The notes under the pieces are model-generated. The model was not told where the DNA came from. It ran no database searches and worked only from the letters and a program-made list of their open reading frames with translations. DNA of 41,828 nucleotides, taken from IMG/VR virus record IMGVR_UViG_2541047798_000006. One strand, 5' to 3'. The position numbers and the translations under genes were made by a program. This document shows positions 1 to 41,828 of this stretch, piece after piece. The DNA is from a virus (lineage: Duplodnaviria; Heunggongvirae; Uroviricota; Caudoviricetes). Position 1 is the first letter of the stretch. Every line of letters begins with the position of its first letter.

Positions 1-9
1 TTGTCTCCC

Positions 10-291
10 TCACATCCAGCCACGAAGTTGATGTTCAACTACAACCGCGTATTCATCGAATATTGACGATTTTTTTGCATCATTAATGATGCGCACGTTT
101 ACAAAATATCCATCTTCCTTAACACATACCGGTTCGCCATCTTCAGTCAGTTCTCCGGTTTCTTTGTACACGTTACCTATCACGTCAATAAGAATATCAT
201 CCTGCATCGACTCGTCATCATAATAGCCAATGCTATCCATAAAGGCCGAAAAGTCGGCCCTGTCTGCAAATTTGAGTGTTAAATCTTTCAT
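10..291 (-). CDS. Small acidic protein translationally coupled to the tail-fibre gene (possible fibre chaperone/assembly factor; family not recognised)
   Basis: 93-aa ORF. Its ATG overlaps the stf stop (TAATG at 289-293). It sits where lambda has tfa but does not resemble lambda Tfa. Confidence 0.5.
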   Translation of the reverse strand: MKDLTLKFADRADFSAFMDSIGYYDDESMQDDILIDVIGNVYKETGELTEDGEPVCVKEDGYFVNVRIINDAKKSSIFDEYAVVVEHQLRGWM

Positions 292-2663
292 TAGATTGAC
301 TCCCCCATCTGAGCATCAGTCAATGCCTTGTGCCATATTCTGAAATTCCTGACATGACCAAATAAATGACGCAACCCGGCTGTAGTCTGGCCTCCAATAC
401 GGATAATTGCGGAGTTCTGAATATAGGACCATGTGGCTTTCTTTTCGCTGGATATACGCCCGTTACTTACTGAGCACGTAGACTGATCTGACTTTACACG
501 CATCCCCATAACCATTTTTTCAAGCGATGCGTTTTCGTTTACCCGTCTGTTAGCCAAACCTATATCACAATAAGGAAATCCGTCGTAATCTGTTGAACGA
601 CCGAAGCCAAGAATAATAGCCGCTCCGGTTTGATGACCGCCGGTATCAAAAACACGCGGTGCTGCATTTGGCGTTTTATACCAGTTCTTATGTACCTCAC
701 AAAGAACCGTAAAAGGAAGATTATAAAGATTATTCTTAATTGGAACTGTAACTATATCGCTTGCGCGGGTCGCCGCCGTCGCTCCTGATATAATAAAAGA
801 TGATACACAAGGCCCATCTTCTACTTGTGGGGTGGCCAGATAAATATAGTCACCAGATACGGTTGCCCCGCTCTGCTTAGGAGAATACTGTATCTGAGAG
901 CCTATTTTTAACTCCCCATCAATTGCCTGAATTGTTGCCTCTGCAAAAATCCATCCGGTAGCTTCGTCCTTTCTGACTCTCGCTGTAATTCTTGAGGCAG
1001 CACCGCCTGTCATATTAATTTCAAGCGTTTGTGTATCAATATACGCATCACCAAGAAAAGTTGTTGCGCTACCGTCATATTTATCAAACCGGATACGCAA
1101 CCTTACCTGCAGTTCTGTTTTAAAACGACATGAGGTTGTCACGTGTTTATTATCGCCTGAGACATCAACTGACTTTGTTGCAGCAATTGATGCCATATTA
1201 ATGGCTGAGGTTTGCCCAATCAGAGAATCGTTGCAGACAAACTTTCCATAGGTAAAACCAAAATTATCCGTCCCTGTTTCGGGCACATCCATATTTGACG
1301 ATCGCCCCCAACTGGCAGGGCTTTCCGAATTGAGCATGTAGTTTGTTCTTTGCCCCTCAATAAGCAGGCCATCACGTTCAAATCGTGGCTCGTCAATGGC
1401 AGCCTCTGTCAGCACACCAGATTTGTTAATATAGGTTGCTTTCGATGCACGTTTAAACTTAACAATCTTGTCGCCAGGCATCGTTATTTCATCGTCACCA
1501 ATAACAATTTTTTTATATGATGGCGAAAAGCCCGTAATCATATCCAGCGAATCGTTAAATGGTATCCACACATCAGGCAGCGGCTGTAAGACATATTTAT
1601 ACGGCTCCGCAGCCTGGCTTGCGTACTCTCTGGCTGCATCTTCGCTTGCTTTAGCTGCCGTCTGGCTTGCTGCCGATGCTTTCGCTGAGTTCGCAGCCGC
1701 TGTTTCGCTCACCTTTGCGTTGGTTTCACTGGTTTTTGCTGCTTTTTGACTGTTAGCTGATGCAGTAGCAGAAGCAGCCGCCGCGCTTGCAGAACTGGCT
1801 GCGGCACTCTCGCTTTGGGCCGCTGCATCCTGACTGCTTTTCGCCGCAGTTTCACTGGCTTTGGCATTCGTTTCGCTGGTCTTCGCTGCCGTCTGGCTGG
1901 ACTTTGCGTTAGTTTCACTCGTCTTCGCAGCTTTCTGGCTGTTAGCCGCAGCAGTTGCTGATCCAGCTGCTGAAGTCGCAGAACCGGCTGCCGCGCTCTC
2001 GCTTTGGGCTGCTGCAACCTGGCTGTTTTTTGCCGCAGTTTCACTGGCTTTAGCATTCGTTTCGCTGGTCTTCGCTGCCGTCTGGCTGGACTTTGCGTTG
2101 GTTTCGCTCGTCTTTGCGGCTGTCTCGCTATTTTTCGCGTTGGTTTCTGATTTTTTAGCTGCTGTTGCGGAGTTTGCCGATGCAGTCTGCGAGGCCGCTG
2201 CCGCCTGTGCGCTGTTAGCTGCATTCGTTTCTGAGGTTTTCGCCGCGTTCTTCGATGATGCCGCTGCAGTTTCGGATTTCTTTGCCGCCGCTGCGCTCTG
2301 AGAGGCGGCTTCAGCGTTGCGTGCCGCTTCTTCCACCATCTGCTCAAAGCGGCGCAGTGCCTCCGGTCGGACATCATCCTCCGTCATGGCACCGAGAAAA
2401 TCATTCAGCGTACCTGGTCTGGAACCTTCATAGACGGTAATGGTCCCGGCATGTGAAGGCGGAAAACCTTCAACCAGCAGGGTGACGCTGTACTGACCAT
2501 GCTCAACATCCATGCTGTAACGTCCGGCTTCATCCGGATTTTCAGAGGCCACCGTGTTCACCACCACCGTGCTGCTGGTTCGTCTGGCCTTCAGCACAAT
2601 GGTGCAGTTCTGTACTGGTTTTCCTGTGCCATCTTTAAGCACGCCAGAAATTTTTACTGTCAT
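291..2663 (-). CDS. stf: Side tail fibre protein (lambda Stf-like N-terminus, Ala/Ser/Thr-rich repeat shaft, divergent C-terminal receptor-binding part)
   Basis: 790-aa ORF. The N-terminus MTVKISGVLKDGTGKPVQNCTI... matches lambda Stf as recalled. It has AAKTSETNAK-type repeats and follows lom plus a terminator, as in lambda. Confidence 0.85.
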   Translation of the reverse strand: MTVKISGVLKDGTGKPVQNCTIVLKARRTSSTVVVNTVASENPDEAGRYSMDVEHGQYSVTLLVEGFPPSHAGTITVYEGSRPGTLNDFLGAMTEDDVRPEALRRFEQMVEEAARNAEAASQSAAAAKKSETAAASSKNAAKTSETNAANSAQAAAASQTASANSATAAKKSETNAKNSETAAKTSETNAKSSQTAAKTSETNAKASETAAKNSQVAAAQSESAAAGSATSAAGSATAAANSQKAAKTSETNAKSSQTAAKTSETNAKASETAAKSSQDAAAQSESAAASSASAAAASATASANSQKAAKTSETNAKVSETAAANSAKASAASQTAAKASEDAAREYASQAAEPYKYVLQPLPDVWIPFNDSLDMITGFSPSYKKIVIGDDEITMPGDKIVKFKRASKATYINKSGVLTEAAIDEPRFERDGLLIEGQRTNYMLNSESPASWGRSSNMDVPETGTDNFGFTYGKFVCNDSLIGQTSAINMASIAATKSVDVSGDNKHVTTSCRFKTELQVRLRIRFDKYDGSATTFLGDAYIDTQTLEINMTGGAASRITARVRKDEATGWIFAEATIQAIDGELKIGSQIQYSPKQSGATVSGDYIYLATPQVEDGPCVSSFIISGATAATRASDIVTVPIKNNLYNLPFTVLCEVHKNWYKTPNAAPRVFDTGGHQTGAAIILGFGRSTDYDGFPYCDIGLANRRVNENASLEKMVMGMRVKSDQSTCSVSNGRISSEKKATWSYIQNSAIIRIGGQTTAGLRHLFGHVRNFRIWHKALTDAQMGESI
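1695..2120 (-). repeat. Tandem 189-bp (63-codon) in-frame repeats inside stf, two full copies plus a partial third
   Basis: tcactggctt recurs at 1852 and 2041 (period 189). The protein units AAKTSETNAKSSQTAAKTSETNAKASETAAK...SQK are repeated at aa 182-244, 245-307 and 308-323. Confidence 0.75.
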
Positions 2664-2676
2664 ACTTTTCCACCAA

Positions 2677-2710
2677 TAAAAAAAGCCCGCAGCAGTGACG
2701 CCACGGGCTT
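2677..2710 (-). terminator. Rho-independent terminator after lom
   Basis: Minus-strand stem AAGCCCG/CGGGCTT (2704-2710 with 2683-2689) followed by a T-run (plus-strand A-run 2678-2684). Confidence 0.65.
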
Positions 2711-2814
2711 CAGGACAGTGTAACTTTACGTTTCCTCAAACGCAGTTCACCCCATAAGGTGGATGAACCTGCGTATCATAACAATATTTACAGAAGATAA
2801 ATCGGCGTCTGTTG

Positions 2815-3414
2815 TCAGAAACGGTATCCGATACCAACAATAAATGCATCCGTTCGCCAGTCGCCACTGCCGGAGCCTTCATAAGCAATATCAATGGCCA
2901 CGGATTCGGTCGGGTTAAACTGCACGCCAGCCCCCCACGCCAGAGACGTGTTGCTGTGGCGACCGTCATCACTTCCGGTCAGCACATCGTGCGTTTTCCC
3001 CGTATTGTCGGTCACCTGCAGATAATCCCCGGAGAAAGTCGACACACGGCTGTAAGCCACACCCGCCATCGCATACGCGCTGAACCATTCATTCACGCGC
3101 ACAGACGGCCCCGCCATCACGCTGAACCAGCGGTTACGCACGGAATCTTCATGCCAGCGGGTATCGCTGTAATGCGTTTTTTGCTCATCTTCAGCGTTGG
3201 CATAACTGAATGACGTAATCAGCCCCAGCGTGTCCGTAAACTCATAACGGTATTTCACGTTAATCCCGTTCAGATTATCGCTGCCGGGAGCGTTCGTACG
3301 GGCATGAAGATACCCTGCGCTCAGTGTGGCCTGCTGCTCAGACGCCCATGCAGGCGCACCGGATACGGCCAGACAGATGGCTGCGGACAAAATGGCTGCA
3401 CAAACTTTACGCAT
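2815..3414 (-). CDS. lom: Lom outer-membrane protein (Ail/Lom family)
   Basis: 199-aa ORF with signal peptide [24 protein letters not shown] and a beta-barrel-type C-terminus ...VGIGYRF. Same position as lambda lom. Confidence 0.9.
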
Positions 3415-3437
3415 AATTACCTCTCGCTTTTCTGCAA

Positions 3438-3462
3438 TAAAAAAGGCACCATTTCTGGTGCC
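3438..3462 (-). terminator. Terminator-like hairpin after J
   Basis: Minus-strand stem GGCACC/GGTGCC followed by TTTTTT (plus-strand A-run 3439-3444). Confidence 0.55.
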
Positions 3463-3481
3463 CGTATCTGGGTTATAAAAT

Positions 3482-6400
3482 TCAGCTAATCGTGATGCCT
3501 GTAGTGGCTTTCTTCATCACCACAACCAGCAAATCGCTGATACTTGCTGTGGGATACCAGTTATTTACCAGCCATGCTGACACCGAAAACTCCAGTGTCA
3601 TGTGACCGTGACCGGCAGGCATATCAATAACGCCACTGTAAATCAGCGTATTATCCAGCGCGGTACGGTTATAAATTTCAGCACCGTTTTTCCGCACTAT
3701 CAGACGGCATGAGGAGTAAATATCAGTATGCTCTTTCTCATGTTTAGCGCCGCTGAATGCCACCGCCGGAATAACAATCTGCCGGTCAAACGGCTGATCG
3801 TCATAAACCCTGACGGTAATGGTTCCTGATGGCCACCGCTCCGGTGCACGGGAGTCCCGGGGGAAAGCTTTGCCCACTGTTTTAACGAGATCGCCTTCAA
3901 TCTGGTTCGCGGACAATTTTCCCAGAACCCGACAGTTCTCGTTAATCGTGACGTTGTTGAGCGTCCCGGAGTTCGCATTCACGTTACCGCTGATATCGGC
4001 ATTTTTCGCCGTCAGCCGCCCGTCCGGTGTCAGGGAAAATGCCGGAGGATTACCGCCGCTGGTAATGGTGGGGGCCGTCAGGCGTTTCAGGAACACTTCA
4101 TTCATGAATATCTGATCGCCCTGACCAACAAACATCGGCTTTGTGTTGCCATTCGCAGGATTAATCATCGCAATCCTGTCTGCTGCCAGCAGCACCTGAC
4201 TCTGCATGCCGTCAGGGGTGTTCTCAATACCGGCACCGATACCCGCAATATAAAGGCGTCCGTCCTGCATCTGCTGCAGCTTCACTGCCCACATGCTGTT
4301 CAGGTTATTATTTGTATCAACCTGAACCTTCTGTATCTGCTGGATCGCTGCACTCTGGTCTTCCAGTTTCTTATTGACGGTCTGTGTTATTTCATTGCTG
4401 ACATCCGTTATGGACGTCCTGATTTCAGTCAGGTCAGGCGCAAGCTGACCGTTATCAATCTGCGTCCACAGCTCCTGAGCCAGATGGGTTTTCCCTATCT
4501 CGCCTTTGAAAAAATCCAGATAGCCTGATGCATCATCACTCGGCTGACCGACAGCCTCCACGAATGCCGATTTGCCAACGGTGTTCACACTGCGAACGTA
4601 AAAATAATAATCATGGCCCGGTTTGATATTGATACTGGCGGCTATCCAGTACAGTGCCGTACCAAGATAACGCGCGCTGGTTTCAACCTGCCTGATATCC
4701 GCAATCCGTTTTTCCGAGAACCAGAACTCAAACTGTACCGTCGGATCATAAACCGCAAGATGCGGCGTGGCGGTTATCTGAAAATAGCCCGGCGTCAGCT
4801 CAATCCGCGACGGTGCTGCCGGTGCGGCAATCCGGAATGATACCGACGCCGGATCACCCTGCTGCCCCCAGGCATTTACCGCCCTGACTGTCAGCCTGTA
4901 GTTTCCCAGCGCCAGTTGCCTGAAGCGGTATGTGGTTTCCGTCGTCCGGGCCGTGCTGACCAGCCGCTCACTGCCGTCATCCGCTGCCACGGTCAGGCGA
5001 AGCATAAAGCTCACCCCCTTCACCACCTTCGGCGTATCCCAGCGCGCCAGCACCTGGTATTCCCCGCTGTCTGCGGTGACTTCTGCGGTCAGGTGCTGCA
5101 CTGCTGGCGGCGTGACACCGTTCACCGTTCCGCTCTGGTCGCCGTCAAAGTGCGCCCCGTTATCCACGATGGCTTCTTTCTCCGGCACATGCTGCACGGC
5201 AGTGATGGCATACGTGCCGTCATCGTTCTCACGGATACTCACACAGCGGAACAGGCGCTGGCGCAGCGTCGGCAGCTTCAGCCCCCATACGCTGTATTCG
5301 GCAACACCGTCAGGAACACGGCTCACTTTTACCTTCACGCCGTCGGTGACGGACTGAACCTCCACGCTGACCGGATTGCCACTTCCGTCAACCAGGCTTA
5401 TCAGCGTGGTACCGGAGGATGGCAGCGTGATTTCACGGTCGAGCGTCAGTGTCCGCGTCTGGCTGTTCACCGCCAGCACGCGCCCGCCGATGCTGATACC
5501 CGCATAGTCATCATCACAGATTTCAATGACATCGCCCGGTACATGGCGAAGCCCTTCTGCACCCACGCTGAAGTCCACGGTCTGCGTTTCCAGCAGCTCC
5601 GTTTTAATCAGCCACAGCCCGGCGCGGTGTGCCTGCCCCCGGCTGGTACAGCCAAAGGCATCCATCTTCGTGACGTTACGACCGTAACGGAGAATGGCCT
5701 GCGTATCTTCAACAAGCTCTGTCGCCGTCTCCCAGCCGTTATTCGGGTCAATCCAGTTCACCTCAACGGCATTATGGCGGTCCTTCAGGGCGCTGAAGCT
5801 GTAGCGGAACGGCGCGCCATCATCCGGCATCACCACATTACTGCGGTTATAGGTCCACACCTTATCCGACGGTCGGTCCTGCACGAACGTCAGCGTCTGC
5901 CCGTTCCATACCGGCATACAGCGCATCGCCGAGCAGAAATCACTGAGAACATCCCACGCCTTACGCTGTGTGGTCAGGTAGGCATTACAGGTGATGCGCG
6001 GCTCCGTGCCACCAAAGCCATCCGGCACTGACTGATCGCAATACTGGCCGATGACATACAGCGCCCATTTGTCCACATCCGCCGCACCAAGACGTTTCCC
6101 CATGCCGTAGCGCGGGTGGGTCAGCATATCCCACAGACACCAGGCCATGTTGTTGCTGTATGCCGGTTTAAACGTCCCGTCCCAGATACCGCTGTATTGC
6201 CGCGTCTGCGGGTTATAGTTCGATGGCACCTGCAGAATGCGCCCGCGAAGATGATAATTACGGCTCACCTGCTGGCTGCCGAACTGTTCCGAGTCCACCT
6301 GCACGCCGACCAGTGCCGTGTTCGGGTAGCACTGTTTCACATCGATGATTTCAGTGTATGACGACCAGAGCGTTTTGTTCTGCAGCTGGTCTGTGGTGCT

Positions 6401-6961
6401 GTCCGGCGTCATCCTGCGCATCCGGATATTGAACGGTCGCGGCGGCAGGTTATCCACCACCACCGAGGCCAGATACTGCGACGTGGTTTTGCCCTTAATG
6501 GTGATGTCTTTTTCCGTCACCCAGCCACCGTTACGTTGTATCTGAACCAGCAGGCGGACTTCCGACGGATTCCGGTCACCCTTTGAGGTGGTTTCCACCA
6601 GTGCCTGCACACCGAAGGTAAAGCGCAGACGGTCGATGTTTGCAGACGTGATGGTCCGGGTGATCGGCGTGTCGTATTTCACTTCCGTACCCAGCACCGT
6701 CTCGGAACCGGAGGATTCAAATCCCTCCGGCGGTGTCTGCTCCTGCTCACCTGCCCGGAACACCACCGTGACACCGGAGATGTTGGTATTCCCCTCACTG
6801 TCCAGCACCGGTGTACTGTTCAGCAGCACGCTTTTTAATCCATCCACCGGACCTTCAACCGGCCCTTCGCTGATGGCATCGATCACACTCAGCAACTGCG
6901 TGGACTTCAGGTTGTCCTTCGCTTCGCGCGGGGTATGCCCCTTACTGCTTCCTTTACCCAT
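3482..6961 (-). CDS. J: Central tail fibre / host-specificity protein J
   Basis: 1159-aa [24 protein letters not shown]... collinear with lambda J. It follows I. Confidence 0.95.
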
Positions 6962-6983
6962 TCCTCACGCTCCATAAATGACA

Positions 6984-7003
6984 AAACCGCCCGCAGGCGG
7001 TTT
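6984..7003 (-). other. Conserved I-J intergenic hairpin (terminator-like)
   Basis: AAACCGCC-CGCA-GGCGGTTT palindrome followed on the minus strand by TTTTGTCATTT. The same element is in lambda as I recall. Confidence 0.4.
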
Positions 7004-7021
7004 CACATAAAACATTTTGCA

Positions 7022-7693
7022 TCAGCGACCAATCACCACAACCTGACCACCGTCCCCTTCGTCTGCCGTGCTGATCTCCTGAGAAACCACGCGTGACCCC
7101 ACGCGCATTTCCCCGTACAGAACAGGCAGAACATTGCCCTGGGCAACCATGTTATCCAGTGAGGAGAAATAGGTGTTCTGCTTACCGTTATCCGTTGTCT
7201 GTGTACGGGGAGTTCTGGCTTTCGGTGCCAGCATCTGCGCCACACCACCGAGCACCATACTGGCACCGAGAGAAAACAGGATGCCGGTCATACCACCGGC
7301 CCCAATGGCTGCCCCCCATGCTGCAAGGGTGGCTCCGGCGGTAAAGAATGATCCGGCAATGGCGGCAGCCCCCAGGACAATCTGGAATACGCCACCTGAC
7401 TTGGCCCCGGCGACTCTGGGAACAATATGAATCACAGCGCCATCAGGCAGAGTCTCATGTAACTGCGCCGTTAACCCGGACGTGCTGACGTACCGCCCGG
7501 CAATCCGTACCTGATACCAGCCGTCGCTCAGTTTCTGACGAAACGCAGGGAGCTGTGTGGCCAGCGCCCGGATGGCTTCGGCCCCCGTTTTCACACGAAG
7601 GTCGATGCGGCGGCCAAATCGTTGTAAATCCCCGTAAAGGCAGATGCGTGCCATGCCCGGTGACGCCAGAGGGAGTGTGTGCGTCGCTGCCAT
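7022..7693 (-). CDS. I: Tail assembly protein I
   Basis: 223-aa ORF MAATHTLPLASPGMARICLYGDLQRFGRR... matching lambda gpI, with a Gly/Ala-rich hydrophobic middle. Confidence 0.9.
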   Translation of the reverse strand: MAATHTLPLASPGMARICLYGDLQRFGRRIDLRVKTGAEAIRALATQLPAFRQKLSDGWYQVRIAGRYVSTSGLTAQLHETLPDGAVIHIVPRVAGAKSGGVFQIVLGAAAIAGSFFTAGATLAAWGAAIGAGGMTGILFSLGASMVLGGVAQMLAPKARTPRTQTTDNGKQNTYFSSLDNMVAQGNVLPVLYGEMRVGSRVVSQEISTADEGDGGQVVVIGR

Positions 7694-8334
7694 TTGTCGG
7701 TATACCTCTCTCGTTTGCTCAGTTGTTCAGGAATATGGTGCAGCAGCTCGCCGTCACCACAGTAAATGGCGGCATGATTCGGCACAGATGAACCAAAACA
7801 GCACAGCAGCACATCGCCCGGCTGCGCCGCTGACAGCGGCACCTGATACAGCCCTGCGGCCTCCAGATTATCCAGATAGAGATTCTGACCGTTACGCCAC
7901 CAGTCATCCTCACGATGAAAATCCGGCATCTCAATCCCCGCCAGATGGTAAGCATCCCGGAACAGCGTGTAACAGTCCGTCACCCCGTGCTCAAAGAGCC
8001 GCCCGGTGAGATGCGGCACACAGCGGAATTTATGAATCGCCCCCCGGCAGACCAGCCACCACGGCAAATCACTCTGCACCTGCAACCGCCGGTCGGCCTC
8101 ACTCAGCCAGGGCAGACCACCGGGATGGCTGTGCACCAGCGCCACAATCTCACCCTGCATTTCTGCCCGCAGCCAGTCCTCCGGCGACATCCGGAAATAC
8201 GCCTCCGGCTCACCGGAGATATTTACGCAGGGAAGATATCTGTCTCCCTCCGGCGTTCTCACCACAAAGCCGCACGACTCCGCTGGCGCACATCGCCGGG
8301 CGTGCGCCAGAATCGCTGATTCTGTCTCTGTCAT
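7591..8334 (-). CDS. K: Tail tip assembly protein K (MPN/JAB + NlpC/P60-like)
   Basis: 247-aa ORF starting 5 nt after L. It has an HSHP metalloprotease-type motif, matches lambda gpK, and its 3' end overlaps I by about 100 nt. Confidence 0.9.
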   Translation of the reverse strand: MTETESAILAHARRCAPAESCGFVVRTPEGDRYLPCVNISGEPEAYFRMSPEDWLRAEMQGEIVALVHSHPGGLPWLSEADRRLQVQSDLPWWLVCRGAIHKFRCVPHLTGRLFEHGVTDCYTLFRDAYHLAGIEMPDFHREDDWWRNGQNLYLDNLEAAGLYQVPLSAAQPGDVLLCCFGSSVPNHAAIYCGDGELLHHIPEQLSKRERYTDKWQRRTHSLWRHRAWHASAFTGIYNDLAAASTFV

Positions 8335-8339
8335 GGGAT

Positions 8340-9038
8340 TTACTGCGAAAGTTTGTCAATGGAAAGGAAGCCGCCAAAGTTGCCGACGTTATTGCGAAAC
8401 TTACAGCCACTCAGGCATTTGCTGCATTTATCCTTCGTGATATCGGTTGTCGGCTGGTCATATTCATCCGCGACAGCCGGACCGTGATAACCGCACTCAT
8501 CACCGCGATAGGTCCAGGTGCAGGTGTTGGCCAGCATGATACGTCCCGGAAAAACAGCGCCATCCGTTTCCGTCGGCGTGGACAGTACAAAGGAGGCACT
8601 GACCGCGCTCAGTTCGCTGCACTGCTCGATGCGCCAGCGGCTGATCACCTCCTGCTCCGGATCGGCGTCGCTGTTTCCGTTGACGAAGTTCACCGCATCC
8701 AGAAAACGGGCATAAACCTTACGCCTGACCACCGTTCCGCCGACCAGACTCTGCAGGTCTTCCGCCATCCCGGTGACCATACCGTACAGGTTAGAAACCG
8801 TCAGCGTGGGGCGCGTACTGGTACCTTTGCCATTCAGTTCGAAACCACTCCCCTGAATGGGATACGCCTGATACTGTCGCCCCTGCCAGGTGACCGGCTC
8901 ACCTTTTTCGTTCTGCTCATTACAGAAAAAATAACGTTCTCCACCAACCTCTGTCAGATCGATTTCCCAGAGCACCACGCAGGCAGACTGCTCCGCACGG
9001 GTGCATTCATTCAGTGTTTCCTGTCGGATATCCTGCAT
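8340..9038 (-). CDS. L: Tail tip protein L
   Basis: 232-aa ORF MQDIRQETLNECTRAEQSA... matching lambda gpL. The ATGA-type junction with M is at 9038. Confidence 0.9.
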   Translation of the reverse strand: MQDIRQETLNECTRAEQSACVVLWEIDLTEVGGERYFFCNEQNEKGEPVTWQGRQYQAYPIQGSGFELNGKGTSTRPTLTVSNLYGMVTGMAEDLQSLVGGTVVRRKVYARFLDAVNFVNGNSDADPEQEVISRWRIEQCSELSAVSASFVLSTPTETDGAVFPGRIMLANTCTWTYRGDECGYHGPAVADEYDQPTTDITKDKCSKCLSGCKFRNNVGNFGGFLSIDKLSQ

Positions 9039-9367
9039 CAGTTCACCACCTGTTCAAACTCTGCGCTGAACTCAACACGCAACATACTGACCCGCGACGA
9101 CCATTTTGCGCAGGTCACCTTTATCTGCCGCCAGTCATAAGGCGGCGTCCACAGAAAGGCTTTCCAGCCTCCGTGCTCTGCCAGAAACGATTCCAACGCC
9201 GTGGCCTCCCAACGGGGGACAGAAATCGTCACGCTGTACGTTTTCAGGTTGGCATTCAGCCCGGCAGGCGCGCGCTGGGAATAGCCATCACCAAAGCGCA
9301 CCTTCCTGACGGAAGGAGCCGAAGCCACATCCATACCGGGTTTCACTTTCCAGCGGAAGGTTTTCAT
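9038..9367 (-). CDS. M: Tail tip protein M
   Basis: 109-aa ORF MKTFRWKVKPGMDVASAPSVRKVRFGDGYSQ... matching lambda gpM. Confidence 0.9.
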   Translation of the reverse strand: MKTFRWKVKPGMDVASAPSVRKVRFGDGYSQRAPAGLNANLKTYSVTISVPRWEATALESFLAEHGGWKAFLWTPPYDWRQIKVTCAKWSSRVSMLRVEFSAEFEQVVN

Positions 9368-11863
9368 CGTCCACCTCCGGAGAACAGACCACCATCACGC
9401 ATCTGCCCGGTCACAACATCCATTGCCGCCTTGCGGGCCATGTCATACACTGCCTTCAGCATCTGTGGACCTGGCAGACCATTCGTGCCGTCGTTATTAA
9501 TCACCACATGGTTATTCTGCTCAAACTTCCCGGACGCCTGCGACCGGCTGTCCGCCAGGCTGCCCGGTGTACCGACATAACCACCGGTGGCATAGCCGCG
9601 CATCAGCCGGTAGAGATTCCCCACGCCAATCCGGCTGGTTGCCTCCTTCGTGAAGACAAATTCACCACGGTGAACAATCCCCGCTGGCTCATATTTGCCG
9701 CCGGTTCCCGTAAATCCCCCTGTCGCAAAATGGAATTTCGCCGCAGCTGCCTGAATGGCTGTACCGCCTGACGCGGATGCGCCGCCACCAACAGCACCGC
9801 CAATGGCGCTGCCGATACTCCCGACAATCCCCACCATTGCCTGCTTAAGCAGAATTTCTGTCATCATGGACAGCACGGATCGGGTGAAGCTGCGCCAGTT
9901 TTGTTCACTGCCGGTCAGCATCGCCGCCATATTCTGTGCAATACCATCAAAGGTCTGCGTGGCTGCACTTTTAACCTGCGACATACTGTCCGTGGCGCTC
10001 TCTTCCCACTCACTCCAGCCTGACTTGAGGCCTGCCATCCAGCTCCCGCGAAGCTGGTCTTCAGCTGCCCAGGTCTTTTTCTGCTCTGACATGACGTTAT
10101 TCAGCGCCAGCGGATTATCGCCATACTGTTCCTTCAGACGCTGTTCCGTGGCGTCCCGCGCTGCCTGCCGGTCAGTCAGCCCCCGGTTTTTCGCATCAAT
10201 GGCTGCCCGTTTTGCCCGTTGTTGCTGTGCGAATTTATCCGCCTGCTGCGCCAGCGCATTCAGGTGCTCCTGATACGTGACCTTATCGCCAAGTGCAGCC
10301 AGCTGGCGTTTGTACTCCAGCGTCTCGTCTTTATGCGCCAGCAGGGATTTCTCCTGTGCGGACAGCTGGCGACGTTGTGCCGCCTCCTCCAGTACCGCGA
10401 ACTGACTTTCTGCCTTCCACAAATCCCGGCGCTGCTGGCTGATTTTCTCATTCGCTGTCTTCCTGACGATCGCCCGCAGACACCTTCACGCCGGACTGTT
10501 TCGGCTTTTTCAGCGTCGCTTCATAATCCTTTTTCGCCGCCGCCATCAGCGTGTTGTAATCTGCCTGCAGGATTTTCCCGTCTTTCAGTGCCTTGTTCAG
10601 TTCTTCCTGACGGGCGGTATATTTCTCCAGCGGCGTCTGCAGCCGTTCGTAAGCCTTCTGCGCCTCTTCGGTATATTTCAGCCGTGACGCTTCGGTATCG
10701 CTCTGCTGCTGCGCATTTTTGTCCTGTTGACTCTGCTGTTCAGCCTTCTTTCGGGCGGCTTCAAGCGCAAGACGGGCCTTTTCACGATCATCCCAGTAAC
10801 GCGCCCGCGCTTCATCGTTAACAAAATAATCATCCTTGCGCAGATTCCAGATGTCGTCCGCTTTCTTAAACGCAGCCTCTGCCTTAATCAGCATCTCCTG
10901 AGCGGTATCAGGACGACCAATATCCAGCACCGCATCCCACATGGATTTGAATGCCCGTGCTGTCCTGTCTGCCCAGGTTTCCAGCGTGCCCATGTTCTCT
11001 TTCAGGCGTCGGGTCTGGTCATCAAACCCTTTCGTTGCGGCCTCGTTCGCCGCCTGCAATGCCCCGGCTTCATCGCCGGAACGCTGCAACTGAGCAACAT
11101 ACGCAATCTGCTCCGCCGTCACGTTATGGAACTGGCGCGCCATCGCCGTCAGCCCCGACGTCGGGTCAGTGGTCAGCTTCCCGAAGGCTTCAGCGACCTT
11201 GTCCACCTCCACACCGGATGCAGAGGAGAAACGCGCCACACTCTGGCTGATGGACGCAATCTGAGCCTCACCGCTTACCCCCGCCTTAACCAGTGCACTG
11301 AGTGACTCGCTGGTCTGGTTAAACGTCAGCCCTGCAGCCTGCCCGGCTCTGGACAGGACCAGCATACGATCTGCCGTCAGTCCCGCCTGATTACCGGAAA
11401 GGACCAGCGTTTTGTTGAAATCGGACAGGGTTGAGTTACCCTGATACCAGGCATACGCCAGCGCACCGGTCGCCACCGCCAGCGAGGTGGCCCCGACCAT
11501 CGGCAGGGTGATCGCACCGGCAAGCCCCCGGAACATGGGGATCATCCCGCCGAAGGAGTCCTTAACCTGACCACCCTGTTGCAGCAGGATCAGCCACGGG
11601 CTTTGCCCGCCTGCAAGCTGCGTGGCCACGTCGGTGAACTGTGCAGGCAGCATACGCATGGCGGCTTTATACTGCCCGACGGAAATCCCCGCTTTCTGTG
11701 CAGCCAGCGCCTGTCGGCTCAGCGACTGTTCAACGACTGCCGCTGTTTTTTTCGCATCACTTTCCGTACCGGAAAAATGACGCCTGACTCTGGCCATCTG
11801 CTCGTCAAATCTGGCCGCATCCAGACTTAAATCAACGACCAGATCGCCTACCGGTTCAGCCAT
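9364..11863 (-). pseudogene. H: Tape measure protein H, split into two frames (10448-11863 and 9364-10422) by a short out-of-frame deletion
   Basis: Fragment 1 (471 aa) matches lambda H up to ...SAGDRQEDS, then reads E-stop. Fragment 2 resumes at ...(L)WKAESQFAVLEEAAQ in another frame (11863 mod 3 differs from 10422 mod 3). About 21 codons of lambda H (AHAALLTLQAELRTLEKHAGA) are missing at about 10425-10450. Confidence 0.8.
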
Positions 11864-12290
11864 ACCGGACTCCTCCTGCGATCCCTTCTGATACTGTCAT
11901 CAGCATTACGTCATCCTCCGTCATGCCCGCCATATCCGGGGAAGCGGGGATAACTTCATTTCCGTCCGGGTCAAAGCGGACGCCTCCGGTAAGCCCTGCC
12001 GCTTTCTGCATCAGCACATCATCTTCAGGCTCTTCGTCATCCTCACGCCGGTTCAGCAAACTGAAATCCAGCGGATGCATATCCGGATCGCTGAAAAACA
12101 GGCTGAGCACAGTGTACGTCAGCCCGGAAAAGTGCATATCCAGCAGAACATCATGAAAATAATGGGTACTGTAAAAGCGGTGCCAGTCGGCATACTCCGT
12201 GGATGACATCCCGGCAAGCATGGCGCGCCAGTCAGGTCGCCCCATCTCTCGCGCCAGTTTCAGGGCAAAACTCAGCTCACCGTCGAACAC
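11856..12290 (-). CDS. T: T portion of tail assembly chaperone G-T (expressed by -1 frameshift from G)
   Basis: 144-aa ORF overlapping the end of G in the -1 frame, with the slippery heptamer at the overlap. Matches lambda gpT. Confidence 0.85.
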   Translation of the reverse strand: MFDGELSFALKLAREMGRPDWRAMLAGMSSTEYADWHRFYSTHYFHDVLLDMHFSGLTYTVLSLFFSDPDMHPLDFSLLNRREDDEEPEDDVLMQKAAGLTGGVRFDPDGNEVIPASPDMAGMTEDDVMLMTVSEGIAGGVRYG

Positions 12291-12694
12291 TTTCCCGCAG
12301 AAACAGGCTCTGCAGGCCCGGCGTCCTCTGTCTGGTCAGGGGCATCATTCACCACAAACTCATACATTCCGGACAGCCGGTACACCACGTTTTCAGCATG
12401 AGAAATTGCCTCTGTAGGCCAGGTGGTAAGCACTTCCTGCTCAATCTGTTTAACGGCTTCATTCATGGACGGCATCTGCGTCTTCTTCGGATGGTTATGC
12501 CACAGGGACATCGCCACCACAAAAGCGCCGGTTCTGATGGCGTCTTCCACAGTAAACTTCCGGTTGCTGTCTGACTCCGCCTGTTCTGCCTGCCGTTTCA
12601 TCAGGGCGAGATGCTCAATACGCTGTAGGGCTGACAGTTCAGAAAGCGTGACGGTCACGCCGTTATGTTCAAATGATTCGGTTTTCAGGAACAT
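12272..12694 (-). CDS. G: Tail assembly chaperone G
   Basis: 140-aa ORF MFLKTESFEHNGVTVTLSELSALQRIEHLALMKRQ... with the same length and sequence as lambda gpG, as recalled. Confidence 0.9.
   Translation of the reverse strand: MFLKTESFEHNGVTVTLSELSALQRIEHLALMKRQAEQAESDSNRKFTVEDAIRTGAFVVAMSLWHNHPKKTQMPSMNEAVKQIEQEVLTTWPTEAISHAENVVYRLSGMYEFVVNDAPDQTEDAGPAEPVSAGKCSTVS
12290..12296 (-). promoter_or_regulatory. Programmed -1 ribosomal frameshift slippery site G GGA AAG (G to G-T)
   Basis: The minus strand reads CTGCGGGAAAGTGTTCG. The heptamer GGGAAAG lies exactly in the G/T overlap. Confidence 0.8.
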
Positions 12695-12709
12695 CGCTGA
12701 CTCTCCGGA

Positions 12710-13450
12710 TTAACTGGCGGTGACGGTGATTTCTGCAACCGCAGCAAACTCACCATTACCGGATACGACCGGAATGTTGACCTTGCCTGCAGCAACGCCG
12801 TTCACGGTGATGGTCATACCACTGACCGACACGGTGGCTTTTGTTTTATCCGCAGACACCGCACGGAAGCTCTTGTCGGTTGCGCCTTCCGGCTGGAATG
12901 CCACGGTCAGCGTGGTGCTCTGCCCTTTCACTACGGAAGCACTGGCTGGCGTTACCGTCATGCCGGTGGCCGCCGTCACCGTGCTGCGATCTTCTGCCAT
13001 CGACGGGCGTCCCACATTGGTGACCTTCACCGTGCGGGTAATCACTTCCTTCGCCGTCACCGCCTTACCGATACTGCTGACCCAGCCACGGAACACATCG
13101 ACCGTGCCGTTCGGGAAGCGGATTTTATAGGCACGGGTATCACCTTCATTAAACCACGCCAGCAGCGCCTGCTGCCCCTGCTCTCCGGGCATCCACGCCA
13201 GCGTGAAGCTGGTATCTCCGGCTGACTTCTGCCCCTGTCCGGTCGCGGTCCAGTCCGCATCTTCATCATCGAGATAACTGTCGTCATAGGACTCAGCGGT
13301 CAGTTCGCCGGGCGTCAGGTCTTTAACTTTAGCCAGACGCGACCAGTCAACGTCTGAAAGCGGGTTCGCATAAGGGTCACCGTTCCCCTTATAAACCCAC
13401 AGTGTGGTCCCGGCACCTTTCACCGGCATTGTTGGATTTGGTACAGGCAT
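12710..13450 (-). CDS. V: Major tail tube protein V (with C-terminal Ig-like domain)
   Basis: Lambda gpV starts [22 protein letters not shown]. That Met is codon 11 of the track ORF (start 13450), just after the U stop at 13458. Confidence 0.9.
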
Positions 13451-13457
13451 AGCGTCC

Positions 13458-13853
13458 TCACATTTCATAGGTAATGACATAAGTCAGATCGGCTGAACTC
13501 CACAGGCCCGCATCATCGTCGCGCCGGTAGTCATAGCCACTGGCCACCATACTGGTGATCAAATCTGACAGTGCCGGGATATCGCTCATCACCGGATAAA
13601 TCCGGGACTCCATCCACGAATCCAGCTCTGAATCCGGCACCTGAGCAGGCAGGAAAACTTCAATATGCAGCTCCGCCTGCCAGGTATCGCTGTCCAGCTC
13701 TTCGCCCGTGTATTCAGCGCCGGTGAGATAAACGGCAATTGCCGGAAAATCCGCCTCATCAAAAACAGCGGGGCGACCATCAAAAAGCGTCGCCCCGGTG
13801 TCATGCTTCTCCAGTGCATCCAGTACGGCTGCACGGAGTTCAGTATGTTTCAT
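13458..13853 (-). CDS. U: Tail terminator protein U
   Basis: 131-aa [34 protein letters not shown]... matching lambda gpU. Confidence 0.9.
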
Positions 13854-14428
13854 CGCTTTATTACCATTCTCAGTTGATGCTGCAGCGCATAGCCCAGCTC
13901 TTTCGGAAGACGTTCACGCCGTATCCGTTCAATATTCTGTTTAAACGCCGTGGTAAGCGGCACCGCCATCGGGATTTTCACCACATCAATGGGGTAACGG
14001 TTTTTCCCGGCCACACGCTGCATGACATGCCACCGCCCATTTTTCAGTTGCTGAATAAACGCGCCGGGAATACGACGGTTACCCACCACAAGCACGCTGC
14101 CGCCACCTTTCAGGGATGAACGCTGCCCCTTTTTACGACGCCTGCGGCGGGACAGGACAACCCGCGCATTACCCAGCTTGATTACGGGCAAATCCCCCCG
14201 GTTAACTTTGATTCTGGCCTGCGGATTTTTGACCGTGGCCCTTTTCAGCCTGGCCCTTTCCTTTACCAGTTTCCGGCGTACCTTTGTCTCACGGGCAACC
14301 TGTGACGCAGACTGCGATATCACGGATGAAGCAACGCGGTTAATGGCCATTGCGGCGGCACCAGGCACCGCCGTTTTGCTGATACGGCTGAGGTTTTCAA
14401 CGGCCTGCTCAAGACCTTTTATGGCCAT
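13850..14428 (-). CDS. Z: Tail completion protein Z
   Basis: 192-aa ORF MAIKGLEQAVENLSRISKTAVPGAAAMAINRVA... matching lambda gpZ. It has a 4-nt overlap with U. Confidence 0.9.
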   Translation of the reverse strand: MAIKGLEQAVENLSRISKTAVPGAAAMAINRVASSVISQSASQVARETKVRRKLVKERARLKRATVKNPQARIKVNRGDLPVIKLGNARVVLSRRRRRKKGQRSSLKGGGSVLVVGNRRIPGAFIQQLKNGRWHVMQRVAGKNRYPIDVVKIPMAVPLTTAFKQNIERIRRERLPKELGYALQHQLRMVIKR

Positions 14429-14439
14429 ACATCCCCCTT

Positions 14440-14793
14440 TCAGCGGCGACGGTTAACGGCAGGCGGTACGCCCCGCCCAAGCCAGAGATGACAGCTTCCA
14501 CCATCATCCGGCGAAACCCGGTCTATCCAGAAGTTTTCCTCACCGATGGTCAGCGTGTCTCCACGCCGCAGCTGCCGCACATCATCAGTCCGGACAAACA
14601 GGGACGGGCTGGAGCCTTCAACGCGCACGCCCTGTCCGGCATAGCTGATATTTTCAGGGTCATCAAAAACACCACGTATTACTGCGCCGGACTGCTCACC
14701 GGATGTCATGGTGGCTGACGTTCCCATGTACCCGCGTATCGTTTCATCGGCGCGGACAATGGCAGCATCGAACAGGTTATCGAAATCAGCCAC
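14440..14793 (-). CDS. FII: Head-tail joining protein FII
   Basis: 117-aa ORF MADFDNLFDAAIVRADETIRGYMGTSA... matching lambda gpFII. Confidence 0.9.
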   Translation of the reverse strand: MADFDNLFDAAIVRADETIRGYMGTSATMTSGEQSGAVIRGVFDDPENISYAGQGVRVEGSSPSLFVRTDDVRQLRRGDTLTIGEENFWIDRVSPDDGGSCHLWLGRGVPPAVNRRR

Positions 14794-14804
14794 AGCGCCT
14801 CCCG

Positions 14805-15200
14805 TTATTGCATTCTGGCCAGGCCGCGCTCTGTCATTTCGGCTGCCACACCGGCAGAGACACGAAACGCCGTTCCCGGCAGCACAAATGCCACAGGTTC
14901 ATCCCGCGTGGCGTGAAGTGCATCGGTATGCAGCGTCACCAGTGCCACAACCGTGACCAGAACAGCCGTATCAGTCACGGTATCCGTCTGTGCTGATACC
15001 ACCTCATTTTCATGTCCGGTCAGCGCATTTTCCGGGCTGACAGACGTGTCCTGACCGGCTCCGTCATCCTTGTCATCAAGCTCCTCTTCCAGCTCTGCCA
15101 CACGGAGCGCCAGTTCTTCTTTCGTCCCCGTCAGGCTGACATCACGGTTCAGTTGCTCACCCAGCGACCGGAGACGGGCAATCAGTTCATCTTTCGTCAT
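14805..15200 (-). CDS. FI: DNA packaging/head completion protein FI
   Basis: Lambda gpFI begins MTKDELIARLRSLGEQLNRDVSLTGTKEELA. That Met is codon 14 of the track ORF. Confidence 0.85.
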   Translation of the reverse strand: MTKDELIARLRSLGEQLNRDVSLTGTKEELALRVAELEEELDDKDDGAGQDTSVSPENALTGHENEVVSAQTDTVTDTAVLVTVVALVTLHTDALHATRDEPVAFVLPGTAFRVSAGVAAEMTERGLARMQ

Positions 15201-15241
15201 GGACTCCTCCACAGAGAGAAAATGGCCCCGAAGGGCCATGA

Positions 15242-16267
15242 TTACGCCAGTTGAACGGACACGAACTCATCAGGATCAGCCAGCAGCATCAGCGGTGCTG
15301 ACTGAATCATGGTGAACTCACGCGCCGGATCGCCGCTGGTCACCCAGTTTTTCGGGTAGCGGGCAGAAGCGTTAATACCTTCGCGCTGTGCGTCCGCATC
15401 CTGAATGCAGCCATAGGTGCGCAGACCGCGAGCCTGAGTGTTCCCCAGCACCATCGTGTTGTCCGGCAGAAAGTTCTTTTTGACGCCGTTTTCCACGTAC
15501 TGTCCGGAATACACGACGATGGCCACATCGCCATACATCCCCTTATAGGACACCGCTTTGCCCAGGTCTTTCACCGCTGTCTCCAGCTCGGAATGAGAGC
15601 CGCGACGGGTATCCAGCTTCTCCCTGACGGCTTTGAAGGAACGGAACAGCGCCCAGCCTTTCGGATCAAAAACGATAATATTCACCACACCGCTGGCGTT
15701 CAGCGCGTAGGCTTCGATATCGTCGGTCGGGTCATACGTGGACTTGTCGCGCTTGCTCCACTCCGTGCTGCCGGACTGCGTGATGTTATTCGCTTCACTG
15801 CGACCCATATCCACCTCAACCGGATCGAAGGCTTCACCGGTCATGGTGTATTTGCCCTTAAGCACGGCAGAAACGGCCTGCATCTCTTCGACCTGAGCAA
15901 TGGCCAGCTCTTCGTCTCGCATGTTCTGCATGATGATGCGACGGCGGCGGTAAGCCGGGTCCGCCAGATTCTTCGGATCTTCATCCGGCAGGCGACGCAG
16001 GGTCATCTGCGGATTCACCTCATGCTTGGGCTTGACATATCCCGGTGTAAATTCAGAGGTGGAGCCGCCACGGGAGCGGATAACCTCACCGGAAACAATC
16101 GGCGAAACGTACAGCGCCATGTTTACCAGTCCCGGAATTTGTGAGAGATAGACTTTCTCCGTGGTGAAGGGATAGCTCTCACGGAAAAAGAGACGCAGAA
16201 ACAGCGGATCAAACTTAAATTTCTGCTCATTTGCCGCCAGCAGTTGGGCGGTTGTGTACATCGACAT
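15242..16267 (-). CDS. E: Major capsid protein E
   Basis: 341-aa ORF MSMYTTAQLLAANEQKFKFDPLFLRLFFRESYPF... matching lambda gpE. Confidence 0.95.
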   Translation of the reverse strand: MSMYTTAQLLAANEQKFKFDPLFLRLFFRESYPFTTEKVYLSQIPGLVNMALYVSPIVSGEVIRSRGGSTSEFTPGYVKPKHEVNPQMTLRRLPDEDPKNLADPAYRRRRIIMQNMRDEELAIAQVEEMQAVSAVLKGKYTMTGEAFDPVEVDMGRSEANNITQSGSTEWSKRDKSTYDPTDDIEAYALNASGVVNIIVFDPKGWALFRSFKAVREKLDTRRGSHSELETAVKDLGKAVSYKGMYGDVAIVVYSGQYVENGVKKNFLPDNTMVLGNTQARGLRTYGCIQDADAQREGINASARYPKNWVTSGDPAREFTMIQSAPLMLLADPDEFVSVQLA

Positions 16268-16321
16268 AAAAAATCCCGTAAAAAAAGCCGCACATGCGGC
16301 CTTTAGTGATGAAGGGTCAGG

Positions 16322-16654
16322 TTAAACGATGCTGATTGCCGTTCCGGCAAACGCGGTCCGTTTTTTCGTCTCGTCGCTGGCAGCCTCCGGCCAGAGCACA
16401 TCCTCATAACGGAACGTGCCGGACTTGTAGAACGTCAGCGTGTTGCTGGTCTGGTCAGCAGCAACCGCAAGAATGCCAACGGCAGCACCGTCGGTGGTGC
16501 CATCCCACGCAACCAGCTTACGGGTGGAGGTGTCCAGCATCAGCGGGGTCATTGCAGGCGCTTTCGCACTCAATCCGCCGGGCGCGGTTGCGGTATGAGC
16601 CGGGTCACTGTTGCCCAGCGGCTGGTAATGGGTAAAGGTTTCTTTGCTCGTCAT
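16322..16654 (-). CDS. D: Capsid decoration protein D
   Basis: Lambda gpD starts [12 protein letters not shown] (110 aa). That Met is codon 3 of the track ORF. Confidence 0.9.
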
Positions 16655-16663
16655 AAACATCCC

Positions 16664-17269
16664 TTACACTGGTGTGTTCAGCAAATCGTTAACGGCATCA
16701 GATGCCGGGTTACCTGCAGCCAGCGGTGCCGGTGCCCCCTGCATCAGACGATCCAGCGCAGTGTCACTGCGCGCCTGTGCACTCTGTGGTGCTGCGGCCA
16801 GAATGCGGCGGGCCGTTTCCACGGTCATACCGGGGATTTCGGCCAGCACGCGGGCCTGTTCTTCGCGTCCGTGAGCCTCCTCACAGTTGAGGATCCCCAT
16901 AATGCGGCTGTTTTCTGCCGCAACCGCAGCGGTGATCTGCGCGTTCACGTCCGGCTGCGCCGCGCTGGCGTTTTCGCCCTCCGTCGCTGGCACCACGTCA
17001 GTAACGTCAGCCTGCGAAGCAGTGGCTGAAACAGTTGTTGATTGAGTCTCTTTGGTCATTCGCCCTCCTGAGAGACGGGATTTACGTGCATCCAGTGCAT
17101 CACGCATAACGGTGATCGCATCGGTGCTGTTGACAAGTTCATCAGCCAGTCCGGCATCAATGGCCTCCTGACCGCTGTACACTGCAGCCTCGGTATCCAG
17201 CACAGCCTGCACGGACAGGCCGATATATGCCGACACCTTCTGCGCAAACATCTGGCGGGTTGCATCCAT
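16664..17269 (-). CDS. Nu3: Scaffolding protein Nu3 (in-frame internal start within C)
   Basis: The internal ATG at 17269 gives a 201-aa product MDATRQMFAQKVSAY...NTPV, the length I recall for lambda Nu3. Confidence 0.75.
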   Translation of the reverse strand: MDATRQMFAQKVSAYIGLSVQAVLDTEAAVYSGQEAIDAGLADELVNSTDAITVMRDALDARKSRLSGGRMTKETQSTTVSATASQADVTDVVPATEGENASAAQPDVNAQITAAVAAENSRIMGILNCEEAHGREEQARVLAEIPGMTVETARRILAAAPQSAQARSDTALDRLMQGAPAPLAAGNPASDAVNDLLNTPV

Positions 17270-17963
17270 CCGGGACTGCAGTGTCTCCCGGACGTCATCC
17301 GGAAGATGGCTGTAGGGGTTGCCATCCACCTTATGGCTGCCGCTGTAAATCAGCGTGATTTCCACGCCCTGTTTCTCCAGCGCAGCACCGTAATTACTGT
17401 GAGCCATCATGACGCCGATGGAGCCTGTCCGGGCGGTCTGCGTGACCAGACGCCGGGAGGCGGCGCTGGCAAGCAGCTGCCCTGCACTGCAGTTCATGTC
17501 ATTGGCCAGCGCCCATACCGGCTTTATGTCACGCACACGGGCGATGATGTCAGCGCAGTCAAATGCCCCTGCCACCATCCCGCCTGGCGTATCCATATCG
17601 AGCAGAATGCCGTCCACCATCGGGTCGCTGGCAGCCTGTTGCAGACGGGCGATAATGCCGTTGTAACCGGTCATCCCCGAATACGGCTGCAGCGCTCGCG
17701 TCCGGCTGACCAGCGTACCGGACACCGGCAGCACGGCGATGCCGTTCATGACCTGATAATTGCGGGCCTGTCGTGGTCCGTCATCATCACCGGATAACGC
17801 CAGCGCCGCGGGTGCCTCTCCGGCAGTCAGGCTGTCGCCGGACACCGCATCCGTCAGGCGACTGATCCCAAGCTGGCCTGCAAGCGCACAAAAGAAAACC
17901 CGCGCATAGGCGGGTTCAAGCATCAGCGGCTCATTAAAAGCCATGCTGGCAATATGCGGGAGA

Positions 17964-17983
<20 letters not shown>
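16664..17983 (-). CDS. C: Head maturation protease / scaffold C (ClpP/SppA-type S49 peptidase)
   Basis: Matches lambda gpC from (M)TAELRNLPHIASMAFNEPL. The corresponding codon here is GTG at 17983, overlapping the B stop by 20 nt. The 45 upstream codons of the track ORF lie inside B. Confidence 0.9.
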
Positions 17984-21664
<3,681 letters not shown>

Positions 21665-21690
<26 letters not shown>

Positions 21691-22210
21691 TCAGCAACCC
21701 CGGTATCAGTTCATCCAGCGCGGCTGCTTTGTTCATGGCTTTGATGATATCCCGTTTCAGGAAATCAACATGTCGGTTTTCCAGTTCCGGAAAACGCCGC
21801 TGCACCGACAGGGGGATCCCGTCGAGAATACTGGCAATTTCACCTGCGATCCGCGACAGCACGAAAGTACAGAATGCGGTTTCCACCACTTCAGCGGAGT
21901 CTCTGGCATTCTTCAGTTCCTGTGCGTCGGCCTGCGCACGCGTAAGTCGATGGCGTTCGTACTCAATAGTTCCTGGCTGGAGATCTGCCTCGCTGGCCTG
22001 CCGCAGTTCTTCAACCTCCCGGCGCAGCTTTTCGTTCTCAATTTCAGCATCCCTTTCGGCATACCATTTTATGACGGCGGCAGAGTCATAAAGCACCTCA
22101 TTACCCTTGCCACCGCCTCGCAGAACGGGCATTCCCTGTTCCTGCCAGTTCTGAATGGTACGGATACTCGCACCGAAAATGTCAGCCAGCTGCTTTTTGT
22201 TGACTTCCAT
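21665..22210 (-). CDS. Nu1: Terminase small subunit Nu1
   Basis: 181-aa ORF MEVNKKQLADIFGASIRTIQNWQEQGMPVLRGGGKGNEVLYDSAAV... matching lambda gpNu1. Confidence 0.95.
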
Positions 22211-22214
22211 TGTT

Positions 22215-22450
22215 CATTCCACGGACAAAAACAGAGAAAGGAAACGACAGAGGCCAAAAAGCTCGCTTTCAGCACCTGTCGTTTCCTTTCTTTTCAGAGG
22301 GTATTTTAAATAAAAACATTAAGTTATGACGAAGAAGAACGGAAACGCCTTAAACCGGGAATTTTTCATAAATAGCGAAAACCCGCGAGGTCGCCGCCCC
22401 GTAACCTGTCGGATCACCGGAAAGGACCCGTAAAGCGATAATGATTATCA
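22215..22450 (-). promoter_or_regulatory. cos region (cosB between Nu1 and cosN; cosN; cosQ side)
   Basis: The minus strand reads ...ACGGGTCCTTTCCGGTGATCCGACAGGTTACG|GGGCGGCGACCTCGCGGGTTTTCGCTATTTATGAAAATT..., which are the lambda right and left ends as I recall them. Confidence 0.9.
22388..22399 (-). other. cosN 12-nt cohesive-end sequence GGGCGGCGACCT
   Basis: The plus strand aggtcgccgccc at 22388-22399 is the reverse complement of the lambda cohesive end. Confidence 0.9.
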
Positions 22451-22598
22451 TCTACATATCACAACGTGCGTGGAGGCCATCAAACCACGTCAAATAATCA
22501 ATTATGACGCAGGTATCGTATTAATTGATCTGCATCAACCTAACGTAAAAACAACTTCAGACAATACAAATCAGCGACACTGAATACAGGGCAACCTC

Positions 22599-22832
22599 AT
22601 GTCAACGAAGAACAGAACCCGCAGAACAACAACCCGCAACATCCGCTTTCCTAACCAAATGATTGAACAAATTAACATCGCTCTTGTTCAAAAAGGGTCC
22701 GGGAATTTCTCAGCCTGGGTCATTGAAGCCTGCCGCCGGAGACTGTGCTCAGAAAAAAGAGTTTCGCCTGAAGCAAACAAAGAAAAGAGTGACATTACTG
22801 AATTGCTCAGAAAACAGGTCAGACCAGATTGA
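22599..22832 (+). CDS. Small basic DNA-binding-like protein (YlcI/YnfO-type, DUF3950-like by recollection)
   Basis: 77-aa ORF MSTKNRTRRTTTRNIRFPNQMIEQINIALVQKGSGNFSAWVIEACRRRL... The N-terminal Arg-rich/RHH-like pattern is the same cos-proximal gene family as in lambda, DLP12 and Qin. Confidence 0.6.
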   Translation: MSTKNRTRRTTTRNIRFPNQMIEQINIALVQKGSGNFSAWVIEACRRRLCSEKRVSPEANKEKSDITELLRKQVRPD

Positions 22833-22889
22833 AGCAATTTAGATAATCGTGCAGACTACGCCCCCTCATATCACATGGAAGGTACTACA

Positions 22890-23300
22890 ATGGCTCAGGT
22901 TGCCATTTTTAAACAAATATTCGATAAAGTGCGAAATAATTTAAACTATCACTGGTTTTATTCTGAACTAAAACGTCACAATGTTTCACATTACATTTAC
23001 TATTTAGCCACAGAGAATATTCATCTTGTTCTTGAAAACGATAATACGGTTTTAATAAAAGGACAGGGTAAGGTTGTAAATGTAAGATTTTCAAAAAATA
23101 AATGCCTTATAGAAGCCACCTTAAAAGGATTCAAATCAGGAGAGTTATCATTTTACGAATACAGGAAAAATCTTGCTACAGCAGGGGTTTTCAGATGGAT
23201 TACAAATATCCACGAAAACAAAAGGTATTACTATACCTTTGATAATTCATTACTCTTTACTGAGAACATTCAGAACACTACACAAATATTTCCGCACTAA
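22890..23300 (+). CDS. YbcV-like protein (DUF1398 family)
   Basis: [45 protein letters not shown]... resembles E. coli YbcV as recalled. GGAAGG lies 7 nt before the ATG at 22890 (the track start at 22875 is an alternative). Confidence 0.7.
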
Positions 23301-23607
23301 ATCATAACGTCCGGTTTCTTCCGTGCCAGAACCGGACTCGCTGGCATGATGAAATATGTGTACCCGGTAACCCCGGTGTGCATCGTTTTTGATTATTCCC
23401 CCACACTTGTGCAGAAGGAGTTCCCCGTCAGGCTACAGTCATAATTAATGCAAGAGTACAGCGACGATACAGCGCACAGAAATAAATCAGGTATCCATTG
23501 ACTTCACAAAGACGGTGCATAGCATCGACAGGAGTAATTGCGTAAATTGAACTCTTGGCACACTTTAGCCACCGGCGAATCTTCAGCGGATTATCCTTGG
23601 CCGGTTT

Positions 23608-24072
23608 TTATCTGAGGCATTGCTCTCGAATGTATAGCTGTGCCCCTTCAAGTTGTTTTTGCATTATTATCAGTCGCGCTCTGAGGGTGAAATAATCCCG
23701 TTCAGCGGTGTCTGCCAGTCGGGGGGAGGCTGCATTATCCACGCCGGAGGCGGTGGTGGCTTCACGCACTGACTGACAGACTGCTTTGATGTGCAACCGA
23801 CGACGACCAGCGGCAACATCATCACGCAGAGCATCATTTTCAGCTTTCGCATCAGCTAACTCCTTCGTGTATTTTGCATCGAGCGCAGCAACATCACGCT
23901 GACGCATCTGCATGTCAGTAATTGCCGCGTTCGCCAGCTTCAGTTCTCTGACATTTTTGTCGCGCTGGGCTTTGTAGGTAATGGCGTTATCACGGTAATG
24001 ATTCAGCCACAGACTAAGCGCACCACAGGCCACCAGCAGGGCAATGATGACCACGCACAGTACGCGGTTCAT
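23608..24072 (-). CDS. Rz: Inner-membrane spanin subunit Rz
   Basis: 154-aa ORF with an N-terminal TM segment, then [73 protein letters not shown], identical in style to lambda Rz. Confidence 0.9.
23670..23852 (-). CDS. Rz1: Outer-membrane lipoprotein spanin subunit Rz1 (embedded in the +1 frame of Rz)
   Basis: 60-aa [23 protein letters not shown]|TSKQ... with a lipobox (LVVVGC) and a Pro-rich mature part, lying wholly inside Rz. Confidence 0.85.
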
Positions 24073-24073
24073 T

Positions 24074-24211
24074 TCACCACCAGCGTATCTGACCGATGAA
24101 ATAACCGGAGGCCATAATCACAAACACCAGCCAGATAAGAATGAACTTCCAGGTGGATAATTTTTCAGCCATCACTCGAATCTCCCGAATCAGTTTGCTA
24201 AAATCAAACAC
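24074..24211 (-). CDS. Unannotated 45-codon membrane mini-protein between R and Rz (function unknown)
   Basis: Minus strand: AAAGGAG, 5 nt, then GTG (24211) giving (M)[44 protein letters not shown]. The stop TGA (24074-24076) is 1 nt before the Rz ATG. An internal ATG at 24172 is preceded by GGGAGA. The ORF is below the track size cutoff. Confidence 0.45.
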
Positions 24212-24247
24212 ACTTTCTCCTTTGACTTTTCCGGAGTCAGGAAACAC

Positions 24248-24280
24248 AAAACCCCGCTTGGTGCCAACAAACGGGGTTTT
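24248..24280. terminator. Bidirectional terminator-like hairpin inside the lysis cassette
   Basis: AAAACCCCG (24248-24256) pairs with CGGGGTTTT (24272-24280). T-rich tracts follow on both strands. Confidence 0.45.
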
Positions 24281-24370
24281 TACTTTTATTCACTTACGTT
24301 TCGCCACTTCGCAGGATTTCATGTTATCCGCCCGCGTGGCCATGCCTTATTTTTCAGCAAAATATTCTGC

Positions 24371-24904
24371 TTATCTGTCGATACCCCAGCACGCCAGCGC
24401 GCTCTCCTGGTCACGACGGGATACCTGACCGTAGCAGTTGTTTGAACGAATACGGCAGTCTCTGCCACCGTCCTTAATCCACCAGCGAATCGCCTCACAC
24501 GCTCCCCTGCGATCACCTGCATTAATTCGTTTGTAAAACGTCGACGGGAAACACTTACCGGGACCAATGTTGTACGGACAGAATGACGCGATCCCCGCTT
24601 TCTGGGGTTCGCTCAATGGCACTTTGATGTTTTTCTCCACCCATGCCAGCGCCTTATCACGCTCAATGGCGTTGACCTGGTCGCATTTTTCCTTCGACAG
24701 TTTCATACCGGGAAAAACGGGTTTTCCATCCACCATCGTGGCCCCCCGACAGATGGTCCAGTTGCCGGAACCATCGCGGTATGCCGTTGTGTGGTTACCC
24801 TCTTTTTCGTCCAGAAACTGGTCAAGTATCTGAGGAGCAGACGCGCCTGCAGCAATCAGCGCCAGAACAGCAGCTGACAGGCCGTATTTGATTTTTACGC
24901 TCAT
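24371..24904 (-). CDS. R: SAR endolysin (GH24 T4-lysozyme-type, signal-anchor-release)
   Basis: 177-aa ORF. The N-terminal weakly hydrophobic Gly/Ala-rich segment YGLSAAVLALIAAGASAPQIL is followed by the catalytic E-8-D-5-T spacing (EGNHTTAYRDGSGNWT). It is paired with a pinholin. Confidence 0.9.
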   Translation of the reverse strand: MSVKIKYGLSAAVLALIAAGASAPQILDQFLDEKEGNHTTAYRDGSGNWTICRGATMVDGKPVFPGMKLSKEKCDQVNAIERDKALAWVEKNIKVPLSEPQKAGIASFCPYNIGPGKCFPSTFYKRINAGDRRGACEAIRWWIKDGGRDCRIRSNNCYGQVSRRDQESALACWGIDR

Positions 24905-24997
24905 GGATATTTATCAGGATGCTACCAATGAAAGATACTGGAAAGCCAACTGCAAAAAGCTAACAACCTGTAATCGAGTTATCAGAACTGTTAATTT

Positions 24998-25258
24998 TTA
25001 TGGTATACCGCGCCTCTGAACAGGGGCGCGTTTCTGGCAACAGCTCGTCCCCTTCACATAACCCGGCAGCAACATCCAGGAAGACCTGGCTGCTGCCTCA
25101 TAAAACTCCAGCGCGGCACCTTCAACACGGTCCAGCGAGATGTCCAGGTCAAAAATTTCACCGTCAAAGCGTTTTTTGTCCCGTAACGCTAAAGTTACCG
25201 TAACTTTATTCTCAAAATTGCGGATCCCTTTCACAATCAGTTCATAGTTTTGAGTCAT
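24998..25258 (-). CDS. YdfR-like protein (DUF1327 by recollection), probably frameshifted in its 3' half
   Basis: MTQNYELIVKGIRNFENKVTVTLALRDKKRFDGEIFDLDISLDRVEGAALEFYEAAAR resembles Qin YdfR. After about codon 59 the family-like sequence (QVFLDVAAGL...) continues in the +1 frame down to a stop at 24960. Confidence 0.55.
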   Translation of the reverse strand: MTQNYELIVKGIRNFENKVTVTLALRDKKRFDGEIFDLDISLDRVEGAALEFYEAAARSSWMLLPGYVKGTSCCQKRAPVQRRGIP

Positions 25259-25262
25259 TGAA

Positions 25263-25478
25263 TTACTCTCCCCGTGCCGCCTTACGACGGTCCTCTCTGA
25301 TTTTGAAATACAGGTTAGTCAGATATGTCAGCAGCCCAAACAGCAGACTCCCCAGCACGCCTATTGCCGCCCACTGAGACGGGGAAACCCTGTCCAGCAA
25401 CTGCAGGAACCAGTAGCCCGTTCCCACCGCTGACGTAGTGTATGACACACCTGTTGTGATTTTTTCCATCTGGTCCAT
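25263..25478 (-). CDS. S: Class II pinholin with dual-start motif (phage 21 S-type)
   Basis: [71 protein letters not shown] (71 aa, two TMDs) closely resembles S21 as recalled. Met1 and Met4 (25478 and 25469) give the antiholin/holin pair. The upstream 35 codons of the track ORF are not supported. Confidence 0.85.
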
Positions 25479-25627
25479 ACCCCGTCTCCCGTTATCCGGA
25501 AGCTGACAACAATAAAAAAGCCACCAGTTAACTACTGATGGCTCTGATAACTCATGCAAGCGTCTCAGACGATCCACTGACACTATCGGTGAGTTTAACG
25601 ATACCTTCCATTTGACTGGCTCACTTT

Positions 25628-25789
25628 TTATGATGATGCCGGTGCATTTATCTCCAGCACCAGACTTTCTATCTCAACGCCATACGTTGCATTTTTGGTA
25701 ATATCCGTCAGCGTCAGTGCATTTAGTCCCACTGCCAGACTGTCTTTTATGGCCTGGAATGCCGGGCCAGTACGATGACGTAGTATCAC
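25628..25789 (-). CDS. Possible 53-codon ORF coupled to the preceding gene (hypothetical)
   Basis: GTG at 25789 overlaps the upstream stop (GTGA). Translation is (M)[52 protein letters not shown]. There is no independent SD and the ORF is below the track cutoff. Confidence 0.35.
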
Positions 25790-25974
25790 TCCGGCTCAGT
25801 TGCACCGCTGACCACCACATCACCTTCTGCTGCAATCGCCTGCATCAGGGTATAAGGGGTTATGGCCACCGGACTACCAAACGGCTGCCAGCCCTCTTTC
25901 AGTTTATGTGTCAGCTTTTCCGCAAGATCTGACGGCGGCGCCGCCCTGACAACATCATAGTGTTTAAATGCCAT
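25786..25974 (-). CDS. Small protein, DUF1737-like
   Basis: MAFKHYDVVRAAPPSDLAEKLTHKLKEGWQPFGSPVAITPYTLMQAIAAEGD... The EGW.P.G pattern and the position just upstream of the holin match Stx-type lambdoid phages. The start is taken at the first ATG (25974). Confidence 0.6.
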   Translation of the reverse strand: MAFKHYDVVRAAPPSDLAEKLTHKLKEGWQPFGSPVAITPYTLMQAIAAEGDVVVSGATEPE

Positions 25975-26234
25975 GGTTCTTTCCACCATCTGAAAAATAA
26001 TTCTTTAAAATGCCTGACATGTAATACAGAAAAAAACACAAAACCATACCTTAAATAAAAACCTGATTATCAAGCAGATATGCATGGATAAACTACAAGA
26101 CGAGATATAAACCACCCTGTATTTAAATAAACAATAAACAACATCAGAAAAATAATTCTGCTCTATGGTTTAATTCAAAAATATCATTTATACTTTTCAG
26201 AACATCACCAGCAAGGCATAAACAAGGAAAGTAA

Positions 26235-26570
26235 ATGAAGTGGATTGTGATTGATACAGTTATCCAGCCATCATGCGGAATATCTTTTTCAGTCATATGG
26301 AGTAAAATAAAATTAATAATCTGGTATCAATCGGATGCTTTCTTACCTCCTGAAAGTATATTTACACTGACTCACACAGGCATCATGCTCAATAACAAAG
26401 TGCTGCCTGTAACCATTTACAACGTAGTACCATTCAATAAAACATTCTGGAATTTAATCAAAAACAGCCAGGAATGCCCTACAAATACAGATAACGTATT
26501 GAATGAATGCTTTAATAACCGTTGCACTCTGCAAATATGTCCTTATGGACTAAAACAACAAAGTCCATAA
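26235..26570 (+). CDS. Orphan 111-aa protein, AT-rich, oriented against the late operon (function unknown)
   Basis: ORF preceded by AAGGAAAG 3 nt before the ATG and by a very AT-rich 240-bp upstream region. A strong hairpin lies 35 nt downstream. No family recognised. Confidence 0.55.
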
Positions 26571-26604
26571 GGAGTTTACTCACATCTGACAAAATCAATA
26601 TAAA

Positions 26605-26626
26605 CAGCCCCTCCGGAGAGGGGCTG
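26605..26626 (-). terminator. GC-rich hairpin; likely terminator for minus-strand transcription (and a 3' structure for the plus-strand orphan gene)
   Basis: CAGCCCCTC-CGGA-GAGGGGCTG, a perfect 9-bp stem. On the minus strand it is followed by TTTATATTGATTTT. Confidence 0.5.
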
Positions 26627-27017
26627 GAGAGTGGCGCTATGTGCCATTGCATGGTGCCGGGTGCCTCCCGGTGAATTCAGTACCAGCACCTGAATCCGCG
26701 ATTATCCCATATACCTACTCGCTGATTGCCCCACCGCACAGGGGGATTCACCATGCCAGTTTCTTTTAACAAACTCCCCGCAAACCAGACAACAGTCAAC
26801 CGCCTGAATTGTGAAGTATTTAAAAATTTCTCCCGCTAACTGATACCCGGCTAACAGTCTGGCGTTTTCTTTTTCAGCAACGGGAAAGCAACAACCACCA
26901 CACCCGCCACCAGCACACCGTCAGCCAGCACTGACATTATCCGGCTGCTGCAATGCCATTCACAAAAACAGTAAGCAATCACTTTTTACCGTAACAGGTG
27001 ATAATCCAGATATGTAT

Positions 27018-27344
27018 CTACCCCAGATGAGTAATCCGAAGTTCATCCATACCACAGGTCCTGGCTATTCTGTTGTACTCCTGAACAAGAGCAAATAATT
27101 CTGAATTAGCAACCATGAACTCATCGCAAACCCTCTGTATAGCATCACTATTCAGAATAATAACGTCTCTTCCCGAAAGACGATCAGGAGTACAGAACAA
27201 AACTGTCAAACGGCTGAAGGCCTTTGCTCGTGCTGCATTGACTATATCAATACGCTGCCTAAGGATGAAACACCCCGACGCCTCATCAATATTCACTCTA
27301 CCCACACCATATGAATGATAAATATTTAATGCTGAAAAAACCAT
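27018..27344 (-). CDS. Orphan protein of about 108 aa in the stx-equivalent position (function unknown)
   Basis: The track ORF 27018-27371 starts at TTG; the first ATG is at 27344. AT-rich, no family recognised. A candidate promoter lies immediately upstream. Confidence 0.45.
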   Translation of the reverse strand: MVFSALNIYHSYGVGRVNIDEASGCFILRQRIDIVNAARAKAFSRLTVLFCTPDRLSGRDVIILNSDAIQRVCDEFMVANSELFALVQEYNRIARTCGMDELRITHLG

Positions 27345-27370
27345 TAGACCGTATAACAAATATTCAATCA

Positions 27371-27399
27371 ATACTTAACAGAACTTTTATTTTTGACAA
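27371..27399 (-). promoter_or_regulatory. Candidate sigma70 promoter for the orphan gene (TTGTCA-17-AAGTAT)
   Basis: Minus-strand TTGTCA (27399-27394), 17-nt spacer, AAGTAT (27376-27371). Confidence 0.3.
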
Positions 27400-27481
27400 A
27401 CATATAATATTTTCAACAATATCCTGAGCCAGGTATATTTCAGTATAAGGCTCTGCCGGAAGGAATCTGGAAGAATGAATA

Positions 27482-27558
27482 TGGCGCGCTGTACTGGATT
27501 CGAACCAGTGACCGATTGCTTAGAAGGCAATTGCTCTGTCCGGCTGAGCTAACAACGC
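27482..27558 (-). tRNA. tRNA-Arg (anticodon UCU, reads AGA)
   Basis: 77-nt cloverleaf: acceptor GCGTTGT/ACAGCGC, T arm ACTGG-TTCGAAT-CCAGT, anticodon loop CCTTCTAAG, encoded CCA. Confidence 0.9.
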
Positions 27559-27571
27559 TGAATACCGATAA

Positions 27572-27652
27572 TGGACCGCCATCGGGGACCCGCCCCCCGC
27601 ACCAACAACCCTGTTATCGTGTCGTCTGCTCTTCCTGATAAGCTAATGGCGG
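27572..27652 (-). pseudogene. Degenerate tRNA-like element (middle unit of the array; argN-position)
   Basis: Perfect 7-bp acceptor stem CCGCCAT/ATGGCGG plus T-CCA, a D arm TAGCTT...GAGC, and a 5-bp T stem CGGGG/CCCCG with an atypical loop GGCGGGT. I could not fold a canonical anticodon stem-loop. Confidence 0.4.
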
Positions 27653-27659
27653 TTTGTGA

Positions 27660-27735
27660 TGGTGGCCCTTGCTGGATTTGAACCAGCGACCTGGCGATTA
27701 TGAGTCGCTCGCTCTCACCACTGAGCTAAAGGGCC
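27660..27735 (-). tRNA. tRNA with CAU anticodon, ileX-like (tRNA-Ile2, reads AUA after lysidine modification; would be auto-called Met)
   Basis: 76 nt: acceptor GGCCCTT/AAGGGCC, T arm GCTGG-TTCAAAT-CCAGC, anticodon loop ACTCATAAT, encoded CCA. The backbone is close to E. coli ileX as recalled. Confidence 0.85.
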
Positions 27736-27771
27736 GGGAGCAGAATAATAACGGTCCATAATTAATTCCGC

Positions 27772-27798
27772 AATAAAAAACCCGCTCGGCGGCGGGTT
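27772..27798 (-). terminator. tR'-type rho-independent terminator just downstream of pR'
   Basis: Minus strand AACCCGC-CGCCGA-GCGGGTT followed by TTTTATT. It lies between Q and the tRNA array. Confidence 0.7.
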
Positions 27799-27845
27799 GT
27801 AGAAACTCTTCTAACGTCAGGCATAAAACGCCCATCATTATGACG

Positions 27846-27873
27846 AATTTACCACAGATTCCGGAAAAATCAA
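27846..27873 (-). promoter_or_regulatory. Late promoter pR' candidate (TTGATT-16-TAAATT with TGn extended -10)
   Basis: Minus-strand TTGATT (27873-27868), 16-nt spacer ending ...GTGG, TAAATT (27851-27846). It starts 6 nt after the Q stop. Confidence 0.55.
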
Positions 27874-27878
27874 CCTTG

Positions 27879-28700
27879 TTACCTAGTTACCTTTTTTAAC
27901 TGCCGCTCAGCCCATGCTTCTTCAATATCAAACCGGGTCACCAGCGCATCATAGAATTTCTTAACTGTTTTTTCCCATGACGCGCGTGTTATCTGGTTTG
28001 TCACCTCGCATATAGCATTAAATGCCTCCGTTGATGGTAGTCTTTCATAGCCACGACCACCACAACGCTGGCAGTCTCTGATAACAGGCATACCACGTTT
28101 TACCGACTCTTCACGATGAATGGCGACACCACGCCCACGGCAATCCTTACAGGCGGTGGAAACCTCACCCTTTCCGCCACACTCCGGACAGGCAACTTTT
28201 ACCACCTCCCTGACTTTTTTCCATTCTTCCCAGTAAGACGGATACACACCTTTCGTACACTTTGCCCATACCGGCGGCTTACCATCCGGATACTGGACCT
28301 TGTTTGTAAAAACTACGCTTTCAATAAATTTTTCCCCATAGCAACAAGGGCACTGCTTTTTACTCGCTGCGCTGCGGGCATAATCCTCAAAAGCGTACGA
28401 AGCCATAATGCGCATCACTAACGGTTTTATTTCTGCCGGAAGTTTTCTCAACGCCGCCACACGATCGCACCGACTGAGTGCATAATCTGCCAGTAATTCT
28501 GTTGCCCGCGCCCTGTCATTCATACTGATGCCCATTTTCCCCAGGAACGCAGAAAACCCCATCTCAGCCCGATTCTGTGTCATGCCCTGCGCGGCCATCA
28601 CATCAGTGATACTCAGCGCATCTTTTGACGTTGAGGCCGATACATCGGTCAGGCCAGGGGATTTTGGGGAGTAGTATTTCGGTAAATCTTCCAGTTTCAT
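27879..28700 (-). CDS. Q: Late antiterminator Q (QuuQ/YdfT type with DnaJ-like CxxCxGxG zinc motifs)
   Basis: 273-aa ORF MKLEDLPKYYSPKSP...ITDVMAAQGM...CPECGGKGEVSTACKDCRGRGV...CQRCGGRGYERLP...AERQLKKVTR, collinear with Qin QuuQ as recalled. It sits directly upstream of pR'/tR'. Confidence 0.8.
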   Translation of the reverse strand: MKLEDLPKYYSPKSPGLTDVSASTSKDALSITDVMAAQGMTQNRAEMGFSAFLGKMGISMNDRARATELLADYALSRCDRVAALRKLPAEIKPLVMRIMASYAFEDYARSAASKKQCPCCYGEKFIESVVFTNKVQYPDGKPPVWAKCTKGVYPSYWEEWKKVREVVKVACPECGGKGEVSTACKDCRGRGVAIHREESVKRGMPVIRDCQRCGGRGYERLPSTEAFNAICEVTNQITRASWEKTVKKFYDALVTRFDIEEAWAERQLKKVTR

Positions 28701-29071
28701 TTTTTGACCTGCTCTTCATGCATTATGGGGTAAATCTTCACCCCCATACGTCCACCAGATACTGGCTGACCACGAACGATATTGATTTCATCAAACTGCT
28801 CATCGTCCATTAACACTCCCGCATGCGTCAGCGCATCCAGCGGTGCTTTCAGGATATTGTCCAGGTCGCGACGACGCTTATCCGGTGGCTCTGCAATCAC
28901 CTTTATCGCCAGCCTTCCGGACAGGCTTAATTTCAGCCGCTGCTGGCGAACAATAAGCGCCACAGCCCGGCGATAACGCTTTCCCTCCTCCGAGATAAAA
29001 TATGTGCTGCCACGGCGTCGCCAGTAAGTGTTCACCGTCGGCGGGTAAGGTAAAACCAAATCTATGAGCAT
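28697..29071 (-). CDS. rusA: RusA-family Holliday junction resolvase
   Basis: 124-aa ORF with the PDKRRRDLDNILKAPLDALTHAGVLMDDEQ motif (RusA catalytic Asp cluster). AAGAGG SD; ATGA overlap with Q. Confidence 0.85.
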   Translation of the reverse strand: MLIDLVLPYPPTVNTYWRRRGSTYFISEEGKRYRRAVALIVRQQRLKLSLSGRLAIKVIAEPPDKRRRDLDNILKAPLDALTHAGVLMDDEQFDEINIVRGQPVSGGRMGVKIYPIMHEEQVKK

Positions 29072-29083
29072 CAGTCACCTCTT

Positions 29084-30133
29084 TTACCCAAGCACGCCAG
29101 TTGCAAAGGCGTGATCAAGAAAACGAAAAATTAAATCAACCTGAGAACCATGCTTTTGTTCGAACGCCAGAGGATCCGCATGAAGCTCGTTGTGATGCTC
29201 CCGACACAGCGGTAGCGTGAAAATATCGTGAGATTTTGTCCCCATTCCGCCCTGACCATGACCAATCAGGTGATGGGGATCGTCGGCTGGCTTACCACAA
29301 CACGCACACGGCTGTGTCTTCACCCAGCGTGTGTATTTCTCGTTAACCCAGCGGCGACGTTTAGGTCGTTTCATGAAAGATTCCGGAGACTCAGGATCAA
29401 CGGCAATGCTGACCACCGTCTTTTCCTGTGGTGGGTTCTGTTGCTGGTGGGCGTGAGGCAGCGGCGCAATATTTTTTGTGCGCTGTTTCAGTATGCTGGT
29501 GGCGGTCTGCTCTCCCGGTACGATGTCGCTTTCACGGTACATTGAGCGGATTTTTTCCGCACGCAACCCCAGCGAACGACGTAATACCGCTTCCGGTAGC
29601 GCGTCCGCCACCTGATTGCGGACCGCCCACCAGGATAATTCAGCCAAAGATAATTCACGCTCCTGCGTACCGCTTATTGCGTGACCGATGACGTCAATCA
29701 TCCATGCTGACAGGTTTTGATGAGCAAGTTGCCCGAGTGATTCGGATGTCTGGTCACGCAGCTGGTTGTCGCAGTGCCAGCACAACACCATTGCGCCGGT
29801 ACCATAACGGTGAATGACGGTTTCGCTGTGATGATAATCGCCGTGTGGCCACTGGCAGGATTTAATATGGCGCAACAGCCAGTCAGACAATGCACCAGCA
29901 CCACCAGCAGCACGAATTACCCGTGCGTTACTGAAAAACGGCAGCAATGTTTTGTCTTCCACCAGCGGCTGGCGAACGGCAGGAACGACCCCGGACGGCA
30001 GATTACGCATGCTTTTCGGTTCCGGCTCCACCAGTAGCCGGGTATTGTGGAATACCGGCATGGATTCACGGCCCGGCTTAACGATCACCAGCCCGAGTTC
30101 CGGTACCAGAACAGGTCGAAGTAATACCCGCAC
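29084..30133 (-). CDS. ydfU: YdfU-like DUF968 protein with C-terminal HNH-type Cys/His motif
   Basis: 349-aa ORF; GTG start at 30133 preceded by GGAGGT. The C-terminus is CACCGKPADDPHHLIGHGQGGMGTKSHDIFTLPLCREHHNELH. Same position (next to Q) as ydfU in Qin. Confidence 0.75.
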   Translation of the reverse strand: MRVLLRPVLVPELGLVIVKPGRESMPVFHNTRLLVEPEPKSMRNLPSGVVPAVRQPLVEDKTLLPFFSNARVIRAAGGAGALSDWLLRHIKSCQWPHGDYHHSETVIHRYGTGAMVLCWHCDNQLRDQTSESLGQLAHQNLSAWMIDVIGHAISGTQERELSLAELSWWAVRNQVADALPEAVLRRSLGLRAEKIRSMYRESDIVPGEQTATSILKQRTKNIAPLPHAHQQQNPPQEKTVVSIAVDPESPESFMKRPKRRRWVNEKYTRWVKTQPCACCGKPADDPHHLIGHGQGGMGTKSHDIFTLPLCREHHNELHADPLAFEQKHGSQVDLIFRFLDHAFATGVLG

Positions 30134-30134
30134 G

Positions 30135-30413
30135 TTACCTCCAGATGCGTTGCTGGAATGTACGGGACGGACGCGGTGGGCGTTCGGAGTAAGGCAATCT
30201 GACTGAGATTATCCAGTGACGGTAGTCGAGACTAAGAGCTTTCTTAACCTCGTATCCGCGCCTGCGGTAACACTGAATTATCCATTCAGCCTGCTCTTCA
30301 GTGCATGGAGGGTGCTGGAACCATTCAGACTTGAATGCGTGAGAATACCGCTCGTGCGTGCAGGCAAGAACGGGCGAATTATCAGAATTGTAATATTTTA
30401 CGTTGCGTGCCAT
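30135..30413 (-). CDS. Hypothetical 92-aa nin-region protein
   Basis: ORF whose stop (30135) is 1 nt from the ydfU GTG start, so the two are tightly coupled. No family recognised. Confidence 0.55.
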   Translation of the reverse strand: MARNVKYYNSDNSPVLACTHERYSHAFKSEWFQHPPCTEEQAEWIIQCYRRRGYEVKKALSLDYRHWIISVRLPYSERPPRPSRTFQQRIWR

Positions 30414-30479
30414 CGGTTTTCTCCGGTGGCACGGTGTTACTCAGCGGGAGTTCAGCCCCGCGCAAGATTGTAGATGAGT

Positions 30480-30731
30480 TTATTCTTCTGCAAAAGCTGA
30501 AAAGCCTGCTTTTATTCCGATCTCTTTCAGTGCCTGTAATGAAGTGACAAACTCACCTTCGCGCAAGATAAATCCGTCTGTCACTCGACCATCCACAAAA
30601 TTAATTAACGCAGCCCCATTCTTTCGCAAACACATAATGCGGTAATGACTAACAAGATTTCCATTTTCAACGCACACAGCATAGAGGCCATCTTCACAAA
30701 AAATTTTACGCAGTTCTTCGATGTTCATCAT
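30480..30731 (-). CDS. rem: Rem-like protein (Qin rem homologue by recollection)
   Basis: 83-aa ORF MMNIEELRKIFCEDGLYAVCVENGNLVSHYRIMCLRKNGAALINF... Same length and neighbourhood (between hokD and ydfU) as K-12 rem. Confidence 0.6.
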   Translation of the reverse strand: MMNIEELRKIFCEDGLYAVCVENGNLVSHYRIMCLRKNGAALINFVDGRVTDGFILREGEFVTSLQALKEIGIKAGFSAFAEE

Positions 30732-30850
30732 CAGAATCCTTCCGGATAATTAGCTCTCCCCTTTAAGGGACCATCCCTCTTATCCCTGCGCGCTACTTAA
30801 GTATTTTTGATTCTATTCCGGCACCGTCCAGAACTTCAAACGCGTGAAAA

Positions 30851-30878
30851 TAAAAACAAAAACCCGCCGAAGCGGGTT
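30851..30878 (-). terminator. Terminator of the hok mRNA
   Basis: Minus strand AACCCGC-TTCG-GCGGGTT followed by TTTGTTTTTATTTT. Confidence 0.65.
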
Positions 30879-30946
30879 AAGTGCGGGTGCGTTGAGGATA
30901 CCTGCCACATCAGAGGTGGCGAGGGATTTCTCCCTCGCCGGGTCTC

Positions 30947-31102
30947 TTACTCCTCAGGTTCGTAAGCTGTGAAGACAGCGACCTCCGTCTGGCCGGTTCG
31001 GATTCGTACCTCGCAGAGGTCTTTCCTCGTTACCAGTGCCGTCACTATGACGGTTAAACAGATGACGATCAGGGCGATTAACATCGCCTTTTGCTGCTTC
31101 AT
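30947..31102 (-). CDS. hok: Hok-family type I toxin (HokD/RelF-like, 51 aa)
   Basis: MKQQKAMLIALIVICLTVIVTALVTRKDLCEVRIRTGQTEVAVFTAYEPEE with AAGGAGAAG SD. The upstream leader begins GGTGCTTGAGGCTATCTGCC (about 31269), resembling the hok mRNA 5' tac element. An upstream in-frame ATG at 31159 is in the mok position. Confidence 0.85.
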   Translation of the reverse strand: MKQQKAMLIALIVICLTVIVTALVTRKDLCEVRIRTGQTEVAVFTAYEPEE

Positions 31103-31312
31103 AGCCTGCTTCTCCTTGCCTTTCGGCACGTAAGAGGCTAACCTACATGTGTCTAGCATGAAATTGGCCTCAGATTAATGTTAAGCGTCTTGCAGGACGC
31201 GTAATGTTAACTGGGGCTTTTCTCTATCTGCCGTTGGTGTTATGCCCGAGGCAGATAGCCTCAAGCACCCGCAGCCATTCTACTTAACTACCGTTACCTC
31301 GCCAATGTGAAA

Positions 31313-31402
31313 TCAGTCAGAAAGGCGATCCATAAGAACAATAGCAAGACAATAAATCGCCATTACAGCCGTAATAGCCAGCGCACATTTGAGAACCAGC
31401 AC
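31313..31402 (-). CDS. Candidate 29-codon hydrophobic peptide gene (type I toxin-like / small membrane protein)
   Basis: AGGAGG (31413-31408), 5 nt, then GTG at 31402 giving (M)LVLKCALAITAVMAIYCLAIVLMDRLSD. The upstream promoter candidate TTGAAT-17-CATATT is at 31468-31440. Confidence 0.4.
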   Translation of the reverse strand: MLVLKCALAITAVMAIYCLAIVLMDRLSD

Positions 31403-31566
31403 CACAACCTCCTGTATTGGACGTACACCAGTCCTGATGAATATGAGGCTGTCTCGTCAGTGATTCAATACAACTATTGGGTATAGTTTCTCTGATTTTT
31501 TCTGTGGAAATGGGGCTCAACCACTAGTCATTTAATACGCAAAGTCCGATACAAGCTAACCTTCTA

Positions 31567-31590
31567 GTCCGCTTTGAGCGAAAAGCGGAC
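31567..31590. repeat. Hairpin GTCCGCTTT-loop-AAAGCGGAC, downstream boundary of the NUDIX-HAD cassette
   Basis: 9-bp perfect stem. The stem sequence is shared with the hairpin at 33033-33056. Confidence 0.7.
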
Positions 31591-31650
31591 GTTGGAAGTT
31601 TAAAACTCGCGAACTACTCAGCGTCCATTGATGCGTATTGTGTAACGTGA

Positions 31651-32289
31651 TTAACCACAGATGATATTGAAACGTTCTCCGGAAATCTTGACCATAATGT
31701 CAGACAGTTCGCTGACGGCATGGGCTTCAGATGATCCCAGAGCGTCAGGCTGAACAGCTATTACCGAAGCTCCACTTGCCAGCCCTGCTTTTATACCCGC
31801 AGATGCATCCTCAAATACCACGCATTCACCAGGCTCAAGGCCCAAAGCCAAAGCTGCTTTGATGTAACCCTCGGGACTTGGTTTTCCCGTCATTACATCT
31901 TCTGCACACACCATTACTATGGGTAAGGGGAGATTAGCCGCTTTCATCCTGTTTTCTGCAAGCATTCTGCCTGCAGAAGTGACAAGTGCCCAGCTATCCG
32001 GTGGCAGTTTTGATAAGAGTGCAGCGGCCCCTTTTACTTCAGTAACGCCTTCTGTCATGTTGATTTCAACCTCTTCGAGTGAGGCCGCGATTTTATTGGT
32101 TTTCTCACCTGCACCAATAAAATGCGTCAGTGTATCAATCGTTTGCCGCCCGTGTGCGTAAGCAATCACAGCCTGAGTATCAAGACCGTATTCTGCACAA
32201 AAATCTCTCCAGACGCTTTCCACTACGGCTGTTGAATCAACCAGCGTACCGTCCATATCGAATAAAAAACCCTTAGCGTTGAATATCAT
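31651..32289 (-). CDS. HAD-superfamily (subfamily IA) phosphatase, YfbT/HxpA-like sugar-phosphatase type
   Basis: Motif I FDMDGTLVDS, TSA(G) motif II region, GKPSPEGY and FEDASAGIKAG motifs. Collinear with E. coli YfbT as recalled. AAGGA SD 6 nt before the ATG at 32289 (the track start at 32295 is an alternative). Confidence 0.85.
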   Translation of the reverse strand: MIFNAKGFLFDMDGTLVDSTAVVESVWRDFCAEYGLDTQAVIAYAHGRQTIDTLTHFIGAGEKTNKIAASLEEVEINMTEGVTEVKGAAALLSKLPPDSWALVTSAGRMLAENRMKAANLPLPIVMVCAEDVMTGKPSPEGYIKAALALGLEPGECVVFEDASAGIKAGLASGASVIAVQPDALGSSEAHAVSELSDIMVKISGERFNIICG

Positions 32290-32318
32290 TGCCATTCCTT
32301 AATGGTTGCAGAAGAAAG

Positions 32319-32957
32319 TTAATCAAACCATGTTTTTTCATCACCTTTCGCTACTCTCAGGCTGACAGCAATCTGCTCAGGCACAATTCTTGAAAGCGAC
32401 AATTCAGGCAGGTCGTTGACATCAAAAAAATCAGCATCGAGTGACTCATGGCTGATTGACAGGCTGCCACCTACTTCTTCACAGAGAAAAATCAGCTTGT
32501 AAACATGCCAGGGTAAAGGCGGATGGCCGTGAAGATTACGATCCCAAACTCCCAATAGTTTAGTCACTCTGACTTTTAATCCGGTTTCTTCTTCGACTTC
32601 TCGACGCACAGCTTCAGAAGGTGTATCTCCAACATCTGCCCATCCGCCAGGAAGACTCCATAATCCATCTGCAGCCTCTTTCACCATCAGAATACGATTA
32701 TTACGCAGGATAAACGCACGCACATCTGTTTTGGGCGTCGCGTAACCCGTTTCCGATACATGAAACAAATCATTGCGGCTAATATCAAACTGCGAACTCA
32801 GCAGTCCAGCGGCAATTTCACGCAAGGCTTCATAGCGTTCCTTGTCAAAGACGTCTTTTGAATAGGTCAGGCCTGACTGCGCGAGGGCCTTTAGTCTCTG
32901 GGCAACAAAAATAAGCTTTTCTTGGGTCAACACTTCAGACATGTTTTTCATCTTCAT
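32319..32957 (-). CDS. NUDIX hydrolase with N-terminal helical extension (ADP-ribose pyrophosphatase-like class)
   Basis: Nudix box GGWADVGDTPSEAVRREVEEETGL (G-x5-[ED]-x7-REVxEExGL), preceded by about 85 aa of a Nudix_N-like region. The start codon is uncertain among ATGs at 32957, 32951 and 32942. Confidence 0.85.
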   Translation of the reverse strand: MKMKNMSEVLTQEKLIFVAQRLKALAQSGLTYSKDVFDKERYEALREIAAGLLSSQFDISRNDLFHVSETGYATPKTDVRAFILRNNRILMVKEAADGLWSLPGGWADVGDTPSEAVRREVEEETGLKVRVTKLLGVWDRNLHGHPPLPWHVYKLIFLCEEVGGSLSISHESLDADFFDVNDLPELSLSRIVPEQIAVSLRVAKGDEKTWFD

Positions 32958-32983
32958 TTATGTATTCAGAGTTCCTGTTAAGG

Positions 32984-33012
32984 ATACTGCTCAATTCAAT
33001 GAAGAATAACAA
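32984..33012 (-). promoter_or_regulatory. Candidate promoter of the NUDIX-HAD cassette (TTGTTA-17-CAGTAT)
   Basis: Minus-strand TTGTTA (33012-33007), 17-nt spacer, CAGTAT (32989-32984). It lies between the upstream hairpin and the NUDIX start. Confidence 0.3.
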
Positions 33013-33032
33013 ATGCATCTGGCACCTGCTAT

Positions 33033-33056
33033 GTCCGCTTCTGGCACAAAGCGGAC
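33033..33056. repeat. Hairpin GTCCGCTT-loop-AAGCGGAC, upstream boundary of the NUDIX-HAD cassette
   Basis: 8-bp perfect stem with the same sequence as the stem at 31567-31590. Confidence 0.7.
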
Positions 33057-33153
33057 AACCACGCCAGATCTACCCTGTGCCATGAAAAATGAGAATGTCA
33101 ATTCACTCCTGAACTAATGCTTTTTAATCTAGTAACGTCTAAAATACCTAACA

Positions 33154-33555
33154 TTATCCCTGATAAAATGCCAGTATGCGCTGCATAACTTCACTCATCC
33201 GGCACTCGCGACAGATTATGTTTAGGCGACTGTCGTAGCGACGTATTTCTCCATCAGGTAACGACCAGATAAGGTCCGGATCAACCACAGCTGTTTTCTT
33301 CACCTTTGCCCTCGATAGTTTTTTGCGGGCGTTTTGCCAGTCCTTACGCGCCTGTTCAGACGGGAATAACCCGTAGCCGGAGTTGTATACATCGCCACTG
33401 GCTACCAGCTCTCTGGCAAGAACGCTCATCAGATATCTAGTCGCACCTGTTTTAGCTTCCAGTTGCCGTAACGTCTCACGACCGCTCTGGCGCACGAGTT
33501 CCACCACCTGCCCTTTAATTTTTTCCCGCTCTTCTTGTGTAAAAACTTTTGCCAC
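33154..33555 (-). CDS. Hypothetical 133-aa protein in the P (helicase-loader) position; not lambda P-like
   Basis: ORF directly downstream of the O-like gene. The N-terminal region looks winged-helix-like (ETLRQLEAKTGATRYLMSVLARELVASGDV). No DnaC or lambda-P similarity recognised. Confidence 0.55.
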   Translation of the reverse strand: MAKVFTQEEREKIKGQVVELVRQSGRETLRQLEAKTGATRYLMSVLARELVASGDVYNSGYGLFPSEQARKDWQNARKKLSRAKVKKTAVVDPDLIWSLPDGEIRRYDSRLNIICRECRMSEVMQRILAFYQG

Positions 33556-33595
33556 AAGTCCCCCTTAAAATTACCTCATGACCTGAAATCAAAAC

Positions 33596-34561
33596 TTATC
33601 CTCTGAAACCAGGCGGAATTTCTGTATCCGGTTCAGAAATATGATTCACACAACGCTGTACAGGTGAACGTCCCAGGCGGATGACCAGTTCGTCCCATTT
33701 TTCGCGGAGTTTTGACGGGCTCATGATGTTTTTTACCCAGAATGGATCCCGCTGTACCCGACCAAACATTTCGCAAATTTGTCTGTGGCTTCTGCCATCC
33801 AGCATCCGCATTGTGCGCACGTCATTGGCCCAGGCTGTCCAGTTAGGCTCTTTTGGTCGCATGATCTCTCCATCGTCGCTGGCAGCCTGTTCGTAAAGGT
33901 TCACGATCCGCCCCCAAATCCACTGCGCACACGCCAAATCCTCCCTGCTACCCCACTGGCGTTTTTTCACACTAAACACAACCGCGTCGGGGTTCCGGGT
34001 TAAAAAATCCTGTTCAGTCGTCTGCGGGTCCGGTTGCGAAGCTTCCGGACGAAAAGTGTTTTTATTCTCTGTAGTAATCTCTGTTGTATTCTCTGTAAGA
34101 TCATCAGGCCATTTTGACCCGATGACATTGGGTCGTTTTGAACCAATGGAGCGTTTCATTTTGACCTCTTCCATCGTGTCATTTTGACCTGATGGAGCGG
34201 CGCATTTTGAACCGATGGATTCGTTCAATTTGCCACCATCTAAAAGCTCGCTCCCATAGTTGATCGTGTAGAAATTGGTCATATCGCGCTTTGATTTATT
34301 GAGCTTTTCACAACGCAAAAGCCCCTGCGTTTTCAGACTTGCAAACGCGCGTTTTAACGTTGACTCTGACCAGAATGGGAACTGTTCCAGCCATTGTTCC
34401 GTTGTGTTATAAATCCAGCGAACACCATCACATTCCATACCGGAGTTGGTATCTCTCAACCAGTAGTGCAGTTGTTGCAAAACAATGGCTTCGTTTAAGC
34501 CGATTTTCATTGCCAGCTGCGTGTTTATAACCAGTGGGCGTTCAGCAAAAAGAAGACTCAT
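33596..34561 (-). CDS. Replication initiator, O-like (N-terminal wHTH origin-binding domain, iteron-containing linker, Trp-rich C-terminal domain)
   Basis: MSLLFAERPLVINTQLAMKIGLNEAIVLQQLHYWL... is a typical phage replication-protein N-terminus. The gene contains the iteron array. The start is taken at ATG 34561 (the track ORF extends to 34615). Confidence 0.75.
   Translation of the reverse strand: MSLLFAERPLVINTQLAMKIGLNEAIVLQQLHYWLRDTNSGMECDGVRWIYNTTEQWLEQFPFWSESTLKRAFASLKTQGLLRCEKLNKSKRDMTNFYTINYGSELLDGGKLNESIGSKCAAPSGQNDTMEEVKMKRSIGSKRPNVIGSKWPDDLTENTTEITTENKNTFRPEASQPDPQTTEQDFLTRNPDAVVFSVKKRQWGSREDLACAQWIWGRIVNLYEQAASDDGEIMRPKEPNWTAWANDVRTMRMLDGRSHRQICEMFGRVQRDPFWVKNIMSPSKLREKWDELVIRLGRSPVQRCVNHISEPDTEIPPGFRG
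34111..34236. repeat. Replication origin iterons inside the O-like gene (five to six copies, 23-bp register)
   Basis: ATTTTGA(A)CC-type repeats begin at 34111, 34135, 34158, 34181, 34204 and (degenerate) 34227. They encode the repeated IGSK peptide motif, the same arrangement as lambda ori within O. Confidence 0.7.
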
Positions 34562-35051
34562 AATTCCATCCAGCTTTTTGTTGGTATTGCTGTCGATACG
34601 CAAGCTTGAAAGCAATTGCTTTTTCTATAAGTTCGTCAGTTTCACGATCTACAACGGCAGGATCTGCAAAAAGCAGTCCAGATTCCACCACATCGCCATA
34701 TTCTTTATTTAACCCGGCGATCATGTACGTAATACTTTTTTCACGATACAACCTGAAATCACTAATCCGGATAGCCTCCATAATTGCAGGCACTAGCGCT
34801 GTGAACTTTTCACGCTTATCCCTGGTGTCGATAGCCTTCCAGCGTTCGAATATCTTCACTCGATTAACGCTAAGCGCTCGCTGATCAACCGCGCCACCTT
34901 CATATGTGACACGCTGAACATCGATGTTCGGGCGCTCTTTCAAAGCCCAGAATGCTTCAGTGATTAATATCGTCGCCTGCTCCTGTGTCATTCCTGGTCG
35001 ACATATCCAGGCATCCAGAGCCTCACGAGCCTGTTCAGGAGTGATTTTCAT
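34542..35051 (-). CDS. YdaT-like protein in the cII position
   Basis: 169-aa ORF. The segment KIFERWKAIDTRDKREKFTALVPAIMEAI resembles Rac YdaT (HRWLKGETKTQREKIQKLIPAILAIL) as recalled. It follows the cro-like gene. Confidence 0.55.
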   Translation of the reverse strand: MKITPEQAREALDAWICRPGMTQEQATILITEAFWALKERPNIDVQRVTYEGGAVDQRALSVNRVKIFERWKAIDTRDKREKFTALVPAIMEAIRISDFRLYREKSITYMIAGLNKEYGDVVESGLLFADPAVVDRETDELIEKAIAFKLAYRQQYQQKAGWNYESSFC

Positions 35052-35262
35052 TGTTCAACCGCCCCGTCCGCTTCGTCTTACGATATTCGTCATAAACTTT
35101 GGGATCATACTGAAGCTCCCCGCCAGATGCCTCCTGTAGACGCATCGCGCGACCTTCAGGAACCAGTATCCCCCAGGCAGCAACACTTGCCAGTCTCACT
35201 CCTGCGGCATTGGCAAGCTTTGTTTTGCTGCCAAAAAAAGTAATTGCGTCAACTTTAAGCAT
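35035..35262 (-). CDS. dicC: Cro-like repressor, DicC/YdaS type
   Basis: MLKVDAITFFGSKTKLANAAGVRLASVAAWG..VPEGRAMRLQEASGGELQYDPKVYDEY resembles DicC as recalled. ATG at 35262 with GAGGGGG SD (the track start at 35265 is TTG). Confidence 0.8.
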   Translation of the reverse strand: MLKVDAITFFGSKTKLANAAGVRLASVAAWGILVPEGRAMRLQEASGGELQYDPKVYDEYRKTKRTGRLNNENHS

Positions 35263-35275
35263 CAAAGCCCCCTCT

Positions 35276-35342
35276 TGTTAGACTTTTCTAACATTATTGT
35301 GCGCGGGATACCTAAGTCAAGAAAAATTAGAATTACCTAACT
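35276..35342. promoter_or_regulatory. Divergent immunity control region: operators TGTTAGACTTTTCTAACA (35276-35293) and AATTAGAATTACCTAACT (35325-35342), plus the rightward promoter TTGACT-16-AATAAT
   Basis: The first site is a perfect 7-4-7 inverted repeat abutting the minus-strand -10 (AATAAT 35298-35293; -35 TTGACT 35320-35315). The second, weaker copy overlaps the repressor start codon. Confidence 0.6.
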
Positions 35343-35750
35343 ATGGATACAAGAACCCTAGGCCAGCGAGTTCTGGCGCGACGAAAAGAATTACGCTTAA
35401 CACAACGAGAAGCTGCGCGCCTCGCTGGAGTTGCTCACGTCACAATTTCACAATGGGAAAGAGACGAAACCCAGCCAGTCGGAAAACGATTGTTTGCTTT
35501 AGCGGATGCTCTGAAGTGCTCACCTACATGGCTAATGTTTGGTGATGAAGACAAGGCACCAGTGCCTGCACAAGAACTTCATGTGGAAACAGAGCTAACT
35601 CCCAACCACAAAGAATTGATCGAATTATTCGATGCTCTTCCATCTTCCGAGCAGGAAGCCTTGCTGTCTGAAATGCGCGCAAGAGTAGAAAACTTCAACA
35701 AACTCTTCGAAGAAATGCTTAAAGCGCGTAAAAATAAATCAATAAAATAA
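35343..35750 (+). CDS. dicA: Prophage repressor, DicA type (XRE HTH, no S24 peptidase domain)
   Basis: 135-aa ORF. LTQREAARLAGVAHVTISQWERDETQPVGKRLFALADALKCSPTWLMFGDEDK and the C-terminal MRARVENFNKLFEEMLKAR are collinear with K-12 DicA (135 aa) as recalled. Confidence 0.85.
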   Translation: MDTRTLGQRVLARRKELRLTQREAARLAGVAHVTISQWERDETQPVGKRLFALADALKCSPTWLMFGDEDKAPVPAQELHVETELTPNHKELIELFDALPSSEQEALLSEMRARVENFNKLFEEMLKARKNKSIK

Positions 35751-35786
35751 CATTCTTTTCAAGTGATTAGTTGCGCCCACTCTTTT

Positions 35787-35841
35787 TGTTAGACCAACCT
35801 AACAAAAAACACTTGCCTCTCATGTTAGGTTATTCTAAATT
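35787..35841 (+). promoter_or_regulatory. Early-left operon promoter TTGCCT-17-TAAATT flanked and overlapped by operators TGTTAGACCAACCTAACA (35787-35804) and TGTTAGGTTATTCTAAAT (35823-35840)
   Basis: Same TGTTAG-N6-CTAACA half-site pattern as in the dicA/dicC intergenic region. -35 is at 35813-35818 and -10 at 35836-35841. Confidence 0.55.
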
Positions 35842-35918
35842 ACTTTCCATCAAGACACCGCACGGTGTTCTCAGCAAACAGTTCCGCTACCCCGGCGTTA
35901 AGGGGAAATGAGGTCAGC

Positions 35919-36074
35919 ATGGATACTATCGATCTTGGCAACAACGAATCTCTGGTATGCGGCGTGTTTCCCAACCAAGACGGCACGTTCACCGCGATGA
36001 CGTATACCAAAAGCAAAACGTTTAAAACCGAAGCTGGCGCGCATCGCTGGCTGGAAAGAAATTCAGGTGAGTGA
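35919..36074 (+). CDS. ydfA: YdfA-like small protein
   Basis: MDTIDLGNNESLVCGVFPNQDGTFTAMTYTKSKTFKTEAGAHRWLERNSGE (51 aa) matches K-12 YdfA as recalled. The start is internal to the track ORF 35865-36074. Confidence 0.8.
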   Translation: MDTIDLGNNESLVCGVFPNQDGTFTAMTYTKSKTFKTEAGAHRWLERNSGE

Positions 36075-36075
36075 T

Positions 36076-36204
36076 ATGGATTTCGACGCAATCATGGAAA
36101 AGGCTTACGAAGAATACTTCGAAGGCCTTGCCGAAGGCGAAGAAGCTCTCAGCTTCAGCGAATTTAAACAGGCGCTTTCCAGTTCGGCAAAAGCTAACAA
36201 CTGA
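36076..36204 (+). CDS. ydfB: YdfB-like small acidic protein (42 aa)
   Basis: The ATG at 36076 is 1 nt after the ydfA stop. Translation is MDFDAIMEKAYEEYFEGLAEGEEALSFSEFKQALSSSAKANN. Below the track cutoff. Confidence 0.65.
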   Translation: MDFDAIMEKAYEEYFEGLAEGEEALSFSEFKQALSSSAKANN

Positions 36205-36211
36205 GAGGTTT

Positions 36212-36331
36212 ATGATGGAATTGAGAGTTTGTTTCAAACTCTCAATAAACCAGAGGCAGGTAAGGAGCGTTAAATTATTGCTTGAAAGCAATAAGATCAC
36301 TCAATCTCACCGCTATAGGCATTCCATCTGA
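36212..36331 (+). CDS. Small ORF in the ydfC position (39 aa, possibly truncated)
   Basis: GAGG SD, then ATGATG at 36212, giving MMELRVCFKLSINQRQVRSVKLLLESNKITQSHRYRHSI. Confidence 0.4.
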   Translation: MMELRVCFKLSINQRQVRSVKLLLESNKITQSHRYRHSI

Positions 36332-36358
36332 GCATGAGGGTACGCCAGAAAATATCGT

Positions 36359-36829
36359 TTATGTGCAAAACACAGTATGGATTTTCGTCGGGAAGGAGTT
36401 GCCCTTCCATGGGGAGCAAAATATTAGCAGATACCAGTTTTTTATATCAGAATCATTGCGTACAGCATGGATCACAGGATAGTTCCTCGATAATGCCGTA
36501 ATAAGAATTTTTTTCTGACCCGCAGTCAAGGAATCGATAACTGCATTGATATGACTGATTGTTTTTTGTTCTCTTGTATTGTTCCGGTGACTTCGCCAGA
36601 CCTTACGAAGAAATAAAGCTAAACGTTGGAGATTTATAGCCAGCACAAAAGAAAAGGCAAAAACGAATACCGGGTAAATATAAGGAATGCTGATTTTGTC
36701 TTGAACATACTCCGGTACAGAATCAGGCATAAAGAGCAATATCAAAACAAAGATAATAAGCATATACATAAGGCGCTCTAAGGGTTCGTTACTGAATAAC
36801 TTGCTCAACAAGCCGAATACATCAGGCAT
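36359..36829 (-). CDS. SieB-like superinfection-exclusion membrane protein (putative)
   Basis: 156-aa ORF antiparallel to the early-left operon. It has two N-terminal TM segments, then a basic linker and an IDSLTAGQKKILITAL segment like the LT..EK.IL motif of SieB proteins as recalled. AT-rich. Confidence 0.5.
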   Translation of the reverse strand: MPDVFGLLSKLFSNEPLERLMYMLIIFVLILLFMPDSVPEYVQDKISIPYIYPVFVFAFSFVLAINLQRLALFLRKVWRSHRNNTREQKTISHINAVIDSLTAGQKKILITALSRNYPVIHAVRNDSDIKNWYLLIFCSPWKGNSFPTKIHTVFCT

Positions 36830-37140
36830 ATTAATAACTCTCTACTGTAAGGGTATTAAAATGCTATCACAGACTCTCGCTGTAGGGGTATAGCCGAGAC
36901 CACCGAGCCTGAAGTGGTAAAAAGACAGGCACACAACACGAAAGCGCACGGCGAGGCTGTTAGTTCATAAATGGTCTGTCGTTAAATTTTCGTCGACCGT
37001 GCGCTTCCGGTTGTGGCAATCCGCGAAATGGCGCGGCGGTAAGTATGGCGGGGTTATTCCTTCCCCGTTGAGGACACCGGGTTGTCAGGTTGACCATACG
37101 CTTAAGTGACAACCCCGCTGCAGCGCCCTCTGTTATCAAT

Positions 37141-37197
37141 TTTCTGGTGACGTTTGGCGGTATCAGTTTTACTCCGTGACTGCTCTGCCGCCCTTTT
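37141..37197 (+). ncRNA. dicF: DicF sRNA (ftsZ-targeting Hfq-dependent sRNA) with its intrinsic terminator
   Basis: TTTCTGGTGACGTTTGGCGGTATCAGTTTTACTCCGTGACTGCTCTGCCGCCCTTTTT is the K-12 DicF sequence as I recall it. The terminator stem is GGCGG...CCGCC followed by a T-run. Confidence 0.85.
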
Positions 37198-37372
37198 TAA
37201 AGTGAATTTTGTGATGCGGTGAATGCGGCTGAGCGCACGCGGAACAGTTAAAACCGAAAACTGTGTTATGGGTGGATTCTCTGTATCCGGCGTTAATTGT
37301 TAACTGGTTAACGTCACCTGGAGGCACCAGGCACCGCATCAACAAAGTTCATTTGTAAAAATGGAGATAATT

Positions 37373-37594
37373 ATGATTGCTCATCACTTCGGAACTGATG
37401 AGATTCCTCGTCAGTGCGTGACTCCCGGTGATTATGTTATTCATAAAGGAAGAACATATATTGCTTCGGTAAACAACATTAAAAAACAACGGCTCTATAT
37501 TCGTGATTTTTCCACACAACACTGTATTAAGGAAACCATGATTAAAGTCTTCCTTGGTCGTGATGGTTTACCTGTAAAAGCAGAGTCATGGTGA
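37373..37594 (+). CDS. Hypothetical 73-aa protein occupying the dicB slot (not DicB-like)
   Basis: GGAGA SD 6 nt before the ATG at 37373. Translation is [73 protein letters not shown]. No family recognised. Confidence 0.55.
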
Positions 37595-37717
37595 GCAGTA
37601 ATAAAATAACTGCCACAATACGACATTCAGCTTAATGAATACATCAGATTTGATTCTTATATGCCAGCAATGGCAGGGATTTGTTCACCCTTAAATCTGT
37701 AATGAGGTTAAAACAAA

Positions 37718-40192
37718 ATGAGTAAAGTCTTTATTTGCGCCGCCATTCCTGACGAACAGGCAATTAAGGAAGAAGGTGCAGTTGCTGTAGCCACTGCCAT
37801 CGAAGCTGGTGACGAACGCCGCGCCCGAGCCAAATTTACCTGGCAATTCCTGGAGCAATATCCGGCTGCTCAGGACTGTGCTTATAAATTTCTTGTCTGC
37901 GAGGATAAACCCGGCATGGCCCGCCCTGCCCTTGATTCCTGGGATACCGAATATATGCAGGAAAACCGCTGGGATGAGGGATCGTCTTCCTTTGTCCCGG
38001 TCGAACCAGAGCCGAATACAGAAATTGTTAACTTTAATCAGTTATCCGACGACAAACAGGCCGCTGTTCTCGTTAAGTTTGGCGCACATGAAAACGTCAC
38101 CGTGGATATGGTCATCAACGCAAGCGGGCTTCTTGGCGATGACGACATGATGACCTTTGACGGACACCTCGCAGAGGCAATTATCCGGACTAAAGAAATT
38201 AACGCCATGTATCCGGAACGTCAGATTGAATACATCAACGATGCCAGACGTGATTTAAAACCAACCGCCAAATGGCCCGACGTTCAGGCATATTTTCTCG
38301 ACCGTAAAAAACGCATGGAAAAGGAGCGCAAAGAAGGTGGTGCATATGCTTCTGTTGTTGATCTTGCCCGTGCCAGCGTCAACCGGCAGAACACTGAAAA
38401 CTCAGTAGCAAAAATCAACCCTGTCACTACTGCCATTCGTCGCGAATACAAGCAGACATGGAAAACACTGGATGATGAACTGGCCTATGCTCTGTGGCCT
38501 GGGGACATTGATGCCGGAAACATTGACGGCAGCATCCATCGCTGGGCAAAAAATGAAGTTATCGACAACGACCGCGAAGACTGGAAGCGTATCTCGGCAT
38601 CAATGCGCAAACAGCCTGATGCCCTTCGCTACGACCGCCAGACTATTTTTGGCCTTGTCCGTGAACGTCCGATCGACATTCACAAAGACCCTGTGGCACT
38701 GAACAAATACATTACTGAATACCTGACTACAAAGGGCGTGTTTGAAGATGAAGGAAGAAATCAGAGCGCAACTGATACTCTCTCGTCGCCAGTACCAGAA
38801 ACTGATGCAGTGGAAACGGCAATTCCGGACAACGAAAAAACCGAATGCAAAGTGGAAATCGAACCATCTGTAGAGCGTGAGGGGCCGTTCTACTTCCTCT
38901 TCACCGACAAGGATGGCGAAAAATACGGTCGCGCAAACAAACTTTCTGGTCTGGATAAGGCACTGGCTGCCGGGGCTACTGAAATCACGAAAGAAGAATA
39001 TTTCGCCCGCAAAAACGGTACATACTCAGGTTCACAACAAAATACTGGTGCATCTGACACGACCGCACAACCAGAGCCGGTAAAAGTTACCGCTGACGAA
39101 GTAAACAAAATTATGCAGGCAGCCAATATCAGCCAGCCTGACGCCAATCAGCTGCTTGCAGTATCACGTGGTGAATTTGTTGCAGGGATTAGCGACCCGA
39201 ACGATCCGAAATGGGTGAAGGGGATTGAAACCCGCGATTCTGTGAACCAGAACCAGCAAGAAACGGAACAGAACGACCAGAAAGCGGAACAAAACAGCCC
39301 AAATGCGTTACAAAACGAGCCAGAAACGAAACAACCTGAGCCAGTAGCGCAACAGGAAGCGGAAAAAGTCTGCACCGCCTGTGGTCAGACCGGCGGCGGC
39401 AACTGCCCTGATTGTGGTGCGGTGATGGGCGACGCAACATACCAGGAAACATTCGATGAAGAGAATCAGGCTGAAGTTCAGGAAAATGATCCGGAGGAAA
39501 TGGAAGGCGCTGAACATCCACACAAGGAGAATGCTGGCAGCGCTCAGGACCACGCCAGCGATAATGAAACTGGCGAGACGGCAGATTCCTTAATTGCGGT
39601 GAACGGTCATCACGTTATCACATCCACCAGCAGAGTGTGGCACCATCTGATGATCGACCTTGAAACGATGGGAACAAATCCTGATGCGCCAATCAACTCT
39701 ATTGGCGGTAAATTCTTTGATCCCGAAACCGGAGAGATGGGGCCGGAATTTAGCAAGACCATCGATCTGGATACTGCTGGCGGAGTCATTGATCGTGACG
39801 TCATTAAATGGTGGCTTAAGCAATCACGCGAGGCGCAATCTGCCATTCTGACCGATGAAATCCCGTTAGATGATGCACTACTGCAATTGCGGGAATTTAT
39901 CGACGAAAACTCCGGTGAATTTTTTGTTCAGGTCTGGGGAAATGGAGCCAACTTCGACAACGTGATTTTACGCCGTTCATACGAACGGCAGGGGATCCCC
40001 TGCCCGTGGCGTTATTGCAACGATCGCGATGTGCGCACAATCGTTGAGCTGGGAAAAACCCTGAACTTCGATGCCAGAACGGATATTCCATTCGACGGTG
40101 AGCGCCACAATGCACTTGATGACGCCCGTTACCAGGCAAAATACGTTTCAGCTATCTGGCAAAAACTGATCCCGAGTCAGGCTGATTTTTAA
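37718..40192 (+). CDS. Large YdfE-like protein with Q/E/N-rich linker, Cys4 zinc ribbon and C-terminal DEDDh (DnaQ-like) 3'-5' exonuclease domain
   Basis: 824-aa ORF. The N-terminus MSKVFICAAIPDEQAIKEEGAVAVATAIEAGDERRARAKF resembles truncated K-12 YdfE as recalled. It has CTACGQTGGGNCPDCG and the exonuclease motifs MIDLETMG, NGANFDNVIL and HNALDDARYQ. Confidence 0.8.
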   Translation: MSKVFICAAIPDEQAIKEEGAVAVATAIEAGDERRARAKFTWQFLEQYPAAQDCAYKFLVCEDKPGMARPALDSWDTEYMQENRWDEGSSSFVPVEPEPNTEIVNFNQLSDDKQAAVLVKFGAHENVTVDMVINASGLLGDDDMMTFDGHLAEAIIRTKEINAMYPERQIEYINDARRDLKPTAKWPDVQAYFLDRKKRMEKERKEGGAYASVVDLARASVNRQNTENSVAKINPVTTAIRREYKQTWKTLDDELAYALWPGDIDAGNIDGSIHRWAKNEVIDNDREDWKRISASMRKQPDALRYDRQTIFGLVRERPIDIHKDPVALNKYITEYLTTKGVFEDEGRNQSATDTLSSPVPETDAVETAIPDNEKTECKVEIEPSVEREGPFYFLFTDKDGEKYGRANKLSGLDKALAAGATEITKEEYFARKNGTYSGSQQNTGASDTTAQPEPVKVTADEVNKIMQAANISQPDANQLLAVSRGEFVAGISDPNDPKWVKGIETRDSVNQNQQETEQNDQKAEQNSPNALQNEPETKQPEPVAQQEAEKVCTACGQTGGGNCPDCGAVMGDATYQETFDEENQAEVQENDPEEMEGAEHPHKENAGSAQDHASDNETGETADSLIAVNGHHVITSTSRVWHHLMIDLETMGTNPDAPINSIGGKFFDPETGEMGPEFSKTIDLDTAGGVIDRDVIKWWLKQSREAQSAILTDEIPLDDALLQLREFIDENSGEFFVQVWGNGANFDNVILRRSYERQGIPCPWRYCNDRDVRTIVELGKTLNFDARTDIPFDGERHNALDDARYQAKYVSAIWQKLIPSQADF

Positions 40193-40261
40193 TGTTCAAC
40201 CATCGCCGGTTGTAACTGGTATTCTGCAACCGGCGCTCATCTGAAGTAAGAGATAAAAGCA

Positions 40262-40513
40262 ATGAGCGAAGTAGTCATGATTGTCTCTCCCGGTAAATGG
40301 GTATCCGAAGAACAGCTAATTGCACTGAAAGGAATAAAAAAGGGAACGCTAAAAAAAGCCAGGGAAAAATCGTTTATGGAAGGAAGAGAGTATAAGCATG
40401 TCGCCCATGACTGTATGCCATGGGATAACAGCCCATGCTTTTACAACCTGGAAGAAATTGACCGCTGGATTGAGCGCCAGGCATTAGCAAGACCAAGACG
40501 CCATCTTACTTGA
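40262..40513 (+). CDS. xis: Excisionase-like protein
   Basis: 83-aa ORF immediately upstream of int. It is small and basic with a Trp-containing DNA-binding-like core. The call rests on position. Confidence 0.6.
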   Translation: MSEVVMIVSPGKWVSEEQLIALKGIKKGTLKKAREKSFMEGREYKHVAHDCMPWDNSPCFYNLEEIDRWIERQALARPRRHLT

Positions 40514-40547
40514 CTAAAAGCCACACTAACCAATGAGAGAAGCTGAA

Positions 40548-41828
40548 ATGAAATATCCGACAGGCGTGGAAAACCATGGAGGGAAATTGCGTATCTGGTT
40601 TGTTTATAAAGGTGTAAGAGTCAGAGAAAATCTGGGGGTTCCTGACACGGCAAAAAACAGGCGCATTGCAGGTGAGCTGCGCGCCTCTGTTTGTTACGCA
40701 ATAAAAACTGGTGTTTTCGACTATGCAAAACAGTTTCCCTCCTCACACAATCTGGAAAAATTTGGTGAGGCCCGACAAGATTTAACCATAAAGGAACTGG
40801 CTGAAAAATTTCTGGCACTGAAAGAAACGGAAGTCGCAAAAACGTCACTCAACACGTACCGTGCCGTCATCAAAAATATTCTGAGCATAATCGGTGAAAA
40901 AAATCTTGCATCGTCGATTAATAAAGAAAAATTGCTGGCGGTACGTAAAGAGTTACTTACTGGATACCAGATCCCCAAAAGTAATTATATTGTTACGCAA
41001 CCGGGGAGATCGGCTGTCACCGTAAATAATTACATGACAAATCTTTACGCCGTGTTCCAGTTTGGTGTTGATAACGGTTACCTGGCAGATAATCCGTTTA
41101 AGGGGATCTCGCCATTAAAGGAATCAAGAACCATTCCTGATCCTCTTTCACGGGAGGAATTTATCCGTCTTATCGACGCCTGCAGGAATCAGCAGGCCAA
41201 AAATTTATGGTGCGTTTCTGTTTATACAGGCATTCGCCCTGGTGAGCTGTGCGCGCTTGGCTGGGAGGACATAGATCTGAAAAATGGAACAATGATGATC
41301 AGAAGAAATTTAGCAAAAGATCGTTTTACGGTACCGAAAACACAGGCTGGTACCAATCGGGTAATTCACCTTATCAAGCCTGCAATCGACGCTCTCAGGA
41401 ATCAGATGACACTAACGAGGCTGAGCAAAGAGCATATTATTGACGTTCACCTCAGAGAGTTTGGCAGAACAGAAAAACAAAAATGCACCTTTGTTTTTCA
41501 ACCTGAAGTGTCAGCGAGAGTAAAAAATTATGGTGACCATTTTACCGTTGACTCAATAAGGCAGATGTGGGACGCAGCGATAAAGCGCGCTGGCCTCCGC
41601 CACCGCAAATCATATCAGTCGAGACATACTTATGCCTGCTGGTCGCTGACAGCCGGTGCCAACCCGGCATTCATAGCAAACCAGATGGGACATGCAGATG
41701 CGCAAATGGTGTTTCAGGTATACGGGAAATGGATGTCTGAAAACAATAATGCACAGGTAGCCCTGTTAAATACACAGCTAAGCGAGTTTGCCCCAACCAT
41801 GCCCCAAAACAAGGCGACGCAAAATTAA
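40548..41828 (+). CDS. int: Tyrosine integrase (Rac/lambda Int family)
   Basis: MKYPTGVENHGGKLRIWFVYKGVRVRENL... arm-binding N-terminus. The catalytic residues are in context: R (TGIRPGEL), HxxR (SRHTYACW) and the Y region (MGHADAQMVFQVYGKW). An alternative ATG is at 40533. The stop codon ends the window. Confidence 0.9.
   Translation: MKYPTGVENHGGKLRIWFVYKGVRVRENLGVPDTAKNRRIAGELRASVCYAIKTGVFDYAKQFPSSHNLEKFGEARQDLTIKELAEKFLALKETEVAKTSLNTYRAVIKNILSIIGEKNLASSINKEKLLAVRKELLTGYQIPKSNYIVTQPGRSAVTVNNYMTNLYAVFQFGVDNGYLADNPFKGISPLKESRTIPDPLSREEFIRLIDACRNQQAKNLWCVSVYTGIRPGELCALGWEDIDLKNGTMMIRRNLAKDRFTVPKTQAGTNRVIHLIKPAIDALRNQMTLTRLSKEHIIDVHLREFGRTEKQKCTFVFQPEVSARVKNYGDHFTVDSIRQMWDAAIKRAGLRHRKSYQSRHTYACWSLTAGANPAFIANQMGHADAQMVFQVYGKWMSENNNAQVALLNTQLSEFAPTMPQNKATQN

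Follow-up and report, generated by a model that had tools for sequence, protein, structure and literature searches.

The interval between the late antiterminator gene and the lysis genes of this prophage is, with high probability, an accessory-cargo slot of a lambdoid prophage in which iraL, the gene of an RssB anti-adaptor, is the main element; we regard this as the best explanation of the locus as a whole. The window analyzed here is a 41,828-nt stretch of viral DNA (IMGVR_UViG_2541047798_000006), in which an initial sequence-only reading had seen, at this locus, an AT-rich island of two convergent orphan genes that were candidates for an anti-phage function. Instead, the region is an already-known lysogenic-conversion cargo slot that is mostly ordinary and explained, and the family of a 92-aa protein is the only part of the locus left without explanation.

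Organization of the cargo slot

Approximately 1.5 kb between the tRNAs and the lysis genes holds the cargo, and the late operon runs on the minus strand. Read along that strand, the locus begins with the late antiterminator gene Q (27879-28700; Pfam PF03589 (Antiterm), 2.6e-55), followed by a tR'-like intrinsic terminator (27779-27798), a tRNA gene with a CAT anticodon (27660-27735; Met according to ARAGORN, tRNA-Ile in the PGAP annotation of the identical gene), a predicted tRNA-Arg (TCT) gene (27482-27558), the gene for the 92-aa protein (27018-27296), a truncated DUF3927 ORF (26851-26982) and an STnc100-family sRNA gene (26596-26785). Then comes iraL (26235-26570) on the opposite strand and finally, again on the minus strand, the lysis cassette, which is headed by a DUF1737 ORF (25786-25989) that marks the left boundary of the iraL cassette and includes the P21-type holin gene (25263-25583). 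The placement downstream of Q, tR' and two tRNAs, in the cargo slot ahead of the lysis genes, had been read correctly from the sequence, while the DUF3927 ORF and the STnc100 gene, both lying between the two ORFs, had been overlooked.

Positions 25023-27777 of the window are 97.3% identical at the DNA level to the potB prophage of the uropathogenic E. coli strain CFT073, where the gene order is the same: Q, tRNAs, an unannotated ORF, DUF3927, iraL on the opposite strand, DUF1737 and holin. Between Q and the cargo, CFT073 has an IS200 element and three tRNAs, the window no IS and two tRNAs. The slot itself (after Q-tR'-tRNAs and before the lysis genes) is shared with the stx and moron cargo of lambdoid late regions; however, the cargo here modulates the stress response and lies on the opposite strand with a probable promoter of its own, while stx is a late-operon-dependent toxin.

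Base composition is not uniform across the slot. Against a GC content of 0.515 for the whole window, that of 25990-26570 was 0.28-0.36 (0.28 upstream of the plus-strand ORF and 0.35 inside it) and that of 26950-27550 was ~0.38-0.41 (0.41 in the minus-strand ORF), so that the lower GC noticed earlier holds for these two stretches; the very AT-rich promoter region ascribed to the plus-strand ORF is likewise present. Between them, however, GC rises to 0.48-0.52 (26500-26950) and the low-GC tract is interrupted. Promoter-like sites across the region were at chance level (six found in the scan and 5.7 expected).

Several features were also observed around the slot and elsewhere in the prophage. In genomes with 100% identity, PGAP annotates DUF1327 (24998-25258, minus strand) and the DUF1737 ORF as incomplete pseudogenes, and at ~25552-25611 it places a "tail fiber protein" of 20 aa; parts of the region near the lysis genes may have decayed. 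Past the lysis genes lies a second AT-rich patch (GC ~0.31 at 22900-23200), where DUF1398 (YdfO-like) and YlcI/YnfO genes (22875-23300, plus strand) form another opposite-strand cargo pair. Rfam models further matched a sok antitoxin RNA (31097-31270, minus strand; 118 bits), which adjoins the hokD annotated in the RefSeq region of identical sequence, as well as a DicF sRNA (37142-37193, plus strand; 76.7 bits).

Identification of the plus-strand gene as iraL

The plus-strand ORF (26235-26570) is identified by its sequence as iraL, which encodes an RssB anti-adaptor of the IraM/IraL/RssC family. All 111 of its 111 residues are identical to those of CFT073 IraL (WP_000871291.1), and the protein sequence is the same as UniProt IRAM_ECO27. 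Moreover, the NCBIfam IraM model NF007393 matched residues 1-110 with 162 bits (cut-off 121; 4.7e-48), the crystallised IraM fragment in PDB 8twd was matched at 9e-32, and PGAP gives the name IraM to the gene in many E. coli genomes that carry the region at 100% identity. With at least 95% identity to CFT073 iraL and no overlap with iraM as the marks of the IraL branch, the protein belongs to that branch, the N-terminal fragment of IraM being only 65% identical. The Shine-Dalgarno sequence AAGGAAAG precedes the ATG at 26224-26231, as the sequence-only reading had reported together with the 111-aa ORF itself; its description of the gene as unrecognisable, on the other hand, does not survive the NCBIfam match.

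The same family includes IraM (YcgW) of K-12 and RssC of Salmonella. Of 78 N-terminal residues, the window protein shares 51 with the IraM fragment that was crystallised, and the overall identity of IraL and IraM is ~59% (PMC4045071). In a residue-by-residue comparison with the RssB contacts of IraM named in PMC10844676, C14, F18, W30, I61 and Y62 are kept, while T13S, H63N, I64V and L75I are substituted. The two branches also differ in how they act: IraM is induced by Mg starvation and contacts both RssB domains, whereas IraL acts in logarithmic phase and, in two-hybrid assays, bound only RssB's N-terminal domain (PMC4045071).

Hryckowian et al. (2014, PMC4045071) showed for CFT073 that IraL binds RssB and keeps RpoS stable in log phase, and in later work iraL mRNA rose by 1.6 log2 after a shift to 37 C and IraL was raised in a fur mutant. 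Because the protein in the window is identical to the experimentally characterised one, we infer the same function for it here. In the lysogen, IraL would be made from its own promoter and would bind the adaptor RssB, which would then no longer hand RpoS to ClpXP, and RpoS would hence accumulate during exponential growth, as was shown for the identical protein in CFT073. The earlier proposal of uncharacterised morons expressed from the lysogen by their own promoters is borne out for this gene by the 5' RACE and RpoS assays in CFT073 (PMC4045071), but the gene had already been named.

A minority allele of the iraL promoter

In CFT073 iraL is transcribed from a sigma-70-type promoter with a start mapped by 5' RACE, the 5' end of the mRNA being ACATCACCAGCAAGGCATAAACAAGGAAACCA (PMC4045071). 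The RACE start ACATCACCAGCAAGGCATAAACAAGGAAA (PMC4045071) matches the window at 26202-26230, which puts the transcription start at 26202 by inference. Since the RACE sequence aligns from 26202, TATACT at 26189-26194 is placed as the -10 element and the leader has 33 nt; start-site sequence, -10 and leader are all the same as in CFT073. The cassette thus delimited would be self-contained, with an AT-rich sigma-70 promoter region (25990-26234, plus strand), a 33-nt leader and a 111-aa coding sequence.

The promoter differs from that of CFT073, however, by a 1-bp deletion in the probable -35 element and by three other substitutions upstream of the ATG. One C is missing between 26172 and 26173 (TGGTTTA-ATTC at 26166-26175, compared with TGGTTTACATTC in CFT073), so that the probable -35 TTTACA, which is the best -35-like hexamer, is destroyed (TTTA-A); the other changes are G to A at -1 and CC to GT just before the ATG. 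This exact allele was the best match in 163 of the 1438 iraL-positive complete E. coli genomes and is therefore a minority allele. It may correspond to the iraL2 variant of JJ1886.

To judge from its position, the deletion may lower expression. Taken further, the iraL copy in the window would be transcriptionally weak or silent through the altered -35 or spacer, and the cassette would be carried without raising RpoS in the host. The three kinds of change listed above and the minority status of the allele both speak for such a loss, and the authors who characterised IraL themselves noted an iraL copy with a -35 change of which they did not know whether it was expressed (PMC4045071). Yet the -10, leader, Shine-Dalgarno sequence and coding sequence are all intact, the protein is 100% conserved, and the allele persists with an intact ORF in many genomes. 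A silent copy is a real but minor possibility.

The hairpin is the terminator of an STnc100-family sRNA

Between the two ORFs, at 26605-26626, lies a perfect 9-bp GC stem with a 4-nt loop (fold z-score -4.1; 0 of 200 shuffles folded as well). It had been noticed earlier and taken as an insulator on which the two genes converge; the hairpin is there, but it is more than an insulator that two protein genes share. A T-run follows the stem on the minus strand only; on the iraL strand, GAGAGTGG comes after it. The Rfam model of STnc100 (RF02076) matched the minus strand from 26785 to 26596 over its full length (model positions 1-206 of 206) with 130.5 bits (gathering score 47; E 1e-29), and the 9-bp stem coincides with the terminator helix of that model. 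Thus the hairpin, which has both the GC stem and the minus-strand T-run of a rho-independent terminator, serves a full-length STnc100-family sRNA as its intrinsic terminator.

The sRNA would probably act in trans and be terminated by the hairpin. No promoter was identified for STnc100 in the window, and it may instead be processed from an upstream transcript. From the other side, the same terminator is the 3' hairpin that iraL transcripts meet, and it is the only hairpin downstream of iraL. A weaker possibility is that iraL read-through across the hairpin, which lacks a tail on that strand, acts antisense to STnc100; if so, such read-through would couple RpoS stabilisation to sRNA output.

STnc100 copies occupy the interval from Q to the lysis genes in other lambdoid phages too: directly after the tRNAs in phage Nil3, before a large esterase-like gene in PhiR5_1, and, in Stx2 phages, 75 nt downstream of stx2 (PMC12370729). 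In EDL933, 11 copies are transcribed (PMC5331693), and a 2026 preprint relates STnc100 to the PasD sRNAs. The copy in the window resembles these prophage sRNAs in its full-length match, terminator included, and in its position, but differs in that it converges with iraL instead of following stx2B or adjoining a nanS-p esterase gene. Homology to Stx phages begins at ~26600, and the iraL cassette therefore spans ~25990-26599, i.e., the stretch between the sRNA terminator and DUF1737.

A truncated DUF3927 ORF

Upstream of STnc100 on the minus strand, a 43-aa ORF (26982 to 26851) matched Pfam PF13064 (1.7e-27) and phrog_1470, "TciB-like". It resembles in this respect the TciA/TciB pair of the P1 type (TerB-like plus DUF3927), but two parts of that arrangement are missing. 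Compared with the canonical 50-aa proteins of two relatives (L014 and L007), homology begins only at MSVLADGVLV and the N-terminal half is different; furthermore, the TerB-like gene that precedes DUF3927 in these relatives is absent from the window. Because the N-terminal half is non-homologous and the TerB-like gene is gone, the ORF is probably a deletion remnant, and the comparison suggests an internal deletion of a TciA/TciB-like module.

A conserved 92-aa gene missing from RefSeq annotation

The minus-strand ORF is a real gene under purifying selection, but its product differs from the one first proposed. An open frame does extend over 27018-27344 or 27371, i.e., upstream to an ATG at 27344 and a TTG at 27371, as the sequence-only reading had it; the product of 108-117 aa deduced from that frame gives way to a conserved core of 92 aa. 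Homologs in E. coli-type prophages share 54-63% identity and those in more distant contigs 33-41%, and the distant ones are all 91-95 aa long and start at the position of the GTG at 27296. An AGGAG Shine-Dalgarno sequence precedes the equivalent GTG in L014, and L007 has a good Shine-Dalgarno sequence with an ATG; the upstream extension, on the other hand, lies in another frame in L014 and is interrupted by a stop in L019. In view of the common start of the homologs, the AGGAG in L014 and the broken extension in L014 and L019, the product most likely has 92 aa and would run from the GTG at 27296 to 27018. In the window itself a weak Shine-Dalgarno-like sequence precedes this GTG, and none of the three candidate starts has a strong one.

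The sequence TTGTCA-17-AAGTAT, formerly taken as the promoter of this gene, is present at 27399 to 27371, but it scores 8/12, under the scan threshold in a region at chance level, and its -10 shares bases with the TTG that would start the 117-aa version. The ORF is co-directional with the late operon, and the 92-aa gene would most likely be transcribed together with it or else from its own weak promoter. The best promoter-like match of the region, TTGACA-16-AACAAT (10/12; 27393-27420, plus strand), is oriented away from the 92-aa ORF and leads into tRNA-Arg in antisense; it is probably a chance match in AT-rich DNA.

That the ORF is only a chance open frame would explain why RefSeq has no annotation for it, and the lack of a domain match and of a strong Shine-Dalgarno sequence at its three starts would fit as well. 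The 279-nt core occurs in 1185 of 5426 complete E. coli genomes (~22%; 1172 of them at ≥99% identity), and PGAP annotates nothing under it in every RefSeq genome inspected. Yet the comparison with the copy in L003 (67% identical) is that of a coding sequence: dN/dS was 0.27, no indel occurred over 92 codons, and the differences fell at the three codon positions as 25/23/43, i.e., 43 of 91 at the third. Moreover, the family extends to 33% identity with conserved length, its profile phrog_2873 matches the product at 3.8e-70, the AlphaFold2 model is confident, and the start signals of L007 and L014 are good. We consider a chance frame highly improbable. The RNA-seq table of CFT073, which lists RefSeq genes only, hence has no entry for the 92-aa ORF.

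Fold and neighbors of the 92-aa protein

The AlphaFold2 model, built from a nine-sequence alignment (pLDDT 88.9), consists of a helix (residues 3-35), a short beta-hairpin and a second helix (50-81). Neither the protein nor its family profile gave anything meaningful in sequence searches of Pfam, NCBIfam, PADLOC and PDB. With the model as query, Foldseek returned only generic helical hairpins from PDB and BFVD and nothing at E ≤ 0.001; the best match, a prefoldin beta-like fold, reached only E 0.026 with an rmsd of ~8 A and was taken as a resemblance of topology only. Across the scans as a whole, RHIM, Trp_leader and AbiEii came up weakly, under threshold, and were put down to chance. A possible link to P1 tciC found no support, and searching the literature for c1428, the old CFT073 tag, returned nothing. 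By tblastn against 50,697 phage records, the protein was found in mEp460 only.

Synteny gives hints about the gene without settling the matter. Copies are found repeatedly between Q and holin, on the late strand, and the variable module of the relatives reads: an AraC-type regulator gene (optional), the 92-aa gene, a TerB-like gene (optional) and DUF3927. Homologs lie directly downstream of an AraC-type (HTH_18) regulator gene, whose product has 241 aa, in L003, L014 and L018-L020, and of a GerE regulator gene in L013; they lie directly upstream of TerB-like plus DUF3927 in L007-L010, L014 and L015. These neighbors are not universal, being absent in L011 and L012. In L003-L006 an IS3-family element is inserted between the AraC-type gene and the 92-aa homolog and replaces the N-terminus of the latter. 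In L007 the homolog is flanked by terminators in the manner of a moron.

Nor do the two genes of the island belong together. In phage mEp460 the 92-aa gene and DUF3927 are present at 99% identity, with other genes in place of iraL, and vB_EcoS-640R1 and its relatives carry iraL and STnc100 without the 92-aa gene; iraL and the 92-aa gene therefore assort independently in phages. Among complete E. coli genomes, the iraL promoter region was found in 1438, the 92-aa core in 1185 and the whole 2.1-kb block in 861.

Two functional readings of the 92-aa protein have to be weighed against this background. The adjacency of its homologs to AraC-type or GerE regulators and to TerB-like plus DUF3927 would agree with a small modulator of these transcription regulators or of the TerB-like/DUF3927 membrane pair, here an orphaned remnant in a window without the TerB-like gene and half of DUF3927. 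However, L011 and L012 lack such neighbors, no known regulator or anti-activator resembles the protein in sequence or, at a significant level, in fold, and the gene stays ≥99% conserved without the supposed partners; we regard this role as unlikely. The other reading, inherited from the first look at the sequence, makes both ORFs uncharacterised lysogen morons with an anti-phage, toxin or exclusion function. It draws on the classic cargo slot, the AT-richness of both ORFs, the lack of a known relative of the 92-aa protein and the moron-like setting in L007. It is very unlikely, since the plus-strand gene is iraL with a known function, the two genes assort independently and the promoter-like motifs are at chance level; furthermore, PADLOC gave no match at E ≤ 1 for IraL, the 92-aa protein or DUF3927, which speaks against the proposed anti-phage candidacy. 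Nothing points to a toxin or defence role for the 92-aa protein.

Implications

Within the preferred explanation, a lambdoid cargo slot with iraL as its main element, the helix/beta-hairpin/helix protein of 92 aa might represent an unstudied prophage cargo family, perhaps a modulator, in the lysogen, of its AraC-type or TerB-like/DUF3927 neighbors; this is, like an antisense action of iraL read-through on STnc100, a speculation to which we give little weight. Its absence from RefSeq makes the gene invisible to transcriptomics and proteomics built on RefSeq annotation. As for the island itself, what looked like a mystery is known cargo that modulates fitness and virulence, with no new toxin or defence system, and iraL acts as a switch, gained by horizontal transfer and enriched in uropathogenic E. 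coli and Shigella, through which RpoS rises in growing cells.

Follow-up and report, generated by a model that had tools for sequence, protein, structure and literature searches.

A conserved 29-codon gene for a putative membrane peptide lies directly upstream of hok/sok in lambdoid prophages of Escherichia coli

The window analysed here is a stretch of 41,828 nucleotides of viral DNA (IMG/VR record IMGVR_UViG_2541047798_000006) that contains a complete lambdoid prophage and is identical by BLAST to positions 891309-933136 of the E. coli AR_0017 chromosome (NZ_CP024886.1). In the PGAP annotation of that identical record, the early-right region lies on the minus strand and its first genes are cro-like, YdaT, O and DUF977. 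The same annotation places genes for a NUDIX protein at 32957-32319, a HAD protein at 32295-31651 and hokD at 31102-30947, all on the minus strand, and after hokD, in order, rem, DUF968, rusA, Q and two tRNAs. In the list of open reading frames (ORFs), hokD is also present and lies inside the 70-aa mok reading frame (30947..31159, minus strand). The 548 bp that separate the HAD gene from hokD are without annotation, and it is in this gap that a 29-codon ORF is found.

The ORF, stop codon included, occupies 31313..31402 of the minus strand, from a GTG at 31402-31400 to a TGA at 31315-31313, and encodes (M)LVLKCALAITAVMAIYCLAIVLMDRLSD. Reading upstream on the same strand, it is preceded by a Shine-Dalgarno sequence (AGGAGG, 31408..31413) 5 nt before the start codon, a predicted 5' leader (31414..31435) and a putative promoter with a -10 hexamer CATATT (31440..31445) and a -35 hexamer TTGAAT (31463..31468); the position of the -10 hexamer suggests a transcription start at about 31433-31435. 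Promoter, Shine-Dalgarno sequence, start and stop codons had all been named in the original prediction, and each is present on the minus strand where it had been placed. The stop codon is 8 nt before the start of the hok promoter (TTGGCG-17-TAGAAT, 31277..31305, minus strand; 9/12 in the promoter scan), and the ORF ends about 43 nt ahead of the hok mRNA, whose leader, together with the sok region, is matched by Rfam RF01794 from 31270 (31097..31270, minus strand; 118 bits, E=2.5e-27). A terminator scan found no terminator-like site between the peptide stop (31313) and the hok promoter, and the first intrinsic terminator 3' of the peptide gene lies past hok at 30861..30878 on the minus strand (7-bp stem with 5 GC pairs, T-run). 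In the gap between hokD and rem, Rfam also aligns the Hfq-binding sRNA IsrK over its full length at 30857-30938, overlapping the hok terminator, but the 26.3 bits (E=0.0096) fall short of the gathering score of 50.

Within the window alone, the combination of Shine-Dalgarno sequence and start codon is at chance level (AGGAGG-N4-8-(A/G/T)TG occurs 5 times, versus 4.06 +/- 2.44 in shuffles), and the case for a gene rests on comparison. Homologues were retrieved independently of the ORF, with the intergenic DNA as BLAST query against phages and complete E. coli genomes, and in a second retrieval by a scan of IMG/VR anchored on the promoter hexamers only. The 29-codon frame is open in all of the 115 homologous loci and 25 ORF haplotypes; one haplotype has lost the stop codon by an 11-nt deletion, which adds 5 aa. 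In alignment A1 there are no indels within the ORF, and the flanks have indels of 1, 9 and 14 nt. The ratio pN/pS is 0.35 in the 29-codon frame, whereas the two other frames of that strand give 0.74 and 1.02. Synonymous changes make up 21 of the 48 substitution events, where 13.2 +/- 2.5 are expected if the 48 observed substitution types are placed randomly on matching bases (P=0.002), and the amino-acid replacements are more conservative than random (P=0.003). Between diverged lineages dN/dS is 0.11-0.44 (dS 0.6-1.3, dN 0.1-0.35). As judged by this pattern of substitution, lambdoid (Qin-like) prophages carry here a genuine protein-coding mini-gene, in the frame and with the start codon originally proposed, and the sequence of its predicted peptide is under purifying selection. 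The ORF list begins one codon earlier (GTG at 31405, 30 aa); the 31405 codon is GTC in most homologues and the 31402 codon is GTG everywhere, or ATG in the copy on the pINV virulence plasmids, and 31402 is therefore the conserved start. The sole disrupted copy seen, at 3058-3147 of the metagenomic locus L172, carries a +1 insertion behind codon 6 and reads YGL in place of YCL; it may be a pseudogene, or the assembly may be wrong there.

The 29-aa peptide consists of a hydrophobic helix of transmembrane length, at about residues 2-24, followed by a short charged tail. Kyte-Doolittle hydropathy averages 2.58 over the best 19-aa window, residues 6-24, which bears out the architecture of one hydrophobic helix and a short charged tail that had been predicted; the corresponding values for all family members are 2.4-3.1. 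The family shares a motif at the C-terminal end of the helix, (I/V)-Y-C-L-x3-(L/F)-(M/W)-(D/E)-(R/H)-(L/F/I). Since Cys6 is not conserved, there is no lipobox. The helix and the YCL...(D/E)R motif are retained in the diverged members L165 (MLAALKGFVAILAVVAIYCLVVVLMDRLSD), L171 (..VLVLVLKGALAIAAVAVIYCLVIVLMDRIFE), P0041 (MLIIKGVLAIVIVVAIYCLVVTLWERLSD) and L166, the last being a 34-aa paralogue (MSDDISLAMEGALAVVAVVGVYCLVVFLMDRLGN; WP_001278454.1, a PGAP hypothetical protein) carried by 674 E. coli genomes, in as many as five copies per genome.

Searches with the peptide point to a family of its own. A profile search of 1.84 billion representative proteins returned 17 matches, all of them members of the same family or mis-extended calls, so that the peptide is no fragment of a larger family. 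There was no match in Pfam, NCBIfam or PHROG at E<=10, and none for the peptide in PADLOC. A protein search with the query padded by the in-frame upstream translation retrieved only entries named hypothetical or 'putative membrane protein'. The peptide strings and WP accessions gave no mention in a literature search, neither the survey of type I toxins by Fozo et al. nor the Pro-SMP paper includes the peptide, and the hokW paper does not mention the upstream ORF. The gene is nevertheless not the orphan it had been called, as sporadic hypothetical-protein annotation exists. None of the 40 E. coli matches listed for the 29-aa unit carries an annotated feature (PGAP), but one annotated unit is present in a separate BLAST list (H68, WP_000960667.1), Prokka calls the pINV copy in Shigella flexneri M90T at 90908-90997, and all 8 of the listed matches to the 34-aa paralogue carry a 'hypothetical protein' call.

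The signals upstream of the ORF are conserved with it, as the original prediction would require. In six lineages (window type, HannyBb/A10, pINV, L153, L171 and L172) a -35 hexamer TTGAAT, TTGAAG or TTGAGT stands always 17 nt from a -10 hexamer CATATT, which is invariant in alignment A1, L171 and L172. Between lineages the 17-nt spacers have about 40% identity or nothing recognisable in common, and fixed hexamers around diverged spacers are the pattern expected of a sigma-70 promoter in use. The built-in promoter scan misses this promoter because the hexamer pair scores only 8/12. The Shine-Dalgarno core CAGGAG is invariant in the BLAST set (alignment A1), the variants GGGGG and GAAGA occur in a few loci, and the leader segment ATCAG...ACGTC is also conserved. 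These comparisons show that in most lineages the unit carries its own predicted sigma-70-type promoter and a strong Shine-Dalgarno sequence. The subfamilies L165 and L166 have no promoter, and their ORF follows close behind the upstream gene, for which reasons they are presumably transcribed with the phage early operon only. A terminator-like hairpin inside the ORF (31378-31359) was discarded as a candidate element; it is not conserved when homologue sequences are compared by eye, the pairing being lost in pINV, A10 and L165.

Where loci with differing flanks are compared, homology sets in close to the -35 hexamer and is lost about 20 nt beyond the stop codon, limits which indicate that promoter and ORF together are the unit preserved by recombination. 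The edges of this unit join at least four upstream contexts (type A, the HannyBb/A10 type, pINV and L153) and, downstream, two contexts in addition to a decayed hok leader on pINV. It thereby has the mosaic boundaries, and also the presence/absence pattern among related phages, by which morons are recognised. The conserved spacer that runs from the upstream cargo slot to the promoter (31469..31594, minus strand), at whose far end, about 31594, BLAST homology across cargo types begins, lies outside the minimal unit because the HannyBb/A10, pINV and L153 lineages lack it. Within the spacer, the window and phage mEp460_ev081 have a 14-nt deletion relative to most homologues at about 31515-31525 (columns 126-139 of alignment A1). 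The piece missing from the window contains GTGCTGGT, a copy of the first eight coding bases of the peptide gene, a sign, perhaps, that part of the start region was once duplicated.

Counting as carriers those genomes in which at least 80% of the 161-bp unit is covered, the unit is present in 1835/5426 complete E. coli genomes, that is, about a third. It also occurs in four isolated phages (mEp460_ev081, Evi, Tritos and HannyBb) and, with 79.4% identity, on about 135 pINV plasmids of Shigella and EIEC. A pattern scan of GTDB recovered 6 loci, all in Escherichia/Shigella or in MAG contigs labelled as other genera, and showed no spread beyond Escherichia/Shigella. The K-12 ompT upstream region and the Qin prophage contain no copy of the unit.

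The gene directly upstream of the peptide gene belongs to 31 unrelated protein clusters in 93 loci. This cargo includes QueH, GmrSD, SIR2-like, AbiH, NACHT, dCMP-type deaminase, RelA/SpoT and RES proteins, as well as AAA_13, DUF4209/DUF7380, DUF4145, TPR, an MFS transporter, HigBA and, in K-12, RelBE; from its composition the slot appears to be a lambdoid-prophage hotspot in which defence-type genes abound. It is bordered by DUF977/ren-like genes on one side and by the peptide-hok block on the other (loci L004-L008, L015, L019-L160 and L171). The functional link to the upstream NUDIX-HAD cassette that had been suggested is refuted, because the slot gene is hypervariable and NUDIX-HAD is one cargo among the 31 clusters. 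The NUDIX protein of the window matches the PADLOC candidate PDC-S07 (E=6.6e-10). At the left edge of the spacer lies a hairpin, GTCCGCTTT-TCGCTC-AAAGCGGAC (31590-31567, minus strand), whose 5' arm is variable, belonging to the cargo, yet usually stays complementary to the conserved 3' arm. As a T-run is absent on both strands, the hairpin is no canonical terminator, and it may mark a junction left by recombination or a site of RNA processing.

On its other side the unit stands directly upstream of hok/sok, so that it occupies the downstream border of the hypervariable slot. A hok gene follows at a fixed distance in 91/115 loci, and 11 loci end too early to tell. The 13 loci with no hok have downstream either a convergent DUF1971 gene or, on pINV, the decayed hok leader and then icsP; the peptide gene outlives hok, persisting where hok has been replaced or has decayed. 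The tandem with hok claimed for the window type extends to all four of the diverged variants that were looked up (L165, L166, L171 and L172), which lie 150-250 nt upstream of a HOK_GEF gene, and the pairing of peptide and hok appears from this to be old. In the Qin prophage of K-12 (L017, NC_000913.3 1645119-1645872), relBE abuts hokD and replaces both the peptide unit and the hok leader, and it is because relBE occupies the site that this best-studied strain is without the peptide gene. The K-12 layout agrees with the published view that relBE was inserted at this site (PMC6379469).

On the pINV plasmids the unit lies about 290 nt upstream of icsP, and the peptide gene and the decayed hok leader, which retains TTGGCG-18-TAGAAT, are both within about 400 bp of that gene (L009 1529-1977; L168; pWR100 CP037924 90617-91040). 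H-NS silences the icsP promoter, and VirB lifts this silencing. The pINV copy has the weaker -35 hexamer TTGAGT and falls within the upstream regulatory region of this silenced promoter. Differential RNA-seq (dRNA-seq) of S. flexneri M90T, grown in TSB at 37 C to OD 0.3, placed icsP starts at 90709 and 90726 on pWR100 (PMC7132871, Table S3), and in this one condition there is no start site near the position predicted for the pINV copy, about 91027 (PMC7132871). At least that copy is silent or very weak under the dRNA-seq condition.

Several searches were made for an RNA partner of the peptide gene. The Rfam scan found no RNA family besides sok, and no antisense promoter recurs across lineages. 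Complementarity between the upstream region and the translation-initiation region (TIR), the test by which TimR was revealed for TimP (PMC7667032), gave z values of -1.15 to +0.10 in 11 lineages. Cross-regulation of the peptide mRNA by Sok was discarded as well, the antisense of the hok leader having no complementarity to the TIR (z = +0.70). Also rejected was an sRNA transcribed divergently from xTGATT-16-TATAGT, a weak promoter on the plus strand; the promoter is confined to the type A upstream context, the upstream 8-mer GTGCTGGT is the one deleted in the window, and there is no significant duplex with the TIR. The leader of about 30 nt folds no better than shuffles (z = -0.42 for 145 nt, +0.31 for 55 nt). 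Type I toxin genes are expected to have a long structured leader or a sequestered Shine-Dalgarno sequence, and here the leader is short and the Shine-Dalgarno sequence exposed.

It is scarcely credible that conservation here reflects a gene in a different frame or some non-coding DNA or RNA element, with the 29-codon ORF open by chance. Other frames do offer candidates: the overlapping TTG-started ORF of 67 aa to which the original prediction had drawn attention exists (31520-31317) and is open in 47/57 unique sequences, a 59-aa ORF lies on the plus strand (31307-31486), and longer or opposite-strand ORFs have been called here in HannyBb, in M90T by RAST, and in P0009 and P0015. In the 67-aa frame, however, 39 changes are non-synonymous and 9 synonymous, and 10 of the 57 sequences interrupt it; its start varies between 58 and 259 nt upstream and it would traverse the conserved promoter, so that the comparison of the two frames across homologues favours the 29-codon frame. 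The third forward frame has 9 stop-creating changes, the plus-strand frame that is open in the window contains stops in 10/25 haplotypes and the other two reverse frames in 25/25, and comparison of leader folding with shuffles gave no signal of RNA structure. A regulatory upstream ORF or promoter that tunes hok/sok, through promoter occlusion or a 5'-extended hok mRNA, with the peptide itself incidental, is improbable, even though it would suit both the close spacing of the two genes with no terminator between them and the hok synteny in every subfamily examined. The peptide of such an ORF would be weakly constrained; the low dN/dS and the conservative replacements indicate purifying selection on the amino-acid sequence. 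Furthermore, the unit is intact where hok is replaced or decayed, and in L166 a 45-nt insert with a palindrome parts the peptide gene from the hok promoter.

A more serious contender, although still an unlikely one, is the toxin of a second type I pair, depolarising the membrane, silenced by an sRNA and arranged in tandem with hok. The peptide is hydrophobic, shorter than 60 aa and has a predicted transmembrane helix, as type I toxins do; TisB, ZorO, ShoB and the Ibs-type toxins are small, with a single helix and a polar tail, and the peptide matches them in all three. Its location in a prophage, beside hok and adjoining the hotspot of defence genes, is also suggestive, and the missing transcription start in Shigella would fit tight repression. 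Against this, a cis-encoded antitoxin would need to lie inside the promoter-to-stop unit, the sole part common to the promoter-bearing lineages, and synonymous sites inside the unit diverge freely (dS up to 1.3). Sok is the only RNA found by Rfam, no antisense promoter is conserved across lineages, neither the upstream region nor Sok is significantly complementary to the TIR, and the leader is unstructured with an exposed consensus Shine-Dalgarno sequence. The gene also persists on its own: every pINV plasmid carries it as a solitary copy, and at least 13 loci have it without hok. Unless its promoter is normally silent, it is difficult to see how a lethal peptide could survive alone for long with an exposed consensus Shine-Dalgarno sequence and no detectable antidote. 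Because no antisense or complementary sRNA, structured leader or family match was found, toxin status is unsupported; of the 'second small toxin or membrane peptide' that had been predicted, the coding gene for a helix and tail stands, and the toxin is unproven and, with no antitoxin RNA in the sequence scans, somewhat disfavoured. We think a classical RNA-controlled type I toxin less likely than a non-lethal accessory peptide, because neither an antitoxin RNA nor a translational lock is detectable and the gene persists alone. The best explanation, held with modest confidence, is a conserved mini-gene for a non-lethal, membrane-acting accessory peptide that forms one block with hok/sok. The accessory peptide would insert into the inner membrane and act there. 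Its transcript probably reads on into hok, because there is no terminator in between, and peptide and hok/sok together would constitute one accessory ('moron') block that ends at the hok terminator. During lytic growth the peptide would also be transcribed from the phage early-right operon, apparently the sole route in the two promoterless subfamilies. The peptide may modulate a membrane process, perhaps the action of Hok, or serve as a phage-exclusion factor. Rather doubtful is the more specific reading that prophage hok/sok has an overlooked protein partner in the peptide, which potentiates, times or neutralises killing by Hok or serves as a second effector in phage exclusion or lysis. If that were true, hok/sok would ancestrally be a three-gene unit in lambdoid prophages and K-12, where relBE has replaced the peptide, would mislead.

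Comparison with known systems sets the peptide gene apart from each of them. Like Hok/Sok (hokD-type, HOK_GEF PF01848), to which it is adjacent and in the same orientation, it is a gene for a small, putative inner-membrane peptide in the nin region of lambdoid prophages and an accessory gene with mosaic boundaries. It differs in that the peptide has no match to the HOK_GEF HMM (E<=10) and is 29 aa rather than about 50 aa long, without a periplasmic domain, and in that the gene has no mok-like overlapping frame, sok-like RNA or long structured leader. TisB/IstR-1, ShoB/OhsC, ZorO/OrzO and TimP/TimR resemble it in length, in the single helix and as previously unannotated short ORFs. At those loci the 5' UTR is long, and a neighbouring sRNA includes a stretch complementary to it (PMC7667032; PMC2887945), unlike the short, unstructured leader and the upstream-TIR z values reported above. 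The MgrB, MgtS, AcrZ and KdpF proteins share with the putative membrane peptide a single-pass architecture of 29-50 aa and a conserved intramembrane motif, which is consistent with binding to a larger membrane partner. They are small inner-membrane regulators encoded by chromosomal core genes and have known partners; the peptide, in contrast, is phage-borne and has no sequence similarity to them. Prophage morons, according to Juhala et al. 2000, are reportedly autonomous units of a promoter and a gene between conserved phage genes, and HK97 gp15 is said, after Cumby et al. 2012, to be a superinfection-exclusion membrane protein. The peptide gene is like these morons in being a unit of predicted promoter and gene with a presence/absence pattern and a predicted membrane product, but it has no dedicated terminator, seemingly sharing that of hok, and its product is far smaller than gp15.

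On comparative grounds the peptide is a real, widespread and uncharacterised family of putative small membrane proteins. It offers a well-defined candidate for work on small proteins and possibly a missing piece of prophage hok/sok biology, and on the virulence plasmids the unit lies inside the much-studied regulatory region upstream of icsP. The unit is also a sequence landmark for the downstream edge of the lambdoid-prophage hotspot rich in defence-type genes. Should it prove an ordinary membrane peptide, the value would lie mainly in better annotation. The 34-aa paralogue is present in 12% of E. coli genomes, which may overlap with the carriers of the 29-aa form, and is often multicopy in Shiga-toxin strains. 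In EHEC-type prophages, at L166 2771-2854, a second tiny hydrophobic ORF of 27 aa (MNWPEAFAITGVAMAIAFLVYVICRWG) with its own GGAGG overlaps the end of the DUF551 gene, directly upstream of the 34-aa paralogue.

Follow-up and report, generated by a model that had tools for sequence, protein, structure and literature searches.

A palindrome-bounded NUDIX–HAD gene pair as a probable exchangeable cassette of lambdoid and P2-like phages

The window analyzed here is a 41,828-nt stretch of viral DNA (Caudoviricetes; IMG/VR record IMGVR_UViG_2541047798_000006) and belongs to an E. coli lambdoid prophage. Between positions 31567 and 33056, i.e., over about 1.5 kb, it carries two minus-strand genes, one for a NUDIX hydrolase and one for a HAD-IA phosphatase, enclosed by two hairpins. 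The NUDIX pyrophosphatase gene extends from bp 32319 to 32957 and the HAD gene, of the sugar- or glycerol-phosphate type, from bp 31651 to 32295. The intergenic gap is 23 or 29 nt, depending on which HAD start is used. The gene order around the cassette is O, DUF977, [cassette], hokD, rem, DUF968/ydfU, rusA, Q. DUF977 (33154–33555) and hokD, a hok/mok-type toxin ORF (30947–31159), both on the minus strand, are conserved backbone genes lying outside the cassette, upstream and downstream of the slot. Thus, the co-directional pair with its 23–29 nt gap and the order from O to Q are as the original prediction, read from the letters, had them. The cassette has a G+C content of 0.464, versus 0.515 for the window, and its region is 100% identical to the chromosome of E. 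coli AR_0017. The proposed parallel with the K-12 Qin prophage is half sustained: relE-relB adjoin hokD there, but no intact copies of the cassette hairpins border relBE. The idea of K-12 relBE as a palindrome-bounded unit was rejected, as only degenerate copies are present and these bracket flxA.

A candidate σ70 promoter, TTGTTA-17-CAGTAT, can be read on the minus strand at 32984–33012, with the −35 hexamer at 33012–33007 and the −10 hexamer at 32989–32984, inside the cassette and some 20 nt ahead of the NUDIX start. The motif claimed as the cassette’s own promoter is therefore present, but its hexamers match the consensus at only 4/6 and 3/6 positions, and it falls below the threshold of a promoter scan that found 0 sites versus 2.5 expected. 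Because the promoter appears weak, expression of the cassette in a lysogen is putative.

The NUDIX protein is 212 residues long, or 207 from the Met used by its homologues, and the N-terminal extension noted earlier corresponds to a helical Nudix_N domain (PF12535, residues 14–61, 7.6e-18). The NUDIX domain proper (PF00293) spans residues 77–184 (7.9e-19; 68.4 bits versus a cutoff of 21.1). The NUDIX box, which in the superfamily has the form GX5EX7REUXEEXGU on an α/β/α fold, reads GGWADVGDTPSEAVRREVEEETGL and marks the protein as a member, with D replacing the first E as in the signature of one subfamily. The best PDB matches are to 3q1p/6nch (E 7e-50, residues 19–204) and 4hfq (2e-37), i.e., to the B. 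cereus CDP-Chase (3q1p, 3q4i, 6nch, 6nci) and the S. pneumoniae UDP-X diphosphatase, which the cassette protein resembles in two-domain architecture, length, and motifs. The CDP-Chase/UDP-X diphosphatase subfamily is defined by G-L-x-Y..D..ar-D-x-(E/D)-R-ar in the N-domain, by LPxLS, and by the NUDIX signature G-x-ar-sm-(E/D)-U-x2-(S/T)-x2-E-x3-K-E-U-x-E-E-x-G-U (PMC3655063). The cassette protein has the corresponding GLTYSKDVFDKERY and LPELS, follows the signature except for a K-to-R change, and has the two-domain architecture and length described for the subfamily in the same paper. Judged by these features, it belongs to the subfamily.

Characterized members hydrolyze CDP-choline or UDP-X, the latter being UDP-sugars/UDP-MurNAc, act as 3′–5′ RNA exonucleases, and form asymmetric homodimers (PMC3655063). 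By subfamily, a pyrimidine substrate, either a UDP-sugar or a CDP-alcohol, is more likely than ADP-ribose for the cassette enzyme, a substrate class extrapolated from two Gram-positive enzymes that are about 50% identical to it. Contrary to the statement that the subfamily is confined to Gram-positive bacteria (PMC3655063), thousands of homologues are found in Enterobacteriaceae, e.g., Cedecea, Leclercia, and Pantoea; the statement concerns distribution, not structure. The cassette protein differs from CDP-Chase and UDP-X diphosphatase in its occurrence in Enterobacteriaceae and phages, in the K-to-R change, and in having a HAD phosphatase partner; its activities are predicted ones. It corresponds to PHROG 25541, annotated as ‘unknown function’.

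The HAD ORF encodes 214 residues, or 212 from a second ATG at 32289, which is the likely start, having the better-placed AAGGA Shine-Dalgarno sequence and being the RefSeq start. The HAD-IA hydrolase of about 212 residues with FDMDGTLVDS, as first described, is readily confirmed: HAD_2 (PF13419) matches at 2.2e-22 (80.5 bits), TIGR01509 scores 58.9 bits versus a cutoff of 29.4, and HAD-IA motifs I–IV are all readable in the translation as DMDGT, LVTSAG, GKPSPE, and FEDASAG. In HAD-IA phosphatases generally, these motifs are DxDGT, S/T, K, and (E/D)D, a cap domain lying between the first two. The protein, which is PHROG 8468, had been likened to the E. coli sugar phosphatase YfbT/HxpA. That family (PRK11587 ‘sugar phosphatase’, equivalog NF008610) is indeed its best NCBIfam match, but the score of 188.3 bits lies under the equivalog cutoff of 282, so the cassette HAD is a paralogue of YfbT rather than YfbT itself. 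The best PDB match is 2qlt, the yeast glycerol-3-phosphatase (2e-22), and the HAD-IA fold with its four catalytic motifs is collinear with both YfbT/HxpA and yeast Gpp1. YfbT-type phosphatases are also said to act on ribose-5-phosphate, so ADP-ribose may yet be a substrate of the pair.

The hairpins at the two ends have identical 8-bp stems, as predicted. The downstream boundary palindrome, of the ‘A’ type, is GTCCGCTT TGAGCGAA AAGCGGAC at 31567–31590, and the upstream one, of the ‘B’ type, is GTCCGCTT CTGGCACA AAGCGGAC at 33033–33056; neither is assigned a strand. The motif has just these two matches in the window and 0 in 100 shuffles, and the hairpins fold at energies of −16.4 and −13.8 kcal/mol (z ~ −3.5).

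The hairpins are members of a REP/BIME-like family of 28-bp palindromes, AT-GTCCGCTT-TGGGYCAA-AAGCGGAC-AT, in which 11-bp inverted arms surround a 6-bp asymmetric center; 305 unique copies went into the profile. The center type is fixed for each cassette end, GAGCGA at one and GTGCCA/TGGCAC at the other. As a search for 16 fixed bases in 596 Gb is expected to give about 140 chance hits, single hits of a genome scan are unreliable, and the evidence rests instead on the loop consensus, clustering, and shuffles. The consensus is satisfied in 73–80% of copies versus 1.5% of random 8-mers, and 363 copies occur in 824 kb of genome loci versus 1 in shuffles. Spacing shows modes of 45 and 91 bp in genome loci and is 40–45 bp in phage doublets. 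The palindromes are extragenic, with 27% inside ORF-like stretches against a background of 81%, and in many proteobacterial genomes they flank nearly every gene. The high copy number refers to these proteobacterial genome loci and not to E. coli, where, in the material examined, the palindrome is found only at borders of phage accessory genes. In the 28-bp profile no conservation is seen in the flanks beyond 2 nt. Rfam has no family for the hairpin, be it the copies of the window or those of dense arrays; elsewhere in two of the loci (L117 and L119) its only hits are isrK and C4 RNAs. In phage 11W one copy looks ‘degraded’, but only because its record contains N-masked bases.

Like REP/BIME elements (REPINs), the palindromes are short, stable, extragenic, high-copy in some genomes, and clustered at fixed spacing. 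REP elements, however, have a conserved GTAG-type head and a cognate RAYT (a Y1 transposase), whereas the present palindromes have an A-T flank consensus with no GTAG and no recurrent transposase within 3 kb, and the E. coli REP sequence is unrelated to them. Their 11-6-11 geometry and side-specific centers would fit a tyrosine-recombinase core of the dif or lox type, in which two inverted binding arms surround a 6–8 bp asymmetric overlap region and a cognate recombinase acts. The arms are unlike E. coli dif, and among 1,616 neighboring ORFs no recurrent recombinase or transposase was found within 3 kb. The only ORFs that do recur near palindromes are backbone genes and members of an abundant family of alphaproteobacterial substrate-binding proteins. 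Several known site types were considered and set aside: integron attC, since the 28-bp profile lacks RYYYAAC/GTTRRRY cores and no recurrent integrase lies nearby; IS200/IS605-type ends, since the profile lacks their defining core; and, as improbable, dif/Xer sites, for the same lack of a core.

The role of the palindromes emerges from the lambdoid DUF977–hokD interval, where at least nine different cargos are found bracketed by them. This bears out the earlier view of a self-contained accessory block in an exchangeable slot. At the downstream junction, nine different cargos have the flank plus GTCCGCTT-T-GAGCGA in common with the backbone and diverge from position 16 on. At the upstream junction, five different cargos have TGGCACA-AAGCGGAC and the DUF977-side flank in common. 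Across these nine and five cargos, polymorphisms linked to the backbone fall in the outer arm and those linked to the cargo in the inner arm or at the final base of the loop; in the upstream palindrome, the outer arm stays with the phage backbone and the inner arm follows the cargo. An empty slot was found neither among 5,426 E. coli genomes, 1,259 of which have these flanks, nor in viral contigs. Read from these alignments, the junctions show that, in all likelihood, phage backbones exchange cargo at the palindromes and that the swap is a replacement by two crossovers, one per palindrome, rather than an insertion or excision.

The cassette itself occurs in 19 of the 5,426 E. coli genomes and in 11 viral contigs with the lambdoid slot. 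Both ORFs are intact and 99–100% identical in all 13–14 copies, which are carried by three backbones. The slot had been described as a TA/defense slot. Defense-like cargos are present (e.g., NsnA/GmrSD_N, a ThsA-like SIR2, and DUF4365), but so are metabolic and regulatory ones (LysR+GNAT, NmrA+HxlR, and a glyoxalase).

The same cassette is found in a second phage family. In the P2-like phages P24C9 and 10W, it is present hairpin to hairpin, 99.3% identical, between gpG and gpFI, i.e., in the Z/fun slot. Homology with P24C9 stops in the outer arm of the upstream palindrome, and in the downstream palindrome of P24C9 the outer arm alone differs. In a third context (L098), the cassette adjoins a P2-type gene A. 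The expectation that the hairpins travel with the two genes is thus upheld, as the same cassette sits hairpin to hairpin in two P2-type slots. A second cargo, a LysR-SDR unit, is found both in the gene-A-side slot (L015) and beside a NUDIX unit in a palindrome-delimited array, L250, where palindromes delimit ordinary genes: NUDIX, LysR-SDR-Atu4866, and MazE-PIN. In L250 and in L119 the arrays have back-to-back palindromes. The cassette is absent from PLSDB plasmids.

The P2 part of this picture has a precedent. P2 fun(Z) is bounded in the same way, and so are the Z-locus inserts of P2-EC45/46/58/67, whose boundaries GenBank AJ512679–AJ512685 marks as left and right inverted repeats at P2 Z (Nilsson, Karlsson & Haggard-Ljungquist 2004, Mol Biol Evol 21:1). 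In these entries a B′-type palindrome stands exactly where the left repeat ends, and an A′-type palindrome exactly where the right one starts; the palindromes that bound the cassette of P24C9 match these inner ends of the annotated repeats. The Z-locus inserts, as known from the GenBank annotation alone, are palindrome-bounded like the cassette, with promoters of their own and either orientation. In contrast to those entries, from which NUDIX+HAD is absent, the cassette occupies lambdoid replication-to-nin and gene-A-side slots as well, and the repeat is here placed in a 28-bp REP-like family across Proteobacteria.

Other exchange systems invite comparison. As in integron cassettes with attC, Acinetobacter pdif modules, heterospecific-lox exchange, and the T4-type PeSL ‘mobile regulatory cassettes’, the units seen here are discrete and have short conserved sites at their ends. 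They likewise occur in arrays, carry differing centers at the two ends, and are common to unrelated replicons. They differ in that no GTTRRRY core, IntI, dif-like arms, dedicated recombinase, or sign of circular intermediates was found, and in that the slot is never empty.

The gene pair is also found outside phages. In enterobacterial chromosomes and islands, NUDIX and HAD genes lie together without palindromes: in two loci (L253/L254) they are 80% and 72% identical to those of the cassette, and in another (L255) the pair has 85% nucleotide identity to the cassette; in these loci the genes are adjacent, 26–28 nt apart. By this comparison, the cargo is an enterobacterial two-gene operon that also occurs outside phages without palindromes. 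More distant homologues (up to 74% identity for NUDIX, up to 61% for HAD) are unlinked; NUDIX homologues at 68–74% identity stand alone on chromosomes, among ordinary metabolic genes, and one 84% identical NUDIX gene forms a single-gene unit. The refuting case named earlier, that the genes are usually unlinked and chromosomal, thus half holds: distant relatives are unlinked, but close ones keep the pair even away from phages. The coupling is thus lineage-restricted and could be incidental.

What is the cassette, and what does it do? In the classic moron, genes with their own promoter and an intrinsic terminator lie between backbone genes. The cassette resembles the morons of lambdoid phages in being an extra block between backbone genes, variably present between collinear backbones, of lower G+C, and with a possible promoter of its own. 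The moron label given to it earlier holds to that extent, but the promoter is weak, no factor-independent terminator is found at the 3′ end, the block ends on both sides in a conserved palindrome, and the slot was always found occupied. That the hairpins are mere terminators or insulators, their identity being a coincidence or a local duplication, is scarcely credible. The stems are stable, GC-rich, and placed just outside the operon, but no U-tract follows either hairpin on either strand, on which ground a role as intrinsic terminators was rejected, and a terminator scan found no match. Further, dozens of unrelated cargos, in several backbones and at hundreds of loci, have the same 24–28-mer at their ends, and homology breakpoints fall inside the hairpin. 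As a sufficient explanation, the terminator reading is already refuted. At the other extreme, the palindromes might be sites of an unrecognized enzyme-driven cassette exchange, heterospecific-lox-like with GAGCGA and GTGCCA centers, between unrelated phage families (lambdoid, and P2-like at two slots) and chromosomal arrays, with NUDIX-HAD as one cargo whose coupled hydrolysis of a UDP- or CDP-linked precursor leads to phage exclusion; we regard this as improbable. Among lambdoid prophages, cargo could be swapped by plain homologous recombination within the backbone genes on either side, and the palindromes are strictly required only for cross-family transfers.

The original prediction favored a counter-defense function, in which NUDIX would cleave the pyrophosphate of ADP-ribose-type or NAD-derived immune signals (Thoeris, NADase) and HAD would dephosphorylate the resulting ribose-5-phosphate. 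NUDIX enzymes can in principle cleave such molecules, the best HAD family match is a YfbT-type sugar phosphatase, and SIR2-type and other defense-like genes are among the neighboring alleles of the slot. Source labels point the same way (‘ADP-ribose pyrophosphatase YjhB’ for homologues and ‘ADP-ribose pyrophosphatase’ for 3o8s), but these are COG or structural-genomics names, and the function of 3o8s is given as ‘undetermined’ (PMC5389931). Against the proposal, the characterized members of the NUDIX subfamily use CDP-choline and UDP-sugars/UDP-MurNAc, close NUDIX homologues are ordinary chromosomal genes, and carriage is by temperate phages, in slots whose tested cargos protect the host and are not anti-defense (PMC9122126). 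No similarity to any known anti-defense protein was found, and the pairing is absent from the counter-defense literature searched. The proposal is therefore left unsupported, and we consider it very improbable. Agreeing with the earlier remark that no phage system with this pairing is described, our searches of the literature on the palindrome motif, P2 hotspot hairpins, and NUDIX anti-defense returned nothing relevant, and the cassette matches no curated defense or anti-defense system in PADLOC. There, the NUDIX domain weakly matches the candidate PDC-S07 (36.8 bits, 6.6e-10), by its generic fold only, and the HAD protein has no hit. That PDC-S07 match could be counted in favor of a prophage defense or exclusion module that depletes a nucleotide-sugar such as UDP-glucose, so that a superinfecting phage loses its receptor sugar or its DNA-glucosylation donor and becomes restrictable. 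The subfamily is active on UDP-sugars, the location is that of P2 fun(Z), annotated as blocking T5, recognizable defense genes (those named above) occupy such locations, and some hotspot systems that contain a HAD protein act against T7 (PMC9122126). However, constitutive depletion of a nucleotide-sugar would be costly for the host, homologues occur in non-mobile metabolic contexts, and the cassette is rare; we find the exclusion reading rather doubtful. An unlikely but serious reading is that the pair is a neutral or metabolic passenger, e.g., for nucleotide-metabolite house-cleaning, captured between two palindromes of a donor genome and having no phage-related role. Palindromes do delimit ordinary genes in L250, one unit of which is also a phage cargo, and flank nearly every gene elsewhere, and the metabolic and regulatory cargos of the slot fit as well. 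But the intact, near-identical ORFs on three backbones, and the maintenance of the pair at 72–85% divergence, argue for selection on the pair.

We lean towards an accessory cassette that is mobile, has palindromes at its ends, provides a lysogenic-conversion trait, is swapped by two-crossover replacement, and encodes enzymes acting in sequence. NUDIX would convert a nucleoside-diphosphate-linked sugar or alcohol, NDP-X, to NMP and X-phosphate, and HAD would then release X and Pi. A lysogen’s supply of some envelope or nucleotide-sugar precursor would thereby fall irreversibly, which may serve surface alteration or phage exclusion, or host metabolism, or no end at all.

As palindrome borders at P2 Z were already recognized in the 2004 GenBank entries, the cassette is an extension of what is known rather than a discovery. 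If the account we favor is true, E. coli lysogens would gain a cytosolic NDP-sugar or NDP-alcohol pyrophosphatase with a matching phosphatase, activities that, to our knowledge, the E. coli core genome does not have, and effects on surface polysaccharides, nucleotide-sugar pools, and phage sensitivity are open to direct test. One REP-like palindrome borders accessory genes in three phage hotspots and in chromosomal arrays. It offers a sequence handle on the swapping of moron and defense genes between phage families that have no other homology, and a simple search key with which to catalogue such cargos.

The window is a Qin-like lambdoid prophage, and the region is 100% identical between the window and the E. 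coli AR_0017 chromosome. The minus-strand order is replication protein O, DUF977, the cassette, hokD, rem, a 92-aa ORF, DUF968/ydfU, rusA, and Q. The cassette starts with a 24 nt upstream hairpin (33033–33056) and a 75 nt leader containing the candidate promoter TTGTTA-17-CAGTAT, which is weak. The NUDIX gene (32957–32319, minus strand, 212 aa) is separated by 23 or 29 nt, including an AAGGA Shine-Dalgarno sequence, from the HAD-IA gene (32295 or 32289 to 31651, minus strand, 214 or 212 aa). A 60 nt trailer then leads to the 24 nt downstream hairpin (31567–31590). The stem GTCCGCTT/AAGCGGAC is common to both hairpins; the pattern has no further copy in the window and did not occur in 100 shuffles. 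Thus, what the original prediction read directly in the window, i.e., genes, gap, hairpins, stem, and motif, is all correct.

The cassette is a real, mobile, palindrome-bounded accessory unit. In a phage genome search, window bp 31566–33056 matched the P2-like phages P24C9 and 10W from hairpin to hairpin at 99.3% identity. There, the cassette is flanked by genes G (tail-fibre assembly) and FI (sheath), in the interval that in P2 is the slot holding fun(Z). Junction alignment shows that, at both hairpins, similarity between the window and the P2-like copies is lost within the outer arm. In a viral contig, L098, the cassette is next to replication gene A of the P2 type and a dam methylase gene, and the break is again at the hairpin. 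One check proposed was whether the NUDIX gene, the HAD gene, and the hairpins travel together; in the P2-like phages and L098 they do so as a whole block. The lambdoid DUF977–hokD slot carries the cassette in 11 further viral contigs. Among 5,426 complete E. coli genomes, about 1,260–1,290 have the slot flanks and 19 have the whole cassette; it is absent among PLSDB plasmids. The record of Escherichia phage 11W (L002, NC_070902.1) has many N or ambiguous bases across NUDIX-HAD (4100–5340), where the gene annotation consists of misc_features only. The 34% BLAST coverage of the 11W cassette is therefore a sequence-quality artefact, and a decayed cassette was ruled out.

The proposal of an exchangeable slot upstream of hokD holds, as unrelated cargos sit between the same two hairpins in other Qin-like prophages. 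These include a two-gene block of unknown function in JNE21-003 (L004), a DUF7380/DUF4209 protein on the opposite strand in EC1722-1 (L005), a two-gene block in UTI89 (L265), and a 356-aa protein at locus L066. In the IMG/VR contig L033 (1793–5305), the lambdoid DUF977-side slot holds a 3.5-kb palindrome-bounded unit of four genes: a TetR-like ORF, an adenosine deaminase (PF00962), a Ham1/ITPase (PF01725), and a ThsA-like SIR2_2 protein. PADLOC gave domain-level matches only for this cargo, a candidate for an undescribed defence system that targets nucleotides.

The cassette had been placed at the spot where Qin carries relBE. This is right as a map position, because homology of K-12 Qin (L252) with the window stops just past hokD and relE-relB come directly next. 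As an allele of the palindrome-bounded unit, relBE was rejected: no intact palindrome pair surrounds relE-relB in K-12 Qin, and two degenerate copies bracket flxA instead (L252:4982–5996). One copy, at 4982 (GTCCGCTT TGTGCCAG GAGCAGCC), is inside the annotated ydfV ORF, and the other is at 5973–5996 (TTCCGCTT CTTGCTCT TAGCGGAC).

The hairpins had been read as part of a classic moron architecture. A role as intrinsic terminators was rejected, as neither hairpin is followed by a U-tract on either strand and neither is picked up by a terminator scan. Scanning viral contigs for the exact stem found at least 120 loci in which the hairpins bracket many unrelated cargos, and back-to-back doublets 40–45 nt apart mark the junctions of adjacent units. 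In the scan of 596 Gb of species-representative genomes, about 140 matches to 16 fixed bases are expected by chance; among the matches listed, the loops of 73% of genome copies and 80% of viral copies fit the asymmetric consensus Y-S-N-G-Y-S-R-N, which 1.5% of random 8-mers fit. The profile built from 305 unique oriented copies is that of a 28-bp element, AT-GTCCGCTT-TGGGYCAA-AAGCGGAC-AT, with 11-bp perfect inverted arms and a 6-bp asymmetric centre; nothing is conserved beyond it. The consensus opens with ATG on both strands, and so may seed spurious ORFs (MSAL...KRT).

The 120 listed genome loci are mainly from Alphaproteobacteria and Xanthomonadales, with one from Pantoea. Their 824 kb contain 363 palindrome copies at up to 3 mismatches, versus 1 in shuffled sequence, and 86 of the 120 have at least two. 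ORF-like stretches hold 27% of the copies versus 81% of all bases, and the distances between neighbouring copies peak sharply at 45 and 91 bp. Because of this copy number, clustering, extragenic position, and spacing, the palindrome behaves as a REP/BIME-type repetitive extragenic palindrome, although, unlike classical REPs, it has no GTAG head. No Rfam family matches the window hairpin or the dense arrays, and no recombinase recurs among the 1,616 ORFs within 3 kb of palindromes.

Several observations accompany the survey, as follows. In Pseudolabrys/Xanthobacteraceae and other Alphaproteobacteria, there are up to 15 palindromes per 8 kb (L200, L235, L153, and others of the genome loci L126–L245), and a gene for an ABC-type substrate-binding protein adjoins a palindrome in 21 of the L126–L245 loci. 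Eight viral contigs with a G+C of about 0.60 (L006, L014, L034, L042, L045, L061, L065, and L122) share a 1,513-nt palindrome-bounded unit with three ORFs (217, 149, and 83 aa) of unknown function, between directly oriented palindromes whose loops are TCGGTCAG and CCGGCCAG. Two viral contigs with palindrome arrays also have Rfam matches to isrK and C4 antisense RNA (L117:9212–9404 and L119:7457–7654), which are P1/P7-type immunity RNAs. In the window itself, a related hairpin, GTCCGGTT-TCTTCCGTGCCAG-AACCGGAC, at 23309–23337 directly follows a DUF1398 gene (22875–23300, plus strand) that has the small-terminase region on one side and the lysis genes on the other. The loop core of this hairpin (CGTGCCAG) is of the B′ type, the type at which the left inverted repeat of the P2 Z locus ends, a C/G swap in the stem keeps pairing, and the hairpin may be another palindrome-type boundary.

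All collected junctions with the window's flanks were compared. On the hok side, the joint flank-GTCCGCTT-T-GAGCGA is common to nine cargos, and all differences start at position 16 of the 24-mer. On the DUF977 side, five cargos vary at positions 8–9 only, with TGGCACA-AAGCGGAC and the flank constant. When the same cargo is compared on P2 and lambdoid backbones, differences are confined to the outer arm and the adjoining base. Since cargo and backbone differences part inside the hairpin, the exchange point is within the palindrome, and on these alignments it would most simply be placed in the central 6–8 bp. The centre type is side-specific in both phage families (GAGCGA versus GTGCCA/TGGCAC). 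A synthetic empty-site query (flank, one palindrome, flank) had no match among 1,259 E. coli genomes with the flanks or in the viral contigs; therefore, cargo is replaced rather than inserted and excised. Lambdoid-to-lambdoid replacement could use flanking homology; a lambdoid slot and a P2-type slot have no sequence in common other than the palindrome.

NUDIX homologues number in the thousands in Enterobacteriaceae. Those at 68–74% identity (Cedecea neteri, Pseudescherichia vulneris) stand alone among ordinary metabolism genes and lack a HAD neighbour. At 84% identity (L250/L251), it forms a single-gene unit between two palindromes. The Logan contig L250 (SRR27258020, 4229–8008) is a non-phage array of NUDIX alone, LysR-SDR-73aa-Atu4866, and MazE-PIN; the HAD half of the cassette is not present. 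Its second unit (LysR, SDR, the 73-aa ORF, and Atu4866) matches the cargo of phage contig L015 at 93% identity; L015, like L098, sits in the gene-A-side slot. The NUDIX-HAD pair also occurs outside phages, with genes adjoining across a 26–28 nt gap. In L253/L254 (NUDIX 80% and HAD 72% protein identity), it lies without palindromes beside two tyrosine-recombinase genes; in L253:1–4823 these encode a P4-type integrase and another tyrosine recombinase (Integrase_1/Phage_int_SAM_2), and LysR and MFS genes accompany them, a context that indicates a genomic island. In L255 (85% nucleotide identity), the pair is among accessory metabolic genes; HAD is followed by a degenerate palindrome doublet, and no palindrome precedes NUDIX. 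A palindrome-free operon outside phages is consistent with the operon being older than its capture as a palindrome-bounded unit. That the pair is kept over moderate divergence argues for functional coupling, and this coupling is limited to one lineage. No NUDIX gene accompanies a HAD homologue at 61% identity.

The NUDIX protein matches PDB 3q1p/3q4i/6nch/6nci (7e-50) over both domains, and 4hfq (2e-37). The CDP-Chase/UDP-X diphosphatase subfamily prototyped by these structures has an N-terminal helix bundle, asymmetric dimers, diagnostic motifs, and, in its prototypes, a second activity as a 3′-5′ RNA exonuclease (PMC3655063). The window protein carries the subfamily motifs GLTYSKDVFDKERY and LPELS and the NUDIX signature with one K-to-R change; by subfamily, a pyrimidine nucleotide substrate is more likely than ADP-ribose. 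The 'ADP-ribose pyrophosphatase YjhB' labels of homologues are automatic names, and structure 3o8s, labelled 'ADP-ribose pyrophosphatase', is entered as 'undetermined' in a curated survey (PMC5389931). All four catalytic motifs are present in the HAD protein, which is nearest to a YfbT-type sugar phosphatase model, below its equivalog cutoff, and to yeast glycerol-3-phosphatase. On the simplest reading, NUDIX and then HAD would irreversibly degrade an NDP-linked sugar or alcohol in two steps, yielding NMP, phosphate, and the free sugar or alcohol.

The role of the pair for phage or host remains an inference. A phage-related role is suggested by recognisable defence genes in the lambdoid slot (NsnA/GmrSD_N, ThsA-like SIR2, and DUF4365), by P2 fun(Z), annotated as blocking T5, and by HAD-containing hotspot systems that can block T7 (PMC9122126). 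Against it, other cargos of such units are LysR-SDR, LysR-GNAT, NmrA-HxlR, and glyoxalase, the PADLOC match is to the generic NUDIX fold only, the promoter is weak, and the cassette is rare at 19 of 5,426 genomes. Exclusion or defence through nucleotide-sugar depletion is unlikely. Counter-defence is quite improbable; degradation of NAD-derived signals, as originally suggested, found no positive support, the NUDIX subfamily assignment disfavours it, and the known NAD-centred counter-defences in the literature searched rely on unrelated enzymes. Host-physiology or envelope-precursor conversion and carriage as a neutral passenger are, taken together, more likely than not.

Searching with the FI-side flank of P24C9 led to GenBank AJ512679–AJ512685, 'Bacteriophage P2-ECxx proviral Z-region', which the entries attribute to Nilsson et al. 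2004. In these, the annotated 'left inverted repeat' ends exactly at the B′-type palindrome and the 'right inverted repeat' starts exactly at the A′-type one, with foreign ORFs and their promoters in between. The same boundaries are found at P2 fun(Z), the L-413C ORF, and Wphi orf44. It follows from the annotations and the fun(Z) boundaries that the idea of repeat-bounded foreign DNA at the P2 Z locus, perhaps exchanged site-specifically, is about 20 years old. The literature searched did not contain the NUDIX-HAD cargo, any units shared with the lambdoid DUF977–hokD and gene-A-side slots, the 28-bp consensus, or the REP-like spread of the palindrome, and the recent P2/P4 hotspot work searched does not mention the hairpins. 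NUDIX-HAD is a new cargo of a hotspot type that, like the P2 Z-locus boundary repeats, is already known. The useful extensions are the REP-like nature of the palindrome, its use at three slots across two phage families, and a lambdoid slot that is never empty.
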